Both the position numbers and the translations under genes were made by a program. From NCBI GenBank assembly GCA_011884725.1, contig GCA_011884725.1_3919.1: 64,000 nt of DNA; one strand, 5' to 3'. Below are positions 1 to 64,000 of this stretch, in pieces. Each line of letters starts with the position of its first letter. The first letter of the stretch is position 1. This stretch comes from a phage. The notes beneath the pieces are model-generated. The model worked only from the letters and a program-made list of their open reading frames with translations. It ran no database searches and was not told where the DNA came from.

Positions 1-153
1 AAAAAACAGTATGGTAAGTGGTCTACACAGATAACTTTTAAGAAGAGGGTTTACTTCTTCGGCTACTATGACACTATTGATGAAGCAGCAGAGGTTGTAA
101 ATAGGGAACGCCAACGTTTACACAAAGAGTTTGCTAATAAAGGTGATGAATGA
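1..153 (+). CDS. C-terminal fragment of AP2-domain (homing-endonuclease-associated DNA-binding) protein; 5' end outside window
   Basis: In-frame translation ...KWSTQITFKKRVYFFGYYDTIDEAAEVVNRERQRLHKEF ends at TGA 151-153; YxGxFxTxEEA pattern typical of AP2 domains at C-termini of HNH/GIY-YIG homing endonucleases. Confidence 0.5.
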   Translation, partial: KKQYGKWSTQITFKKRVYFFGYYDTIDEAAEVVNRERQRLHKEFANKGDE

Positions 154-650
154 GAAAAATAAAAGGTTTTGGCAATTGCCCTGAATATGGACATTGGGTT
201 TCACTATGTGGTGAAGTTGACCCAGCAAAGCACTTTGGTTTTGTCTACCTAGTGTACTGCAAAAAGACTGGACAGTACTATTTGGGTAAGAAACAACTTA
301 ATAGTGTGACCAAAAGAAAAGTTGCTGGCAAGACTCGGAAGAAGGTAGTCACTAAGGAAAGTGATTGGATGACTTATGAGACTTCTTCTGAGTATATTAA
401 AAAAGATATTGAGAGCTTTGGAAAAGAATTTTTTGACTTTTACATTATTCAGACCTACTACACAAAAGGTGGCCTAGTCTATGGTGAAGCAAACCTTCAA
501 CATAAATTCGATGTAATGACAAAAAGGATTGACTCTAAGCTCAGACTCTTCTACAATGCCAATATTGCAGCAATTAAGTTTATTACTAAAGAAACTTATG
601 AAGATGCTGAAAAAAGAATCCATAAGGTAATGAAAGCAAACTGTGCTTGA
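150..650 (+). CDS. hypothetical protein, possible GIY-YIG-like endonuclease
   Basis: ORF track; N-terminal FVYLVY...GQYYLGKK resembles GIY-(10-11)-YIG spacing; ATG overlaps upstream stop (ATGA). Confidence 0.35.
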   Translation: MRKIKGFGNCPEYGHWVSLCGEVDPAKHFGFVYLVYCKKTGQYYLGKKQLNSVTKRKVAGKTRKKVVTKESDWMTYETSSEYIKKDIESFGKEFFDFYIIQTYYTKGGLVYGEANLQHKFDVMTKRIDSKLRLFYNANIAAIKFITKETYEDAEKRIHKVMKANCA

Positions 651-656
651 TAACTA

Positions 657-920
657 TTGAGAGAGAATAAAATGTTTAATAAAAGCAAAGCTGTGAGTCA
701 TGTAGCAAAAGTTGACAGTAAGATTGAAGAACTTGAGCGCATTCTTGCAAATGCTAGAGAGTCGATAATTAAAGAAGTTGAAGCTGTTGAATCTCAAATG
801 CAGCACCTAATGCTTAAACGCCAAGAGCTACGTGAACATCTGGAATATATTGAAACACGAGAGCTAAAGGTTAACAGATATTTTAAGGAGTCCAAATGTT
901 TAACTCAAGAGAATCAGTAA
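657..920 (+). CDS. hypothetical protein (coiled-coil)
   Basis: ORF track, 87 aa. Confidence 0.5.
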   Translation: MRENKMFNKSKAVSHVAKVDSKIEELERILANARESIIKEVEAVESQMQHLMLKRQELREHLEYIETRELKVNRYFKESKCLTQENQ

Positions 921-1651
921 AAAACTGGAATCTTCGTTGCGGAAAAACTCAAAAACAACCATACAGTAATGAGTATTGGGAGTCTTTGAAATCTCAATCT
1001 CTGTGTATGCTTGAAGAAGCAAAAGAGCTTGTAAAAGCAATTGAAGAGAAAGACCCCATTGAGACACTGGATGCTCAGGCAGATTTGCAATATGTTCTTG
1101 ACGGTTTGATTTATCTGTCACAACATGACCACAATGGTGCTATGGAAGCTGTTTGCCATAATAATGACCTGAAGTATACAGACGACTATGAAGAAGCTTT
1201 AAAACGTCTTGCAGATATTGAGAAGCGTACTGGTCAAGAGTGTATTATCAGAATGTCAGTAGTTGATGGTAAAGAGTGGTATGCGATTGTCCGTGCAGCC
1301 GATGGGAAGATTATGAAGCAATCAAATCTCCCTAAAGTACAGCTTGGTGAATACATTGTAGAACTTGAAAGCCAAGAACTTTTTGTGGTAGTATCTGAGA
1401 CATGCGTTATCTGCAAAGGTATTGTAGGTAGCTTAAAGGATTTGGGTGTAGATGGTTTTGTAGAAGTTAATCCAATTACCTCTAAAGCAGATAAAGATTT
1501 CTGTAAAGAGAATGGACTATGGATTGCAGATATTGTCTACTATGATGGTGAGCAGTTCCATGTAACCTCATACCCGAAACTGAATTATGATGCTAATAAC
1601 CTGAAGTGCTGGTTAAAAGGGGTTGGTTATAATGGATTCACAGAACATTAA
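896..1651 (+). CDS. hypothetical protein, possible MazG-like NTP pyrophosphohydrolase N-domain
   Basis: AGGAG 5 nt upstream of ATG 896; EEAKELVKAIEEKD...LDAQADLQYVLDGLIY resembles the MazG EExxE...D motif pattern. Confidence 0.4.
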   Translation: MFNSRESVKNWNLRCGKTQKQPYSNEYWESLKSQSLCMLEEAKELVKAIEEKDPIETLDAQADLQYVLDGLIYLSQHDHNGAMEAVCHNNDLKYTDDYEEALKRLADIEKRTGQECIIRMSVVDGKEWYAIVRAADGKIMKQSNLPKVQLGEYIVELESQELFVVVSETCVICKGIVGSLKDLGVDGFVEVNPITSKADKDFCKENGLWIADIVYYDGEQFHVTSYPKLNYDANNLKCWLKGVGYNGFTEH

Positions 1652-1955
1652 TAAAGAAGGTGTGGCTCAGAAGAGCCACTTCTCAAACTACAATATCTCT
1701 ATGACGGTGTTTATGAATGACCCGTTACTTGAGAAGTATGGTGAGACTCCAGATACACTTCTGGATAATGAACAAGTTTTAAAAGCAGTTCTGTACAAAT
1801 ACGGGATTGATATTGAGAAAGAGTATTCTTTTGAAATCTGTCAACACAGGAATACTTTTGGTAAAGTTGTAATGGCTCCACTCTTCATGGGTGTAGAAAG
1901 AACTGACTATGGTTGGTTATATCTAAAAAGAAACTTGGAGAAATACCGTGTCTAA
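1623..1955 (+). CDS. hypothetical protein
   Basis: ORF track, 110 aa. Confidence 0.45.
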   Translation: MVIMDSQNINKEGVAQKSHFSNYNISMTVFMNDPLLEKYGETPDTLLDNEQVLKAVLYKYGIDIEKEYSFEICQHRNTFGKVVMAPLFMGVERTDYGWLYLKRNLEKYRV

Positions 1956-2280
1956 AGCAAAAAAGTTATCTTATGATGACATTATCTCAGGTGCTAAATT
2001 AGGTGTTGATAGTATCGGACAAGATGTTAAGCACGGAGACACAGTTATGTACTGTGACGACCGAAGAGGCAGAAGTGCAATCTTGTTTGGAAGAGTTGTT
2101 TGCAAGATGCGAGGTAATTACGTTGTTGAAGACATGAATGTGGATGTCACAAAACAGCTTGAAATAATTATGAATAGTAATATATCATGGTTCGTCAATT
2201 GTATGCACACTTCGTCAGTCACAAAGGTAAGTGATAAGTTTTACGATATGTGGCAGAATGAGCAAATTTTCAAGATTTAA
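1948..2280 (+). CDS. hypothetical protein
   Basis: ORF track, 110 aa; followed by hairpin 2285-2304. Confidence 0.5.
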   Translation: MSKAKKLSYDDIISGAKLGVDSIGQDVKHGDTVMYCDDRRGRSAILFGRVVCKMRGNYVVEDMNVDVTKQLEIIMNSNISWFVNCMHTSSVTKVSDKFYDMWQNEQIFKI

Positions 2281-2284
2281 ACTA

Positions 2285-2304
2285 GGGAGCCTCTTCGGAG
2301 GCTC
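2285..2304 (+). terminator. hairpin GGGAGCCTCTTCGGAGGCTC (TTCG loop), no clear U-run
   Basis: Direct read between the 1948 ORF and nrdA. Confidence 0.35.
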
Positions 2305-2326
2305 TTCTCATCTGTAGGATTCAAAA

Positions 2327-4561
2327 ATGATTAAGACAATTAAAAAATCAAACGGTACAGTAGTCAGCTTTGACCCAGAAAGACTGAATAAGTGGGCATC
2401 ATGGGCAGATAAGCGTGGAATTATCTGGTCAGAAGTCACTATGGAAGCCATGAAGCGTGTCTATGAGGGTTGCACTACAAAAGAGATGCACCAAGCCATG
2501 ATTGATGTTTGTGTTGATAAGCAAACTCAAGAGTACTCAGATATGGCTGGACGGCTACTTCTGGGGATTATCTACAAAGAAGCCTTTGGAGGCTTTACTA
2601 AGGTTCCTACGCTGGTTACCTTCGTTAAAAATATGGAGAGAGCAGGGCTTTGGGAGAAGATGGACTATTCTCAGGAAGAGCTTGAATATCTGCAAGGGTA
2701 CATTGTGCACTCAAAAGATATCTCTTACGGCTATGCAGTCCTGAAACAGTTCAGAGACAAGTATGGTATCCGTGATATTAAAACGGGAAGACTTTTTGAG
2801 TCACCACAATTTATGTTTATGGGTATGGCTATGAAAGCCTTCGAGAAGCAACCAAAGCACCGCAGACTGCAAGATGTTATCAAGCTGTACACTTACTTAT
2901 CTGACCTGAAGATTAACGCTCCTACGCCTTATCTGAATGGTTTACGTGCTACTAAGTCAGGTTATGCGTCATGCTGTTTGATTAAGGCGAATGATACTGC
3001 TGAATCTCTCGGTATTGCTGCAAAGGTTGCTTATGATATGACTACAAAGCAAGCTGGTATTGGTATGCTGATGGAGACTCGGACTATTGGTGATGGTATC
3101 CGTCAAAACACTATCGAACACATGGGTAAGCTGCCTTATTACAAGCTTGTACGTTCATCTGTAGAGGCAAATAAACAGAAGAGTCGTGGTGGTTCAGCTA
3201 ACAACTTCTACACCGCTCTAGACCCGCAGATTGAAGATTTACTACGTTTGAAGCACCCTACAACGGTTCCTTCTAAACGTATTAACGAGATGGACTACTC
3301 ATTTGGTACAAATGATTATTTCTGGCAGTGTGTTCAGTATGATACAGATTGGTTGCTATTCTCTTACAAAGATGCACCAAAACTTTATGATATGTTCTAC
3401 ACCGCATCTGCTGATGAGTTCGCTATGGCAGTTGGTCACGCAGTACATTCTGGTGTTAAGCACAGACGAGTAAAGGCTCGTGAAATTGCTAAACTGTTTA
3501 TCCAGCAGCGTTACGCAACAGGTCGTGTGTATCCATTCTTCACAAATAATGCAAATACACATACACCATTTAAAGAACCTTTGAAGATGTCAAATCTTTG
3601 TATGGAAATTGTATTGCCAGTATATGGCTTTGAGAAGGAGACAAACCTTTACAGAGATGATGCTGTGAAAGAGGATGGTGAGGTAGCTCTTTGCTTCCTA
3701 GCTAGTTTGGTTGCAGGGAGAATTTCAGAAGATGAATACGCTGACGTTGCTTATTATGCTCTTGCAATGGTTGACTCCGTTATTGACCTTATGGATTATC
3801 CGTATCCGTCGATGCGTAACCATGTTCAGAAGCGTCGTTCTGTTGGTATTGGCCTTACGAATGTGGCTCATTACCTTGCGAAGAACTACGTGAACTATTC
3901 TTCAAGAGTAGGTAAGACGAAGCTTCATGAGCTTGCTGAAATGCACTCTTACTACTTACACGAAGCTTCTTTAAGACTTGCTAAAGAACGTGGTGTGCCT
4001 GAGTATATGCAGTTCACTAAGTATCCTGAAGGATGGGTTCCTCCAAAGACAGCTAACAGGAAGATTGATGAGAAGCATGATGCAAAACTAAGATATGATT
4101 GGGATGACTTAGCACAACGTATCAAAGAGAACGGTGGAATCCGTAACTCTGTATTAGAGGCTTACATGCCTAATGAGAGTTCTTCTCTGGCGACTAATAC
4201 AACTAACGGCTTGTACCCAATTCGTGACTTTATTTTAACTAAAAAGTCTGCAACTGGTAACGTACTGTTTATTGTTCCAGATTATGAAGAGTTGAAGTAT
4301 GTATATGAAATTGCTTGGGATATTGATACCTTTGACCTGATTGATTGTTATGCAATTGTTCAAAAGTTCACTGGTCAAGCTATCTCTTCAGACTTCTATG
4401 TTGACTATGCAAAGTCTAAGAAGGTATCATTGGCTCAAGCTCTGAAGTACATGATTTATGCCAACTCTGTAGGTATGAAAACCATGTACTACCTTAACAG
4501 TCGCATTGGTGTAGGTAAATCTGCACTGCAAGATGCTTATTGCGAGGGTTGTGGTGTTTAG
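2327..4561 (+). CDS. nrdA: ribonucleoside-diphosphate reductase large subunit (class Ia)
   Basis: 744 aa; N-terminal ATP-cone-like segment; active-site-like SNLCMEI; C-terminal CEGCG cysteine pair; immediately upstream of the small subunit. Confidence 0.9.
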   Translation: MIKTIKKSNGTVVSFDPERLNKWASWADKRGIIWSEVTMEAMKRVYEGCTTKEMHQAMIDVCVDKQTQEYSDMAGRLLLGIIYKEAFGGFTKVPTLVTFVKNMERAGLWEKMDYSQEELEYLQGYIVHSKDISYGYAVLKQFRDKYGIRDIKTGRLFESPQFMFMGMAMKAFEKQPKHRRLQDVIKLYTYLSDLKINAPTPYLNGLRATKSGYASCCLIKANDTAESLGIAAKVAYDMTTKQAGIGMLMETRTIGDGIRQNTIEHMGKLPYYKLVRSSVEANKQKSRGGSANNFYTALDPQIEDLLRLKHPTTVPSKRINEMDYSFGTNDYFWQCVQYDTDWLLFSYKDAPKLYDMFYTASADEFAMAVGHAVHSGVKHRRVKAREIAKLFIQQRYATGRVYPFFTNNANTHTPFKEPLKMSNLCMEIVLPVYGFEKETNLYRDDAVKEDGEVALCFLASLVAGRISEDEYADVAYYALAMVDSVIDLMDYPYPSMRNHVQKRRSVGIGLTNVAHYLAKNYVNYSSRVGKTKLHELAEMHSYYLHEASLRLAKERGVPEYMQFTKYPEGWVPPKTANRKIDEKHDAKLRYDWDDLAQRIKENGGIRNSVLEAYMPNESSSLATNTTNGLYPIRDFILTKKSATGNVLFIVPDYEELKYVYEIAWDIDTFDLIDCYAIVQKFTGQAISSDFYVDYAKSKKVSLAQALKYMIYANSVGMKTMYYLNSRIGVGKSALQDAYCEGCGV

Positions 4562-4616
4562 TTTTAACAACTATGAGGGTCGTAAAAGACCCTCTAAAAA
4601 TAACTTTGGAGAGACC

Positions 4617-4874
4617 ATGAAAGATTTAATAGAAAAACATGAGCGACCAATATACTTGCTCTACAAACCCCGCAAAGCATTATACTATGTGAGCAGCACA
4701 GGTATCATGATAAAGCAGAATGATGACTTATGGGTCACTGGAGCCTCTTACATCTCTACAGCAGATGGTAAAATCTACGCAAGACCTTATGAGATGTTTA
4801 ACAAAGAAAATTGGGAAGTTTTAGACAGAAAACAAGCCTTAGAAATGATAAAGAAAGGAGAAATCACGCTATGA
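4617..4874 (+). CDS. hypothetical protein
   Basis: ATG 4617 preceded by GGAGAG; the track ORF from 4533 overlaps the nrdA end, so the start was trimmed. Confidence 0.45.
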   Translation: MKDLIEKHERPIYLLYKPRKALYYVSSTGIMIKQNDDLWVTGASYISTADGKIYARPYEMFNKENWEVLDRKQALEMIKKGEITL

Positions 4875-5944
4875 TTAACCAGCACCCAATATTTTTAGGT
4901 GGTGAGAGAAAAACTTTTGACTCACTCAATAAGCACTACCCAAAAATCTTTGAACTTTATAAACAACAAAAAGCACAAGACTGGTCAGAAGATGAGTTCC
5001 CTTTTGAACAATCACGTCTTGATTTTGAGAGTGTCCCAGCATCAATGTCAGGTGTAATGCTTGAGATTCTTAAGTGGCAATGGGAAGCAGATACTCAAGT
5101 TGCTAAGAGCTTGGCATTTGCCTTTGCACCCTTTATCTCTGATGACATCTACGCAACTGCAATTATGAAGCAGTCTGAGATTGAGAACCTTCATGCTTTG
5201 ACTTACTCAGAGATTGTAAGGCAATGTATTAAAAACCCTGAAACAATCTTAGATGAGATTAACCAGAATGTTGCTGTACAAGACCGATTAAAAACTGTGA
5301 ATCGTGTTCTTGAAGAATTACTGGATGAAGGTATAAACTATCGCCTGAGTTATGTCCGTGATTCACTTCTGGACAAAGACCCTCTACACTTCCATAAAGT
5401 GATTCTGAAAGGTCTATTTGCAGTGACTGCACTGGAAGGTATATCTTTTATGGCATCCTTTGCATGTACTTTTGCACTTGATGCTCAAGATAAATTTCAG
5501 GGTATTGCTCAAGCTGTCCAGAAAATTATGCTTGATGAAATCCTTCACACTAAAATTGATATTGAAGTTTTAAAAGAAACTTTAAGAGATGATGAGTGGC
5601 AAAAAGCTTTCCAACAAATTCTTCCAGAGATTAAAGTAATCTTAGATGAAGTAGTTGAAAGTGAAGAAAAATGGTCGTATTATATCTTCTCCGAAGGACG
5701 TGCTGTAGTTGGTTTAAATACAAAGCTTCTTCATGAGTGGGTTTACTATAATGCTGCCCCACTGTATGATATGTTTGGCATTCCCAGAGATTTTGTAGCT
5801 CCTAAAGAACCACCTTTGAAGTATATGATTAAGAAGATGGAAATTGATAAAGAGCAGAATGCTAATCAGGAGCAACAGAACGGTGCGTATTTATTGAATA
5901 CTGTTGTAGATGATTTGAATAGTGGATTTTTAGAGGTTCCTTAA
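4871..5944 (+). CDS. nrdB: ribonucleoside-diphosphate reductase small subunit (class Ia)
   Basis: Start taken at ATG 4871 (AAAGGAG upstream; track start 4811 is a TTG); ferritin-like diiron-type protein (EILHTK) following nrdA. Confidence 0.85.
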   Translation: MINQHPIFLGGERKTFDSLNKHYPKIFELYKQQKAQDWSEDEFPFEQSRLDFESVPASMSGVMLEILKWQWEADTQVAKSLAFAFAPFISDDIYATAIMKQSEIENLHALTYSEIVRQCIKNPETILDEINQNVAVQDRLKTVNRVLEELLDEGINYRLSYVRDSLLDKDPLHFHKVILKGLFAVTALEGISFMASFACTFALDAQDKFQGIAQAVQKIMLDEILHTKIDIEVLKETLRDDEWQKAFQQILPEIKVILDEVVESEEKWSYYIFSEGRAVVGLNTKLLHEWVYYNAAPLYDMFGIPRDFVAPKEPPLKYMIKKMEIDKEQNANQEQQNGAYLLNTVVDDLNSGFLEVP

Positions 5945-6186
5945 TGACTTATGTAATTTACTCCAAAACTGGATGCCCTCAGTGTGAGACTGCAAAGAAT
6001 TTTGCGAAAGCTCGTGGTATTGACCATGTTGTGAGAATGTTAGGGCAGGATTATGAACTGTCAGACCTGATGGATATTGCACAGATGCCAGTTCGTCAGA
6101 TGCCATTCATCATGAAAACTGATGGACAAAACCTAAAGCCTGTTGGGACGCTACAGAATTTTATGGCAGAGGTGAATAATGCTTAA
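5944..6186 (+). CDS. glutaredoxin-like protein (NrdH/Grx-type redoxin)
   Basis: 80 aa with CPQC active-site motif near the N-terminus, adjacent to nrdB. Confidence 0.75.
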   Translation: MTYVIYSKTGCPQCETAKNFAKARGIDHVVRMLGQDYELSDLMDIAQMPVRQMPFIMKTDGQNLKPVGTLQNFMAEVNNA

Positions 6187-6385
6187 ACGCATTTGGGAAG
6201 GTTTGGTTGTTGATGCACCAGCTATTGTGATTGGTATGCTGATTGTTAACCTATTTACTGATTTTGAACAAGGTTCGTTGTTTGGGGCCATGTTACTATG
6301 GGTTATCTTTGAAATATTAGAGATACAGTTAGGCATCACTGAAAAACTAAGAAAACTCGTTTCGAAGTTTTCTAAAAAGATTTAA
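6179..6385 (+). CDS. hypothetical small membrane protein
   Basis: ORF track; hydrophobic; followed by terminator 6393-6415. Confidence 0.45.
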   Translation: MLKRIWEGLVVDAPAIVIGMLIVNLFTDFEQGSLFGAMLLWVIFEILEIQLGITEKLRKLVSKFSKKI

Positions 6386-6392
6386 AATGAAA

Positions 6393-6415
6393 GGGTCTCT
6401 TCGGAGACCTTTTTA
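6393..6415 (+). terminator. rho-independent terminator GGGTCTC-TTCG-GAGACC + TTTTT
   Basis: Direct read. Confidence 0.65.
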
Positions 6416-6433
6416 GCATGTAAAGGGGCAATA

Positions 6434-8578
6434 ATGAACAAAGTACAGATTATTAAAAAGAATGGCTCACTTGAAGAACCTGATATCAAAAAAGTTTTAG
6501 CGGCAGTAACAAAGTCAGCTAACAGGGTTGGGTATAGAGAACTTCCACCAGATGTTACCCAAGCTCTTGAGTCAGCATTTATGAGGATTCTGGTAAAGTC
6601 CACTAAGCAGAATAATTTACTAATCTCGGTAAATGATATTCACAGTATTGTTGAGGGTGCTTTGGCAGAAGTTAATCACGAGATTTATGAGTCTTACTCA
6701 ACATATAGAAATTACCGTAAAGAGGTTGCTCAAAATTGGGATGAGCTTTACCAAAAGACCAGAGACACACTCTTCTTAGGTGACCGTGAAAATGCTAACT
6801 TTGACAGCAGTTTAATTTCTACAAAGGGTTCAATTATTCGTGGTTATCTGACTAAAGAAATCTTTAAACAATACTATTTAACACCAGAGGAACTTGAAGC
6901 CATTGAAAAAGGGTTTATCTACATCCATGACTTAAGAGACTTAATTTTTGGTGGTATTAACTGCTGCTTGTTTGACATTGGTAAAGTACTGAAAGGTGGC
7001 TTTGAAATGTCTGGCATCGAATACTGTGAACCGAAGTCTGTACTGTCAGCCTTACAAGTTATCGGTGATGTAGTTCTTTCAGCAACTGCACAGCAATTTG
7101 GTGGCTTTACTTTAGCAGAGATTGATAAGGTACTTGTACCATATGCTAAGAAGTCTCTACGCTATCATGCTGAGAAAGCATCATCTTATGGTATTCCTAA
7201 AGAGCATTACCACAATTATGTAATGGAGCAGTTACAAATTGAACTGACTCAGGGTTTTCAGTCACTTGAGATGAAACTAAATACCGTACCTTGTAGCCGT
7301 GGTGATTTTGCATTCACAACTTTAACATTTGGTTTACTTGACTCAGATATGTCTAATGAGGATAATCGACTCCAATACATGATTGCAAGTACTCTCCTAG
7401 ATGTTCGTATGAATGGACAAGGCAAGAGCAAAAAACCTGTTGTATTCCCTAAACTGGTTTATATTTATGACCAGAAGAGACATGATGAAAATATCTGTCA
7501 AGGTCACCTGTACAGTAAAGCTATTGAGTGTTGCTCTAAAGCGATGTACCCAGATTTCTTAAGTGTGTCTGGTCATGGTGCTGTAGCAGAGGCTTTTGAG
7601 CGTTCTGGTAAGGTAATTTCACCGATGGGTTGCAGAGCCTTCTTATCTCCATATTTTAATGAGGATGGGGAAGAGTTTTACGTTGGTCGTGCTAACATTG
7701 GTGCTGTATCTTTGAACTTGCCAATGATTTACCAGTACTCTAAAGAGAATGGTTTAGATTTCTGGAAAGAGCTTGATAAGTACCTAGAGATGATTCGCAA
7801 CTTCCACAAGAAACGCTACGAAATGATTGCTAATATGCCAGCAAGTTCTAACCCTCTTGCGTTCACACAAGGTGGTCTGTACAAAGGAACTAAGAAACCT
7901 ACTGACAAGGTTGGTTGGGATATTGTGAAGTCCTTCACAGCTTCTTTTGGTGTTACTGCGCTTGATGAGTTGTCTGTTCTTGCTGAAGGTAAACGACTTC
8001 ATGAAGTTGGAAGCTATAGTTTTGCATATGATGTTCTGGCATACATTAACATGAAAACCGAAGAGTTTAAAAATGAAGATGGCTTCTTATATGCCGTCTA
8101 TGGTACTCCAGCAGAATCACTATGTGGGACTCAGCTAAAACAGTTCAGAGATATGTTTGGGGTTATCAAAGGTGTTTCCGATAAGGAATACTTTACAAAC
8201 AGTTTCCATATGAATGTTGCAGCAGACATCTCACCATTTGAGAAGCAGGACTTAGAAGAGCCATTCTTCCATATCTGTAGAGGTGGTAGAATCCAGTATG
8301 TAAGAGTAGCTAACCCAGAAAACTTATCAGCACTTAAGAGTTGTATTACAAGAGGGATGTTGAAAGGTTTCTATCAGGGACTTAACTTTGACTTAGCAAT
8401 CTGTGAGCATTGTGGTAACAGACCAAAGGCTGATGTTGAAGAATGTGAGGTTTGTCATTCACATGATATCTCTGTGATTAACAGGGTGTGCGGGTACTTG
8501 TCATTCACAAAAATTAAAGGTCAGTCTCGAATGAATGACGCTAAGATGGCAGAAATTAAGGATAGGGTTTCTATGTAG
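6434..8578 (+). CDS. nrdD: anaerobic ribonucleoside-triphosphate reductase (class III)
   Basis: 714 aa; C-terminal glycyl-radical-like RVCGYL and CxxC...CxxC zinc ribbon (CEHCG...CEVCHS). Confidence 0.9.
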   Translation: MNKVQIIKKNGSLEEPDIKKVLAAVTKSANRVGYRELPPDVTQALESAFMRILVKSTKQNNLLISVNDIHSIVEGALAEVNHEIYESYSTYRNYRKEVAQNWDELYQKTRDTLFLGDRENANFDSSLISTKGSIIRGYLTKEIFKQYYLTPEELEAIEKGFIYIHDLRDLIFGGINCCLFDIGKVLKGGFEMSGIEYCEPKSVLSALQVIGDVVLSATAQQFGGFTLAEIDKVLVPYAKKSLRYHAEKASSYGIPKEHYHNYVMEQLQIELTQGFQSLEMKLNTVPCSRGDFAFTTLTFGLLDSDMSNEDNRLQYMIASTLLDVRMNGQGKSKKPVVFPKLVYIYDQKRHDENICQGHLYSKAIECCSKAMYPDFLSVSGHGAVAEAFERSGKVISPMGCRAFLSPYFNEDGEEFYVGRANIGAVSLNLPMIYQYSKENGLDFWKELDKYLEMIRNFHKKRYEMIANMPASSNPLAFTQGGLYKGTKKPTDKVGWDIVKSFTASFGVTALDELSVLAEGKRLHEVGSYSFAYDVLAYINMKTEEFKNEDGFLYAVYGTPAESLCGTQLKQFRDMFGVIKGVSDKEYFTNSFHMNVAADISPFEKQDLEEPFFHICRGGRIQYVRVANPENLSALKSCITRGMLKGFYQGLNFDLAICEHCGNRPKADVEECEVCHSHDISVINRVCGYLSFTKIKGQSRMNDAKMAEIKDRVSM

Positions 8579-8585
8579 CATACAA

Positions 8586-9143
8586 ATGAATTACGAACTA
8601 ATATATAATGCAATTATTAAGAAGGCACATTCTGAAAGGGGTGTGCCTCTTACATACTACAAATGTCAAGGTAAGGGTTATGAAAGACACCATATCATAC
8701 CAGTATGTCTAGGTGGCGATAAAATTAGTGGAGATAATATTGCTTTACTTACACCTAGAGAGCATTATATAGCTCATAAATTACTGGTTAAGATGTATCC
8801 AAACAATCATAAGTTATGGTTTGCATGGAACAGGTTAGCTCATGATGGCCTAGATAGGAAAATATCATCCAGAGACTATGAAAAGGTAAGGGCTTTGAAC
8901 TCGAAAGCTCTATCTATTGTGAATAAAGGTAGGGTTTTCACTGAAGAACATCGAAGACGATTAGGAGAATCTCAAATAGGCAATACAAAATCAAAAGGTT
9001 GTAAAAGGTCTATAGAAACAAGGAAGAAGATGTCAGAAGCCGGAAAAAAGCCAAAGAAAAAGAAAACTTGCCCTCATTGTGGTATGACTGGTGGTGCTGG
9101 TAACATGACTCGATATCATTTTGACAATTGTAAGAAAAAATAA
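8586..9143 (+). CDS. HNH homing endonuclease
   Basis: ATG 8586 just after the nrdD stop; HNH motif YERHHIIPVCLGGDKISGDNIALLTPREHYIAHK; basic C-terminus with CPHCG zinc-finger-like pair. Confidence 0.75.
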   Translation: MNYELIYNAIIKKAHSERGVPLTYYKCQGKGYERHHIIPVCLGGDKISGDNIALLTPREHYIAHKLLVKMYPNNHKLWFAWNRLAHDGLDRKISSRDYEKVRALNSKALSIVNKGRVFTEEHRRRLGESQIGNTKSKGCKRSIETRKKMSEAGKKPKKKKTCPHCGMTGGAGNMTRYHFDNCKKK

Positions 9144-9307
9144 CCTTATGTAAAACTTGACAAGGTGGTGTGGGTCTTGATAGGCTTACATCACCTTTTT
9201 TATTGGATGTTAGATATGGCAGAGAGTATTATTGGGTTGTTCATAGGTTCTGTCTTACTAGGGTTCTTTTTAGGACTCTCTTATTGTGAATTAAGAGGCA
9301 AGTTAAA

Positions 9308-9508
9308 ATGTTTAAAATATCAAAAGCGTTGATATACATTCTCCACATTCTAATCTTCTTCTTTGGGGTTAGTGTTATGGTATGGGGTTTTTCAGACCCA
9401 CAATGGAGTTTCGCATATCAGGGTCAGATGGATTTATGGTCATGCTTCAAACCATTTTTAGGGTTAGTCATAGCATTCAGTGCATTGCCAACTAAGGTGA
9501 AATTATGA
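9308..9508 (+). CDS. hypothetical small membrane protein
   Basis: ORF track, 66 aa, hydrophobic. Confidence 0.4.
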   Translation: MFKISKALIYILHILIFFFGVSVMVWGFSDPQWSFAYQGQMDLWSCFKPFLGLVIAFSALPTKVKL

Positions 9509-9900
9509 TTAAGTTGAACAAAAAACAGTTAGAGTGGATTAAAGATTATGCCTCAGAGTGTGGCTCTTGCGAAAAGAATCACGTAAGATATTCAACATTC
9601 CATACGACCTTCACATTGTACATCAGCGACAACGTTCTAAGTGATTCCGTAGAAGATGGTGTAGCGTTACCTAATGAATTGCTTGACAAATTAGCTGTAG
9701 TCTCTGGAACTTGGTCTGAAGAAGACGGTCATGAATTATCTAACGATGTTGTCTTCTACACTCTTGAAAATATTATGAATCCAGAGTACATTATGCTAAT
9801 GACTTGTGCACAAGATTGTGTGCCATTACAAAACTTCATTAAAGAACACTGCGAAGAATTTATTACTAAACAGGTTCCTTGTCAGGTGGTGTTTGAATGA
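9505..9900 (+). CDS. hypothetical protein
   Basis: ORF track; start overlaps upstream stop. Confidence 0.5.
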   Translation: MIKLNKKQLEWIKDYASECGSCEKNHVRYSTFHTTFTLYISDNVLSDSVEDGVALPNELLDKLAVVSGTWSEEDGHELSNDVVFYTLENIMNPEYIMLMTCAQDCVPLQNFIKEHCEEFITKQVPCQVVFE

Positions 9901-10196
9901 GTAAAACAATTCGAAGAAAAGGTTTAAAGAACGTTCATGGACTCTATGAGTGGAGAAATGAGGTACGTAACAGAGAAAATGCTTCAGATGTCTACTTCCA
10001 TTCTGATATGATGTCCAGAAAAGGTGGCTCTTACGACTTCACAAGCCAGCCTTGTAGAGAGATTAAGAAGGCCACTAAACGTCTTACAAGAACACAAATA
10101 AGGCAGCTTTCTAAGACATCCTTCTTAGATGAAGATTTTGATATTGATAGCAAGTCTCCAAAGAAAGCCGCTAAGAACACTTATATGTATTGGTGA
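9897..10196 (+). CDS. hypothetical protein
   Basis: ORF track; start overlaps upstream stop. Confidence 0.5.
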   Translation: MSKTIRRKGLKNVHGLYEWRNEVRNRENASDVYFHSDMMSRKGGSYDFTSQPCREIKKATKRLTRTQIRQLSKTSFLDEDFDIDSKSPKKAAKNTYMYW

Positions 10197-10205
10197 GGTA
10201 ACTAG

Positions 10206-10691
10206 ATGAATTACATGGAGATTCGACCATTTGACACAGCTAATGGTGAAGGGGTTCGTGTAAGCCTCTTCGTAGCTGGTTGTAAGCATCACTGTGAAGG
10301 TTGCTTTAATAAGGAATCTTGGAAGTTTAATGCTGGTAAAGAGTTCACTTATGCAAACCTTTATGGCATCATTAAGTTAATGGATGATAATGCCATCAGT
10401 GGGCTGTCAATACTTGGTGGAGAACCTCTGGATGATAGAAACATTCAAGAGGTTACCAACATATGCAAACGTATTAAAACCGTTTACCCAGAAAAATCTA
10501 TCTGGCTCTGGACAGGTTTTCAGTTACATGAAAAAATTCACCTTGATGTGATGAAATATGTTGACGTGGTGATTGATGGTAAGTATGATTCATCTAAACC
10601 AACAGTTAAACCATATCGTGGTTCTGATAACCAAAACCTCTGGAGAAAAGAGTATGGGTGGCAAGGTGATTGTCAGTGGAGAGCAGAGTGA
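10206..10691 (+). CDS. nrdG: anaerobic ribonucleotide reductase activating protein (radical SAM)
   Basis: 161 aa with CKHHCEGCFNKESW (CxxxCxxC radical-SAM cluster motif); downstream of nrdD. Confidence 0.85.
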   Translation: MNYMEIRPFDTANGEGVRVSLFVAGCKHHCEGCFNKESWKFNAGKEFTYANLYGIIKLMDDNAISGLSILGGEPLDDRNIQEVTNICKRIKTVYPEKSIWLWTGFQLHEKIHLDVMKYVDVVIDGKYDSSKPTVKPYRGSDNQNLWRKEYGWQGDCQWRAE

Positions 10692-10791
10692 TTATTCTGG
10701 CAAATGGACTAAGGTATAACTCCAATTGGTATCACTGAAGAAGAACTTCATAAGTTCTGTATTAAACTTTAATGAGAGAGAGAGACTAAAA

Positions 10792-11058
10792 ATGGGAATT
10801 TTAGGTAATATGAAAGCTGGCTTCTTGAAGGCACTGGCAAAAGCAGCAGCAATTGTTTCTATGACTGGAAAGCAGGTCGGTGTAGATGCTTCAGCGGTTG
10901 CACAGGTTCTTACAAGCCAAATTGAACAGCAGCCTTACATCTATGTAGGCCGTGGCAAAGGTGGTAAGAAACAAGCCCACCGTCCGTCTGGTGCAGCAGC
11001 TATTAAACGAGCAGCTAAGAAAGCTCGTAACCGTAAACGTAATAAGAAGGCTAAATAA
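10792..11058 (+). CDS. hypothetical highly basic protein
   Basis: ATG 10792 in track ORF frame; Lys/Arg-rich C-terminus (KKARNRKRNKKAK). Confidence 0.45.
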   Translation: MGILGNMKAGFLKALAKAAAIVSMTGKQVGVDASAVAQVLTSQIEQQPYIYVGRGKGGKKQAHRPSGAAAIKRAAKKARNRKRNKKAK

Positions 11059-11060
11059 TC

Positions 11061-11381
11061 ATGAGCAAAGTTTATAACACTCGTAAATTACAGATTTTCT
11101 TACTGTGCCAGTTTATGGCTAGAGAGCATAACTCCTACTATTGTGGTACAGGATTCATTAGTGATAATGATGGCTCATATCTCCCATTCAAAGAGGCTGT
11201 AAAACTCTTCAATGAAGAGAAAAGCTCTGAGAAAGATATTGAAAAAGTTAAATTAACCTACAGTAAGAAAGATAAGAAGATTATCTGCCTAGATAACTTT
11301 GTGAAAGTTACCAAAGAAACTAAAGAGTTAATGGAAGAAAGTGAAATTCCATTCACAAGAATCTTGAAAGTAGCTCAGTAA
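11061..11381 (+). CDS. hypothetical protein
   Basis: ORF track; followed by terminator 11395-11420. Confidence 0.5.
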   Translation: MSKVYNTRKLQIFLLCQFMAREHNSYYCGTGFISDNDGSYLPFKEAVKLFNEEKSSEKDIEKVKLTYSKKDKKIICLDNFVKVTKETKELMEESEIPFTRILKVAQ

Positions 11382-11394
11382 GCAGATACTATAA

Positions 11395-11420
11395 GGGAAC
11401 TGTAAAGGTTCCCTTTTTAT
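11395..11420 (+). terminator. rho-independent terminator GGGAAC-TGTAAAG-GTTCCC + TTTTT
   Basis: Direct read. Confidence 0.65.
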
Positions 11421-11432
11421 TTTGGAGATAAT

Positions 11433-11948
11433 ATGTATCTGTCAAATCTGAAACGTTCTGCTGCAATGTCAGTGTTAAGACTCAGTTTTGAGGAACGTCA
11501 AGAGTTCATTGACTCCCACCAATACGACCCTTCCAACTCCAATCACATGATTCTCTGGAATCGTGAGAGTACTCGTGAAAGAGCATTATTTCGATATTAT
11601 CCACACTACACCATAGACAACCTGTATGAATGTTTTGTTGTGAAGAACACCATTACAGTACTCAATAAACTTTGCAGATACACAGGCAGTCAATCCTTCA
11701 CATTAGGCCACCACAAACCTGTTACAAAAGGTGGTGAACATCACTGTGCAAACTGGTTTATTCAGACTAAAGCTGATAACCAGAAGCAAGGAGATAGCCT
11801 TTTAAGTGCCCCTAAGATGACCTATGAAGAGCAAGAGAAATATATCAAAAATAATATGCCAGATGTGCTTGACAACAACTATACAGATTTGGCAATATCT
11901 CTCCTGTTGAAGTTCGAGACAGTTTATAGGGCAACTTATAATGGCTAA
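11433..11948 (+). CDS. hypothetical protein with HNH-like nuclease motif
   Basis: GGAG upstream of ATG; LGHHKPVTKGGEHHCANWFIQTKADNQKQG resembles an HNH core. Confidence 0.45.
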   Translation: MYLSNLKRSAAMSVLRLSFEERQEFIDSHQYDPSNSNHMILWNRESTRERALFRYYPHYTIDNLYECFVVKNTITVLNKLCRYTGSQSFTLGHHKPVTKGGEHHCANWFIQTKADNQKQGDSLLSAPKMTYEEQEKYIKNNMPDVLDNNYTDLAISLLLKFETVYRATYNG

Positions 11949-12219
11949 AGAAAAGTGGGAGATTTTACCATTAGTCAGTGAAGGAGGTAATGGTTGTGAA
12001 ATGTACATGATACGTGGTCATGTTCCAGAGCCAATTGCACTTGAGATGGTAAACAACTTTACAGATGGTTCTTACAAAGACTTAGGCGAACCAACTGTCA
12101 AGCAACAATGGGTTAAACCTGTACCAGACAGCACAGGTAACTGTAGTGTACTTTATCACGTTGTAGACCCTGCAAAATGCAAATCTGCAATGGCAGTAAC
12201 AAACGTAACTTTTGATTGA
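11941..12219 (+). CDS. hypothetical protein
   Basis: ORF track, 92 aa. Confidence 0.45.
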   Translation: MAKEKWEILPLVSEGGNGCEMYMIRGHVPEPIALEMVNNFTDGSYKDLGEPTVKQQWVKPVPDSTGNCSVLYHVVDPAKCKSAMAVTNVTFD

Positions 12220-12230
12220 GAGAGAAAACT

Positions 12231-13112
12231 ATGAAAACATCTATCCGTGTTACAGTTCATTCACCAACTAAAGGGACTCATGAAGAAGAGTTTAACATCG
12301 TCCAATTCCCTTCTGGTGAGATTGGTGGACACTTTTCGCCAGAGTTTGTTGATTTTACTGCTTATGCAGCATCATCCATCAGCAATGTGATTATGATTGT
12401 AAAAGGTTATGACAAGGACACATTGTTTGCTGTGGCACTTGCTAAAGAAGCAATTGATGATTTAATTCCTCATGATTATGCTTTAAAGACTGTCATCTTT
12501 TACTACTTACCAAATGCACGATATGACCGTCACATGTTTAAAGGTGACGCAGCAGCTTTAAAGGTTTTTGCTAAACAGATTAATGCAATGGGATTTGGCG
12601 CAGTCTGTGCAGTTGACCCTCACAGCTATGTACCAGATAACCTGTTTAACTGCTTCCAGAGTATTCCTCAAAAGGAAATTGCAGTCCACTATGCAAATGA
12701 CCCACTGGTTGATTACTTAGTAGCCCCAGATGCAGGTGCTGCTAAGAAGGTTGCAGAGACCGCTAAAGAGGTGGATAAACCATATATCACAATGTCTAAG
12801 GTGCGTAACCTTAAGACTGGTGAAATTACTGGTATGCGAATCCTTGATGATGTTGATTTGACAGATAAAACCGTCATGATTCTGGATGATATCTGTGATG
12901 GTGGTCGAACCTTCATAGAAGCAGCTAAACATCTTCGTGAAGCAGGTGCAAAACGTGTGGAACTCTATGTAACACACGGTATCTTCTCTAAAGATGTTGA
13001 AAACCTTCTTGACAATGGCATTGACCACATCTACACTACAAACTCTTTAGGGGAAGCTAAAGACCGTGGCTTAACACATTATGGTCAAGTTACTGTAGCA
13101 AACCTTGATTGA
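12231..13112 (+). CDS. ribose-phosphate pyrophosphokinase family protein (Prs-like; candidate ADP-ribose pyrophosphokinase Adps of NARP1)
   Basis: ATG 12231 (track start 12216 is a TTG); PRPP-binding motif MILDDICDGGRTF; adjacent to NAMPT-family gene. Confidence 0.75.
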   Translation: MKTSIRVTVHSPTKGTHEEEFNIVQFPSGEIGGHFSPEFVDFTAYAASSISNVIMIVKGYDKDTLFAVALAKEAIDDLIPHDYALKTVIFYYLPNARYDRHMFKGDAAALKVFAKQINAMGFGAVCAVDPHSYVPDNLFNCFQSIPQKEIAVHYANDPLVDYLVAPDAGAAKKVAETAKEVDKPYITMSKVRNLKTGEITGMRILDDVDLTDKTVMILDDICDGGRTFIEAAKHLREAGAKRVELYVTHGIFSKDVENLLDNGIDHIYTTNSLGEAKDRGLTHYGQVTVANLD

Positions 13113-13121
13113 AACTTTATA

Positions 13122-13142
13122 GGGGCTTAAAAGCCCCATTTT
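13122..13142 (+). terminator. terminator-like hairpin GGGGCT-TAAA-AGCCCC + ATTTT
   Basis: Direct read between Prs-like and NAMPT-like genes. Confidence 0.5.
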
Positions 13143-13157
13143 GAGAGAGATTAAAAG

Positions 13158-14939
13158 ATGACTAAATCACTTTATGCAGTACCAGCAGGTTTAAACGCAG
13201 ATGCTTACAAATCTGGTCATGTTTACCAGTACCCTAGTGCAACAGAGTACTTGATGTTCAACCTGACACCACGTAGTGACAAATGGTTTAACAGCCCCTT
13301 AGCAATTGATGGTGTAGTAGCTTTTGGTATTCAACGTTTCGTTAAAGATTACTTGATAGACCACTGGAACGCCACTTTCTTTGAACGTGATAAAAAAGAA
13401 GCCATTGATGAAATCTTAGAAGTCATGAATGGTGTTCTGGGTAAAGATGCTATCGGTCGAGAGCATTGGGAAGCACTTCACGACTTAGGCTATCTACCAG
13501 TTGAAGTATACGCTGTAGAAGAAGGTACAGTTGTTCCTATGCGTGTACCAATGATTGTCTTCCAGAACACTGTTTCAGGTTTCCATTGGGTAGCGGGATA
13601 TCTGGAAGATGCTTTCTCTGCTGAGATTTGGAAGGCTTGTACCATTGCAACTATTGCATTGCATTATAAACGCATCTGTAAGAAGTGGGCTGACCTTACT
13701 TGCGACAATGACTTACATTTACCTTATCAGTGCCATGACTTTGCTATGCGTGGTATGTCCGGCTTTACTGATGACGCATTTAACGCTGTAGGCCACTTAA
13801 CCAGCTTTAAAGGGACTGATAGCTTCCCTGCTGTATATACAGCTAAACGCATCTACGGACAGTCTTACCCAGTCTCTGATATTGGTGGTTCTGTACCAGC
13901 CACTGAACACTCTGTAATGTGTGCAAACATTGCTTGGGAAGGTGGTAATGAGTTGGTTGAAGAAGAAAGACGCTTTAAAGGTGAGTTGCAAACCTTCCGT
14001 CGCTTCTTAACAGAAACTTATCCAACTGGTATTGCAAGTGTTGTTTCAGACACTTATAACTTCTGGAGAACTGTGTCAGAAATCTTACCAGCACTCCGTA
14101 AAGAAATTATGGAACGTGATGGCAAACTGGTAATTCGTCCTGACTCTGGAGACCCTGTACACATTGTCACAGGTTATAAAGCAATCCACTTAGAGTGTGC
14201 TAAAAAGGCTTATTATGAGCACCTAAGCAATCTGGAAGCCAGTGACACAATGCTGAATGCTGTTCTGAACATGAAGCTTGAAAACATCAGTTATGGTATT
14301 GCTGGATGGCTACTGTCAGAAGGCTACGAAATGGTTGTTGACAGAGAAGACTTTGAAGTTGCTGATACAGTGATGTTGAAGAACGCTTATATGGTTGGTT
14401 CTGCAAACGTTGTAACACGCCCTGTAGCAGAGATTGATGGAGCTATTAAGACCTTGTATAACATCTTTGGAGGAACTATTAACTCTAAAGGTTTTAAGGT
14501 ACTGGATGAGCACATTGGCCTTATCTATGGCGACTCTATCACGTTGGAACGTGCAAACGAAATCCTGAAGCGTCTGTATGAAATGGGGTTTGCAAGCTCT
14601 AACGTGGTGTTTGGTGTGGGCTCTTACACTTACCAGTACATGACTCGTGACACCTTTGCATTTGCTGTCAAAGCAACTCTTGCAAGCATTGGTGGCAAAG
14701 AGATTATGCTTGCAAAAGACCCTAAAACAGATAGTGGTGTTAAGAAATCTGCCTTTGGTGGTGTAGCACCTATGTGGGATGGTGAGAATTTGAAAGCTGT
14801 AGATGGCTATGGATTCCAGAGCTTTGCAGATGCACTTGAACATCCAGCTTGTGCTTTACGTTTAGTCTTTAGCGACTCTGAGCAGTACGGTTACACAACT
14901 CTTGGTGATATTCGAAATAATATTGACAAGCAGCTTTAA
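13158..14939 (+). CDS. nicotinamide phosphoribosyltransferase family protein (NAMPT/NadV-like; candidate Namat of NARP1)
   Basis: 593 aa; segments match NAMPT signatures recalled from human NAMPT (DAYKSGHVYQYP, CHDFAMRGMSG, SFKGTDSF, VPATEHSV, VVSDTYNFW, IRPDSGDP). Confidence 0.8.
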   Translation: MTKSLYAVPAGLNADAYKSGHVYQYPSATEYLMFNLTPRSDKWFNSPLAIDGVVAFGIQRFVKDYLIDHWNATFFERDKKEAIDEILEVMNGVLGKDAIGREHWEALHDLGYLPVEVYAVEEGTVVPMRVPMIVFQNTVSGFHWVAGYLEDAFSAEIWKACTIATIALHYKRICKKWADLTCDNDLHLPYQCHDFAMRGMSGFTDDAFNAVGHLTSFKGTDSFPAVYTAKRIYGQSYPVSDIGGSVPATEHSVMCANIAWEGGNELVEEERRFKGELQTFRRFLTETYPTGIASVVSDTYNFWRTVSEILPALRKEIMERDGKLVIRPDSGDPVHIVTGYKAIHLECAKKAYYEHLSNLEASDTMLNAVLNMKLENISYGIAGWLLSEGYEMVVDREDFEVADTVMLKNAYMVGSANVVTRPVAEIDGAIKTLYNIFGGTINSKGFKVLDEHIGLIYGDSITLERANEILKRLYEMGFASSNVVFGVGSYTYQYMTRDTFAFAVKATLASIGGKEIMLAKDPKTDSGVKKSAFGGVAPMWDGENLKAVDGYGFQSFADALEHPACALRLVFSDSEQYGYTTLGDIRNNIDKQL

Positions 14940-14954
14940 AAGTATATGATAAGA

Positions 14955-14976
14955 GGCTCCTACGGGAGCCTTTTTA
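14955..14976 (+). terminator. rho-independent terminator GGCTCC-TACG-GGAGCC + TTTTT
   Basis: Direct read after the NAMPT-like gene. Confidence 0.7.
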
Positions 14977-14992
14977 ATTTCTGGAGAAAATT

Positions 14993-15328
14993 ATGAAAAT
15001 CAAAGAGATGAACATCAACATTGTCTTAGAAGAGCGTTGGGAGAACATCAAGAAGCCTGAAAATGGTCATAAGTTCCTCAATAAAATCTTAGTAGCAGCT
15101 AAAGAAGAACTGACTGGCAAGGTTGCAGCAGCAATCACAATAAAGGTCTGTGTAAAAGGTCTTCCAGACAATCACCAATTTGCACTTGACGAGTTTAAAG
15201 AAAGCTTCTACAATCCAAACAAACAGATGCTTGAAAGTAACTTTGCAGTATCTACAAGTATCGTCCATGACAGAAGCTTTATCCTTTACAAGAATATGAG
15301 AGGTGAGTCATGCAAGCATATTGGATAG
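14993..15328 (+). CDS. hypothetical protein
   Basis: ORF track; GGAGA upstream. Confidence 0.5.
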   Translation: MKIKEMNINIVLEERWENIKKPENGHKFLNKILVAAKEELTGKVAAAITIKVCVKGLPDNHQFALDEFKESFYNPNKQMLESNFAVSTSIVHDRSFILYKNMRGESCKHIG

Positions 15329-15486
15329 AAATTTTACTGTCACTTGGTAGTGTAGCAGTATTTGTTTACCTTCTTTGCAAGTACTATGCAGAGCACAAAA
15401 AATGTGACTACTGTAATGGAGAAGGCTATACAAGAGCAGGTTGTTGCCCTATGTGTGGCGGTTCTGGTAAAATGTTTAATAAGTAA
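15310..15486 (+). CDS. hypothetical small membrane protein with CxxC...CxxC zinc-ribbon-like tail (58 aa, below ORF-track cutoff)
   Basis: ATG 15310 after AGGTGAG; MQAYWIEILLSLGSVAVFVYLL...CDYCNGEGYTRAGCCPMCGGSG; stop 15484-15486. Confidence 0.4.
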   Translation: MQAYWIEILLSLGSVAVFVYLLCKYYAEHKKCDYCNGEGYTRAGCCPMCGGSGKMFNK

Positions 15487-15514
15487 TTTAACAGTAAACT
15501 AAGAGGAAAGTATT

Positions 15515-17881
15515 ATGCGCATGGTAAACGACCACGCAGAAGTGATTAAGAGTTCAACTTCTTTAGAGACGTCTCAAGCACAGATTACAATGACACCTGA
15601 AATGTTCAGCCTTTTGAGTTCTGGTGTATATACCTTTAAAGAAAGGGCAGTGATTCGTGAACTGTCATGTAACGCAGTAGATGCTCAGAAAGAAGCTGGA
15701 AAAGAGAACATCCCGTTCCATGTGCATTTACCTACTCGTTTTGAGCCTTACTTTGAAGTCCGTGATTTTGGAACTGGATTGACTCATGATAAAGTTATGA
15801 GTTTGTACCTAAACTACGGGGCTTCTACGAAGAATGACTCTAATGACTACATTGGTGCAATGGGTATCGGCTCAAAATCCCCATTTGCAATTGCTCAGTC
15901 ATTCACAGTGTCTAGCTATGTTGACGGTGTTGTTAATAAGTACTCTGTTTATCTTGAGAATGGTATCCCTCAAGTAACTAAGCTTACCACTAACCCAACA
16001 AAAGAGCCTAATGGTTTAGCTGTACGTGTAGCAGTTGCTGACCACCGTATCTCAAAGTTCTTTGAAGAAGCGGGTCACGTATACTCATACTTTGCTGTAA
16101 AACCAGAAAGTAATATCGAGTATGATGATGTATTAGCAGATATGAACGTCATTGCCCGTGAAGAAGGTGTTTACGATGCCATGATTCATAAGCAAAGCTG
16201 GCGTTCTAGTGGTAACAGGACAGAGTTTAATGTGGTGATGGGTAATATTGCCTATCCAGTGAACATGGAAGCATTACTTGGTGATGATTTCTTCAAAGTC
16301 TTGCCAGAGTTTTTCCGTAGGAGCGTAGACCTTGTAAACATCTACATGCCTATTGGTTCAGTTGCTATTGCAGCTTCTCGTGAAGCATTGCAGATGAATG
16401 ACACGACAAAAAATGTTATCATTGAGGCCACTAAAAAGATAACTGAAGCAATTACAAAGGATGTTATCAAGAAAGTTAATAGTCAACCTACACTTATGGA
16501 TGCTGCACAGGCTTATGCTGAGTTACGTTTGAACTCACGAGAGATGTTTAATGCTGTGTGTCCAAAGCTAGAGTGGGGAGGCGTTAAGCTTGATTCTCTG
16601 GAAGAAGAATTACTAAACATTCGTCGTGGAATTATCTACGCAGAAGACGGCTCAGTCATTTATGAACGTGACGGTAAAGGTAATATTAAGGTTGATAGGA
16701 ATGGGAACAATATCCCTAAAGTAGATTATCTTTATGACCCAGTTGCTTATGTCAAGTTCAACTCTTTAGAGAGTAAGATTCGTGCAACATCACTTTCCTA
16801 CACTCAAGAGGCAAGTATGTTCAATATCTTTGGCGCAATGCGTAAAAGCCAAATTGAACAGTTTTTGTTTGTTATAAATGACCGTCGAAATAAAAACGGT
16901 ACTGAGAAGACTGTAGGACGCAACCAAATCTTGCGTGGTGCATGTCGAGACTATGCCAGTGAATCAAGTCTGTTTCACAGATACAATGGTATTGTCTTTG
17001 TATTCTCTACAGAGAAAGAGCTAGACGACTTAATCAATCTGCACAAACTTGATAAAAGCTTGTTAAAGATTGTGAAGATGTCTGATAAGGAACATCATTA
17101 TCAGCGTAAAGAAGCTGTAAGAGGCGTTGTAAAACTTTGGAAAGCTGTTCCAGCAGAAGGTGTAGCTTCCTATAAAGAGGTTTCAGAGGACTTTGATACA
17201 ATTGAAGAACCTCAGCTTTACATTAAGGCAGTCGGTGACACAGTTGATGGTGAATGTTTTTGCTCATCTCCAGAAGATGTAGCTAAGTCAGTTGCTAATG
17301 TTACAGGTAAGACAGTCTATGTTTTCCGAAAAGCAAATTGGAAAAAGATACCAGAAGACTGGATTGAAGTAGATGAGAAACTCTTGAACGACAGCTTAAC
17401 TGATGTTCATTGGATTAATCATAACAGGTATATGACACGTATCTATATGAATGGTGTCCTCGACCTTACAAGCAGTTGGATTATTGCCAGAAACTTTACG
17501 TTCAATAACAGGAAGATTTCTCGTGGCTATTGTTATTCGCGGGATACAAACAAAACTATCTTCTTAGAAGGTAATGAAGATGCTGTAGAGGCAATGTTTG
17601 GTAAAATCCAATACGTTGCTGCACCTTTTGCATACACTTACACTATTAGTGTGTTGCAAGATTTAAAAAGATGTCTTGATAATGATACAAAGCTGTACAA
17701 GAAAATTAAGAAAGCTGGTGACCGTATGGTCATCAAGGTGACAAACTACCTTTCAAAAAGAAAACAAGAAAACTTCTTGCTTTCTCATTTAGATTGGAAT
17801 AAAGTGTCACCCATCGAAGTGAGTAAGTTCTTAGGCTTTGATGTGAAGTGTGTTCCAGAAGGGACTACAATTTACGATTAA
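15515..17881 (+). CDS. rIIA: rIIA protector-from-prophage-exclusion protein (GHKL ATPase fold)
   Basis: 788 aa; N-terminal RELxxNAxDA, DFGTGL, GxGxGSKSPF motifs and overall resemblance to T4 rIIA as recalled; directly upstream of rIIB. Confidence 0.8.
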   Translation: MRMVNDHAEVIKSSTSLETSQAQITMTPEMFSLLSSGVYTFKERAVIRELSCNAVDAQKEAGKENIPFHVHLPTRFEPYFEVRDFGTGLTHDKVMSLYLNYGASTKNDSNDYIGAMGIGSKSPFAIAQSFTVSSYVDGVVNKYSVYLENGIPQVTKLTTNPTKEPNGLAVRVAVADHRISKFFEEAGHVYSYFAVKPESNIEYDDVLADMNVIAREEGVYDAMIHKQSWRSSGNRTEFNVVMGNIAYPVNMEALLGDDFFKVLPEFFRRSVDLVNIYMPIGSVAIAASREALQMNDTTKNVIIEATKKITEAITKDVIKKVNSQPTLMDAAQAYAELRLNSREMFNAVCPKLEWGGVKLDSLEEELLNIRRGIIYAEDGSVIYERDGKGNIKVDRNGNNIPKVDYLYDPVAYVKFNSLESKIRATSLSYTQEASMFNIFGAMRKSQIEQFLFVINDRRNKNGTEKTVGRNQILRGACRDYASESSLFHRYNGIVFVFSTEKELDDLINLHKLDKSLLKIVKMSDKEHHYQRKEAVRGVVKLWKAVPAEGVASYKEVSEDFDTIEEPQLYIKAVGDTVDGECFCSSPEDVAKSVANVTGKTVYVFRKANWKKIPEDWIEVDEKLLNDSLTDVHWINHNRYMTRIYMNGVLDLTSSWIIARNFTFNNRKISRGYCYSRDTNKTIFLEGNEDAVEAMFGKIQYVAAPFAYTYTISVLQDLKRCLDNDTKLYKKIKKAGDRMVIKVTNYLSKRKQENFLLSHLDWNKVSPIEVSKFLGFDVKCVPEGTTIYD

Positions 17882-17886
17882 AGTGT

Positions 17887-17916
17887 TTGACAAGGGGCTT
17901 TGAAGCCCCTTAGAAT
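17887..17916 (+). promoter_or_regulatory. promoter-like TTGACA-18-TAGAAT with GGGGCTTTGAAGCCCC hairpin in the spacer, upstream of rIIB
   Basis: Direct read; hairpin may instead terminate rIIA transcripts. Confidence 0.35.
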
Positions 17917-17960
17917 AGCCTTACAAAATGATTTATTAACTAACAAGAGAGAGTAATAAG

Positions 17961-19070
17961 ATGACTACTAAAACTAAAGCACAGATTGACGCAGAAATTT
18001 ACGAACTGGTTAAAGAAGGTAAGCTTACTAAAACAGCTATTGCACAGAAGTTCAATACTTCAACCCGTTCAGTTGGTCGTGCTGTAGAGCGTCATGAAGC
18101 AACCTTAAAAGGTAAGAAGAAGGTGACTTCTACACCAGCTAAGAAGACCCTAAAACAAGTTGCTAAGTCAGTTAAAAAGAAAGCTGACAAACCAGTTGAA
18201 AAGGCCGTTAAAGACGCTGTACAGAAAGCTCCAGTAAATAAACTGCATGAAGCTATGCAGAAAGATGACAAGATTGAGTACATGATTACTGGTGACTCTG
18301 TAATTATGACTTACGGTTCAGAATCTGAAATTGTTGAGTCTACTCATCCGAACTATCAAGAGATTGTAGTTCATGTTGTGAAAGGTGAGTTCAAGAAAGC
18401 ATTTGAACTGATGAACATTCGTAAGTCTATCGAAAACTTCACTCAGGGTGCTATCACAATCAAAGGTGACAAGCTCTTCTACGGTGCTGTTGAGATGCGT
18501 TCTACTCTGGTTGACCGTATTCTTCACATGATGAAAACTGGTGATAAAGGTTTTGAACGACTTGTAATGTTCTTCGAAAAACTGATGGAAAACCCATCTA
18601 AAGATTCTGTAGAACAACTTTGGGGATTTGTATCTCACCTTGATGTTGAAATTGATGAAGAAGGTTACATCATTGGTTGGAAGAAAGTCTCTACTCGTGA
18701 AGGCAAGCTGGTTGACTCTCACACCTACAAAGTGCCTAATGATTTGGGTAACATTGTAGAGATGCCACGTTGGATGGTTGATAACAACCGTAACGTAACT
18801 TGCTCTCAAGGTCTTCATGTTGGCGCTTGGGATTATGTTCGTTGCTTCTCAGGTGATACCATCCTGAAGGTTCGTGTCCATCCACGAGATGTTGTATCCG
18901 TACCAACTGATTACAACGATATGAAGATGCGTTCCTCTCGTTATGAAGTTGCAGCAATCGTTGATAATCAACGTAAAGTGCTGAAAGCATGGGATGGTAA
19001 GACTGAAGCTTTGCATGTCATCGTTGGCACTGCTGGTGAACTTATCTCTCAACGTAAACGTGAAATCTAA
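17961..19070 (+). CDS. rIIB: rIIB protein
   Basis: 369 aa; C-terminal region (LFYGAVEMRSTLVDRIL, CSQGLHVG, VRVHPRDVVSVPTDYNDMKMR) resembles T4 rIIB as recalled. Confidence 0.8.
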   Translation: MTTKTKAQIDAEIYELVKEGKLTKTAIAQKFNTSTRSVGRAVERHEATLKGKKKVTSTPAKKTLKQVAKSVKKKADKPVEKAVKDAVQKAPVNKLHEAMQKDDKIEYMITGDSVIMTYGSESEIVESTHPNYQEIVVHVVKGEFKKAFELMNIRKSIENFTQGAITIKGDKLFYGAVEMRSTLVDRILHMMKTGDKGFERLVMFFEKLMENPSKDSVEQLWGFVSHLDVEIDEEGYIIGWKKVSTREGKLVDSHTYKVPNDLGNIVEMPRWMVDNNRNVTCSQGLHVGAWDYVRCFSGDTILKVRVHPRDVVSVPTDYNDMKMRSSRYEVAAIVDNQRKVLKAWDGKTEALHVIVGTAGELISQRKREI

Positions 19071-19086
19071 TAAGTAATTTCTTAAA

Positions 19087-19109
19087 AGGCTGCTTCGGCG
19101 GCCTTTTTT
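19087..19109 (+). terminator. rho-independent terminator AGGCTGC-TTCG-GCGGCCT + TTTTT
   Basis: Direct read after rIIB. Confidence 0.7.
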
Positions 19110-19140
19110 ATTTGTATTTTGTGCAGAGTGCTGTATAATT
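19110..19140 (+). promoter_or_regulatory. promoter-like element with TGTATAAT (extended -10-like)
   Basis: GTGCAGAGTGCTGTATAATT upstream of the 19171 gene; similar TTGTGCAGGTAGCTGTATAGG at about 23590. Confidence 0.4.
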
Positions 19141-19170
19141 GTTGTCACGATAAACTAAACAGGAGAACCA

Positions 19171-19719
19171 ATGAAGAAATTGATTCTAGGCTTGTGCTTA
19201 ATGTTTACAGCACACTTATCTTATGCAGTTGACTGCCCAGAGCTATCAATTAGCCAAAAAGTTAACATGTTAAAAGCTTACCAGTATGGTGAGAATAATA
19301 TGGGGAAAGGCTGGGGTATTACTCTAGCAGCTATAGCCTTACAAGAGTCAGAGTTAGGTCTGAAGGTAGAGAATAAAAAGACCCACGACTATGGTATTTT
19401 CCAGAATCACTTGAAGACTGTTGTAAAGCGTAACAAAATTAGTCCTAATGTGGCTAAAAAGAAACTCTTAAAAGATTTTGACTATGCAGCAAAAGAGACA
19501 CATAAAGAGCTTGAGTTTTGGACTAAGGTACATGGTCACCCGAAGTCAAAGAAGACTTTACAAAAAGTTTTAGCATCATATAATGCTGGGTATTCGTACA
19601 AAATCCCTAAAGCTAAGAAATACTCTCAAGATGTCTATAACAATATGAAAGTTATCGCTCAATGTGAATTTGCAACAAACATTTCTAAGGTAAATCATGA
19701 AAAAATTAAGAAAGTCTGA
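19171..19719 (+). CDS. secreted protein, possible lytic transglycosylase (SLT-like)
   Basis: Signal-peptide-like MKKLILGLCLMFTAHLSYA; LQESELG...YGIFQN resembles the SLT catalytic E-S...GLMQ pattern; promoter-like TGTATAAT upstream. Confidence 0.4.
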   Translation: MKKLILGLCLMFTAHLSYAVDCPELSISQKVNMLKAYQYGENNMGKGWGITLAAIALQESELGLKVENKKTHDYGIFQNHLKTVVKRNKISPNVAKKKLLKDFDYAAKETHKELEFWTKVHGHPKSKKTLQKVLASYNAGYSYKIPKAKKYSQDVYNNMKVIAQCEFATNISKVNHEKIKKV

Positions 19720-20392
19720 TGAAGTCCTGTGCCATGCTTATGACTTGCATCCTCATGAGTTAGGTCTTGATTCCTGTGTATGGACTCCAGAACAGTGCAG
19801 GGATTTTGAAGACACTGCAAGAGAAGTTGTATGTTCACTTGAAGAGTTCCACACATCAGAGCCAATTGTGAATGTTGTAGATAAAGCGACTGGACAAACT
19901 ATAGGTGTAAGGCGTGACAGCTTAGTCATAGTCAATAGAGACCTTGTAGAAAAAGGTAACCTTATCTTAGCAGACATTGATGGTGTTCTTACAAATTTTA
20001 ATCACGAAGATTACTCAACAGAATTGATTGATGGGTCATTTTCACAGTACACTAATTTGCTTGACTCTGTAAGTGCAAAGCCAACGTATGTTTTCAATAT
20101 CATTGATGCAATTGCTAATCATGCTGCCATTGGACTCTTGACAGCTAGAGGTGAATCTCAGAGAATACCTACTGAGATGTTTTTAAGGCATAACATAGAG
20201 CATGATTACATGCTTTTTATGCGTGGTTTTGGAACTAACTCTATAAGTGCAGAAAGTTTAAAAGTGAGGATGATTCAGTCTTGCATTCTTCCTTATTTTA
20301 ATATAGTATGCTTTATAGAAGATACAGAGAAGAATGTTCAGAAGGTAAACAGAATCCTTCCACACATTAAAACCATGTTAGTTAAACATTGA
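19697..20392 (+). CDS. HAD-superfamily phosphatase-like protein
   Basis: ILADIDGVLTNF matches HAD motif I (DxDGT/V). Confidence 0.45.
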   Translation: MKKLRKSDEVLCHAYDLHPHELGLDSCVWTPEQCRDFEDTAREVVCSLEEFHTSEPIVNVVDKATGQTIGVRRDSLVIVNRDLVEKGNLILADIDGVLTNFNHEDYSTELIDGSFSQYTNLLDSVSAKPTYVFNIIDAIANHAAIGLLTARGESQRIPTEMFLRHNIEHDYMLFMRGFGTNSISAESLKVRMIQSCILPYFNIVCFIEDTEKNVQKVNRILPHIKTMLVKH

Positions 20393-20403
20393 GAGAAAAA
20401 CTT

Positions 20404-20868
20404 ATGAACAATATCATTACGGTAGCACTGGACGATACGGCAAACAAATCTGAAGTAGTTCGTAAAATGATTCAAGGTAACTTTGAAGGTAAAATTTTCC
20501 GTGCTGTTAATGTAAAAGCTGATGGCAGTATTCGTGAATACCGTGCATTGTTGAATGTTAAAAAGCACGTAAAAGGTGCTGGTTCAACGACTGCACACAA
20601 AGAAAACCTGATGACTATCTATGATATGGGTAAGGCTTCAGAGTTAGGTGCTGAAGGTATCGTTAAAGAAGGTGCTCCGTATCGCTCTTTCAATCTGGAA
20701 ACTACTCTTATGCTTTCCTTTACGAGTGGTTCTAAAACAATCACTTATCTCTTTACTGATGCTGCAACGGTATCTGCTATTAAGGATAGCACTGTCAAAG
20801 CTGGCGTAGTTGCTGCTGCAAAAGCTTCTTCGATGGCTGCAAATATCCTTGCTAAAGTCCTCGGTTAA
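20404..20868 (+). CDS. hypothetical protein
   Basis: ATG 20404 (track start 20389 is a TTG); followed by terminator 20891-20911. Confidence 0.5.
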   Translation: MNNIITVALDDTANKSEVVRKMIQGNFEGKIFRAVNVKADGSIREYRALLNVKKHVKGAGSTTAHKENLMTIYDMGKASELGAEGIVKEGAPYRSFNLETTLMLSFTSGSKTITYLFTDAATVSAIKDSTVKAGVVAAAKASSMAANILAKVLG

Positions 20869-20890
20869 GGTTAAGATACAGGCTCCTTCG

Positions 20891-20911
20891 GGAGCCTTTT
20901 TCATTTCAGGA
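20891..20911 (+). terminator. rho-independent terminator GGCTCC-TTCG-GGAGCC + TTTTT
   Basis: Direct read. Confidence 0.7.
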
Positions 20912-20920
20912 GATTGTTAA

Positions 20921-21268
20921 ATGACATTTAAAGAGTTCTGTCAAGCTACTTTCATAATTGTTTTCTTAGTTGGGGCAGGTGTCTGGGGAGGATACTCTTA
21001 CAGAGACTACCAAGTTGCTGAAGCTGAGTTAAGCAATGAGAAACTAATAAGTGTTGCTAAAGATGCTTATCAGGAAGGTTTAGCCACACTGAGCACCAAT
21101 TACAAAAATGATTTGAAAGATGTGCTTGCTAAGAATAAGCATACAAAAGAGGTACTAACATATGAAAAAACTAAGCCAGAGTTTTATAATGTTTGTGTTA
21201 CTGATAATTATGTCAGGGTGTTCAACGAACAAAGTGAACAGTACATTCAAAAACTCCCAAGTAAGTGA
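20921..21268 (+). CDS. possible i-spanin (Rz-like): N-terminal TM then coiled-coil
   Basis: AGGAGA upstream; N-terminal hydrophobic segment FIIVFLVGAGVWGG then charged helical region; an embedded lipoprotein ORF overlaps its 3' end in another frame. Confidence 0.4.
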   Translation: MTFKEFCQATFIIVFLVGAGVWGGYSYRDYQVAEAELSNEKLISVAKDAYQEGLATLSTNYKNDLKDVLAKNKHTKEVLTYEKTKPEFYNVCVTDNYVRVFNEQSEQYIQKLPSK

Positions 21269-21431
21269 GAGTGACAAGTACACTCAAGAAGAGTCAAGAT
21301 TCACTGTCAAAGGTAATACTGGTAGTGATGTGGCAGCAGCCCTTGAGTTTTATCGTGATGGTTTTTACCAGTGCACAATCAAAGCTAATAACCTTATTGA
21401 TATGATTTTATTAGGAAATAAACAGCAATGA
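21162..21431 (+). CDS. possible o-spanin (Rz1-like) lipoprotein
   Basis: MKKLSQSFIMFVLLIIMSGC lipobox-like signal; starts inside the preceding ORF in a different frame (overlapped spanin architecture). Confidence 0.4.
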   Translation: MKKLSQSFIMFVLLIIMSGCSTNKVNSTFKNSQVSESDKYTQEESRFTVKGNTGSDVAAALEFYRDGFYQCTIKANNLIDMILLGNKQQ

Positions 21432-21697
21432 CAGAGAATGAAGATACTTTTTACGTAGAGGGTTACTTACTGTTACCACGACCAAAAGAAACTTATATGC
21501 GAATTGACTTCTTACCAACCATTATGGATAATGTGATGTGTCATATCTTTATGCAAGGTGTCACAGCACAGCTTAAGCACGTTGGTAAAGAGTGCAAAAT
21601 AAAGGTTGACACTCATCCAGAAATCAAAGAGAATCACTACACATGGTTCTTACCAGACTCTAAAGAAATCTTAGCAGTTCTCAAAACGAGGAAATGA
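21428..21697 (+). CDS. hypothetical protein
   Basis: ORF track. Confidence 0.45.
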   Translation: MTENEDTFYVEGYLLLPRPKETYMRIDFLPTIMDNVMCHIFMQGVTAQLKHVGKECKIKVDTHPEIKENHYTWFLPDSKEILAVLKTRK

Positions 21698-22008
21698 TTA
21701 TGCAATTCCAGCCAACAAATCGTGGATTTTCTTATGCAGAATTTAAAGATGCTAAAGGGGAAATTTGTACTTTACAAGAGAGTTCATCATATGAACCATG
21801 TATTTGGTTAGGTGCTAAAGAGGTCTCTGTTCAGTACCTAGATGGTGGCTGGAAAACACTTGATATCCCAGCATTAGTAGGCAAAGATTTTGTAGGTAAC
21901 CAAAGAATGAAACTCAACCAAGAACAGGTGAAAGAGTTATTGCCATACCTTCAGTACTTTGCTGAAAATGGTGAATTACCAACAGAGGAACTTACAAATG
22001 CAGATTAA
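21694..22008 (+). CDS. hypothetical protein
   Basis: ORF track; GAGGAA upstream. Confidence 0.5.
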   Translation: MIMQFQPTNRGFSYAEFKDAKGEICTLQESSSYEPCIWLGAKEVSVQYLDGGWKTLDIPALVGKDFVGNQRMKLNQEQVKELLPYLQYFAENGELPTEELTNAD

Positions 22009-22324
22009 TGGAAGAGACTTTGTAGCCGTTTACTACGAGAAAGATAAAGAAGTTGGCGTAGCACAAGTATCTTATGGTAATGGTAAGTGGTTGTATGGGA
22101 CAATCGCAGTAGTCGGAACAAGAAGTGATACAAAAACTTTTAAAGATTGTGTTGACCTTCTTGAAGAATCCATCCACAATCATTGGTGTCTGATATGGAT
22201 GACTGACAACGAAGTGATAGAACGCTTCAAAAAGATTGGTATCAACATTGATAGTATTGAGCATGTTGATTTATATGAGCTAACTGAGAAGGTAAACTAT
22301 GAAAGTAATACTAGCCAGAGATAA
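21998..22324 (+). CDS. hypothetical protein
   Basis: ATG 21998 with AGAGG upstream (track start 21959 is a TTG). Confidence 0.45.
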   Translation: MQINGRDFVAVYYEKDKEVGVAQVSYGNGKWLYGTIAVVGTRSDTKTFKDCVDLLEESIHNHWCLIWMTDNEVIERFKKIGINIDSIEHVDLYELTEKVNYESNTSQR

Positions 22325-22532
22325 AAAGACACGTAAGATTGTAAGTTCAGCAGTATTCAAAGGGAGACATGAAGTCGTCCCGTTTACAGGAGAAGATGTG
22401 TTAACTTACAAGAAGGTGATGAAACGTGAGTGCAGTAACCATTTCCGTGACTTCTTCTCTGAACCATTAGGAGACTTTAAAAGTCGCTGTGGTAAAGGCA
22501 TCATCACTCAAGAGGTAATTATTCATGGCTGA
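22299..22532 (+). CDS. hypothetical protein
   Basis: ORF track. Confidence 0.45.
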   Translation: MKVILARDKKTRKIVSSAVFKGRHEVVPFTGEDVLTYKKVMKRECSNHFRDFFSEPLGDFKSRCGKGIITQEVIIHG

Positions 22533-22686
22533 CTTCTGCAAAGACTGTGCTATCGAAATGTTCGGACGTGATACAGGTGACTTAAAAGGTCTTATCACTG
22601 AAGATGACTTTAAAGCTGGCTATGCAATGCCAGTAATCTGTGAAGGTTGTGGATGTATCTGGGTAGACCATGAGGGCAACGTGTAA
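22525..22686 (+). CDS. hypothetical small Cys-rich protein (53 aa, below ORF-track cutoff)
   Basis: ATG 22525; MADFCKDCAIEMFGR...VICEGCGCIW; stop 22684-22686. Confidence 0.35.
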   Translation: MADFCKDCAIEMFGRDTGDLKGLITEDDFKAGYAMPVICEGCGCIWVDHEGNV

Positions 22687-22724
22687 AACCTTCAGAAGAT
22701 AAAGAATCTTGGGAGAGATGTTAA

Positions 22725-23504
22725 ATGGGTATTGTAAAAGTTGTGAAAGGTAACTTACTAGCTGCCTTCAAAAACACAGACATTGAGTTAATTGCTCATG
22801 GTTGCAACTGCCGTAACCTCATGGGTGCTGGAATCGCTCAAAAAATTGCTAAGATTTTCCCAAAAGCTGAAGAAGCTGACCGGAAATTCCATAAAAAGTT
22901 TGGCTACAGCGCTCATGATATCGGATACCAGATGATTGGTGAGGTGTCACATGCTCGAACGGAGTATGGTTACATTTTTAACCTATATACACAGTTGGAT
23001 GTTGGGAAGTGTGCATCATACCGATACTTAGTGGAGTCACTAGAAAAACTCCGTAAATTTTGCTGGATGCACAACATTCGTAAGATTGGTTTACCCATGA
23101 TTGGTGCAGGTATCGGTGGTTTAGACGCACAAGCTGTGAAAAGCCTCATTAATAGCGTTATGTACAACGTTGATGTGTACCTATACGTCTATGATGAAGC
23201 AATGGCAACTGTAGTTACCCCTAAGTATGCCACCTCAGCACCACAATTCTATGATGGTGTCGTGCTAAGTGACGGTAAGTCTAACCATGTTACCCTCTAT
23301 CAGCTTGTTGATGGTAAGGTCGAGGCTAGTTACCCTCTGGTTAGTGAGATGGGTATGTGTAATAGTGAAATGTTCTCAATTGACCCGTTTGGTAGATACG
23401 AAGGGGTGTTCTTTGATAGCTACCCAGCAGCATACATCTACACAACAAATCAGGATGAAGTTCACTACTTGCTGTATTCTAAAAAGTTCAAATTCATAAA
23501 CTAA
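22725..23504 (+). CDS. macro-domain-like protein (possible ADP-ribose binding/processing)
   Basis: N-terminal VKGNLLAAFKNTDIELIAHGCNCRNLMGAGIAQKI resembles the macro-domain GD(I/L)...AIVNAAN...GGGV pattern; assignment is tentative. Confidence 0.4.
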   Translation: MGIVKVVKGNLLAAFKNTDIELIAHGCNCRNLMGAGIAQKIAKIFPKAEEADRKFHKKFGYSAHDIGYQMIGEVSHARTEYGYIFNLYTQLDVGKCASYRYLVESLEKLRKFCWMHNIRKIGLPMIGAGIGGLDAQAVKSLINSVMYNVDVYLYVYDEAMATVVTPKYATSAPQFYDGVVLSDGKSNHVTLYQLVDGKVEASYPLVSEMGMCNSEMFSIDPFGRYEGVFFDSYPAAYIYTTNQDEVHYLLYSKKFKFIN

Positions 23505-23537
23505 TTAGTGCTTCACAGCACCTATAATTAATCTAAG

Positions 23538-23584
23538 AAGGCCGCCTAACCCATTGAAAAATTTAAGGTAAGGCAGCCTTTTTC
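23538..23584 (+). terminator. terminator-like long hairpin AAGGCCGCCT...AGGCAGCCTT + TTT
   Basis: 10 bp arms with one mismatch, after the macro-domain gene. Confidence 0.4.
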
Positions 23585-23830
23585 ATTTTCAATTTGTGCA
23601 GGTAGCTGTATAGGTCTGCACAGGTGTCTCAAAAAATCTCATCGCCGGATAGAAAAATCATTTTCAAAACGTGCAGACTCCGCTCAGGTCGGGCAAGAAA
23701 AATCATTTTAGAATTGTGCAGGTAGGTTTTTATGGGGAGCCAGACCAACCCCTCTCCCCCTATTACTCCCCCTCTCCCCAAAAGTCAAGAGAAAAATTTG
23801 TAGCGGATTGAAAAATAATTCTTGATTTGT
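23580..23830 (+). repeat. four degenerate direct repeats (about 25 bp, ATTTT(C/A)AA...TGTGCAG core) plus CT-rich tract CCCCTCTCCCCCTATTACTCCCCCTCTCCCC
   Basis: Copies read at about 23583, 23653, 23697, 23807; only a probable antisense ORF here. Confidence 0.55.
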
Positions 23831-23932
23831 GTTCTGTTTTGTGGTAGTCGTGTGCGCACGTTTCATTACAGTTTTTCCAAAAATATTTTTAAAATTTTTC
23901 TTGACTCTTTGAACGGGGTTATCTAGTATTTG

Positions 23933-23992
23933 CATCAACGGGGAGGGAATGACCTTCCCCACTAAATAAAGTCCTAAACTGGAGATTCAAAA
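23933..23992 (+). repeat. type-A intergenic cassette: hairpin GGGGAGGGAATGACCTTCCCC plus conserved leader ...TAAAGTCCTAAACTGGAGATTCAAAA-ATG
   Basis: Direct read; hairpin 23940-23960; same cassette recurs at 25501-25552, 26352-26416, 27571-27640, 28712-28779 and degenerate at 29041-29109. Confidence 0.8.
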
Positions 23993-24376
23993 ATGGCATA
24001 CCGTGCACCTAAATTCATCAACAAAGACAACTTTCGCAACGCACTGGAGAAGTCACTTGATGAGAATTTTAAAGGTAACGTTATTGTTGTTCACTCATTT
24101 AATTTCAAGTATGATATCAATGGGAATAAAATCAACCATTACACGGCAACAATGCTAGATGGTACTCTTTCAAGTGAAAAAGCCATTTTACATGCACTTG
24201 CTGGACGTGGTAAAAACCTGATAAGATGCGATAAGAGACGTTATCAGGGTGGCGCATATGGTTACGATGATGCTGTTTATCATCTTGAAAATATGGGCTA
24301 TCAAGTAGAAAAAGCTGGAGTGTCTCAAATAATTGGTAGTGATGGTTACGTAACTATCTTCAAAATTAACAAATAA
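23993..24376 (+). CDS. hypothetical small protein (array gene 1)
   Basis: ORF track; conserved type-A cassette and GGAG-N9-ATG upstream. Confidence 0.55.
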   Translation: MAYRAPKFINKDNFRNALEKSLDENFKGNVIVVHSFNFKYDINGNKINHYTATMLDGTLSSEKAILHALAGRGKNLIRCDKRRYQGGAYGYDDAVYHLENMGYQVEKAGVSQIIGSDGYVTIFKINK

Positions 24377-24461
24377 AGTACTTTACAGGGGGCTTATAGT
24401 TCGATAAAGTAAGCCCCAGATAAAGAGCTTTACCACTAAATCCTAAATTGGAGATTCAAAA
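24377..24461 (+). repeat. type-B intergenic cassette: AAGTACTTTACA, hairpin GGGGCTTA...TAAGCCCC, then AGATAAAGAGCTTTACCACTAAATCCTAAA(C/T)TGGAGATTCAAAA-ATG
   Basis: Direct read; hairpin 24388-24417; recurs at 24757-24840, 25824-25910, 26619-26707 with variable loop sequence. Confidence 0.8.
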
Positions 24462-24752
24462 ATGGCTACTATCAAAAACGTTGTAATCCCTGTAAAAACT
24501 CGTGATGACGCTCGCATCATGGCGAAAAAGTTAGGCGGGAAAGTGGTTGACAACGGAAAACAATCTGCTGTAAGATGGGGTGTGAAGGCTGATAAACAGT
24601 TGAAGTTAAAAAATTCACCAATAAATCTTTTTACATGTGTAAACACTATCGGAAAGACAAATGTATACACGAAAAAGGCATATATTAGACGCGTAGCCTT
24701 AACATCTCCAACTCGTACAATGAGAAGTCATGCAAAGCTGAAAATTAACTGA
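24462..24752 (+). CDS. hypothetical small protein (array gene 2)
   Basis: ORF track; type-B cassette and GGAG leader upstream. Confidence 0.55.
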   Translation: MATIKNVVIPVKTRDDARIMAKKLGGKVVDNGKQSAVRWGVKADKQLKLKNSPINLFTCVNTIGKTNVYTKKAYIRRVALTSPTRTMRSHAKLKIN

Positions 24753-24840
24753 TAAAGTACTTTACAAGGGGCTTAAAAGTTGATACCTTAAGCCCCAGAT
24801 AAAGAGCTTTACCACTAAATCCTAAACTGGAGATTCAAAA

Positions 24841-25137
24841 ATGAAATTATCAAATAAAGTTCGTGAAAATCTAAGCAAATTACTCAACAAAATTGATTTC
24901 ATTGAAACATCAAGAAATAGCCATGATGTTATGGAATGGTTACACGGCAAAATAAAAGGTCGTCGTGTAGTGATTTGCTTATGGAATAGTTGCAGGGAGT
25001 ATAAAAAACCTGTATTGCAAGTCAATATCTATGATGATAATCTTAAAAGTCCTGTCAAATCTAAAAGCGATTTACTAGATTCTTATGAGATAACTGTAAA
25101 TGGCAAAGTGTCACGTAAAGAGGAAGCACCATGTTAA
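24841..25137 (+). CDS. hypothetical small protein (array gene 3)
   Basis: ORF track; type-B cassette upstream. Confidence 0.55.
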   Translation: MKLSNKVRENLSKLLNKIDFIETSRNSHDVMEWLHGKIKGRRVVICLWNSCREYKKPVLQVNIYDDNLKSPVKSKSDLLDSYEITVNGKVSRKEEAPC

Positions 25138-25463
25138 TGACTGGTATCACTGCAATCATTGCCATTTTCGCGCTCTATAAGGCATATAAAGCCTATAATC
25201 TAGCAAATAAGGCAATCACACAACAGGTTAGTAATAGCCTTGTAATGAGCTTTCTAGAGCGGTTGAGCGATGAACAATTAAAGCGGTTAGAAATGAGCTT
25301 CAGATTCAGGGCGAGAACTTATCAAATCAGCGACATTTTCAAAGATGATTTTCAATTAGTCGATGATTATAATTCTCTGATAAATGCTTTAAATATTAGT
25401 GACTTAAAAGACTATCATACTGTAATTGTTCAAGAGTTGAGCAAACGAAAACAAAACTGTTGA
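25131..25463 (+). CDS. hypothetical small membrane protein (array gene 4)
   Basis: ORF track; start overlaps upstream gene; hydrophobic N-terminus. Confidence 0.45.
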   Translation: MLMTGITAIIAIFALYKAYKAYNLANKAITQQVSNSLVMSFLERLSDEQLKRLEMSFRFRARTYQISDIFKDDFQLVDDYNSLINALNISDLKDYHTVIVQELSKRKQNC

Positions 25464-25488
25464 CACTGATTTTTAGATAGATTAAATT
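25460..25488 (+). promoter_or_regulatory. sigma70-like promoter TTGACA-17-TAAATT inside type-A cassette
   Basis: Hexamers read directly; an identical roughly 60 bp segment including this promoter recurs at 26324-26352. Confidence 0.5.
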
Positions 25489-25552
25489 ACACATCAACGG
25501 GGAGGGAATGACCTTCCCCACTAAGTAAAGTCCTTAAACTAGGAGATTCAAA

Positions 25553-25825
25553 ATGTATACTACTAACAACGGTCGCACTTTAAATGTCACTCTACGTCAC
25601 TATGTCGACGGTGTGATGCACTTTGAGGATTTACAGGCTGAGCAACATATCTTAAATTGGCAAGTCGCAGGACTCCAAAAAACTGCTACCGGATACGGCA
25701 AAAAGATTCCAACTAGCTGGAAAGTTCACTATGAAGGCCGTTTGCGCAGAATTTATCAGGATGTATGTAACAATAGCACATCAAGTTACATCATAGTAAA
25801 AGGTAAAAAACTGCATTTAGTATAA
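25553..25825 (+). CDS. hypothetical small protein (array gene 5)
   Basis: ORF track; type-A cassette with TTGACA-17-TAAATT promoter upstream. Confidence 0.55.
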   Translation: MYTTNNGRTLNVTLRHYVDGVMHFEDLQAEQHILNWQVAGLQKTATGYGKKIPTSWKVHYEGRLRRIYQDVCNNSTSSYIIVKGKKLHLV

Positions 25826-25910
25826 AGTACTTTACAGGGGGCTTATTAGTCTGTACAGTAAGCCCCAGATAAAGAGCTTTACCACTCAATCCTAAATTGG
25901 AGATTCTAAA

Positions 25911-26315
25911 ATGACTATTAATAATCGTGAGTTGTCAATCTTAAAAGCACGTTTAACCGTTAATCGAATCAATGTTATTACATCATCAGCACCGGATGAA
26001 ACATTGCACAACATTATCGGAAAGATTCAAAGCGTTATCTTAGACGTTGAAAACGTAAAAAACTCATTGGCTGACGTTGCAGCAGGTATCACGCTAGACG
26101 GTGCACAATATGAAATGGCCGACATGTTAGGCAAATCTAAGGTAATGAATAAAGAGTTAGACTTGAAAATGTTTAGATTTGCCGTGAAAGTGTGGCTATC
26201 TGTTGAGTATGATGCTAATTTTGCAATCGCTGATTTCTTTGCCACTTGGTTACAACGTAATTTGGCAAATCATGACTTTCGTGACATCTGCGACGCAATT
26301 TATGCAGAACTCTAA
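25911..26315 (+). CDS. hypothetical small protein (array gene 6)
   Basis: ORF track; type-B cassette upstream. Confidence 0.55.
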   Translation: MTINNRELSILKARLTVNRINVITSSAPDETLHNIIGKIQSVILDVENVKNSLADVAAGITLDGAQYEMADMLGKSKVMNKELDLKMFRFAVKVWLSVEYDANFAIADFFATWLQRNLANHDFRDICDAIYAEL

Positions 26316-26323
26316 AAATTTTA

Positions 26324-26352
26324 TTGACACTGATTTTTAGATAGATTAAATT
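26324..26352 (+). promoter_or_regulatory. sigma70-like promoter TTGACA-17-TAAATT (second copy)
   Basis: Same sequence as 25460-25488. Confidence 0.5.
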
Positions 26353-26416
26353 ACACATCAACGGGGAGGGAATGACCTTCCCCACTAAGTAAAGTCCTTA
26401 AACTAGGAGATTCAAA

Positions 26417-26614
26417 ATGGCTATTATCAACGGTTTAACCATTGAAACCACGCACATCAAAGACATTAAAGTTGGTGATGTAGTTCTTTCCCACGGCGTA
26501 GAAAAAACAGTCACTGCAAAGGGTATCAAAGATGATTCTTTCATGGGTAGAACTCTCTTCGGTGATTCTTATTGCTTAGGTTATCTTGCAGTTTTAAAAG
26601 TTGTCAAAAATTAA
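26417..26614 (+). CDS. hypothetical small protein (array gene 7)
   Basis: ORF track; type-A cassette with promoter upstream. Confidence 0.5.
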   Translation: MAIINGLTIETTHIKDIKVGDVVLSHGVEKTVTAKGIKDDSFMGRTLFGDSYCLGYLAVLKVVKN

Positions 26615-26707
26615 CTGATAAAGTACTTTACAAGGGGTTTATAGTTCGATAAAGTAAGCCCCAGATAAAGAGCTTTACCACTAAATCCTTAAACTAGGAG
26701 ATTCAAA

Positions 26708-27250
26708 ATGAAATGCTTTCACGGTACTACTCAAGAAAACTTTATCAACCTGATTAATAACGGTGATAAACCATCAGGTGTATGGAATTGTTCGGATATG
26801 GACGGCAATTTTTACGTGTACCCAGAAAATAAACTCTATGGTGATGATGAGGAAGAGATAGCATCGGAAGGTATCCAGCAAGCTCTAGGAAATGCCACTA
26901 TCACGGCAGCTTTTCAGATGAAAACTCAAAATATTGTTATCTTAGAACTTGACATTCCAGAGGATGAGCTAAATGATGATTATTCTTGTGATAACATGTC
27001 AAATATAGCAAGCTTTACAGAGTACTTTGATGTAAATTGGATTAAAAAGGTCTATACAACAGAGTTCAACGCTATGTATTCACCTTTTTGTCTCCCTTCA
27101 CTGGATAACCCAAATTTAAATTATCTTGATGAAACATTGGAGCTACTTGCTAAAAGTATCCAACAATCCGACAGTATTCAGGTTTTTTGTGACATCATGG
27201 ATACACTGACAGAAAACATTGTAGAGAGTGATTTAAAGGTCTTTTTCTAA
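26708..27250 (+). CDS. hypothetical acidic protein (array gene 8)
   Basis: ORF track; type-B cassette upstream. Confidence 0.55.
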   Translation: MKCFHGTTQENFINLINNGDKPSGVWNCSDMDGNFYVYPENKLYGDDEEEIASEGIQQALGNATITAAFQMKTQNIVILELDIPEDELNDDYSCDNMSNIASFTEYFDVNWIKKVYTTEFNAMYSPFCLPSLDNPNLNYLDETLELLAKSIQQSDSIQVFCDIMDTLTENIVESDLKVFF

Positions 27251-27316
27251 AAACCTATACATTCACCTTATAAACACTGATTAACCCCTTACAGGGGCTT
27301 TTAGAGGGCTTAAATC

Positions 27317-27550
27317 ATGCTTACAACCATTTATCTCATCCTTTCTATCTGTAGCGGTCATTCATGTGACTTTAAAGGGCTTGAAGAGTTTACAGGAAGT
27401 AAAGAAAATGCTATTCAGGTTTGCCAGATAGCAAGACAAGACTATCCCGCCAGTGATGATATACAATGCTACTTTAAGACAGAAGATGAAGAAGGAATCT
27501 ATTTCGACAGTGTTGATGGTCAATATGAAATTATCATTGAAAAAGACTAG
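27317..27550 (+). CDS. hypothetical small protein (array gene 9)
   Basis: ORF track; short hairpin 27285-27297 upstream. Confidence 0.45.
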   Translation: MLTTIYLILSICSGHSCDFKGLEEFTGSKENAIQVCQIARQDYPASDDIQCYFKTEDEEGIYFDSVDGQYEIIIEKD

Positions 27551-27640
27551 ACAAGCCTGATAAAAGTCTGTAAATTACACATCAACGGGGAGGGAATGAC
27601 CTTCCCCACTAAATAAAGTCCTAAACTGGAGATTCTAAAA

Positions 27641-27982
27641 ATGGCTTATGTAACCGTAATTACTGATAAAGAGAATTCATCTTGGTCAACTCAGGTTAGT
27701 GACAAGATGTCACCTATGCAGTGCCTAAAATACTTTGAGCAGTGGAATAAAGGCGAGGATGTAAGCCCATTTCAAGTGATGCAGGTTATCCATGTAGATA
27801 ACGAAGGGAATAAAACGGTTTTAAATAGTGAGTACTACGCAAGCCGTTTTGAAACTAGAAGTAAAACAATGAAGCTTTTACGTGAATCCGGTTATGCCCA
27901 TATCGCCGCGCTAATCTGGGATGACCTGCTAAAAAGTCAGCGTATCAGCTATGTAAAACCTGAAAAAATATTCATCAGTTAA
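27641..27982 (+). CDS. hypothetical small protein (array gene 10)
   Basis: ORF track; type-A cassette upstream. Confidence 0.55.
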   Translation: MAYVTVITDKENSSWSTQVSDKMSPMQCLKYFEQWNKGEDVSPFQVMQVIHVDNEGNKTVLNSEYYASRFETRSKTMKLLRESGYAHIAALIWDDLLKSQRISYVKPEKIFIS

Positions 27983-28014
27983 TCAATAACTTATAAAAAA
28001 CTTTTAAAAAAGTG

Positions 28015-28043
28015 TTGACAACACCCCTTGACAATAGTACATT
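28015..28043 (+). promoter_or_regulatory. sigma70-like promoter TTGACA-17-TACATT with A-rich upstream tract; second TTGACA 13 bp downstream
   Basis: Direct read: AAAAAAGTGTTGACAACACCCCTTGACAATAGTACATT. Confidence 0.4.
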
Positions 28044-28183
28044 TGTTCGAGGGGGTTTATCTAAAAGGGATTCACTTAAAAGATTCTTTATAGATAAACT
28101 TAAAAAATTGCTTGCAATCATCTTCCAAAAACTTTATAGTTTATCTCAAGCAATAATGCTTTCCTAAACTGGAGATTCAAAAA

Positions 28184-28714
28184 ATGAACAAGTTCAAAGC
28201 TATCAACTACATTCGCTCAAATAGTGTCATGTCTAAGCCTGTTAAGGATACCTACGAATTCCGTTGCAATGGTGAACACTTTGCTACCATCACCAAATCA
28301 AACAACGGGGCTTATTATATCCATCGTCGTAATGTTTCTACGGTTGTAGTTTCTAACTTTATGCAAGCTGTAGCGGAACTCCTCCCGCTCTTCTTAGAAA
28401 AGTATGCCGTACAGTGTGAAAGTGTTCGTGAATGCACTAAAACAGTGTTAAACGGTTATCGTATGGCTTACGAGCGCTCTTTAAAGAATCTCAATAAATA
28501 CTACAAAGCACCGGAAGGCACTTCATCCACAGCCTACGGGGTAGGGGGCTTCAATGTCAGCCTTTACGAAGTGGAAGAAATCGAGCTTTATGACCATCGC
28601 CCAAATGGTTACGCTAAGACACTGGGAGAGGGGTTAATGCTGAATATCAAGAACTTAGAAAAAACTTTAAGAGAAATTGAAAAAGATATTGACGAGACAA
28701 TCAAAAGTCTGTAA
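28184..28714 (+). CDS. hypothetical protein (array gene 11)
   Basis: ORF track; tandem TTGACA promoters at 28015-28043 and the conserved leader upstream. Confidence 0.55.
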   Translation: MNKFKAINYIRSNSVMSKPVKDTYEFRCNGEHFATITKSNNGAYYIHRRNVSTVVVSNFMQAVAELLPLFLEKYAVQCESVRECTKTVLNGYRMAYERSLKNLNKYYKAPEGTSSTAYGVGGFNVSLYEVEEIELYDHRPNGYAKTLGEGLMLNIKNLEKTLREIEKDIDETIKSL

Positions 28715-28779
28715 ATTATCAATCAACGGGGAGGGAATAACCTTCCCCACTAAGTAAAGTCCTAAACTGGAGATTCAAA

Positions 28780-29043
28780 ATGGAACACGTAGAACTGACC
28801 ACACTCTTACAAATCGCAACCGACAAGGAAGACGTAGCATTATTTCACCGTATAGAGAGTGATTTGTTCAATGGTGAAATCATCAAAGAATCTTACGAAG
28901 TTGTCGGATTCAAAGATGGTAAAGCATTTGGCTTTTTTGACCTCGACAAAAGCAAAGCGGTTACAAAGTACGATGTTCTATCTTGTGAGATTCTTACAAA
29001 ATACAACGAAAAAAGGCTTGCAACCTACGCCAACATGCAGTAA
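28780..29043 (+). CDS. hypothetical small protein (array gene 12)
   Basis: ORF track; type-A cassette upstream. Confidence 0.55.
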   Translation: MEHVELTTLLQIATDKEDVALFHRIESDLFNGEIIKESYEVVGFKDGKAFGFFDLDKSKAVTKYDVLSCEILTKYNEKRLATYANMQ

Positions 29044-29109
29044 ATTACTAATCAACGGGGAGGGATGACCTCCCTACTAAACAAAGTCCTAAACTGGAGA
29101 ATCTAAATT

Positions 29110-29358
29110 ATGTCAACTATCCGCGTAACTGTTAATGCTTATGGCTGCCACCAACTTGATGCAAAATTCGATATCGGTGGAACAGATAACACCTTTGACC
29201 TTATCAAAATGCTGATTCAGCAGGTGATACCAGATTATAACCCTACTGATGACTTCTGGAAAGATGCCGTAAAAGAAGCCATAAACGAGGAATCTCACTA
29301 CCATTATTGGGGTGACTTGATTATCTCTCTGTACTACAGCAAACAAGGTTACAACTAA
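29110..29358 (+). CDS. hypothetical small protein (array gene 13)
   Basis: ORF track; degenerate type-A cassette upstream; followed by terminators 29369-29422. Confidence 0.5.
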   Translation: MSTIRVTVNAYGCHQLDAKFDIGGTDNTFDLIKMLIQQVIPDYNPTDDFWKDAVKEAINEESHYHYWGDLIISLYYSKQGYN

Positions 29359-29368
29359 TCGACGCAGC

Positions 29369-29422
29369 GGGGCTAAATAGCCCCAGATACCTGAAAAGCT
29401 CCTTCTCATAGGGGCTTTTTTA
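29369..29422 (+). terminator. tandem terminator hairpins (GGGGCT-AAAT-AGCCCC; AGCTCC...GGGGCT + TTTTTT) ending the rightward small-gene array
   Basis: Direct read. Confidence 0.55.
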
Positions 29423-30992
29423 CGTCTATAAAGAGACTCTATACAGTCCCTTTCCTTTCCTTCCTAGAATCTATCCCACTAATTCGATAGAGACTATCTC
29501 ATACCTTAAAAAGCAATAACTCTATAGTCTACTCTATAACCTCTTATCAAATCAACTTAAATATAAGCCCATAACCCGAAAGGGAAGGGCAACCACTAAA
29601 ACGCTCTATAAAGCTCTATAACAGCCTTATCAATCTAACTTAAGCAATCATATTAACCTACTCTAAAAAGCCCTTTATAGAGCTTCCCAGAGCCTTAAAA
29701 GAATCTTATAAGGGTGTAAGCTTTATTATCTCGTTAGCTATCTTGTGAACTACTAAAAAGGGCTTGTTAGTGTCTTAAAAGTATGTTATAGGGGCTATAA
29801 AGTTACTTCAAAGTTACGTAAAAGGGGCTATAAAGTTACGTAAATGCTAGCCCCCTTAACATTTTCTTAACAATTTCTTAACAATCCCTACATAGTTATG
29901 CTTTTAAGGCACTTGTTAGAGACTTGTTAGCCCCTTGTTAAATCTCTGTTAAGACCACGTAAAAGCCTTGTAAGAGTCTTTAGCATAGCCTTTAAAGCCT
30001 CTGTAAAGCCCTATAAAGAGGTGTCTGTATAGTTGGGGTGTAATTACTAGGAAGAGACTTAAAAGAGCTTACAAGGAGCTATAGAGAGCTTTTAAGAGGG
30101 CTATTTAGAGAATCACTAAGAGGGAAAGGGAACGATAAGAAAAGAGATAGTGACCATGTTAATAGCTTGTTAAAAAGATTAAACACTTGTTAGGAACTTG
30201 TTAATTATCCCTACAAAATAACTCTTTAAAATTAACTTGTTAGCTCTTGTTAGTCATCTGTTAAGATTCTGTAAAGCCTATGTATCAACTGTTAAGAAAC
30301 TGTTACACCCTTGTTAGTTCTGTTAAGAATCTGTTAAGACCTCTGAAGAGATGTTAAGAAGATGTGAGAACTGTTAAGGAATTGTTAATGATATTTTAAA
30401 ATTTTGCAAAGTACTTGTAAGGGAGTTGTTAAGGGCTACCAAGCAGATATACATCTTCTACAGATATTTTTCAGTCCCTTCAAAGACCCTAAAAAATGAC
30501 TTGATAGTCCTATTTTATAAAAATTTTAAAATTCTGAATAATTACCTATACAGTCTTTTAAAAATACAGGTAATAACAGGCTTATAAGATACCTTGTTAG
30601 TACCGTGTTAGACCTTGTGAGATAAGGTCTGTAAAGATATTCCTGTTAAGTTTGTTAAAACAGTCTATATAGAGGCTTAGTATTTCCTAGTGAACACCTA
30701 TAGAGGGTAACATAGCTAACCTAGAGATTAAGAGGTGTATAGGAGCTTCTAAGAGGGTGTAGAGAGATGGTTAAGGTGATTGTATAGGTTGTTAAGAAGG
30801 CTTGTTAGAAGAGTGTTTAGAAGGGCTATACAGAGGGGCTATTAAGACCACTAGATAGATACTAAGATACTATATAGTACTATATAACTATATAGAGAGT
30901 AAGATTAAGAAGGTTGTTAAGAAGGGTAGATATTTTATTCACATATGATGGTGACCCAGCGGTTGGGACAACCGATAAATTTTATAAAAATT
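29423..30992. repeat. ORF-free region densely packed with short degenerate repeats (CTATA(A/G)AG family in the left part; (C/T)TGTTA(A/G)G family in the right part)
   Basis: No ORF of 60 aa or more on any frame; about 30 copies of TTGTTAG/CTGTTAAG-like octamers and about 12 CTATAAAG-like copies counted by eye; bounded by convergent terminators. Confidence 0.75.
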
Positions 30993-31022
30993 AAAAAGCC
31001 CCCGATTAAGGAGGCTCTTAAG
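30993..31022 (-). terminator. minus-strand terminator-like hairpin GAGCCTCC-TTAATC-GGGGGCTT + TTTTT
   Basis: Reverse complement read; downstream of the last leftward gene. Confidence 0.45.
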
Positions 31023-31027
31023 ATATT

Positions 31028-31576
31028 TTAAATCAGTGTTTCCAGAACTGTTTTCAATGATGACTTGGTTGTCTGATAAAAATGAGTAAATCCATTGTTA
31101 TTATCGAATACCTGCATCATGATATCATCTCCCTTGATTGGGTACACTCGGATATCATAGTGAAAACCATTAAAGACACAAGAACCACTACAGAATGCTC
31201 TAAAGTCATCTACTGAGATATACTCTTCATGACCTGTGATTTTTATACAAACGCCTTTACTCGGTCTCTTAGGGTTGATATCTTCCATCACAGACATACT
31301 CTGTCCACCAAGAGATACCATAGTGACCACTTTACGGTTCTTCTGTTTAAAGTACATCTTAACTTTCTGCAAAGTGTCTTCATAGAATGGATAAGACCTT
31401 TCTACAAAGATTCCTTCAAGTGGCTCTTTACCATTTTCAACTTCTCGGTTATGCCGTACTGCAAAGATAATTTGTTCGAACCAGTCAAGATTTTCTTCGG
31501 AGAGTGCTTCCCGAACATCCTTCCAGTCAAGTACTAAGTAGTTACCTTCAACTTCTTTTAAGTTATCTTTTTCCAT
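31028..31576 (-). CDS. hypothetical protein
   Basis: ORF track frame; start set to internal ATG 31576 (GGTG 8 nt upstream), which avoids a 62 bp overlap; track start 31651 is also possible. Confidence 0.4.
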   Translation of the reverse strand: MEKDNLKEVEGNYLVLDWKDVREALSEENLDWFEQIIFAVRHNREVENGKEPLEGIFVERSYPFYEDTLQKVKMYFKQKNRKVVTMVSLGGQSMSVMEDINPKRPSKGVCIKITGHEEYISVDDFRAFCSGSCVFNGFHYDIRVYPIKGDDIMMQVFDNNNGFTHFYQTTKSSLKTVLETLI

Positions 31577-31589
31577 ATCTATCACACCA

Positions 31590-32054
31590 TTATCGTAAAA
31601 CTTGATATTCTGGTACTGCGAATTTATTACTATTGTTCTTGATGAGGTCATCCTCTGAAACTAAAAATGTAATCCCACATAAGTGTCTGTAACGACTATC
31701 ATACTCGAATATCTTAAACAGATATTTACCATCATGATAAACCTGTTGCACTTCACCTTCTGCAACAGTCTCGCCTGTAATAAAATTTTTTAGTTTATAC
31801 ACATTACCAACTTTAGGTACTGTTTTCATCTCAGGCTCTTTTAGTGCTACACCTATTTTTGCATCACCGAGTAAATGAGAACTCTCAAAAGCTACGTGTT
31901 TCATATAAGCTTCTGAGCATTCCCAAATAAAACAATGTACAAGAACCTTAGCAGCATGTCTTGAGCAGTTCAACTTATCACAAATTTCTGTGTACATCTC
32001 ATCTTTAGTAGAATTGTCAAGCATTGCTCTTTGCACTACTTCTTTAATTTTCAT
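31590..32054 (-). CDS. hypothetical protein
   Basis: ORF track. Confidence 0.45.
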   Translation of the reverse strand: MKIKEVVQRAMLDNSTKDEMYTEICDKLNCSRHAAKVLVHCFIWECSEAYMKHVAFESSHLLGDAKIGVALKEPEMKTVPKVGNVYKLKNFITGETVAEGEVQQVYHDGKYLFKIFEYDSRYRHLCGITFLVSEDDLIKNNSNKFAVPEYQVLR

Positions 32055-32472
32055 AAGCTCTCCGAATAACCCTATTAAGCATCTCTAAAGTCAGCTTTCC
32101 AGACTCTAAATGTGGCATAACAAGCTTTAAAGCTTTTTCAACATCATGCACAACATCTATTATACCTTCTTCATAGGCTTCTACAAGGATATCTTTTACG
32201 TTTTGTTGGTTATCTTTTTGTGGTATTGCTAGACGCATATCAAACTCATTTGCTTGAGGGTGGTCACTACCATGCCAGTAACCATCTTTGTTAAAGCTGA
32301 TGTAGTCACCGTGGTAAAAGTGTACACCATTAGCTTTAAACTTCTCCAGCACAAGGCATTGAATTGGGTATTCAGTATTCCACTCCCTGACTCCTATAAC
32401 CTTCACTGTTGCGATGTACTCCTGTGTTTTTGCATCTACGATGTCAAGTTCTTGACCAGCTATGATTTGCAT
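32044..32472 (-). CDS. hypothetical protein
   Basis: ORF track. Confidence 0.45.
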   Translation of the reverse strand: MQIIAGQELDIVDAKTQEYIATVKVIGVREWNTEYPIQCLVLEKFKANGVHFYHGDYISFNKDGYWHGSDHPQANEFDMRLAIPQKDNQQNVKDILVEAYEEGIIDVVHDVEKALKLVMPHLESGKLTLEMLNRVIRRAYEN

Positions 32473-32526
32473 ATTCTCTACCTTCTAAGTTTCTACAAAG
32501 GGGCTATCAAGTAACCCCTCAAGTTA

Positions 32527-32751
32527 TTACTCAGACTTTTCAGTCTTCTTGTCGGATTTCTTACTAGTCTTCTTCTCAGCTTTCTGTTCAGGCTCCTTCT
32601 CAGAAGTTGCCTTAATAACCATATCAAGAAGCTCTGATAAGTCACTCTTCAGTAAAGTAACAGGCTGCTCATTGTAGAAGTTTTTGTCAAGATAGACTTT
32701 GAACTCTTCAATAGATGGAAATCCAAAAATTGGTACAGGTGTCTTAGTCAT
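32527..32751 (-). CDS. hypothetical small protein with Lys-rich C-terminus
   Basis: ORF track. Confidence 0.4.
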   Translation of the reverse strand: MTKTPVPIFGFPSIEEFKVYLDKNFYNEQPVTLLKSDLSELLDMVIKATSEKEPEQKAEKKTSKKSDKKTEKSE

Positions 32752-32827
32752 TACTTAGTTTCTCCATAAGCATCTTTCAAGATTGCCTTGTTAATCATTT
32801 CAGCGATTGCAAAACGAACACATACAG

Positions 32828-33331
32828 CTATAATTGTAGGTTGCATTCTTTACTTACCTCTTCAAGTTTAACCTCAGAGTCCTTAAGTCGTTTCTTATGA
32901 ACTCTGAATCTCATTAGTGAGATGATGATACCAACTAAAGGGACAGCATACAAGTACCAAACATCATATACCTTTGCAGTAATCTGTGTAATTGTCAAAT
33001 CTTGAGCTATGCAGCTAATTGCTGATACTGCCAGTAGCATTGCTAAGAAGAACGCCAGTACCATAACAATACTTAGGCATCCTCTAGCATGGTGTTCATG
33101 CTTAATGCACTTATTCTTTTCGTCAACAACCCTGTTGTAGTCATTTGTAAAGTCTCTGTAGAAAGCTTTCAAGTATTCTTGAGTGTAGCCTTCAAAGCAA
33201 CCTGTACCATACCAATAATCACCACCGAAATGTGCTATGATACCAGTATCTCCATTTGGTTTGGTTACTTTCAAAGAAGTATGATGGCGAGTGTCCTGAT
33301 AATCTATCTTATATCTTTCTTCGTAAATCAT
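32828..33331 (-). CDS. hypothetical membrane protein
   Basis: ORF track; internal hydrophobic stretch LSIVMVLAFFLAMLLAVSAISCIA. Confidence 0.45.
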   Translation of the reverse strand: MIYEERYKIDYQDTRHHTSLKVTKPNGDTGIIAHFGGDYWYGTGCFEGYTQEYLKAFYRDFTNDYNRVVDEKNKCIKHEHHARGCLSIVMVLAFFLAMLLAVSAISCIAQDLTITQITAKVYDVWYLYAVPLVGIIISLMRFRVHKKRLKDSEVKLEEVSKECNLQL

Positions 33332-33546
33332 TTTTCAATCCCTCTCAATCGTTTGTTCCACTCAAGGTCAACAAGTCTTTGCAGGACTTTCCCTCTAGGT
33401 GTTACACCTTTTAAATCTGCATTGTAACAATGGTAAAAATCACCTTCAGTATGTCTACCATAGCATTTTCTGATGTTCTGACTTCTACGATACTGCTCTA
33501 ATAGGGACAGTTTGTAGTAATCTTCAACTGTAGTTAGTTTTTTCAT
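33328..33546 (-). CDS. hypothetical protein
   Basis: ORF track; 4 bp overlap with downstream gene. Confidence 0.4.
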   Translation of the reverse strand: MKKLTTVEDYYKLSLLEQYRRSQNIRKCYGRHTEGDFYHCYNADLKGVTPRGKVLQRLVDLEWNKRLRGIEK

Positions 33547-33629
33547 TCTTTCACCACGTATCTTCTCAAGAAACTAAAAAGGGAACTACCTCTCGATAGC
33601 TCCCATCATAGTTAATGTTGTATATTCGG

Positions 33630-34211
33630 TCAAGAGTATTTTTTAGGCAGTAATGCACTGCGCTTATTGCTCTCTTCACTCAATAGTGCGATAAATTCAT
33701 CACCTTTACCCTTCCACGGGCTGAATGTCGGAATGTGCTCTCTGATAGCATCAATCACTGTTTTAAGGGCGTTGTTCTTTAACCACCAATCAGATACCGC
33801 TGAAGCTACAATGTAGTAAGCACCGTCATCTGTGAAGATTGGCTCAGAGATACATGGCGAAATCATAGTGGTAATGATAGAACCATTATTCATGTAGTAT
33901 GTTCTTTTTTCAACCTTATCAAGAAGCTTATGAAGGTCTGCAAAGAGACTCACCACCTCTTTATGGTCAATATCTTTTTCAAGATTTGCTCTATATTTCA
34001 ATAGTGCAGCATCGACCTCTTTGTCATTGAATTTGAAGTATTGAACTTCTTCATTCACACATACACTGATGTTGTTGGTGTTTATCGTCAATTTGCACAG
34101 TTTGACTGGAGAGTTAATGTTGGTCTGAAAAAGTGCTACACAGCCTTCTACATTCCCGAAATGTTTGACTAATGTAACTTCTGGTTGGATGTGCTCATGT
34201 TCTTCTGACAT
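33630..34211 (-). CDS. hypothetical protein
   Basis: ORF track. Confidence 0.45.
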   Translation of the reverse strand: MSEEHEHIQPEVTLVKHFGNVEGCVALFQTNINSPVKLCKLTINTNNISVCVNEEVQYFKFNDKEVDAALLKYRANLEKDIDHKEVVSLFADLHKLLDKVEKRTYYMNNGSIITTMISPCISEPIFTDDGAYYIVASAVSDWWLKNNALKTVIDAIREHIPTFSPWKGKGDEFIALLSEESNKRSALLPKKYS

Positions 34212-34555
34212 TATAGTTTCCTCATTAAATACTTTTTAAGTTGTGTGTTAGGTTTCTCAAAAACTTCTATAGAAGATATTTTGACAGATTCACCACGCAT
34301 ACCAGTATGTTTGAATATATAGTACTCTAACATCCCTATGTACTTTGCTGGTAAGTCATGCTTGACATACACCGTTACAGAATCTTCAAATTCAACGACC
34401 TTTGTACCATCTTTGTAGTTAAACTCTTTAGGATGGTCGTAGTTATCGATATCGTACATTAAAAAGAGTCTTTTACGTTGTAAGTCAAGCTTATTTGTTA
34501 AAGACTCTTTGATATCTGAGAAGTTTTTGTACACTGTGACATGGAGCTTACTCAT
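34211..34555 (-). CDS. hypothetical protein
   Basis: ORF track; 1 bp overlap with neighbour. Confidence 0.45.
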   Translation of the reverse strand: MSKLHVTVYKNFSDIKESLTNKLDLQRKRLFLMYDIDNYDHPKEFNYKDGTKVVEFEDSVTVYVKHDLPAKYIGMLEYYIFKHTGMRGESVKISSIEVFEKPNTQLKKYLMRKL

Positions 34556-34841
34556 CGTTAAACTCTCTGACGAAGAAATAGTTGACTTTGTTATTACCTA
34601 CCATAAGGTCAAAGCAGGTATTTTCAAAAGGTTTGTTGTAGGCATCATATGAAACATATGGGTCAGCTACTTGCTTAGTGCTTAACTTCTTACTTGATGG
34701 GTTTAAGAGGCCACCATACAGCTTCTTGATAGCCTCTTCTACAACAGACCAGATAATTTCGTCAGTAATTTCTTCGTACAGGTCAAGTTCACGCTCTAGT
34801 GAGAAGTCACAAATAGGGAAAATAACCTGTACTTTACTCAT
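34548..34841 (-). CDS. hypothetical protein
   Basis: ORF track. Confidence 0.45.
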   Translation of the reverse strand: MSKVQVIFPICDFSLERELDLYEEITDEIIWSVVEEAIKKLYGGLLNPSSKKLSTKQVADPYVSYDAYNKPFENTCFDLMVGNNKVNYFFVREFNDE

Positions 34842-35239
34842 TAACGAATCACCTGTGAGACTTGAATTGCTTCAGTTACTGACAAGTCACCTACTTTCTC
34901 TTCTTTGATAAAGGTGAAGGTAAGTTCAACAGGCTCTCGCTCTTCTTGCTCAACTGGAACACCATTAAGCTCATCAAAGATTGATTGGGTTGTCCAATCT
35001 TCACCACCATCTGGGTAGTGGATTGCGTAAAGAGGGAACTCCCTGTCAAACCAACCAAATACAGGACAACCATCTTCATCATCTCGTACTCGATGAAGTG
35101 TGCTTCCAGACCCTGTAAACTGAAGGAATAAATCTCCGTTGCACTTGTATATTACTGCATCGGCAAAACCTATATCTTCTCGACCATCATAGCCAAACGT
35201 GTCAACTTTTACTTGGATATCTCTAACATCTTTATTCAT
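34841..35239 (-). CDS. hypothetical protein
   Basis: ORF track. Confidence 0.45.
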   Translation of the reverse strand: MNKDVRDIQVKVDTFGYDGREDIGFADAVIYKCNGDLFLQFTGSGSTLHRVRDDEDGCPVFGWFDREFPLYAIHYPDGGEDWTTQSIFDELNGVPVEQEEREPVELTFTFIKEEKVGDLSVTEAIQVSQVIR

Positions 35240-35630
35240 AAAAACCTCTCTCTGCTTGTTCGATTTTTGCTCTTAAAGTTTCGCAATGATGTAGATGGTA
35301 GTTAGCTTCTTGTTCATGTGTTGCTAACTGCCTTTCAAGAACAGTTTTATAGTAACCTGCAAGTTGCTCTTTTGTCAATGGGTGCTCTGAAATAATATCA
35401 AGTCCACTTTCACCAAGAGGATTGAATTGTCCATGCTCATTGACATTGTAAGTCTCAAACTTGAACATACCATTGTTCACAGACTCAATAGGTGACAGTT
35501 CAACAAGCTCTACAGTAAACCGTGTATACACCTTGTCGCCTCTTGAAACTACATTGTTTCCAATGATGCGTACAAGCGAACCATTACGAGTGTATTTAAA
35601 AGTCCCAAAATCACTAGCCCAAAGCTTCAT
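35232..35630 (-). CDS. hypothetical protein
   Basis: ORF track. Confidence 0.45.
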   Translation of the reverse strand: MKLWASDFGTFKYTRNGSLVRIIGNNVVSRGDKVYTRFTVELVELSPIESVNNGMFKFETYNVNEHGQFNPLGESGLDIISEHPLTKEQLAGYYKTVLERQLATHEQEANYHLHHCETLRAKIEQAERGFYE

Positions 35631-35649
35631 AGTTTTCTCCTTAGAAAAT

Positions 35650-35671
35650 AAAAAAGGCTCCCGAAGGAGCC
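35650..35671 (-). terminator. minus-strand rho-independent terminator GGCTCC-TTCG-GGAGCC + U-run (plus strand shows AAAAAA-GGCTCCCGAAGGAGCC)
   Basis: Direct read just downstream of the lysozyme gene on the minus strand. Confidence 0.65.
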
Positions 35672-35681
35672 TATGAAGATA

Positions 35682-36146
35682 TTACTTTGGATATACACTG
35701 TCAAGATAAATGTCAGCTTCCATTCTACGTCTATTTTTCAAGCCGTTTGAAGTTACCTTCTTACCTTTGACTGTAATCTTGTTCCACCACTGCATAGCTT
35801 CTGCACAACCTACCTTATTACCAGCATTGTGGCGCTTGATAAATGTAGAGTCCTGCATAGCTGTGATACCGATGTTATATGTTTCACTTACAAGTGCATC
35901 GAACTCATTCTGAGAAGTTGGAGCCTTGATAGCTTTGTTCACTGCTGCAACAAACTTTTCAACATCTGCGAGAAGATACTGTTCAGCTTGTTCAGCCGTG
36001 ATTTTCATACCCATCTTAACAGGTTTCCCGTCAATACGGATTGTACCATACCCGATTGTTGGGATTCCGGCAGAGTCTTCGTAAGCCTCTAACTCCAGAC
36101 CTTCGAAGAACTTAATAGCGTCTAAACCTTTTCTTGAGAGTTGCAT
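35682..36146 (-). CDS. endolysin, T4 e-type lysozyme (glycoside hydrolase family 24)
   Basis: 154 aa; FEGLELEAYEDSAGIPTIGYGT matches the catalytic Glu/Asp/Thr region of T4 lysozyme; minus-strand terminator immediately downstream. Confidence 0.8.
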   Translation of the reverse strand: MQLSRKGLDAIKFFEGLELEAYEDSAGIPTIGYGTIRIDGKPVKMGMKITAEQAEQYLLADVEKFVAAVNKAIKAPTSQNEFDALVSETYNIGITAMQDSTFIKRHNAGNKVGCAEAMQWWNKITVKGKKVTSNGLKNRRRMEADIYLDSVYPK

Positions 36147-37279
36147 TACGCCTCCCCTGCTGGGTTAACTGTAACTGTTGCTGCATTGGATGTTACAGAG
36201 CCACCTGCACCAGTAACTACACAGGTGTAGCTTCCTGCATCAGCAGCGGTTGCACCTTCTTTGGTGTAAGTTGCAGTAGTTGCATCGAGGATGTCTTCCT
36301 CACCTTTCTTCCATTGGTAACCTGTCGCACCTGTTGCCACAACATTCAGCGTTAAGGTCTCACCTTCAGTGATTTCTTGATTGGTTGGCTGTTGAGTGAT
36401 AACTGGTAAAGCTTTCACAGTAACGGTTGCAGGGTTAGAAGTGACAGAACCACCTGCACCTGTTACAACGCAAGTGTATGAACCTGCATCTGCTGGCAGA
36501 GCACCAGACTTACTATAGGTTGCATCTGTAGCCGAAGGAATGTCAGAGCTATCTTTCTCCCACTGATAACCTGTTGCACCTGTTGCAGTCACTTCCAAGT
36601 TGATGTTTCCACCCTCATTGACGGTCTGGCTAGAAGGTTGTTGTGTAATCACAGGCAGTGCGTTGACAGTAACTGTTGCCGCATCTGAGGTAACGCTTGT
36701 CCCAGCCTCTCCAGATACAACACAAGTGTATGAACCAGCATCAGAAGGTTCTACAGACTGTTTTGTGTAGGTTGCAGATGTGGCGCTAGTGATATCCTCA
36801 CCATCCTTTTTCCATTGATATCCAGTGGCATTAGTTGCAATAACACTTAGGGTAAGTGTACCACCTTCATTTACTGTTTGATTGGTTGGTTGCTGAGTGA
36901 TTGATGGTGGCTTGATAGCGTCCTTCAACTTAGCATTCAACATTGAGAATGGTTTAACTCTTGCCAGCCATTCACAATAAACTGTATCAACGTCTTTACC
37001 ATTGATAATTGCATATTGTAAGTCCATGAAGAAGTCAGAAGTTCTCATTTGAGCACCAACACTGTAAAGCAACTCATCACTAAATGGAACTTTGTAGTCT
37101 GGTTTATAGTCAAACTTCTCAACTTCTGCAATATCAGCTTCAGGCCAATACGAGCTATAGGTAAGTGGTAAAATAGCCTCTTGATATGTTCTAAAATCAT
37201 ATCTCTTACCAGCCTTTACGTTTGCAATGAAGCCCTTCACAAACTCTTTGAAGTCTGGGTAAGTCTTTGCTTTAATCAT
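36146..37279 (-). CDS. Ig-like repeat protein (Hoc-like candidate capsid decoration/adhesin)
   Basis: N-terminal domain paralogous to the adjacent 123 aa ORF, then three tandem Ig-like repeats each ending ...ADAGSYTCVV(T/S)G(A/E)(G/A)G(S/T)VTS(N/D)(A/P)ATVTV. Confidence 0.55.
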   Translation of the reverse strand: MIKAKTYPDFKEFVKGFIANVKAGKRYDFRTYQEAILPLTYSSYWPEADIAEVEKFDYKPDYKVPFSDELLYSVGAQMRTSDFFMDLQYAIINGKDVDTVYCEWLARVKPFSMLNAKLKDAIKPPSITQQPTNQTVNEGGTLTLSVIATNATGYQWKKDGEDITSATSATYTKQSVEPSDAGSYTCVVSGEAGTSVTSDAATVTVNALPVITQQPSSQTVNEGGNINLEVTATGATGYQWEKDSSDIPSATDATYSKSGALPADAGSYTCVVTGAGGSVTSNPATVTVKALPVITQQPTNQEITEGETLTLNVVATGATGYQWKKGEEDILDATTATYTKEGATAADAGSYTCVVTGAGGSVTSNAATVTVNPAGEA

Positions 37280-37647
37280 TTCTTTTCAGCCTCTAAATGT
37301 GCGTTTAGTCTAAAATAACCTTTGTGATTCGGAGATACATCACCAACGACAATACCTTTAACCTTATAGCCTTTACCAATTACATACTGGATATCCATAA
37401 GGAATCTTCCAAGACCAACAATATGGAACATTGGGTATAATAGATTCTCAGAGTCTGGAATATTGATTTCAGGTTTGTAGGTACGCTGTTCGCTTGTTGG
37501 TGTAATATCTTCTTCAGGCCATTTACTGAGTCTCCATGTCAAAGGTGTTGGGATAACATCATTAAGGTTGTACCTTTCACCATTTTGCACGGAATTGATA
37601 TAGGATTGTAGGAAGCAATAAAAGTCTTTTGCACTCTTAGCTTTCAT
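37276..37647 (-). CDS. hypothetical protein, paralog of the N-terminal domain of the Ig-repeat protein
   Basis: Alignable with N-terminus of the 36146-37279 protein (KAK..F..F......V..G.RY...WPE.DI...YKP...LLY...MD.QY). Confidence 0.5.
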   Translation of the reverse strand: MKAKSAKDFYCFLQSYINSVQNGERYNLNDVIPTPLTWRLSKWPEEDITPTSEQRTYKPEINIPDSENLLYPMFHIVGLGRFLMDIQYVIGKGYKVKGIVVGDVSPNHKGYFRLNAHLEAEKK

Positions 37648-37694
37648 TAAATATCCTTATAAATAGTTAAAGGGGCATAAGCCCCTATTCACAC

Positions 37695-38285
37695 TTAAGC
37701 TTTGGTCTTAAGTAGGTTCTTAAGTTTTTTAAGATTCATACTCTCATCAAACTTAAAACCAAATCCATTGACATAATCAATGAACTCGGATTTCTTACTG
37801 AGTGACAATGCGTAACTCATATCAAAGTTCTTGCTTGTTTCTGCGTCTGGACTAGAGTTCACATCAAATGAAATTTCCGTAGGCTCTTGCTTACTTTTTC
37901 TCATATTATCAACCAACAAACATGTATAGTTTGCTGGATAGAAATTTACACTACCATCAACGTAGCTATACTTATTATTATGGACAAGGTTGGAAAATAC
38001 CTTAAGGAATGTTTCTGAGTCGTGGCAAACAAGTTTGAATTGGCTGCTCTCTCCAAGCGCAACTAATGAATACGGACTTTCACTATCGAAGTGATAATTT
38101 GGATTCGATGCCGTTACTGTTACACGCATCAAGTTATTAGCAATAGTCTTCTGTTTAAAAGAATTTTGAACATAGTGAAGACCTCTATCACACTGATTGA
38201 CTAGCTCTTTAAGTAGGTCATTTGCATAAGGTGAGTTAATTGATACAGAGCCATCACTATTGTAATTAAAACTTACTGTTAACAT
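37695..38285 (-). CDS. hypothetical protein
   Basis: ORF track. Confidence 0.45.
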   Translation of the reverse strand: MLTVSFNYNSDGSVSINSPYANDLLKELVNQCDRGLHYVQNSFKQKTIANNLMRVTVTASNPNYHFDSESPYSLVALGESSQFKLVCHDSETFLKVFSNLVHNNKYSYVDGSVNFYPANYTCLLVDNMRKSKQEPTEISFDVNSSPDAETSKNFDMSYALSLSKKSEFIDYVNGFGFKFDESMNLKKLKNLLKTKA

Positions 38286-38512
38286 TTTTCAGTTCTCCTG
38301 CGATTTATAATTTTGCTGCAATAGAGAAACGAAGTAAACTCACTGGAAGAAACCATTAAGTGTTGTTCACTAGATTGAGCCATTGCCCTGAAATACATTC
38401 CAGTCAAAGCATCATAGTGACTATTCTTTCCAATTGAGGTTATATAGCCATGACTCTTTGCAGTTTGATATAAATCTATAATATCTGCGATTTCTAATTG
38501 GGAACTACACAT
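38279..38512 (-). CDS. hypothetical protein
   Basis: ORF track. Confidence 0.4.
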   Translation of the reverse strand: MCSSQLEIADIIDLYQTAKSHGYITSIGKNSHYDALTGMYFRAMAQSSEQHLMVSSSEFTSFLYCSKIINRRRTEKC

Positions 38513-38676
38513 AGATAATCCTCTTGTCTTCTGTAATTTTGAAAGAACAGGTACAGACCAATTTCAGAGGATGAATAGTAGATTAACTCTACCCTTTTTG
38601 ATTCCTTACAGTGATTGGTATTCTTACCTTTCTTCGGTTTATTTGATTTTCTCATTAAGTCTCCTTTGTAGAACAA
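38494..38676 (-). CDS. hypothetical small basic protein
   Basis: ORF track; first gene of the leftward block. Confidence 0.35.
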   Translation of the reverse strand: MFYKGDLMRKSNKPKKGKNTNHCKESKRVELIYYSSSEIGLYLFFQNYRRQEDYLCVVPN

Positions 38677-38904
38677 GGCAGACCTACAGCTTTAACTAAG
38701 ATGGTACAGTAATCCATACAACAAGTCAAGAACTATTGCAAGTTAAAAAAGTTGTTGACAAAGTACTTGACAAGGTGTAGGCTTATAAATACTTAGAAGA
38801 TAACTTAAAAGGTTCCTCTAAAAAGGCTATTTAAACAGATATCTTTCTGGATATCTATCTTTTATCTTAAAAGCCTTTTAAGAGGTCTTATAAGAGGCAT
38901 ACCA

Positions 38905-39276
38905 ATGAAAAACAGAACAAACAAAGGCCAGTTTAAAAAAGGCCAGTCTGGAAACCCATCTGGAAGACCGAAAGGCTCACGTAACAAAAGTTCACTCGTA
39001 AAAGCTCAACTGACCATTGATAATTCTGCTGAGTTTGCTGCAAAGTTGTTTGAAGCGATTGTTACAAGGGACGCTGCTAAGCTTGCAGAGTTCGGGTTAA
39101 ACACAGACGATGTAACCATCAAGAGCATGATTGAAGTCGGTAAAACCATCATGACTCACTCAGCAGGTGAGATGAAAGCAATTGCAGCAGACACTAAGAA
39201 GACCCCTGATAACGGTGGTCAGTCTCAGACAGATAACAAACCAACGTTCTCTGCTGTTGCAACCCTCAAAAAATAA
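38905..39276 (+). CDS. hypothetical protein with N-terminal GNPSGRPKG motif
   Basis: ORF track; AGAGG upstream; basic Gly/Pro-rich N-terminus. Confidence 0.5.
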   Translation: MKNRTNKGQFKKGQSGNPSGRPKGSRNKSSLVKAQLTIDNSAEFAAKLFEAIVTRDAAKLAEFGLNTDDVTIKSMIEVGKTIMTHSAGEMKAIAADTKKTPDNGGQSQTDNKPTFSAVATLKK

Positions 39277-39288
39277 TTTTAAAAGGTG

Positions 39289-39318
39289 TTGACAGACTCT
39301 ACAAAGTTGCTCTAAAGT
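39289..39318 (+). promoter_or_regulatory. sigma70-like promoter TTGACA-18-TAAAGT flanked by perfect 9 bp inverted repeat TGACAGACT / AGTCTGTCA
   Basis: Direct read upstream of the vWA gene; inverted-repeat arms at 39290-39298 and 39316-39324. Confidence 0.5.
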
Positions 39319-39357
39319 CTGTCACATCAAACAACAAATGAGAGAAGAGAGTAAAAT

Positions 39358-40773
39358 ATGAGCGAATTATTTAAACATGCGCACCTTCATGCAGGTCGAA
39401 CTGAAAATGGTGCTGTAAACCATACTTCATCAATGTCTGCTCTTGTAGACTTTTACAAAGCTGCTGGTTCAAGCCGTAGCAATGTAGAAATCTTACCAGA
39501 CCTGTTCTACAAAGCTTTGCGTGAGGATGTTGATGTTGCAGTTCGTATTTTACTGCATATGCGAGATGTACGAGAAGGTATGGGTGAGCGTAAAGCCTTC
39601 AGAACTGTTTTACTTCAAGCGATTGAAGACAAAGTTTTAGAGCCTACGCAGGTTCTTCGCATTATGGATAAGATTGCAGAACTTGGTCGTTTTGATGACT
39701 TCAAAATCTTTGTAGGTACTCGTTTCGAGACAGATGCCTTCAAGCATTTAGAAGCAGCATTACTAGACCCTGCAACAGCAGGTTTGGCAGCTAAGTGGTT
39801 ACCACGAGTCAAACCACGTCATAAGCAGTTTGTAAAACGTTTCTGCAAGTTTGCCAACTTGAGCGAGAAAGAGTACCGCACACTGTTGTCTGCACTATCT
39901 GATACAGTTGAGCAAAAAATCTCTGCTAATGAGTTTGGTAAGATTGACTACAGTAAGATTCCTTCACTTGCTGCTGCACGCTACCAAAAACTGTTTAACC
40001 GTAAAGATGGAGAGCGATACAAAGCTTACATCGAGTCCTTATCAAAGGGTGAGGCTAAGATTAATGCTGGTGCTGTTTACCCATACGATGTGATTAAATC
40101 TGTCAAGCATGGTAATGCAGATGTTGCTAATGAGCAGTGGAAAGCACTACCAAACTGGATGGCAGAAGGTGAAAACATCTTGTGTATGTCTGATGTATCA
40201 AGTTCAATGTCTTGGGTGAATTTTGGCTCCATTACTGCTCTGGATATTGGTGTATCACTTGCCTTGTATGTAGCAGAACGCAATACAGGCTGCTTTAAGA
40301 ATGAGTTGATGGTTTATTCAACAAACCCTCACTTCATCGAACTGAGTGGTGATTTACGAAACCGTCATCGTCAGGTGATGCGACACGTTGAATATGGCTC
40401 AACTAACTTACAAGCAGCTTTTGACCGCATTCTTGAAACAGGTAAAAGAAACAACTTGACTCAGAAAGATATGCCAAGTAAGCTTATCATCTTCTCCGAT
40501 ATGGAGTTCAATCAGGTTGATGGAGCTAACGGTCGTACAAACTTTGAAGCAATTCAGAGTAAGTACAAAAAAGCTGGATATGAGATGCCACAACTGGTAT
40601 TCTGGTACTTAGCAAACCGTAATGGTACTTGCGAAGTGTCTGTTAAGGATAACGGTGTAGCAATGGTATCTGGTTTCTCTCCAGCCACTTTAAAAGCTCT
40701 GCTTGGTGGTGAGAAGTTTGACCCAATCAGCGTAATGCTCAAAGCAGTAATGATTGACCGTTATATCTGGTAA
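39358..40773 (+). CDS. vWA-domain protein with MIDAS motif
   Basis: 471 aa; C-terminal half has DxSxS (CMSDVSSSM) and a later IIFSDMEF acidic motif typical of von Willebrand A domains; helical N-terminal half. Confidence 0.55.
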   Translation: MSELFKHAHLHAGRTENGAVNHTSSMSALVDFYKAAGSSRSNVEILPDLFYKALREDVDVAVRILLHMRDVREGMGERKAFRTVLLQAIEDKVLEPTQVLRIMDKIAELGRFDDFKIFVGTRFETDAFKHLEAALLDPATAGLAAKWLPRVKPRHKQFVKRFCKFANLSEKEYRTLLSALSDTVEQKISANEFGKIDYSKIPSLAAARYQKLFNRKDGERYKAYIESLSKGEAKINAGAVYPYDVIKSVKHGNADVANEQWKALPNWMAEGENILCMSDVSSSMSWVNFGSITALDIGVSLALYVAERNTGCFKNELMVYSTNPHFIELSGDLRNRHRQVMRHVEYGSTNLQAAFDRILETGKRNNLTQKDMPSKLIIFSDMEFNQVDGANGRTNFEAIQSKYKKAGYEMPQLVFWYLANRNGTCEVSVKDNGVAMVSGFSPATLKALLGGEKFDPISVMLKAVMIDRYIW

Positions 40774-40791
40774 AAAGTTTTAAAAAGGGTA

Positions 40792-40820
40792 TTGACAATG
40801 TGTTTAATACCCTTTAATAT
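40792..40820 (+). promoter_or_regulatory. strong sigma70-like promoter TTGACA-17-TAATAT overlapping 9 bp inverted repeat AAGGGTATT / AATACCCTT
   Basis: Direct read, about 120 bp upstream of the first tRNA; inverted-repeat arms 40785-40793 and 40806-40814. Confidence 0.6.
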
Positions 40821-40882
40821 GTTCTACATAGAAACGAAATGAGAGCTTTTCTAAGATACTGAAAAATATTTTAAAAAAGTTC

Positions 40883-40917
40883 TTGACAACCACTAAAAAA
40901 TAATGTTAAAGTGGTTA
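40883..40917 (+). promoter_or_regulatory. promoter-like TTGACA with inverted repeat AACCACT / AGTGGTT; -10 weak
   Basis: Direct read; same A-rich-GT-TTGACA upstream pattern as the other promoters. Confidence 0.3.
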
Positions 40918-40938
40918 CATAGAGTTTGAAAAGTTTAT

Positions 40939-41015
40939 CTCTGTTTAGCTCAGCTTGGTAGAGCGTTCCGTTTGGGGCGGTAAGGCCGGAGGTTCAAGTC
41001 CTCCAACAGAGACCA
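40939..41015 (+). tRNA. tRNA-Pro (anticodon TGG)
   Basis: Acceptor CTCTGTT/AACAGAG, C1:G72, T-arm GGAGG-TTCAAGT-CCTCC, anticodon loop TTTGGGG, A73, encoded CCA. Confidence 0.75.
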
Positions 41016-41022
41016 AATTAAT

Positions 41023-41100
41023 GTTCCAGTAGACAAAATGGTAAAGTCACCACTCTTTCAAAGTGGATATCTGAGGGTTCAAATCCCTTCTGGAACGCCA
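41023..41100 (+). tRNA. tRNA-Glu (anticodon TTC)
   Basis: Acceptor GTTCCAG/CTGGAAC, anticodon stem CCACT/AGTGG loop CTTTCAA, T-loop TTCAAAT, G73, CCA. Confidence 0.75.
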
Positions 41101-41191
41101 GTTTTGACAGAAGACCAATTACAGCAAACTTAATCTTATTCATCTGAAGGTAAATCGGACAAAGAAGAGATTTGGTCTGGTCATTAAGAAT

Positions 41192-41268
41192 TGCGGGTAT
41201 AGAGAAAGGGCGTCTCACATGTCTCATTAGCATGGTATCGGCAGGTTCGACTCCTGCACCCGCCTCCA
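41192..41268 (+). tRNA. tRNA with CAT anticodon (Met or Ile2 type), atypical 5' region
   Basis: T-arm GCAGG-TTCGACT-CCTGC, 3' acceptor ACCCGCC, anticodon stem CATGT/GCATG loop CTCATTA; 5' acceptor has a 1:72 mismatch or an extra nt before the D-stem. Confidence 0.5.
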
Positions 41269-41352
41269 AATTTACAGAAGACCGTTTACAGCAAAATTGA
41301 ATGAAATTTTTAGCGGAAAAATTGAAAGATACGGTCTGGTAATACTAAACAT

Positions 41353-41426
41353 GGTTAGGAAGCACATAAGGTATGTGCGGTCGCCTGTTAAGCGAATGGC
41401 ACAGGGTTCGAATCCCTGACTAACCG
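41353..41426 (+). tRNA. tRNA-Asn (anticodon GTT)
   Basis: Acceptor GGTTAGG/ACTAACC, anticodon loop CTGTTAA, T-arm CAGGG-TTCGAAT-CCCTG, G73, no encoded CCA. Confidence 0.7.
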
Positions 41427-41438
41427 CAAAATTGAAAT

Positions 41439-41526
41439 GTGTCGTTATCCCGTAGATGGTAGCGGTGGGGACTGTAAATCCCTTGTCATTGAGACTCGGT
41501 AGGTTCGACTCCTACACGGCACACCA
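41439..41526 (+). tRNA. tRNA-Tyr (anticodon GTA), long variable arm
   Basis: 88 nt; acceptor GTGTCGT/ACGGCAC, anticodon loop CTGTAAA, T-arm GTAGG-TTCGACT-CCTAC, A73, CCA. Confidence 0.75.
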
Positions 41527-41531
41527 ATAAA

Positions 41532-41608
41532 GGCTATGTAGTTTAACTGGAGAAAATACTCCCCTGTCACGGGAGATGATGTGAGTTCAAGTCTCATCGT
41601 AGCCGCCA
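41532..41608 (+). tRNA. tRNA-Asp (anticodon GTC)
   Basis: Acceptor GGCTATG/CGTAGCC, anticodon stem CTCCC/GGGAG loop CTGTCAC, T-loop TTCAAGT, G73, CCA. Confidence 0.8.
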
Positions 41609-41837
41609 AATTATAATAAGTATTTCAAAATGATGTTTTGAGAGGGCTATTTAGCCCCTCCCTTAAAGAGTTCTTACGAGTATTCTTTAAAGGAGCAGAA
41701 GACCAAATACAGCAAGAATGTATGATATTTTCAAGCCAATCCAATTTTGAAAAAATTTAAAACTTGGTCTGGCTCAACAAATTTACAGAAGACCGTTTAC
41801 AGCAAAACTTAAACAATCTATTTCTCGGTAAAGAAAA

Positions 41838-41892
41838 GGCGAAGGTTCGATTCCTTCACTCGGCAGATGTCGAGTTGGTGTAATGGTAGCAC
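41838..41892 (+). pseudogene. tRNA remnant: 3'-half-like T-arm segment followed by 5'-half-like acceptor/D-arm segment, no intact cloverleaf
   Basis: GAAGG-TTCGATT-CCTTC-ACTCGGCA then GTCGAGTTGGTGTAATGGTAGCAC; no complementary acceptor partner found in correct order. Confidence 0.4.
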
Positions 41893-42065
41893 TTAAGATG
41901 ATAAACAACGGTCTGGTAATTATCTTTGTAGATAAGTTATTAAGCTTACCTGTGAGTATGCGACCACAAAGGGTGAAAGGGTAAATTCTAGATTTAAACC
42001 CAAAAAGGCACATCGCTACAGACCTTAAGCAAGTCTGGGTAGCTTATCTACAAAGATAATTTAAT

Positions 42066-42141
42066 GGAAGTGTAGCAGAATGGTGATGCGGCAGACTTTT
42101 AATCTGACAGGCGATGGGTTCGAATCCCTCCACTTCTACCA
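42066..42141 (+). tRNA. tRNA-Lys (anticodon TTT)
   Basis: Acceptor GGAAGTG/CACTTCT, anticodon loop CTTTTAA, T-loop TTCGAAT, A73, CCA; weak T-stem shared with the CTT Lys tRNA. Confidence 0.65.
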
Positions 42142-42145
42142 ATAT

Positions 42146-42222
42146 GGTTCAGTCGCAGATAAGGTAATGCAAGGGTCTCATAAGCCCTATGAATGTGGGT
42201 TCGATTCCCATCTGAACCTCCA
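42146..42222 (+). tRNA. tRNA-Met (anticodon CAT)
   Basis: Acceptor GGTTCAG/CTGAACC, anticodon stem AGGGT/GCCCT loop CTCATAA, T-arm GTGGG-TTCGATT-CCCAT, CCA. Confidence 0.75.
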
Positions 42223-42223
42223 A

Positions 42224-42299
42224 GCTGGTATAGTTAAGAAGGTTATAACACTCCCCTGATAAGGGAACATCGGTGGTTCGATTCCACCTACCAGTACCA
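42224..42299 (+). tRNA. tRNA-Ile (anticodon GAT)
   Basis: Acceptor GCTGGTA/TACCAGT, anticodon loop CTGATAA, T-arm GGTGG-TTCGATT-CCACC, A73, CCA. Confidence 0.7.
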
Positions 42300-42314
42300 A
42301 TTTCAATAAAGTTG

Positions 42315-42343
42315 TTGACATTGAGATGTGACTACTTTATAGT
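42315..42343 (+). promoter_or_regulatory. strong sigma70-like promoter TTGACA-17-TATAGT inside the tRNA cluster
   Basis: Direct read; followed by about 200 bp without ORF or tRNA before tRNA-Arg. Confidence 0.55.
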
Positions 42344-42545
42344 AACCTTAGTTTTCGTTGCGTAGCGTCTATTTTGCAAATTTAAAATAAATGCAAACGA
42401 CAATGTTTTTCTGGCAGTAGCTTGATAGGCTAAACACCAGTGAGGTCTTCCAATCCCTCATCAAAGAATTTGGCGTACTCGCCCACGGTATGATTAATAA
42501 GGTGGGCATCTTTAAGGGCTTTCTAAGAGAGTCTTTAAAGATAAT

Positions 42546-42622
42546 GCACCCTTAGTTCAATTGGATAGAGCAACGGTCTTCTAAATCGTTAGTTACAGGT
42601 TCGAATCCTGTAGGGTGTACCA
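42546..42622 (+). tRNA. tRNA-Arg (anticodon TCT)
   Basis: Acceptor GCACCCT/AGGGTGT, D-arm GTTCAATTGGATAGAGC, anticodon stem ACGGT/ATCGT loop CTTCTAA, T-loop TTCGAAT, A73, CCA. Confidence 0.8.
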
Positions 42623-42764
42623 AATAGTTAGCAGATTACTTAGACGGCCTTAGCGGGTCTTCCTGTAGGGAGGTGGTCTGTATCTCATGTTTTCCAGAAC
42701 ATGTAAATAATCTGAGAAGAAGCTTGACAGTGTTGAGATAACAGGGTAAGCTTCGAATTATAAT

Positions 42765-42847
42765 ATGGGACGATGTTAAGACTCTAAGGCATGAGCAACG
42801 GCCTCCAAAACCGTTTCAAAGGGGTTCAACTCCTCCGTCCCATGCCA
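42765..42847 (+). tRNA. tRNA-Trp (anticodon CCA) with enlarged D region
   Basis: Perfect acceptor ATGGGAC/GTCCCAT, anticodon stem ACGGC/ACCGT loop CTCCAAA, T-loop TTCAACT, G73, CCA; about 7 extra nt between acceptor and anticodon stem. Confidence 0.55.
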
Positions 42848-42860
42848 AAGTCTTATTAGG

Positions 42861-42948
42861 GGTAGGTAGCGGCTAATGGTAGCCAAACTGTCTTGAAAAC
42901 AGTTGCCACTGTAGAGATACGGTGAGGGTTCGACTCCTTTACTTACCG
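42861..42948 (+). tRNA. tRNA-Ser (anticodon TGA), long variable arm
   Basis: 88 nt; acceptor GGTAGGT/ACTTACC, anticodon stem ACTGT/ACAGT loop CTTGAAA, T-loop TTCGACT, G73. Confidence 0.7.
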
Positions 42949-43104
42949 CCTAATAAGATTTACTCCGTCCATGCTTGTTCGCATTGTCGGTTTATCCCTC
43001 GTGTATTGTCGTACACTGTCAAAGCACCTAGTAGGTGTCACGGAGAAGAGATAATATCAAGCTCTCCAAAGGTTCTAGTCACCGGATTAAACAAGACTAT
43101 GCAA

Positions 43105-43124
43105 AGACCTATTTAGGTCTTTTT
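43105..43124 (+). terminator. terminator-like hairpin AGACCT-ATTT-AGGTCT + TTTT inside tRNA cluster
   Basis: Direct read. Confidence 0.45.
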
Positions 43125-43204
43125 AGAGGGCTTCTAAGGTTATTAGTCGCTTGTTGTGGAACCTTGTTGCTTAGGTTCTTAGAAGTTCTCTAAAAAGATT
43201 TAAT

Positions 43205-43282
43205 GGGAGATTGACGGTAATTGGTAAACCTACCATCCTTAGAAGTTGGTGTTTGAGGGTTCGAATCCCTTGTCTCCTACCA
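43205..43282 (+). tRNA. tRNA with Leu-type anticodon TAG but short variable arm
   Basis: Acceptor GGGAGAT/GTCTCCT (two G-U pairs), D-loop AATTGGTAAA, anticodon loop CTTAGAA, T-arm GAGGG-TTCGAAT-CCCTT, A73, CCA. Confidence 0.5.
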
Positions 43283-43289
43283 AATTAAT

Positions 43290-43365
43290 GCAGGTGTAGC
43301 AAAATGGTTATGCGGCTGACTCTTAATCAGTAAGACGATGGGTTCAATTCCCTCCACCTGTACCA
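43290..43365 (+). tRNA. tRNA-Lys (anticodon CTT)
   Basis: Acceptor GCAGGTG/CACCTGT, anticodon stem GCTGA/TCAGT loop CTCTTAA, T-loop TTCAATT, A73, CCA. Confidence 0.65.
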
Positions 43366-43371
43366 AACATT

Positions 43372-43447
43372 GGGGATGTAGTTTACATGGTTAAAACATA
43401 AGTTTTGCAAACTTAAGTACAGGGTTCAATTCCCTGCTTCTCCACCA
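43372..43447 (+). tRNA. tRNA-Ala (anticodon TGC)
   Basis: G3:U70 pair in acceptor, anticodon stem TAAGT/ACTTA loop TTTGCAA, T-arm CAGGG-TTCAATT-CCCTG, A73, CCA. Confidence 0.7.
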
Positions 43448-43453
43448 ATTAGT

Positions 43454-43528
43454 GCATCCATAGTTTAAACGGGAAAATTACAGTCTTCCAAACTGAGGTT
43501 GAGGGTTCGATTCCCTCTGGATGCTCCA
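43454..43528 (+). tRNA. tRNA-Gly (anticodon TCC)
   Basis: Perfect acceptor GCATCCA/TGGATGC, anticodon loop CTTCCAA, T-arm GAGGG-TTCGATT-CCCTC, U73, CCA. Confidence 0.8.
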
Positions 43529-43534
43529 AACAAT

Positions 43535-43611
43535 GCTGCTTTCGTATAATTGGCTATTACACATCCCTTGTAAGGATGGAAATGCAGGTTCGAGTCCTGT
43601 GAGCAGCACCA
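43535..43611 (+). tRNA. tRNA-Thr (anticodon TGT)
   Basis: Acceptor GCTGCTT/GAGCAGC, anticodon stem CATCC/GGATG loop CTTGTAA, T-loop TTCGAGT, A73, CCA. Confidence 0.8.
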
Positions 43612-43707
43612 ATTCAGAGGTCAAGTGAAAGACCGCTTTGAGTCAACTGAAGACCGTAACAAATACCACGGAGTTGAGTTAGCGGCACAACTTCAGACCT
43701 CTTTCAT

Positions 43708-43782
43708 ACTCGCTTAGTTTATATGGTAAAACATCACCCTTACAAGATGAAGAAAAAGGTTCAAGTCCTTTAGTGAGTACCA
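43708..43782 (+). tRNA. tRNA-Val (anticodon TAC)
   Basis: Acceptor ACTCGCT/AGTGAGT, anticodon loop CTTACAA, T-arm AAAGG-TTCAAGT-CCTTT, A73, CCA. Confidence 0.65.
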
Positions 43783-43783
43783 T

Positions 43784-43861
43784 GTTCCAGTATCCCAATT
43801 GGCAGAGGATGCAAGCTCAAACCTTGTATTAGTGACGGTTCGAATCCGTCTTGGAACACCA
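43784..43861 (+). tRNA. tRNA with Leu-type anticodon CAA but short variable arm
   Basis: Acceptor GTTCCAG/TTGGAAC, D-loop AATTGGCAGAGGA, anticodon stem GCAAG/CTTGT loop CTCAAAC, T-arm GACGG-TTCGAAT-CCGTC, A73, CCA. Confidence 0.55.
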
Positions 43862-43866
43862 ATTTT

Positions 43867-43942
43867 GCAGGATTAGTTCAAATGGAAAGAGCAACAGTCT
43901 ACGAAGCTGTTAATAGGGGTTCGAATCCCTTATCCTGCGCCA
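43867..43942 (+). tRNA. tRNA-Arg (anticodon ACG)
   Basis: Perfect acceptor GCAGGAT/ATCCTGC, anticodon stem ACAGT/GCTGT loop CTACGAA, T-loop TTCGAAT, G73, CCA. Confidence 0.8.
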
Positions 43943-43959
43943 GATAAAAAGGTGATACT

Positions 43960-44202
43960 ATGCAAACATTAACAGTAGTTGAACATGAAAACTGTGAGAG
44001 TATTGAGTTTGTCAGGGTCATTGGTGTTGAACACCACATTTTCTTAAAAGTGGGATACTTATGTGACCCCGCTAGAGTAGAAAGATTTATACGTGATTGT
44101 TTTGGTGGTAGACATCTGAAGAGTGTTATTTTTGAGACAGTTTTACCAGAAGGTTTAGAAACGAATAATAACATTTACCTCCTTACGAGGATTAGACAAT
44201 GA
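43960..44202 (+). CDS. hypothetical protein (inside tRNA cluster)
   Basis: ORF track; AAAGGTGA upstream. Confidence 0.5.
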   Translation: MQTLTVVEHENCESIEFVRVIGVEHHIFLKVGYLCDPARVERFIRDCFGGRHLKSVIFETVLPEGLETNNNIYLLTRIRQ

Positions 44203-44756
44203 GATACTTAAAGTATGCTTCATGGATTTTCTTAGCTTTGTTAGAGCCATTTGCAGCAATCTTAGCAGTTATCTTAGCACCTTTTGTAGTTCCATTCTAC
44301 AGTGAGAAGAAAGGACACTTACCTTTCGGGTTCAGATGGATGGAGACATATGACAACCCAATTGATGGTGATGAAGGTCACGTTAAAAGATGGGCTAATA
44401 TTAGATGGATTGGTAAACTAGGTGTCTACATGCAAAGAGTCGGATGGCTCTGGAGAAACAAAGCTTATAACTTCTCTTACCATGTATTAGGAAGAGATGT
44501 AAGAGATGTTACTAAGTGGAAAGGTAATATCAACGTAAGTTCTAACCCTGAAGATAATCAGACTGGTTATCTCCTAATGTGGAACAGTAATGCTTGGGGA
44601 TTATTCGCTTTTATCCCATCAATTAAAGTCTTCGGTAAACAGTTTTACTGGAGAATTTATGTTGGATGGAAACTTAAAAGTGTTGTCCCAGAAGAAAGAG
44701 CATTCTCAAGGGAAAGAGTTATGTTGGCATTCTTTATTCATCCACTGAGAAAGTAA
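44199..44756 (+). CDS. hypothetical membrane protein (inside tRNA cluster)
   Basis: ORF track; N-terminal hydrophobic segment WIFLALLEPFAAILAVILAPFVVPF; Trp-rich. Confidence 0.5.
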   Translation: MRYLKYASWIFLALLEPFAAILAVILAPFVVPFYSEKKGHLPFGFRWMETYDNPIDGDEGHVKRWANIRWIGKLGVYMQRVGWLWRNKAYNFSYHVLGRDVRDVTKWKGNINVSSNPEDNQTGYLLMWNSNAWGLFAFIPSIKVFGKQFYWRIYVGWKLKSVVPEERAFSRERVMLAFFIHPLRK

Positions 44757-44764
44757 AGATTTAA

Positions 44765-44840
44765 AGGGGATTAGTTTACAAGGTTAAAACCTCGGTCTTT
44801 GAAATCGAAGAAGTTGGTTCAATTCCAACATCCCCCGCCA
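44765..44840 (+). tRNA. tRNA-Gln (anticodon TTG)
   Basis: Anticodon stem TCGGT/ATCGA loop CTTTGAA, T-arm GTTGG-TTCAATT-CCAAC, unpaired 1:72 and G73, CCA. Confidence 0.7.
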
Positions 44841-44842
44841 AT

Positions 44843-44921
44843 GCTCCATTACTCCAATTGGCAGAGAGGCCAGACTTAAAATCTGTGTTATGTATCGGTT
44901 CGAATCCGATATGGAGTACCA
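44843..44921 (+). tRNA. tRNA with Leu-type anticodon TAA but short variable arm
   Basis: Acceptor GCTCCAT/ATGGAGT, D-loop AATTGGCAGAGAG (paralogous to the CAA tRNA), anticodon loop CTTAAAA, T-arm ATCGG-TTCGAAT-CCGAT, A73, CCA. Confidence 0.55.
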
Positions 44922-44926
44922 AATTT

Positions 44927-45002
44927 AGCGGTATAGCATAACTGGCAATGCAGCAGTCTCTGAAGCTGTCCTATTAAGGTTCAAATCCTTATGCCGCTGC
45001 CA
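44927..45002 (+). tRNA. tRNA-Gln (anticodon CTG)
   Basis: Acceptor AGCGGTA/TGCCGCT, anticodon stem GCAGT/GCTGT loop CTCTGAA, T-arm TAAGG-TTCAAAT-CCTTA, G73, CCA. Confidence 0.7.
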
Positions 45003-45033
45003 CTTCTAAGGATTCTTACGAGAGTCCTTAAAT

Positions 45034-45109
45034 GTGGCCTTATCATAAATGGTAATGACCCATGCTGTGAACATGGTCTATACGGGTTCAAATCCCGTAG
45101 GTCACCCCA
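45034..45109 (+). tRNA. tRNA-His (anticodon GTG)
   Basis: Acceptor GTGGCCT/AGGTCAC, perfect anticodon stem CCATG/CATGG loop CTGTGAA, T-loop TTCAAAT, C73, CCA. Confidence 0.8.
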
Positions 45110-45114
45110 ATTTA

Positions 45115-45191
45115 TAGTCCAAGTAGCTTATATGGTTAAAGCGCGTGTCTGAAAAACATGAGAAGAGGGTTCAAATCCCACTGGACTACCA
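45115..45191 (+). tRNA. tRNA-Phe (anticodon GAA)
   Basis: Acceptor TAGTCCA/TGGACTA, anticodon stem CGTGT/ACATG loop CTGAAAA, T-loop TTCAAAT; exact 3' end ambiguous by 2 nt. Confidence 0.65.
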
Positions 45192-45207
45192 ATTTCAAAG
45201 GTGCTTA

Positions 45208-45942
45208 ATGAAAGAGATGACAGAACAAGGTAAGGAGATTTTCAATCTCTTAAAAACCGGTAAAGGGTTTTCTAACCCCCTTATTACTGGTGCAGCAGTT
45301 CTCGGTGGAACCGTAGCTGCCTCTACATCACTTGTAAGCTCTATTAGCTCTGTATCAGACCCTACAGTAAAGGATAAGCTTGTTGCTGCTGGACTTACAA
45401 CAGTTCTGCTTAACAGCTTTACCACGAGTCTGACAAGCACTACATCAACTACCAAAACACTAACAGATTACGGTCAAAAGTCCATTGATGAGTTTTCATC
45501 ACGTATGCAGGTAGCAAAAGGTTACTCTAATGTTATGGGTGCAGCAGGTGAACAAGTTGGCTGTACACCATTTAGTGGTATTATGGGTGTTGCTACAGAG
45601 TATGGTCAAAAAACTATTGATACGATTAACAGTGTACTAGATAGTGTTAATGGTGTGTTAAGTGACTTACAAGATGCTATTGACAAAGGTCTTGATACTA
45701 TTTCTGATTTAGCTGAGCAAGCTGTTAGTAAGATTAATGAAGGTATTTCAAAAATTACAGCTTATGCAGATGAAGTTGTGCAGATGATTGAAGAAGAAGC
45801 TGCTCTTATTGCAGAGTACCTTAAAACGAATATCAATGGGTTCTTAGCAGGTATCTTACCAGACTGGTTTGATGATGCTTGTAAAACTGGTGTAATTGAC
45901 ACTATTGCAACACCAGAAATGAAGAACGCATTACAGAAATAA
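45208..45942 (+). CDS. hypothetical Ser/Thr-rich protein
   Basis: Start set to ATG 45208 (track ORF start 45145 lies inside the tRNA-Phe gene); stop 45940-45942 sits 2 nt before a tRNA. Confidence 0.45.
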   Translation: MKEMTEQGKEIFNLLKTGKGFSNPLITGAAVLGGTVAASTSLVSSISSVSDPTVKDKLVAAGLTTVLLNSFTTSLTSTTSTTKTLTDYGQKSIDEFSSRMQVAKGYSNVMGAAGEQVGCTPFSGIMGVATEYGQKTIDTINSVLDSVNGVLSDLQDAIDKGLDTISDLAEQAVSKINEGISKITAYADEVVQMIEEEAALIAEYLKTNINGFLAGILPDWFDDACKTGVIDTIATPEMKNALQK

Positions 45943-45944
45943 AT

Positions 45945-46037
45945 GGAAGATTAACCCTAAAAGGTAAGGGAGCAGTTTGCTAAACTGCCAGTAGCTGAGA
46001 AATCGGTGTACCAGTTCAAGTCTGGTATCTTCCTCCA
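45945..46037 (+). tRNA. tRNA-Ser (anticodon GCT), long variable arm
   Basis: 93 nt; perfect acceptor GGAAGAT/ATCTTCC, perfect anticodon stem GCAGT/ACTGC loop TTGCTAA, T-arm ACCAG-TTCAAGT-CTGGT, CCA. Confidence 0.7.
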
Positions 46038-46041
46038 ATTT

Positions 46042-46117
46042 GAATCCGTGACAGAAACGGCTATGTGCCTGTCTGCAAAACAGGTTTATAAGGGTTCGAG
46101 TCCCTTCGGATTCTCCA
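46042..46117 (+). tRNA. tRNA-Cys (anticodon GCA)
   Basis: Perfect acceptor GAATCCG/CGGATTC, perfect anticodon stem CCTGT/ACAGG loop CTGCAAA, T-arm AAGGG-TTCGAGT-CCCTT, U73, CCA. Confidence 0.8.
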
Positions 46118-46339
46118 AGTTATTTTACTCTCTCTCAATTAAAATAATAATAATGCCCTGCTATAAGTATTCTTCCTTTCGCTACCGAAGAGTATTTTTA
46201 GACAGGGCTTTTTTACAGAGTTATACTTTATAGGAAGACTTATACAGTATGTCTCTGACGTACATTGTGGTTTCTCCTTGACGGTCTCTGTGCCGTCTTT
46301 TTTAAGGGGAAACATGATTAACTATTTGGAGAAAACATA

Positions 46340-46540
46340 ATGAGCGAGACCGTTTATAAAGAACTTTATGAAGCTAATAAAAAGCTAGAATTTATGCAGA
46401 ATACTATCATGGCAATTGCAGACAGATTGTCTGTAGCAACAGGTATTGATATTAAAGAAGCATCTATGGATGCACTTCTTGATGCTGTTGATGCAAAGTT
46501 CGAAGTTAAGAAAGAAGAGACTGCTACAGACTCTGAATAA
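46340..46540 (+). CDS. hypothetical small acidic protein upstream of terminase
   Basis: ORF track; GGAGAA upstream. Confidence 0.45.
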   Translation: MSETVYKELYEANKKLEFMQNTIMAIADRLSVATGIDIKEASMDALLDAVDAKFEVKKEETATDSE

Positions 46541-46561
46541 TTCTATTTGCGGAGGTGCTTA

Positions 46562-48163
46562 ATGGACTTAAATGCTGTTAAGCAGAAGCGAGTGGAAGAT
46601 GTTAGGAAAGTCCTAGCTGGAGAGTTGGGGCTTTCTGATGAAGTAAAAGAAATTATTAAATCATTCGGTAAAGACCCCTCTAAATTCCTTCCAACTCAAA
46701 TTCTGACTTTATTAAGATACACACCAGACCAAGTTCGCCTTATCTTTAAATTGATGACTGATAAGAATTATGTAGCCCCTCAGCCGGGTTCTCAAGAGGT
46801 CTTTTTAAATACTAATGCTGACTTGGTTCTCTATGGTGGTGCTGCGGGTGCTGGTAAGACTGCTGCATTGTTAATGGACTCTTTAAGGTTTATTGATGAC
46901 CCTAATTATAATGCTGTATATTTCCGTCGAAATACAACACAGCTACAAGGTGGTTTGTGGCCTGCTGCAAAGAAACTATTTGGTAAGTTTGGTGGGGTTC
47001 CTCACGAGCAGAAGATGACTATCACATTCCCTTCTGGGGCAACTATCAAGTTTACCTATCTAGAGCTTGAAAAGCACGCTGAAGGTCATCAGGGTATTGA
47101 GTATTCAGCTATTTACTTTGACGAAGGTACTCACTTCTCTGCTTCACAGATTTCATACCTACAGACTCGTCTACGTTCTGGGGCTGAAGGTGATTCATAC
47201 ATGAAGATTTCTATGAACCCAGACAGAGACCACTTTATTTACGATTGGGTAGAACCATTCTTAGATGAAGAAGGTTACCCAGACCCTGAAAAGTGTGGTC
47301 GTATTCGTTGGTATGTAATGAATGATGGTGTTATGGTTTCTGATTGGGAGAGAGACAAGATTCTTGAAATGTTTCCTCTTGAGATTCCTCAAACATATAC
47401 ATTCATCTCTGGTACGATTGATGATAACCCAATTCTTGACTTCTTAGAACCTAAATATCGTGGTAAGTTGGAAAACAACACCCCTGTAAACGTTGCAAGA
47501 CTTCGTTTCGGTAACTGGAAGGCTCGTGCAGAAGGTTCAAACTATTGGCAAAGACAATGGTGTGAAATTGTTGATTCACTCCCAGAAGATGTATTCGATG
47601 TCAGAGCATGGGACTTAGCAGCAACTTTACCATCTGAGATTAACCCTAACCCAGACTGGACAGCAGGTGTTAAGATGGGTAAATCTAAAAAAGACGGTTG
47701 CTATTATATCATTGATGTAGTAAGATTTAGAGATAGACCCTCTGGAGTCGAAACACAAATTAATTTGACTGCTGAAAGTGACGGTAAGCGAACTGGTATT
47801 TTTATCCCTCAAGACCCAGGCGCTGCTGGTAAATCCTACGCAACATCCCTCATCAGGAAACTTGCCGAGAAAGGTTATCGAGCAAGAGCTAAACCAACAA
47901 ATAAAGACAAAGTTACCCGATTTGCGGGGTTTTCTGCTGCTTCTGAAGCTGGACTTGTAAAAGTCTTGAGAGGTAGTTGGAACGAAGCTTACTTTCAAGA
48001 ACTTGAAGGTTTTTGTGGTGATGGTAAAACTAAAGATGACCAAGTGGATGCTACCAGTGATGCTTTCAACAGTCTTAACGAAGTTAAATTATTCAAGCCA
48101 CCATCAATGGGTGCTCACACAGACTTAGTGAGAGGAAACCCATATGAGGGGCTTAGACGTTGA
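46562..48163 (+). CDS. terL: terminase large subunit
   Basis: ATG 46562 with GGAGG upstream (track start is a TTG); Walker A YGGAAGAGKT; size and position before the portal gene. Confidence 0.8.
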   Translation: MDLNAVKQKRVEDVRKVLAGELGLSDEVKEIIKSFGKDPSKFLPTQILTLLRYTPDQVRLIFKLMTDKNYVAPQPGSQEVFLNTNADLVLYGGAAGAGKTAALLMDSLRFIDDPNYNAVYFRRNTTQLQGGLWPAAKKLFGKFGGVPHEQKMTITFPSGATIKFTYLELEKHAEGHQGIEYSAIYFDEGTHFSASQISYLQTRLRSGAEGDSYMKISMNPDRDHFIYDWVEPFLDEEGYPDPEKCGRIRWYVMNDGVMVSDWERDKILEMFPLEIPQTYTFISGTIDDNPILDFLEPKYRGKLENNTPVNVARLRFGNWKARAEGSNYWQRQWCEIVDSLPEDVFDVRAWDLAATLPSEINPNPDWTAGVKMGKSKKDGCYYIIDVVRFRDRPSGVETQINLTAESDGKRTGIFIPQDPGAAGKSYATSLIRKLAEKGYRARAKPTNKDKVTRFAGFSAASEAGLVKVLRGSWNEAYFQELEGFCGDGKTKDDQVDATSDAFNSLNEVKLFKPPSMGAHTDLVRGNPYEGLRR

Positions 48164-48179
48164 TAGCTAGGTGAGAAGA

Positions 48180-49646
48180 ATGGCAGATATTACAGAAACA
48201 CAAGAAAGCTTACCACCATTTAGAATGGGTGAAGTAGGTTCTTTGGGTCTGAAGGTTAAGAATGGAAGAATCTATGAAGAACCTCGTCAGGCACTAAGGT
48301 TCCCTGAAAGTATTAAAACTTTCCAATTAATGATGCGTGACCCTGCTGTAGCAGCATCTGTAAATATTATTAAGATGTTTGTCAGAAAAGTCAACTGGAG
48401 ATTCGTACCTCCAAAGGGAAAAGAGCAAGACCCTAAAATGCTTGAAAGAGCAGACTTCTTTAATTCTTTAATGGATGACATGGAGCATGATTGGGCAGAT
48501 TTTATTAATTCTGTAATGTCATTCTGCACTTATGGGTTCTGTGTTAACGAGAAAGTTTATAAGAAGCGTCAGGGTAAAAAAGGAAAGTACCAGTCTAAAT
48601 TTGATGATGGTCTAATTGGATGGGCTAAATTACCAATCAGAAACCAATCAACACTTGATAAGTGGTATTTTGACGAAGACTTTAGAAAAGTTACAGGTGT
48701 TAGGCAGAATCTGAGAAATGTTTCACATATTGCTGGAGCAATTAATCTCGGAGAAAGACCACTAACAAGAAAACTTCCACGAGCTAAATTCATGCTGTTC
48801 AAGTATGACGATGAATATGGAAATCCAGAAGGTCGTTCACCATTACTTAATGCTTATGTACCGTGGAAGTATAAAGTACAGATTGAAGAGTATGAAGCTG
48901 TTGGTGTTTCAAGAGACTTGGTAGGTATGCCAAAGATTGGTTTACCACCAGATTATCTGGATGAAAATGCAGAACCTGAAAAGAAAGCTTTCGTACAATA
49001 CTGCAAAACTGTTGTCAACGATATGATTGCTAATGACAGAGCAGGTTTAATCTGGCCTAGATATATCGACCCAGATACTAAAGAGGATATTTTCGAGTTC
49101 TCATTAGTTTCTAGACAGGGTGCTAAAGCATACGATACAGGTTCTATTATTGACAGATACTCCAAGCAGATTATGATGGCATTTATGTCAGATGTTCTTG
49201 CTATGGGTCAGTCAAAATACGGTTCATTCTCTCTTGCAGATTCTAAGACAAGCTTATTAGCGATGTCAGTAGATATTCTGCTGAAGCAAATTAAGAACGT
49301 AATTAACCGTGACTTAGTTGCACAGACTTATGCTCTTAATATGTGGGATGATGAAGAACATGTACAAATCACATATGATGATATCGAAACTCCAGACCTT
49401 GAAGCAATTGGTTCTTATATTCAGAAGACTGTTGCAGTAGGTGCTTTGGAAGTTGACAAAGAACTATCTAACAAGCTTAGAGAGCATATTGGTCTTCCTC
49501 CTGCTGATGAGTCTCAGCCAGTATCTGAAAAGCTTTCTCCAAATAGCCAAAGCCGTTCAGGAGATGGTTATAAGACCGCTGGAGAAGGTACTGCAAAGAC
49601 ACCTTCAGCGAAAGACCCAAGCACAGCAAATAAGGCAAATAAATAA
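48180..49646 (+). CDS. portal protein
   Basis: About 490 aa directly after terL, with acidic C-terminus; assignment by position and size. Confidence 0.6.
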   Translation: MADITETQESLPPFRMGEVGSLGLKVKNGRIYEEPRQALRFPESIKTFQLMMRDPAVAASVNIIKMFVRKVNWRFVPPKGKEQDPKMLERADFFNSLMDDMEHDWADFINSVMSFCTYGFCVNEKVYKKRQGKKGKYQSKFDDGLIGWAKLPIRNQSTLDKWYFDEDFRKVTGVRQNLRNVSHIAGAINLGERPLTRKLPRAKFMLFKYDDEYGNPEGRSPLLNAYVPWKYKVQIEEYEAVGVSRDLVGMPKIGLPPDYLDENAEPEKKAFVQYCKTVVNDMIANDRAGLIWPRYIDPDTKEDIFEFSLVSRQGAKAYDTGSIIDRYSKQIMMAFMSDVLAMGQSKYGSFSLADSKTSLLAMSVDILLKQIKNVINRDLVAQTYALNMWDDEEHVQITYDDIETPDLEAIGSYIQKTVAVGALEVDKELSNKLREHIGLPPADESQPVSEKLSPNSQSRSGDGYKTAGEGTAKTPSAKDPSTANKANK

Positions 49647-50146
49647 TGGCTGAAGTTATCTCTATTTCAAATGCTACACGAGTGCATTCGTATAGAGGTG
49701 TTCTTATTATCACTGACAAATTATCTGTAGAGGTTGGCTCAAGGGTCAGCCTTTCAGGTTATGTAAGTGATGGTGAAACCTCTGACGTTTTCACTATTTG
49801 CAGGTTACTTGATGCTCCAATGAGTGGGAAACCGTTTATTTCAGGAAATTGTAGTGAAATTGTTAAAATTCCATTTGACAGTTCATGCCTTTTGGGTGTA
49901 AAGTTATATAACTGCGAGAATAAACGTATCAATGTTAATAGCATTGAAGCCGCTTTCATTACCCTCGACACTGCATTTCAATCTCCAATGACAGTTAATA
50001 AAGAAACAAACAGACTTGAATACATTTTTTCACAAAATGATTACAAAGTACTTGTCAAAGGTAAAGTATATGATATGATTGTAAATGTGGTAGATGAATC
50101 TGGTAACCATTCAACAGTCCTTAAACAAAAAGTAAGGTTTAATTAA
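49646..50146 (+). CDS. hypothetical head-module protein
   Basis: ORF track. Confidence 0.45.
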   Translation: MAEVISISNATRVHSYRGVLIITDKLSVEVGSRVSLSGYVSDGETSDVFTICRLLDAPMSGKPFISGNCSEIVKIPFDSSCLLGVKLYNCENKRINVNSIEAAFITLDTAFQSPMTVNKETNRLEYIFSQNDYKVLVKGKVYDMIVNVVDESGNHSTVLKQKVRFN

Positions 50147-50478
50147 TGGGAACATTAACTATTGATGGTAAGAATAAAATCCTCGCCACGCTAACCCCAA
50201 CGACTATTATTTTACACAATGTAGACCCAACGGCAGACCCTACAGCAAATAAGGTTACTCAGCCAGTGGCTATTTATTTTTCTGAACCGGATAACGGCTT
50301 AATTGCCTCAGAAGACACAGTTAATATTACTGTTCCAGCTTCTGCAACGGTCTCACACTATAGCTTGTGGGATGCTAACGATAAATGCGTGGCAACTGGT
50401 GCTCTTAGCAAACCTCAATTCTTTGCTGAAGAAGGTATTTATGTTATCTCTTCAGTCTCTGTAGATTTAAACAAATAG
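50146..50478 (+). CDS. hypothetical head-module protein
   Basis: ORF track. Confidence 0.45.
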   Translation: MGTLTIDGKNKILATLTPTTIILHNVDPTADPTANKVTQPVAIYFSEPDNGLIASEDTVNITVPASATVSHYSLWDANDKCVATGALSKPQFFAEEGIYVISSVSVDLNK

Positions 50479-50489
50479 GGTGAGTAAAA

Positions 50490-51836
50490 ATGAGTTCGAA
50501 TATCTTCAGACTTGCTGATAGATTATTCAACCAACCTTTACTAGCCACTGAATCATTAGCTCACTCAGCAGCAACTTATGTGAATAACAGATTGCTGGGT
50601 GATGTCCAAGCAGCAGTAAACTTTGATAAACCCAAAGGTGACGCAAGAAGTCTTTTAAAAGTAAAAGATGACATTGCTATTATCCCTATTATGGGTGGTT
50701 TAACTCATCGTATGACGTTCATTGATGCAATGTGTACAGGTGGATTAAGCTCTTATGAGGGTTTACGTAGAGGCTTTGACGAAGCTTTAGCAGATGAGTC
50801 AATCAAGACTATTGTTCTGCATATTGATTCTGGTGGTGGTGAAGCTTCAGGTTGCTTTGAATTAGCACGTCACATCATGGCTTCAAGAGGCCAAAAGAAA
50901 ATTATTGCTTATGTAGATGAGTTCGCTTGTTCCGCTGCATATGCTCTTGCATCTTCTGCTGAAGAAATTATTGCATCACCAGATGCAGATGTTGGTTCTA
51001 TTGGTGTAATCATGGTTCATCAGGAATTAACTAAGGCATTTGAAAAGAATGGCGTAACAATTAACGTCATCAAAGCTGGTGAGTTTAAAGGTATGGGTTC
51101 ACCATTCCAAGCACTTTCAGAAGAAAGCAAAGAAAGACTTCAAAAGAGAATTAATGATACCTACGCAACCTTTACAGGTTTTGTAGCTGAAGCTCGTAAT
51201 ATCTCTGAAGAAGCTGTAAAGAATACTGAGGCGAATGTTTATTCTGCTCAGGAAGCTCTTGAACTTGGTTTAATTAACTCAATCATGTCTCAAGATGATT
51301 TCTTAAATTACTTACAAGGTTCTGAAGAGGCTCCTGTAAGTTTAAACGTTAACAATTCAGGTGAAGAAATGACTGAACAAGAAAAGCAAGAACTAGAAGC
51401 TTTGCGTCTTCAGGTTGCTCAAATGAAAGCTAAAGAACAGGAAGCTGCTTTGTCAGATTTGACTAATAAGATTTCTGCTTCTGCTGAAGCTTTTGGATTT
51501 GATGCAAAAGAAGCTGCAACGACTATTTTAGGTGCTGGTCTTGATAACCCTCTGAGTGTTCTGTTTATGAATGCTATGGAAGGTGCTAACCAGAAACTTA
51601 ATGAAACTATCGCGTCCCATGCTTCTGCAATGGAAGAAAAAGAATCAGAAATTACCAAGCTGAAAGAAACTGCTGGTGCTGTTCTTGAACATTCCAACGC
51701 TATGGAAGAAGTGGGTAATGACGGCGAAGCTGATTTAGTTGAAGAAGAAAAAGAACCAGCTAAGAATGCTTCCGAAGACACCGCTGAACAACGCAAACTG
51801 GCTCTCCAGAATGCTCTAAAATCTCTTATCAAATAA
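50490..51836 (+). CDS. prohead protease (S49/ClpP-like) fused to scaffolding-like coiled-coil domain
   Basis: N-terminal peptidase-like region (IPIMGGL..., IDSGGGEASG, FACSAAYALAS) then Glu/Ala/Lys-rich helical C-terminus. Confidence 0.65.
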   Translation: MSSNIFRLADRLFNQPLLATESLAHSAATYVNNRLLGDVQAAVNFDKPKGDARSLLKVKDDIAIIPIMGGLTHRMTFIDAMCTGGLSSYEGLRRGFDEALADESIKTIVLHIDSGGGEASGCFELARHIMASRGQKKIIAYVDEFACSAAYALASSAEEIIASPDADVGSIGVIMVHQELTKAFEKNGVTINVIKAGEFKGMGSPFQALSEESKERLQKRINDTYATFTGFVAEARNISEEAVKNTEANVYSAQEALELGLINSIMSQDDFLNYLQGSEEAPVSLNVNNSGEEMTEQEKQELEALRLQVAQMKAKEQEAALSDLTNKISASAEAFGFDAKEAATTILGAGLDNPLSVLFMNAMEGANQKLNETIASHASAMEEKESEITKLKETAGAVLEHSNAMEEVGNDGEADLVEEEKEPAKNASEDTAEQRKLALQNALKSLIK

Positions 51837-51847
51837 GGAACACAATA

Positions 51848-52225
51848 ATGGCATATCAAGGTTTTACTAAGTTAGGTAAAAGAGAACCTCTGAATGATAT
51901 CATTCTTTGGGAACAGGTTACCCCAACAGGCCACTCTCGTAAAGAGTACACCCCACAGGCATCTACAGAATATCGTGTAGGTGAAGTTCTGAAAGCAGAT
52001 GGTACTAAAGTTGCAGCAGGGGAAGAAGCTCAGGCTGATTCTGTATGTATCGTTAACTTTTATGCAGACCTGCAACTGTCTTACCACGGTCAGTTGAAAG
52101 TTGTTGGTATTTACCGTGACGCAGAACTGAAAGACATGCTGACTCTTGAGTCTGGTGTTAATGCCGAGAGCGTCAAGACAGCTCTGGCTGCTAAAGGTAT
52201 TGATTTCGTACCAACTGGCCTGTAA
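51848..52225 (+). CDS. possible head decoration protein
   Basis: 125 aa between protease and capsid gene; assignment by position only. Confidence 0.35.
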   Translation: MAYQGFTKLGKREPLNDIILWEQVTPTGHSRKEYTPQASTEYRVGEVLKADGTKVAAGEEAQADSVCIVNFYADLQLSYHGQLKVVGIYRDAELKDMLTLESGVNAESVKTALAAKGIDFVPTGL

Positions 52226-52258
52226 TAACAATAATAAGACATTCTGGAGAATTTTACA

Positions 52259-53365
52259 ATGTTGACTAATTCTGAAAAAAGCAGATTTTTCCTTGCTGAC
52301 CTGACTGGTGAAGTCCAGTCTATCCCAAATACTTATGGGTATATTTCCAACTTAGGTCTGTTCCGTTCAGCACCAATCACCCAAACTACTTTCCTTATGG
52401 ACTTGACTGATTGGGATGTTAGCTTGCTTGATGCGGTAGACCGTGATAGCCGTAAAGCAGAGACTAGCGCACCTGAGCGTGTTCGTCAAATCAGCTTCCC
52501 AATGATGTACTTCAAAGAAGTTGAAAGCATTACTCCTGATGAAATTCAGGGTGTACGTCAGCCAGGCACTGCAAACGAACTGACTACTGAAGCTGTAGTA
52601 CGTGCTAAGAAGCTGATGAAGATTCGTACCAAGTTCGATATTACTCGTGAGTTCCTGTTTATGCAAGCTCTGAAGGGTAAAGTTGTTGATGCTCGTGGTA
52701 CTCTGTATGCTGACCTGTACAAGCAGTTCGACGTTGAGAAGAAGACTGTTTACTTCGACCTTGACAACCCTAATGCTGACATCGACGCTTCTATTGAAGA
52801 ACTGCGTATGCACATGGAAGACGAAGCTAAGACTGGCACTGTAATCAACGGTGAAGAAATTCACGTAGTTGTTGACCGTGTATTCTTCAGCAAGCTGACT
52901 AAACACCCTAAGATTCGTGATGCCTATCTTGCACAGCAGACCCCACTGGCTTGGCAACAGATTACTGGTTCTCTGAGAACTGGTGGTACTGACGGCGTTC
53001 AGGCTCACATGAACACTTTCTACTACGGTGGTGTTAAGTTTGTCCAGTACAACGGTAAGTTCAAAGACAAGCGTGGTAAGGTTCATACTCTGGTGAGCAT
53101 TGATGGTGCTGGTGCAGAGGTTGGTGTAGGACACGCTTTCCCTAACGTTTCTATGCTGGGTGAAGCAAACAACATCTTCGAAGTGGCTTATGGCCCATGC
53201 CCTAAGATGGGTTACGCAAATACACTTGGTCAGGAACTGTATGTATTCGAATACGAAAAAGACCGTGATGAAGGTATTGACTTCGAAGCTCACTCTTACA
53301 TGCTGCCATACTGTACTCGTCCTCAGTTGCTGGTAGACGTTCGTTCTGACGCTAAAGACGAATAA
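52259..53365 (+). CDS. major capsid protein
   Basis: 368 aa after protease/scaffold; GGAGA upstream; assignment by position and size. Confidence 0.6.
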   Translation: MLTNSEKSRFFLADLTGEVQSIPNTYGYISNLGLFRSAPITQTTFLMDLTDWDVSLLDAVDRDSRKAETSAPERVRQISFPMMYFKEVESITPDEIQGVRQPGTANELTTEAVVRAKKLMKIRTKFDITREFLFMQALKGKVVDARGTLYADLYKQFDVEKKTVYFDLDNPNADIDASIEELRMHMEDEAKTGTVINGEEIHVVVDRVFFSKLTKHPKIRDAYLAQQTPLAWQQITGSLRTGGTDGVQAHMNTFYYGGVKFVQYNGKFKDKRGKVHTLVSIDGAGAEVGVGHAFPNVSMLGEANNIFEVAYGPCPKMGYANTLGQELYVFEYEKDRDEGIDFEAHSYMLPYCTRPQLLVDVRSDAKDE

Positions 53366-53386
53366 TATTCTTAAGGAGGGTTATGA

Positions 53387-53836
53387 ATGTGTTATACAGG
53401 CGACCCAGCCAATAACCCTCTTGATAGAGTAAGAATCCTCTGCACAGACACCAATAATGATGAAATTCTTATTGAACAGTCTGTGCTAGAGTGGTTCTAT
53501 CTAGAATCTGGAAAGGATGAAAAGAAAGCAGCCATCAAAGCTCTTAAATATTTACTCTTTCAAGTAGCCAAGATGGGAGATGAGAAGGTTGGTGGTGTTT
53601 ATTTACGTAACTCTTCCAGATTCAAATCTCTGAAAGCTGTTTATGATGACCTTGTTAAAAGCTCTGTTTCAGGACTACCCTATGCAGGTGGTATTAACCA
53701 GTGCGATATTGATATGCGTCGTCAGAATCCTTGCTCTGTCAAGAAATACACAGAATATGGTGATGCTGCCAGATACGAAGGCAGAGATTACTGCAACCGT
53801 GTTAATGGCGTATTTATTATCGAGCGAGATGAATAA
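53387..53836 (+). CDS. hypothetical head-tail joining protein
   Basis: ORF track; position between capsid and tail genes. Confidence 0.4.
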   Translation: MCYTGDPANNPLDRVRILCTDTNNDEILIEQSVLEWFYLESGKDEKKAAIKALKYLLFQVAKMGDEKVGGVYLRNSSRFKSLKAVYDDLVKSSVSGLPYAGGINQCDIDMRRQNPCSVKKYTEYGDAARYEGRDYCNRVNGVFIIERDE

Positions 53837-54318
53837 TGGTTAAAAGGGTTATTCACCCCGCTAGAGCAAAATTAGTCGGGGCTATGAAGAACTTGCAAAC
53901 GGCTAATGCTCAAGTTGGGTATTTTCAAGAACAAGGTCAACATAGCTCTGGTTTTTCTTATCCTGCTTTAATGTATTTGCAAGAAGTTATTGGGGTTCCC
54001 TCAGCTTCTGGTAAAGTATATCGTAGGTTGTTTGAAATCACTATGATGCTAAACAGACAGACCTTGTTAGAGCAGACTAAGAAGAATCTATATAAGCAAC
54101 TTAGCAGTCTCAACACAGACCCTTCAAATACCCTAGAAGCATTTGCAAAGAATGCTCAAAAGGCAATTAAAAGAGGTTTTGGTAATTCTGCTATCCTCCC
54201 TCCTAACGCACCTTCCACAGTCAAGAAAAAAGGCTTTAATGCACCTCTTGTTGAGACAGGTGACTTAAGGGATAACCTTGCTTATAAAATTTCTACTAAG
54301 AAGGGTATTAAGAAATGA
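53836..54318 (+). CDS. hypothetical head-tail joining protein
   Basis: ORF track. Confidence 0.4.
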   Translation: MVKRVIHPARAKLVGAMKNLQTANAQVGYFQEQGQHSSGFSYPALMYLQEVIGVPSASGKVYRRLFEITMMLNRQTLLEQTKKNLYKQLSSLNTDPSNTLEAFAKNAQKAIKRGFGNSAILPPNAPSTVKKKGFNAPLVETGDLRDNLAYKISTKKGIKK

Positions 54319-54716
54319 GACTCTTAAACAGACACAGCTTTGTAGTAAAGCGTAAAGTCTCTGAAGACGGTTATTACAATGATGATGGTGATTGGGTAGC
54401 TTCACAAGATATTGTAGAGGTTAACTGCAAAGGTAATATCCAGCCATATATCAAAGGTTCTGTAAAGAACGGTACACAGATTGCTTTACCGGAAGGTATC
54501 AGGCTTACCGATACAAGAATCCTGTATACTACATATAAACTTAGAACTTCAGATGATGTAGAGTGGAATGAGTCTGACATTGTTATGATTGATGGTCATG
54601 AGTATGAAGTATTTATGACTATGGATTGGTCACAGCAATTAGCTCATACGTCCCATTATGAATATATCATTATTAGAAGGGATAAAATGAATGCAGTTAG
54701 AAACAGCAGAACTTGA
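54315..54716 (+). CDS. hypothetical head-tail joining protein
   Basis: ORF track. Confidence 0.4.
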   Translation: MRLLNRHSFVVKRKVSEDGYYNDDGDWVASQDIVEVNCKGNIQPYIKGSVKNGTQIALPEGIRLTDTRILYTTYKLRTSDDVEWNESDIVMIDGHEYEVFMTMDWSQQLAHTSHYEYIIIRRDKMNAVRNSRT

Positions 54717-55290
54717 AAAAGGTCTAGTTAGAACCTTAGTGGATGTTATTGGTCACAGACTAGCTCGTGATAAAAATAATAGACCAAATGTAATTAGAGC
54801 TTACCCTTCTGATAACTCAAATGACAAAGGTTTAAAACCTGACCAGCCATTTATTACCGTATATTGTCAAGATGCTGCAACACCTTATGGTTGGGTTCTT
54901 GATAAGTTTGTTGAGGATGATGTAGTTTGCTACAGAATTGCTTTTCAGATTCCAGTATTAATTACGGTAAATGGTAAAGGTGCTCACAGTATTATGCTTG
55001 AGCTTAAACAACGATTAGAGATGAGTTCAGTCAGAGATTTAATTCTTGAAGAGACAGGAGCTACAGTTTTAGACACTGGAGCTATCCCGAATGACTATAC
55101 CTATCTCAATACAGATTTCGAAAATTCTGCGCCTCTTGTTGTAACTCTTGTAAAAAATTCAGTCCTGAAAGATGAACGTGGGGGAATTATTGAACGTGTC
55201 ATTGTTGATGGTGAATTAGTTTACGAAGAAGGACAAGAGCCACCAGAATATACTATCCATCTAGATGTAGACTCCAAAGGGGTAAAATAA
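54691..55290 (+). CDS. hypothetical tail completion/terminator protein
   Basis: ORF track. Confidence 0.4.
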   Translation: MQLETAELEKGLVRTLVDVIGHRLARDKNNRPNVIRAYPSDNSNDKGLKPDQPFITVYCQDAATPYGWVLDKFVEDDVVCYRIAFQIPVLITVNGKGAHSIMLELKQRLEMSSVRDLILEETGATVLDTGAIPNDYTYLNTDFENSAPLVVTLVKNSVLKDERGGIIERVIVDGELVYEEGQEPPEYTIHLDVDSKGVK

Positions 55291-56643
55291 ATGTGGAATC
55301 CAATTGTTAATGTAGATATTACATTGAACACCGCAGGAACTACAAGAGAAGGTTTTGGGCTACCACTATTTTTAGCTTCAACAGATAACTTTGAAGAAAG
55401 AGTCCGTGGTTACACTTCCTTAACTGAAGTTGCTGAAGATTTCGATGAAAACTCTGCTGCATATAAGGCTGCTAAACAACTTTGGAGTCAGACTCCTAAA
55501 GTAACTCAGCTTTATATTGGTAGACGTGCTATGCAGTACACTGTATCAATTCCTGATGAGGTTACTGAGAGCACCGACTATTCTTTAACTGTAGCTGTGA
55601 GCGGTGGAGTTTCTCAGCCATTCCAGTACACTTCACAGTCAGAAGATACTGCTGAGAAGGTGCTACAGCAGCTTAAAACTCAGATTGAAGCAGAGCCTTC
55701 TGTAAAAGACCTTGTTACCGTCAATGTAACTGGTGCTGGTGGTTCAGCAACAATGGTAATCACCAAAGCGGGTGACAATGACTTCGTGAAGGTTACCACT
55801 ACAGCACAAACAGTGTCAATTGCAAGTACAACTGCTGACACAGCATCGACTGCTCTGGCAGCTATTGAGGCTTATTCAACTGACTGGTATTTCATTGCAG
55901 CAGAAGATAGAACTCAACAGTTTGTCTTAGCAATGGCTTCTGAGATTCAAGCTCGTAAGAAGATTTTCTTTACAGCTAACTCTGATGTAACAGCCCTACA
56001 AGGTACAGAATTATCCAGTGCAAATGATGTTCCAGCACAACTTGCTAAGAATAAGTACACTCATACAGTTTGCTTGTGGCATCACACAGCAGCAGAAGAT
56101 TATCCAGAAATGGCATACATTGCTTATGGTGCTCCTTATGATGCAGGTTCAATTGCTTGGGGTAACGCACAGTTAACTGGTGTAGCTGCTTCTCTACAGC
56201 CATCTAATCAGAGACCTCTGACAAGTATTCAGAAGTCAGCTTTAGATGCACGTCACTGTAACTTTATTGACCTTGATGGTGGTGTTCCAGTGGTTCGTAG
56301 AGGGATTACTTCTGGTGGGGAATGGATTGATATCATCCGTGGTGTTGACTGGTTAGAATCAGACCTGAAAACTTCTCTGAGAGACTTGCTAATTAACCAG
56401 AAGGGTGGTAAGATTACTTATGATGATACTGGTATTACCCGTATTCGTCAAGTCATTGAAACCTCTCTGCAAAGAGCAGTCAACAGAAACTTCCTGTCAT
56501 CTTACACAGTTAATGTTCCTAAAGCCTCTCAAGTTGCTTTGGCAGACAAGAAAGCTCGTATCCTGAAAGACGTTACCTTCTCAGGTATCTTAGCAGGGGC
56601 TATCTTGGATGTTGACTTGAAAGGTACAGTGGCTTACGAATAA
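55291..56643 (+). CDS. tail sheath protein
   Basis: 450 aa immediately before a roughly 150 aa tube-sized gene and chaperone/tape-measure genes (Mu/P2-like order). Confidence 0.6.
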   Translation: MWNPIVNVDITLNTAGTTREGFGLPLFLASTDNFEERVRGYTSLTEVAEDFDENSAAYKAAKQLWSQTPKVTQLYIGRRAMQYTVSIPDEVTESTDYSLTVAVSGGVSQPFQYTSQSEDTAEKVLQQLKTQIEAEPSVKDLVTVNVTGAGGSATMVITKAGDNDFVKVTTTAQTVSIASTTADTASTALAAIEAYSTDWYFIAAEDRTQQFVLAMASEIQARKKIFFTANSDVTALQGTELSSANDVPAQLAKNKYTHTVCLWHHTAAEDYPEMAYIAYGAPYDAGSIAWGNAQLTGVAASLQPSNQRPLTSIQKSALDARHCNFIDLDGGVPVVRRGITSGGEWIDIIRGVDWLESDLKTSLRDLLINQKGGKITYDDTGITRIRQVIETSLQRAVNRNFLSSYTVNVPKASQVALADKKARILKDVTFSGILAGAILDVDLKGTVAYE

Positions 56644-56658
56644 TAGAGGTAAATTGGA

Positions 56659-57105
56659 ATGGCTATGTATCAGCAATATTCCCCTAAAGACGTTGTGTGT
56701 AGCTGGAATGGTATTGCCATTGAAGGCTTTGCCCCAGACTCATTCTTACGTCTACAGAGAACATCACCACTTGTGACACCAGTTGTAGGTGCAGGTGGTC
56801 AAGTTGCTCTGACAAGAAATGCAGACAAGACAGGTACTATTGAGATTGAGCTAATGCAGACTTCTCTCTCTAACCAGATGCTTTCTGCAATTCAAGCTAA
56901 ACAAGACAATATGGAACTTGAAGAAGATATCTCTTCTAACTTCGTAATCTACGACCCATCAGGCTCTGTTCTGGCAACTGGTATTAATGCTTGGTTGCAG
57001 GAATTACCACAGATTGAACTTGGTCGTGACCAGAACTCTAAGACTTGGATTTTTGGTTGTGAGAAGCTAGACTACACTTCTACAATTCCAGCGTCAAGTG
57101 TTTAA
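56659..57105 (+). CDS. tail tube protein
   Basis: 148 aa after sheath; strong terminator follows at 57119-57150. Confidence 0.55.
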   Translation: MAMYQQYSPKDVVCSWNGIAIEGFAPDSFLRLQRTSPLVTPVVGAGGQVALTRNADKTGTIEIELMQTSLSNQMLSAIQAKQDNMELEEDISSNFVIYDPSGSVLATGINAWLQELPQIELGRDQNSKTWIFGCEKLDYTSTIPASSV

Positions 57106-57118
57106 TAAATCCTATAAG

Positions 57119-57150
57119 GGGGAGACTTTAAAAGGTCTTCCCCTTTTTTG
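57119..57150 (+). terminator. rho-independent terminator GGGGGAGAC...GTCTTCCCC + TTTTTT after the tail tube gene
   Basis: Direct read; 9 bp G/C-rich stem. Confidence 0.7.
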
Positions 57151-57178
57151 TTTCTTTTAAAAATATTAAGGAATCACA

Positions 57179-57577
57179 ATGAAAACAGAATCTAGAGTAA
57201 TTAATGGTAAGAAAGTAAATATCGTTCTGCTTGGGGCAAGAGATGGTATTAAGATGTCTATGAAGTTGGGTAAAATTGTTGTTCCAACATTTGCACAGAT
57301 GCTGTCAAGCCTGACTGATAAAGATAAGAAAGAAGCTCCAATGGTTCCATTTAAAGAACTTGTTGAAGCTTGTTTTGACAGAATTGAAGAAATCAACCTT
57401 GAAGAAATGGCTACCATGTTATTTCAAGGGGCAACTGTTGATGACTTCCCACTTAATATTGATACATACTTCCAAGCAAACTACGGTGAATTTATTGATT
57501 ACTTAGCATTTGCGCTGGAGGCAAACTTCGGAAGTTTTTTCGAAGCAAGCATTTTCAAAAGCCTAACTTCTCAGTAA
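57179..57577 (+). CDS. tail assembly chaperone
   Basis: Small acidic ORF directly upstream of the tape measure gene. Confidence 0.45.
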   Translation: MKTESRVINGKKVNIVLLGARDGIKMSMKLGKIVVPTFAQMLSSLTDKDKKEAPMVPFKELVEACFDRIEEINLEEMATMLFQGATVDDFPLNIDTYFQANYGEFIDYLAFALEANFGSFFEASIFKSLTSQ

Positions 57578-57579
57578 AC

Positions 57580-57818
57580 ATGGGTAACACTCTACAGACA
57601 CCACTAACTGATGCTGCTGTAGAGGCAACCTATGAAGAAGCAGACGAGATGAAATTTGTGCTTGCTATTTATGGTATGGAAGGGTGTAAAGAAACACTTG
57701 ACCAACTCTTTGCTATGACATTCTCTGATTTATTATCATTGAGACAATTTCTTGAAATTCAGAGGTCGTATAAAGAGGAAATTGCTTACAACGAACTTAG
57801 AAGAGCAGGAAAAATGTA

Positions 57819-57819
<1 letters not shown>
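57580..57819 (+). CDS. hypothetical protein (possible second tail assembly chaperone)
   Basis: ORF track. Confidence 0.4.
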
Positions 57820-63203
<5,384 letters not shown>

Positions 63204-63204
<1 letters not shown>

Positions 63205-64000
63205 TGGCAGGATTAACTACAACAGGATTACAAACTCTAAGATATCAGGAAATTTTTGATAATATCAAATCAAGACTTCTTAGAGATATCTCACCAAACC
63301 TTGACGTTTCTGAAGATAGCCAATTAGGTCTCTTCCTAGCTTCAATTGCAAGGTCTTTAGCAGATACTCATGAGATTCTATCAGAAATCTACGATGGGGG
63401 TACAATTGATAAGGCTGAAGGCTTTAACCTTGATGATATTACAGCTTTAAATGCGGTATACAGATACGTTGCTCAGGCAACAAGAGGTCAAGTTGAGTTT
63501 ACTGGAACTACTGGTGCTACCATTCCTTCAACAACAAGATTAAGAAGTACTGCCGGAAACATCTTTTATCCAGTTAACAACATTACCCTTACTCCGTCAT
63601 ATTGTGTTGAAGCTGTTCTTGAAGTTAACTCTTTACGAACTGATGCAGATTATGTTATTATTATTGATAACGTTATTTTCTCATATAAACCAACCTCATC
63701 AGACACAATTACCACACTCCTAACTAAATTAGCAGAGGCTATTAATGGTGGTATTGTAGCAAAAGCAGAAGTTATCAATGATGGAGCCGCATTAAGAGTC
63801 TATAAAGATGAGGGTGATATCATTGCAAGAACAAACCCTATGGTTGTCACTGCAACAACGTTTCTGACCTTTACAAAGATTACAACTATCTCAGATGTAG
63901 TAGCTGAAGAGGTTGGTGCTATCCCTGCTTTAGCTGGAACTCTTATTGAGATTGAGACAACTGTTGATGGTCTTGACAGTATTTATAACAGGTATGACTT
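63204..64000 (+). CDS. baseplate J-like protein (partial, 3' end outside window)
   Basis: ATG 63204 overlapping upstream stop; open to window end; position after gpW-like gene. Confidence 0.45.

Follow-up and report, generated by a model that had tools for sequence, protein, structure and literature searches.

The window analysed here (the whole 64,000-nucleotide stretch of DNA) is that of a Felixounavirus, a Felix O1-type phage. At 40939..46117 it carries a cluster of 26 tRNA genes, all called on the + strand by ARAGORN, with consensus-like sigma-70 promoters at 40883-40912 and 42315-42343. CCA was encoded in those cluster tRNAs whose ends were examined. Three of the genes have leucine anticodons: tRNA-Leu(UAG) (43205..43282, +), tRNA-Leu(CAA) (43784..43861, +) and tRNA-Leu(UAA) (44843..44921, +). 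All three had been reported at these positions in the initial annotation and were found there by ARAGORN, by the Rfam model RF00005 and by a covariance model of the Leu tRNA body (see below).

The initial annotation also described the tRNA set as complete, with leucine missing only if these genes were discounted. The leucine part stood: the complete genome MH571750, which is 99% identical, has 26 tRNAs, three of which are for Leu and none of which lies beyond the cluster. No other Leu tRNA, and hence no canonical long-arm form, and no aminoacyl-tRNA synthetase gene was found in this relative. The claim of completeness fell, as ARAGORN called no tRNA-Trp in the window. A degenerate tRNA-like sequence with a CCA anticodon is present at 42767-42842. 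The window also holds four structured cassettes, including one that resembles a tRNA. Hairpin-ribozyme and Y-RNA identities were considered for the repeated cassettes near 41.1-41.9 kb and rejected, there being no Rfam match at E-values up to 1.

Structure of the three leucine tRNAs

In textbook accounts, bacterial tRNA-Leu always has a long variable arm. The three phage tRNAs, including the encoded CCA, are only 78 (UAG), 78 (CAA) and 79 (UAA) nt long as called by ARAGORN. They scored 40.0, 44.0 and 47.5 bits, respectively, against RF00005, all above the gathering score of 29, with E-values of 6e-5 to 5e-7 in the 64-kb window. Each forms a cloverleaf having a 7-nt anticodon loop and a T-loop, and ARAGORN, Rfam and our custom model agreed on a single placement of each anticodon loop; no tool placed one elsewhere. 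The loops are standard, with U33 and A35 kept.

Variable-region lengths were taken from the ARAGORN parse. A type II tRNA has a variable arm of >10 nt with a stem-loop, and the three Leu tRNAs have 5, 6 and 7 nt, in agreement with the 5-7 nt given by the initial annotation. These are type I tRNA-Leu species, each combining a Leu anticodon with a variable loop of about 5 nt that ends at nucleotide 48. The cluster provides its own controls: the variable arms of tRNA-Tyr(GUA) (41439..41526, +), tRNA-Ser(UGA) (42861..42950, +) and tRNA-Ser(GCU) (45945..46037, +) are 15, 20 and 21 nt. The long arm of the Tyr tRNA indicates that type II architecture has been kept in a case in which the synthetase reportedly uses the arm.

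Leu-CAA (anticodon 43818-43820, variable region AUUAGU at 43828-43833) and Leu-UAA (anticodon 44877-44879, variable region GUUAUGU at 44887-44893) are closely similar in the D-arm. Both have a 3-bp D-stem and the 11-nt loop CAAUUGGCAGA (at 43796-43806 and 44855-44865, respectively), and they share the D-arm CCAATTGGCAGAG, in line with the near-identical D-arms that the initial annotation had noted in two of the tRNAs. Leu-UAG has its anticodon at 43240-43242, the variable region UGUUU at 43250-43254 and the D-loop region UAAUUGGUAAA at 43218-43228. Its D-stem is atypical, containing a bulged C or else being shifted in register. All three tRNAs have A73 (at 43279 in Leu-UAG), also as first noted, followed by an encoded CCA. 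The acceptor register of Leu-UAG is ambiguous in that Rfam places it one base off from ARAGORN. The ARAGORN register, which gives A73 and then CCA, is supported by a homologue from the T5-like Salmonella phage 5/BF23 (AJ604531).

Phage 5/BF23 belongs to another family (Demerecviridae) but encodes two 77-nt tRNAs with a 5-nt variable loop, tRNALeu1(UAG) and tRNALeu2(UAA), that share the Leu D-arm, A73, encoded CCA and host range with those of the window phage. Its tRNALeu1(UAG) is 82% identical to the window Leu-UAG, with compensatory acceptor-stem changes, and has a canonical D-stem and cloverleaf, whereas the window gene has an extra D-loop base and the D-stem defect. According to the GenBank annotation of AJ604531, an anticodon swap turned the 77-nt tRNAL2(UAA) of phage 5 into an effective amber suppressor.

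Conservation and covariation

A fully identical Leu-CAA was present in 160 of 292 phage records, and 216 of 264 records had Leu-UAA at 99% identity or more; both are clean cloverleaves that are essentially invariant across >200 genomes. At least 71 genomes have a Leu-UAG without a single difference. Its alleles within Felixounavirus carry compensatory changes in the anticodon stem, some of which restore a perfect stem, and retain the odd D-arm.

These data bear on the possibility that at least one of the genes, most plausibly Leu-UAG, is a decaying or non-functional relic kept by linkage alone. The Rfam score of Leu-UAG is the lowest, at 40 bits, and the register of its acceptor and D-stem is ambiguous. 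Its D-stem shows a C.C or C.U mismatch or else a bulge, its anticodon stem contains a U.U mismatch, and the records MH571750 and MK965970 call the gene 'pseudo' and 'tRNA-OTHER', respectively. Decay is nevertheless improbable given its identity in so many genomes, the repair of the anticodon stem by paired substitutions in the genus alleles, the canonical cloverleaf of the phage 5/BF23 homologue and its position as the best match of the Leu-body model. For Leu-CAA and Leu-UAA the clean, near-invariant cloverleaves argue against it.

Short-arm Leu tRNAs in general preserve their helices. In 82 diverse sequences 97.9% of the base-pair cells were paired, compared with 57% upon shuffling and at most 48% when the alignment was slid, and double changes were seen at 19 of the 20 pairs; none of 500 shuffles matched the observed score. 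The base pairs of RF00005 are thus upheld by compensatory change in this set. A73, A14, G18 and G19 were invariant in the 82 aligned sequences.

LeuRS identity elements and isotype models

The identity elements of E. coli LeuRS lie largely outside the long arm. A review of tRNA identity (PMC9976931) gives A73 as crucial and the anticodon and long arm as not, lists A15-U48, G18G19, A20a and the tertiary pairs of the D and T loops as essential, and notes that E. coli tRNALeu variants without the long arm stay active. We compared the phage tRNAs with E. coli leuZ (UAA), leuW (UAG) and leuX (CAA), which have the same three anticodons, by structure-based alignment. Host and phage tRNAs have in common a 3-bp D-stem, an 11-nt loop of the form N13-AAUYGG-YA-R-A22, U48, A73 and the T-loop UUCGAAU. 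The E. coli type II tRNAs likewise have U8:A14, A15-U48, the 13.22 mismatch and a standard T-loop. In the phage tRNAs U8:A14 and A15-U48 are present directly in Leu-CAA and Leu-UAA, and in Leu-UAG under the alignment of the R1 model described below. All three have the T-loop UUCGAAU, with U54-A58, U55 and C56. G18G19 and A20a, set in the 11-nt loop above the 3-bp D-stem with 13.22 unpaired, are also found in all three, although Leu-UAG requires one bulged C.

Host and phage tRNAs differ most plainly in the variable region (13-15 nt with a stem-loop in leuZ, leuW and leuX versus 5-7 nt). In addition, C32 is found in all three phage tRNAs and U32 in the host, and Leu-UAG has A37 where its host counterpart has G37. 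Leu-CAA and Leu-UAA have A9 and C13 in place of the G9 and G/A13 of the host and other long-arm Leu tRNAs, a combination that was seen in 99 of 173 short-arm but only 1 of 98 long-arm Leu tRNAs.

To define a signature we took A73, A14, A15, U48 and A20a with beta=3, together with the 13.22 mismatch. Among about 1,950 tRNAs this combination was carried by 82% of the long-arm and 79% of the short-arm Leu tRNAs, versus 0-6% of every other isotype; in the short-arm Leu group A15 reached 96% and U48 97%. Within the window only Leu-CAA and Leu-UAA have the full signature, as does Leu-UAG if one bulged C is allowed. The D-loop motif AATTGGCAGA was tried as a Leu-specific mark and dropped: in a genome scan with type I spacing it retrieved mostly tRNA-Trp and tRNA-Gln, and it is likewise seen in these tRNAs of bacteria.

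The isotype check that the initial annotation had proposed was made with a covariance model, R1, whose training set consisted solely of long-arm Leu tRNAs; their arms were trimmed, their anticodons were masked and sequences resembling those of the window were excluded. Leu-UAG was its best match at 59.5 bits, and the other two ranked 3 and 5 of the 26 (55.9 and 54.2 bits). Upon subtraction of the generic Rfam score the three Leu tRNAs gained 19.5, 10.2 and 8.4 bits and were the top three of 24, no other tRNA gaining more than 1.3 bits. Hence, relative to the generic model, one trained on long-arm Leu tRNAs singles out precisely these three. With the anticodon masked, a naive Bayes classifier of structural columns (cross-validated accuracy 80%) placed long-arm Leu first or second for each of the three, but Ser, Arg or Glu scored as high or higher, and just 47% of the remaining short-arm Leu tRNAs were assigned to Leu; we regard this as weak support for a leucine identity. 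Per-isotype nhmmer HMMs, which ranked Leu third for Leu-UAA, recovered the right isotype in only about 16 of 23 controls from the window and were replaced.

A tRNA that reads Leu codons but carries another amino acid, or that became ambiguously charged after arm loss, was the second alternative raised by the initial annotation. Consistent with it, body-only classifiers score Ser, Arg, Glu and Tyr about equal to Leu for individual genes, and E. coli LeuRS failed to charge one bacterial type I tRNALeu, the chromosomal tRNALeu(CAA) of S. coelicolor (PMC6614811). The latter has a 5-nt variable loop and is found alongside type II Leu tRNAs in an organism with a single LeuRS; to be charged it requires the leucine-specific domain in a form particular to Streptomyces, and in that 2019 study E. 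coli LeuRS was described as charging type II tRNAs only. However, the S. coelicolor tRNA has C48 whereas the phage tRNAs have U48, and thus the failure may not transfer to the latter. The same work found that A14:U8 is important, that ScoLeuRS ignores A73 and that the minimum variable loop for good charging is 5 nt including nucleotide 48 (PMC6614811).

Other considerations make a different identity very unlikely indeed. Synthetases besides LeuRS, SerRS and AlaRS depend on anticodon bases (PMC9976931) that are missing here, and neither of the other two anticodon-independent enzymes has its determinant. AlaRS would lack G3:U70, position 3-70 being G3-C70, U3-A70 and U3-A70 in the three tRNAs, and SerRS would lack the long arm, with A73 rather than G73 also speaking against it. 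The full set of Leu-specific LeuRS elements is present. Moreover, recoding would be lethal, as the codons concerned make up about 52% of the Leu positions of the phage, or about 79% with CUU.

Arm-less leucine tRNAs in other phages and in bacteria

The short-arm Leu form is not peculiar to Felix O1-type phages but is often met with in the tRNA clusters of phages. An unselected IMG/VR sample had a short arm in 28 of 76 Leu tRNAs, or about a third, versus none of 47 Ser and none of 17 Tyr tRNAs (Fisher p = 2.5e-9). Loss of the arm may be possible in Leu, and not in Ser or Tyr, tRNAs because only LeuRS does not need it. Short-arm Leu tRNAs were also found within arrays of 17-33 genes in several bacterial assemblies.

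A single origin of all short-arm Leu tRNAs was considered, but the existence of at least two D-arm subfamilies speaks against it. Fourteen of 173 short-arm Leu tRNAs were nearer to a long-arm Leu tRNA than to any other short-arm one. T5 itself has an 85-nt type II Leu(UAG) at the slot that holds the type I allele in phage 5, and these alleles are only 64% identical, which points to replacement rather than simple deletion. The T5 and phage 5 records also annotate RNA1-3 within their tRNA clusters.

We found no papers that analyse phage Leu tRNAs lacking the arm; what the literature offered was the S. coelicolor study, GenBank notes and a passing remark on a mycobacterial tRNALeu(TAG) with a short variable loop. 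This gene, from another host phylum, lies in a large mobile tRNA array with HNH endonuclease genes that was judged to be horizontally acquired and probably phage-derived; analysis of its identity or function is absent from that report (PMC6582537). The three window tRNAs add to this known but rarely noted kind of tRNA-Leu. Animal mitochondrial tRNA-Leu is also type I without a long arm and uses A73 and A14 as identity elements, but it is organellar, relaxed in structure and served by a dedicated mitochondrial LeuRS, with no evident direct relationship to the phage tRNAs.

Discussion

The three Leu genes have the structure of tRNAs, retain the LeuRS identity elements and are conserved, with covarying stems, and the short-arm form occurs widely in phages. 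On these sequence grounds, the three genes very probably encode functional type I tRNA-Leu species that are charged by the host LeuRS, the first of the alternatives in the initial annotation. This reading draws on the presence of all E. coli LeuRS determinants that lie outside the dispensable arm, the lack of any determinant for an anticodon-independent synthetase (G3:U70 or a long arm), the preference of the Leu-body model and the suppressor relative in phage 5. The three tRNAs would be transcribed as part of the 26-gene cluster and most likely charged by E. coli or Salmonella LeuRS. Leu-UAA would then decode UUA and UUG, Leu-CAA would decode UUG, and Leu-UAG would decode CUA and CUG and perhaps CUU. 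These would be the codon families of host leuZ, leuX and leuW, several of which are heavily used by the phage. Leu codon use in the window ORFs is TTA 28%, CTT 27%, CTG 15%, TTG 13%, CTA 11% and CTC 7%. CUG is the dominant Leu codon of E. coli; the phage is AT-rich.

That the short-arm Leu tRNAs serve mainly as decoys, substrates of other enzymes, or processing or regulatory RNAs in the cluster has a very small chance of being correct, for although tRNA-like RNAs whose function is unknown do occur in phage clusters (RNA1-3 of T5 and phage 5) and the window has its structured cassettes, the standard anticodon loops, encoded CCA, anticodons matching leuW, leuX and leuZ for codons in heavy use, conserved synthetase identity set and ribosome-working suppressor annotated in phage 5 all argue for an adaptor.

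If the three are leucine tRNAs as we propose, they stand apart from the distribution given in a 2023 review, in which tRNA-Leu is long-armed everywhere save animal mitochondria (PMC9976931). The Felix O1-type lineage would supply all of its own Leu decoding via arm-less tRNAs, T5-like BF23 also has them, and such phage tRNAs must depend on a host enzyme. If charging proves true, they would be natural, evolution-tested minimal substrates for bacterial LeuRS, compact scaffolds for orthogonal or suppressor tRNAs, and a clean test of arm-dependence for modification enzymes, toxins and defence nucleases.

Defence-evading changes in the anticodon loop of phage tRNAs are a known idea. It is conceivable, although we think it rather unlikely, that loss of the arm was adaptive and not a neutral streamlining, allowing escape from host anti-phage or toxin enzymes that grip the long arm of class II tRNAs. 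Candidate enzymes would be MenT3-type and possibly AbiEii-type nucleotidyltransferases and Schlafen-like nucleases; an arm-less phage tRNA could keep Leu decoding running once host tRNA-Leu was inactivated. The same route would be closed to Ser and Tyr tRNAs because their synthetases need the arm. If true, such evasion would carry the idea beyond the anticodon loop to the architecture of the tRNA as a whole. For annotation the point is more immediate: a low score alone is no ground for labelling such genes 'pseudogene' or 'tRNA-OTHER'.

Three leucine tRNA genes lack the long variable arm

ARAGORN called 26 tRNA genes on the + strand of the window between positions 40939 and 46117. Three carry leucine anticodons and are named here by them: Leu-TAG (43205-43282, +), Leu-CAA (43784-43861, +) and Leu-TAA (44843-44921, +). 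They are 78-79 nt long, encoded CCA included, with variable regions of 5, 6 and 7 nt, respectively; in the ARAGORN parse the variable region of the cluster's tRNA-Tyr is 15 nt and those of its two tRNA-Ser are 20 and 21 nt. All three exceeded the gathering score of the general Rfam tRNA model (40.0, 44.0 and 47.5 bits, in the same order), with the lowest scores of the short-arm tRNAs of the cluster, and the placement of their anticodon loops by ARAGORN, Rfam and our custom covariance model was identical. The calls, the Rfam scores and the short variable regions thus bear out the initial annotation of three short-arm tRNAs with leucine anticodons.

The region is 99% identical to Escherichia phage vB_EcoM-Ro111lw and matches more than 250 phages of the Felix O1/wV8 type (Felixounavirus), in whose records the same three genes are already annotated as tRNA-Leu. 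Leu-CAA and Leu-TAA are essentially invariant throughout the genus, and Leu-TAG has several alleles, set apart chiefly by anticodon-stem substitutions that come in compensating pairs. The complete genome of vB_EcoM-Ro111lw (MH571750) has the same 26 tRNAs, and no tRNA beyond the cluster, long-arm tRNA-Leu or aminoacyl-tRNA synthetase gene was found in it. Hence, any charging must come from the host enzyme. Three ORFs that look protein coding lie between the tRNA genes (43961-44201, 44200-44757 and 45219-45944, +), and their MH571750 counterparts are annotated as hypothetical proteins. MH571750 has an additional 414-nt ORF between tRNA-Gly and tRNA-Thr that the window lacks.

The short-arm tRNAs retain leucine identity elements

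In E. coli tRNA-Leu A73 is crucial, whereas both the anticodon and the long variable arm are dispensable for identity, and variants that lack the long arm remain active (PMC9976931). We aligned E. coli K-12 leuZ, leuW and leuX by structure to the phage Leu genes. Leu-CAA and Leu-TAA share with the host Leu tRNAs an unusual D-arm having a 3-bp stem and an 11-nt loop (N13-A14-A15-U16-Y17-G18-G19-Y20-A20a-R21-A22), and also have U8, U48, A73 and the T-loop UUCGAAU. Leu-TAG has the same elements provided that one C bulges from the 5' strand of the D-stem, which is the alignment given by R1, a custom covariance model of long-arm Leu tRNA bodies. The specificity of these elements was assessed on about 2,370 tRNAs parsed from phage, viral-contig and bacterial loci. 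The full signature (A73, A14, A15, U48, three nucleotides past G19 with A20a, and an unpaired 13.22) was present in 82% of long-arm Leu tRNAs, 79% of short-arm Leu tRNAs and 0-6% of each other isotype. Of the window's tRNAs, Leu-CAA and Leu-TAA alone have it whole.

The R1 model was trained on only long-arm Leu tRNAs (76 sequences), with NNN in place of the anticodon, the arm shortened to five nucleotides and any sequence similar to the tRNAs of the window left out. Leu-TAG, Leu-TAA and Leu-CAA scored 59.5, 55.9 and 54.2 bits, which rank first, third and fifth among the 26 tRNAs of the window. Relative to the generic Rfam model these are gains of 19.5, 8.4 and 10.2 bits, whereas the best of the other tRNAs gained 1.3 bits and most lost 7-25 bits. 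This isotype-specific scoring, the check proposed with the initial annotation, assigned all three genes to leucine. Two sequence-only classifiers were weaker and less decisive: per-isotype nhmmer placed Leu first for Leu-TAG and Leu-CAA and third for Leu-TAA, although its held-out set gave no scores, and a naive Bayes classifier (80% cross-validated accuracy) ranked long-arm Leu no lower than second for any of the three, with Ser, Arg or Glu nearby.

The initial annotation had left open whether these are unusual short-arm Leu tRNAs or tRNAs that read leucine codons with a different identity. None of the three genes contains the determinants of other synthetases that act independently of the anticodon: position 3:70 is G-C, U-A and U-A, the long arm is absent and residue 73 is A rather than G. 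The identity elements and the R1 scores favor the first reading. Judged from sequence, the three tRNAs keep the E. coli-type LeuRS identity set in full and very probably are charged by the host enzyme. Streptomyces coelicolor has a type I tRNALeu(CAA) on which E. coli LeuRS is reported to have failed, that enzyme being described as charging only type II tRNA-Leu (PMC6614811); the Streptomyces tRNA has C48, in contrast to U48 in the set for E. coli.

Conservation and probable decoding role

All three genes encode genuine, conserved leucine tRNAs of the arm-less (type I) kind. In an alignment of 82 short-arm Leu tRNAs of mutual similarity below about 85%, the three from the window included, 97.9% of the cells paired normally on a cloverleaf with a 3-bp D-stem, compared with 57% upon column shuffling and at most 48% with slid partners. 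Nineteen of the 20 pairs changed on both sides, the covariation score was 1.04 versus 0.23 for shuffled columns, and A73, A14, G18, G19 and A35 were invariant.

Across 65 long window ORFs, leucine is encoded by TTA (28%), CTT (27%), CTG (15%), TTG (13%), CTA (11%) and CTC (7%). The three phage genes share their anticodons with host leuZ, leuX and leuW, isoacceptors that are minor Leu species in E. coli, where CUG is the main leucine codon. Codon use and anticodons fit an ordinary decoding role.

Long-arm and short-arm Leu tRNAs in T5-like phages

Salmonella phage 5, a T5-like phage, encodes a 77-nt tRNALeu1(UAG), the same in BF23 according to a GenBank note, that is 82% identical to Leu-TAG with compensatory changes in the acceptor stem. 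The phage 5 GenBank record also states that its 77-nt tRNALeu2(UAA), upon change of the anticodon to CUA, is an effective amber suppressor, the inserted amino acid being unstated. Should the note be correct, bacterial translation in vivo accepts a phage Leu tRNA that has no long arm, and this tRNA is charged.

In T5 the slot Ala-Leu(UAG)-Ser2-Ser1 contains an 85-nt long-arm Leu tRNA and an inserted HNH endonuclease gene, hegC (T5 locus L005, 10943-11789), whereas the syntenic slot of phage 5/BF23 (phage 5 locus L370, 6912-7373) has the 77-nt arm-less tRNA and lacks the endonuclease gene. Thus, one slot holds both architectures in related phages that infect the same hosts. Across this block Ser1 is 100% identical, whereas identity is only 60-72% for Ala, Leu and Ser2, a pattern that suggests the tRNA genes are swapped by cassette replacement, possibly driven by homing endonucleases.

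Arm loss is widespread in phages and restricted to leucine

Arm-less Leu tRNAs are a known kind, found in mitochondria, Streptomyces, mycobacterial tRNA arrays and the GenBank annotation of T5-like phages. A passing remark notes a Leu-TAG with a short variable loop in a horizontally acquired mycobacterial tRNA cluster (PMC6582537), and our full-text literature search found no analysis of the arm-less phage Leu tRNAs. The breadth of arm loss across phages and its restriction to leucine appear to be under-appreciated.

Erwinia Kolesnikvirus phages have three short-arm Leu genes, and others are found in Enterococcus and Lactobacillus Herelleviridae and in one Aeromonas T5-like phage. In a sample of IMG/VR contigs, gathered with a pattern that takes any tRNA having the GGTTCGAATCC T-loop and an encoded CCA, variable regions of at most 7 nt were present in 28 of 76 Leu tRNAs but absent from all 47 Ser and all 17 Tyr tRNAs (Fisher p = 2.5e-9); the short-arm Leu share held in loci of at least 10 tRNAs. 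With one bacterial genome per species, 37 of 120 loci had short-arm Leu among the matches listed. Some of these lie within dense arrays (17-33 tRNAs per 8 kb) in which Ser and Tyr are long-armed; the others are singletons, chiefly of Actinobacteria. Assemblies of Dehalococcoidia, Gammaproteobacteria, Omnitrophota and Pyrinomonadaceae (L286, L290, L315 and L333) contain arrays of 20-33 tRNA genes within 8 kb, each with 3-4 short-arm Leu tRNAs and with long-armed Ser and Tyr. Short-arm Leu(TAA/TAG) genes that stand as singletons are found in Streptomyces, Mycolicibacterium, Corynebacterium, Nocardia and Pseudonocardia.

The D-loop AATTGGCAGA was discarded as a lone leucine marker: among the matches listed with type I spacing in the bacterial genome-contig loci (L247-L366), tRNA-Trp(CCA) (42 of about 120) and tRNA-Gln(CTG) (16) dominate, not Leu. 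A D-arm subfamily with U8-A9 and C13 comprises 99 of 173 short-arm but 1 of 98 long-arm Leu tRNAs, and includes Leu-CAA and Leu-TAA; a second, with U8-G9 like long-arm Leu, includes Leu-TAG. Together with the T5/phage 5 comparison, these sequence subfamilies suggest that short-arm Leu tRNAs had more than one origin or underwent extensive exchange.

By the simplest logic, SerRS and, reportedly, bacterial TyrRS use the arm and LeuRS does not, which would leave the Leu arm alone free for loss. It is improbable that the loss is advantageous through escape from enzymes that grip the long arm. A MenT3-type enzyme modifies a tRNA-Leu after correction of the long-arm orientation, and AbiEii, an abortive-infection toxin, may favor class II tRNAs according to a 2026 preprint. 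Phage tRNAs are already thought to escape anticodon nucleases via loop changes (PMC10264068). Our literature search found nothing testing an advantage of arm loss for Leu.

Anticodon loops and other RNA elements of the cluster

The Leu anticodon loops (43238-43244, 43816-43822 and 44875-44881) all have C32, versus U32 in E. coli leuZ, leuW and leuX. Leu-TAG has A37 after G36, as do T5 and phage 5 Leu(UAG) in having A37, whereas host leuW has G37 (the m1G37 position in CUN readers). Such differences may matter for how far the tRNAs depend on modification or for escape from nucleases that cut the anticodon loop.

A degenerate tRNA-like element with a CCA (Trp) anticodon (42767-42842, +) scored 21.3 bits with the Leu-body model and 23 bits with Rfam tRNA-Sec. 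A C.A mismatch closes its anticodon loop, the acceptor stem and T-arm are good, the D-arm is poor, and GCCA follows. ARAGORN did not call the element and no other tRNA-Trp is present; this could be an unusual tRNA-Trp of the phage, or else a relic.

The tRNA genes are interspersed with four paralogous cassettes (41100-41192, 41268-41348, 41690-41780 and 41779-41922, +). Their 5' ends (N4-AGAA-GACC-N3-(U/A)ACAGCAA) and 3' ends (N3-GGUC-UG-N4) pair to form two helices flanking a conserved AGAA/UG internal loop, and the four copies show covariation in both helices (UGAC/GUCA, UUAC/GUAA and GAGC/GCUC; GACCAA/UUGGUC versus GACCGU/ACGGUC). Rfam matched none of the cassettes up to an E-value of 1. 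They are reminiscent of the stable RNAs, likewise of unknown function, in the annotated tRNA regions of T5 and phage 5. The fourth (41779-41922) encloses a tRNA-like domain in permuted order, the T-arm (GAAGGUUCGAUUCCUUC) coming first, an acceptor-like stem with a GAUG loop at its tip second and a hairpin similar to a D-arm third; the RNA ends exit at the place of the anticodon stem. Its predicted fold has z = -2.3, and it resembles bacterial Y-RNA-like (YrlA) molecules. It is kept in about 246 Felixounavirus records, mostly unannotated or under 'hypothetical protein' or 'tRNA-OTHER'.
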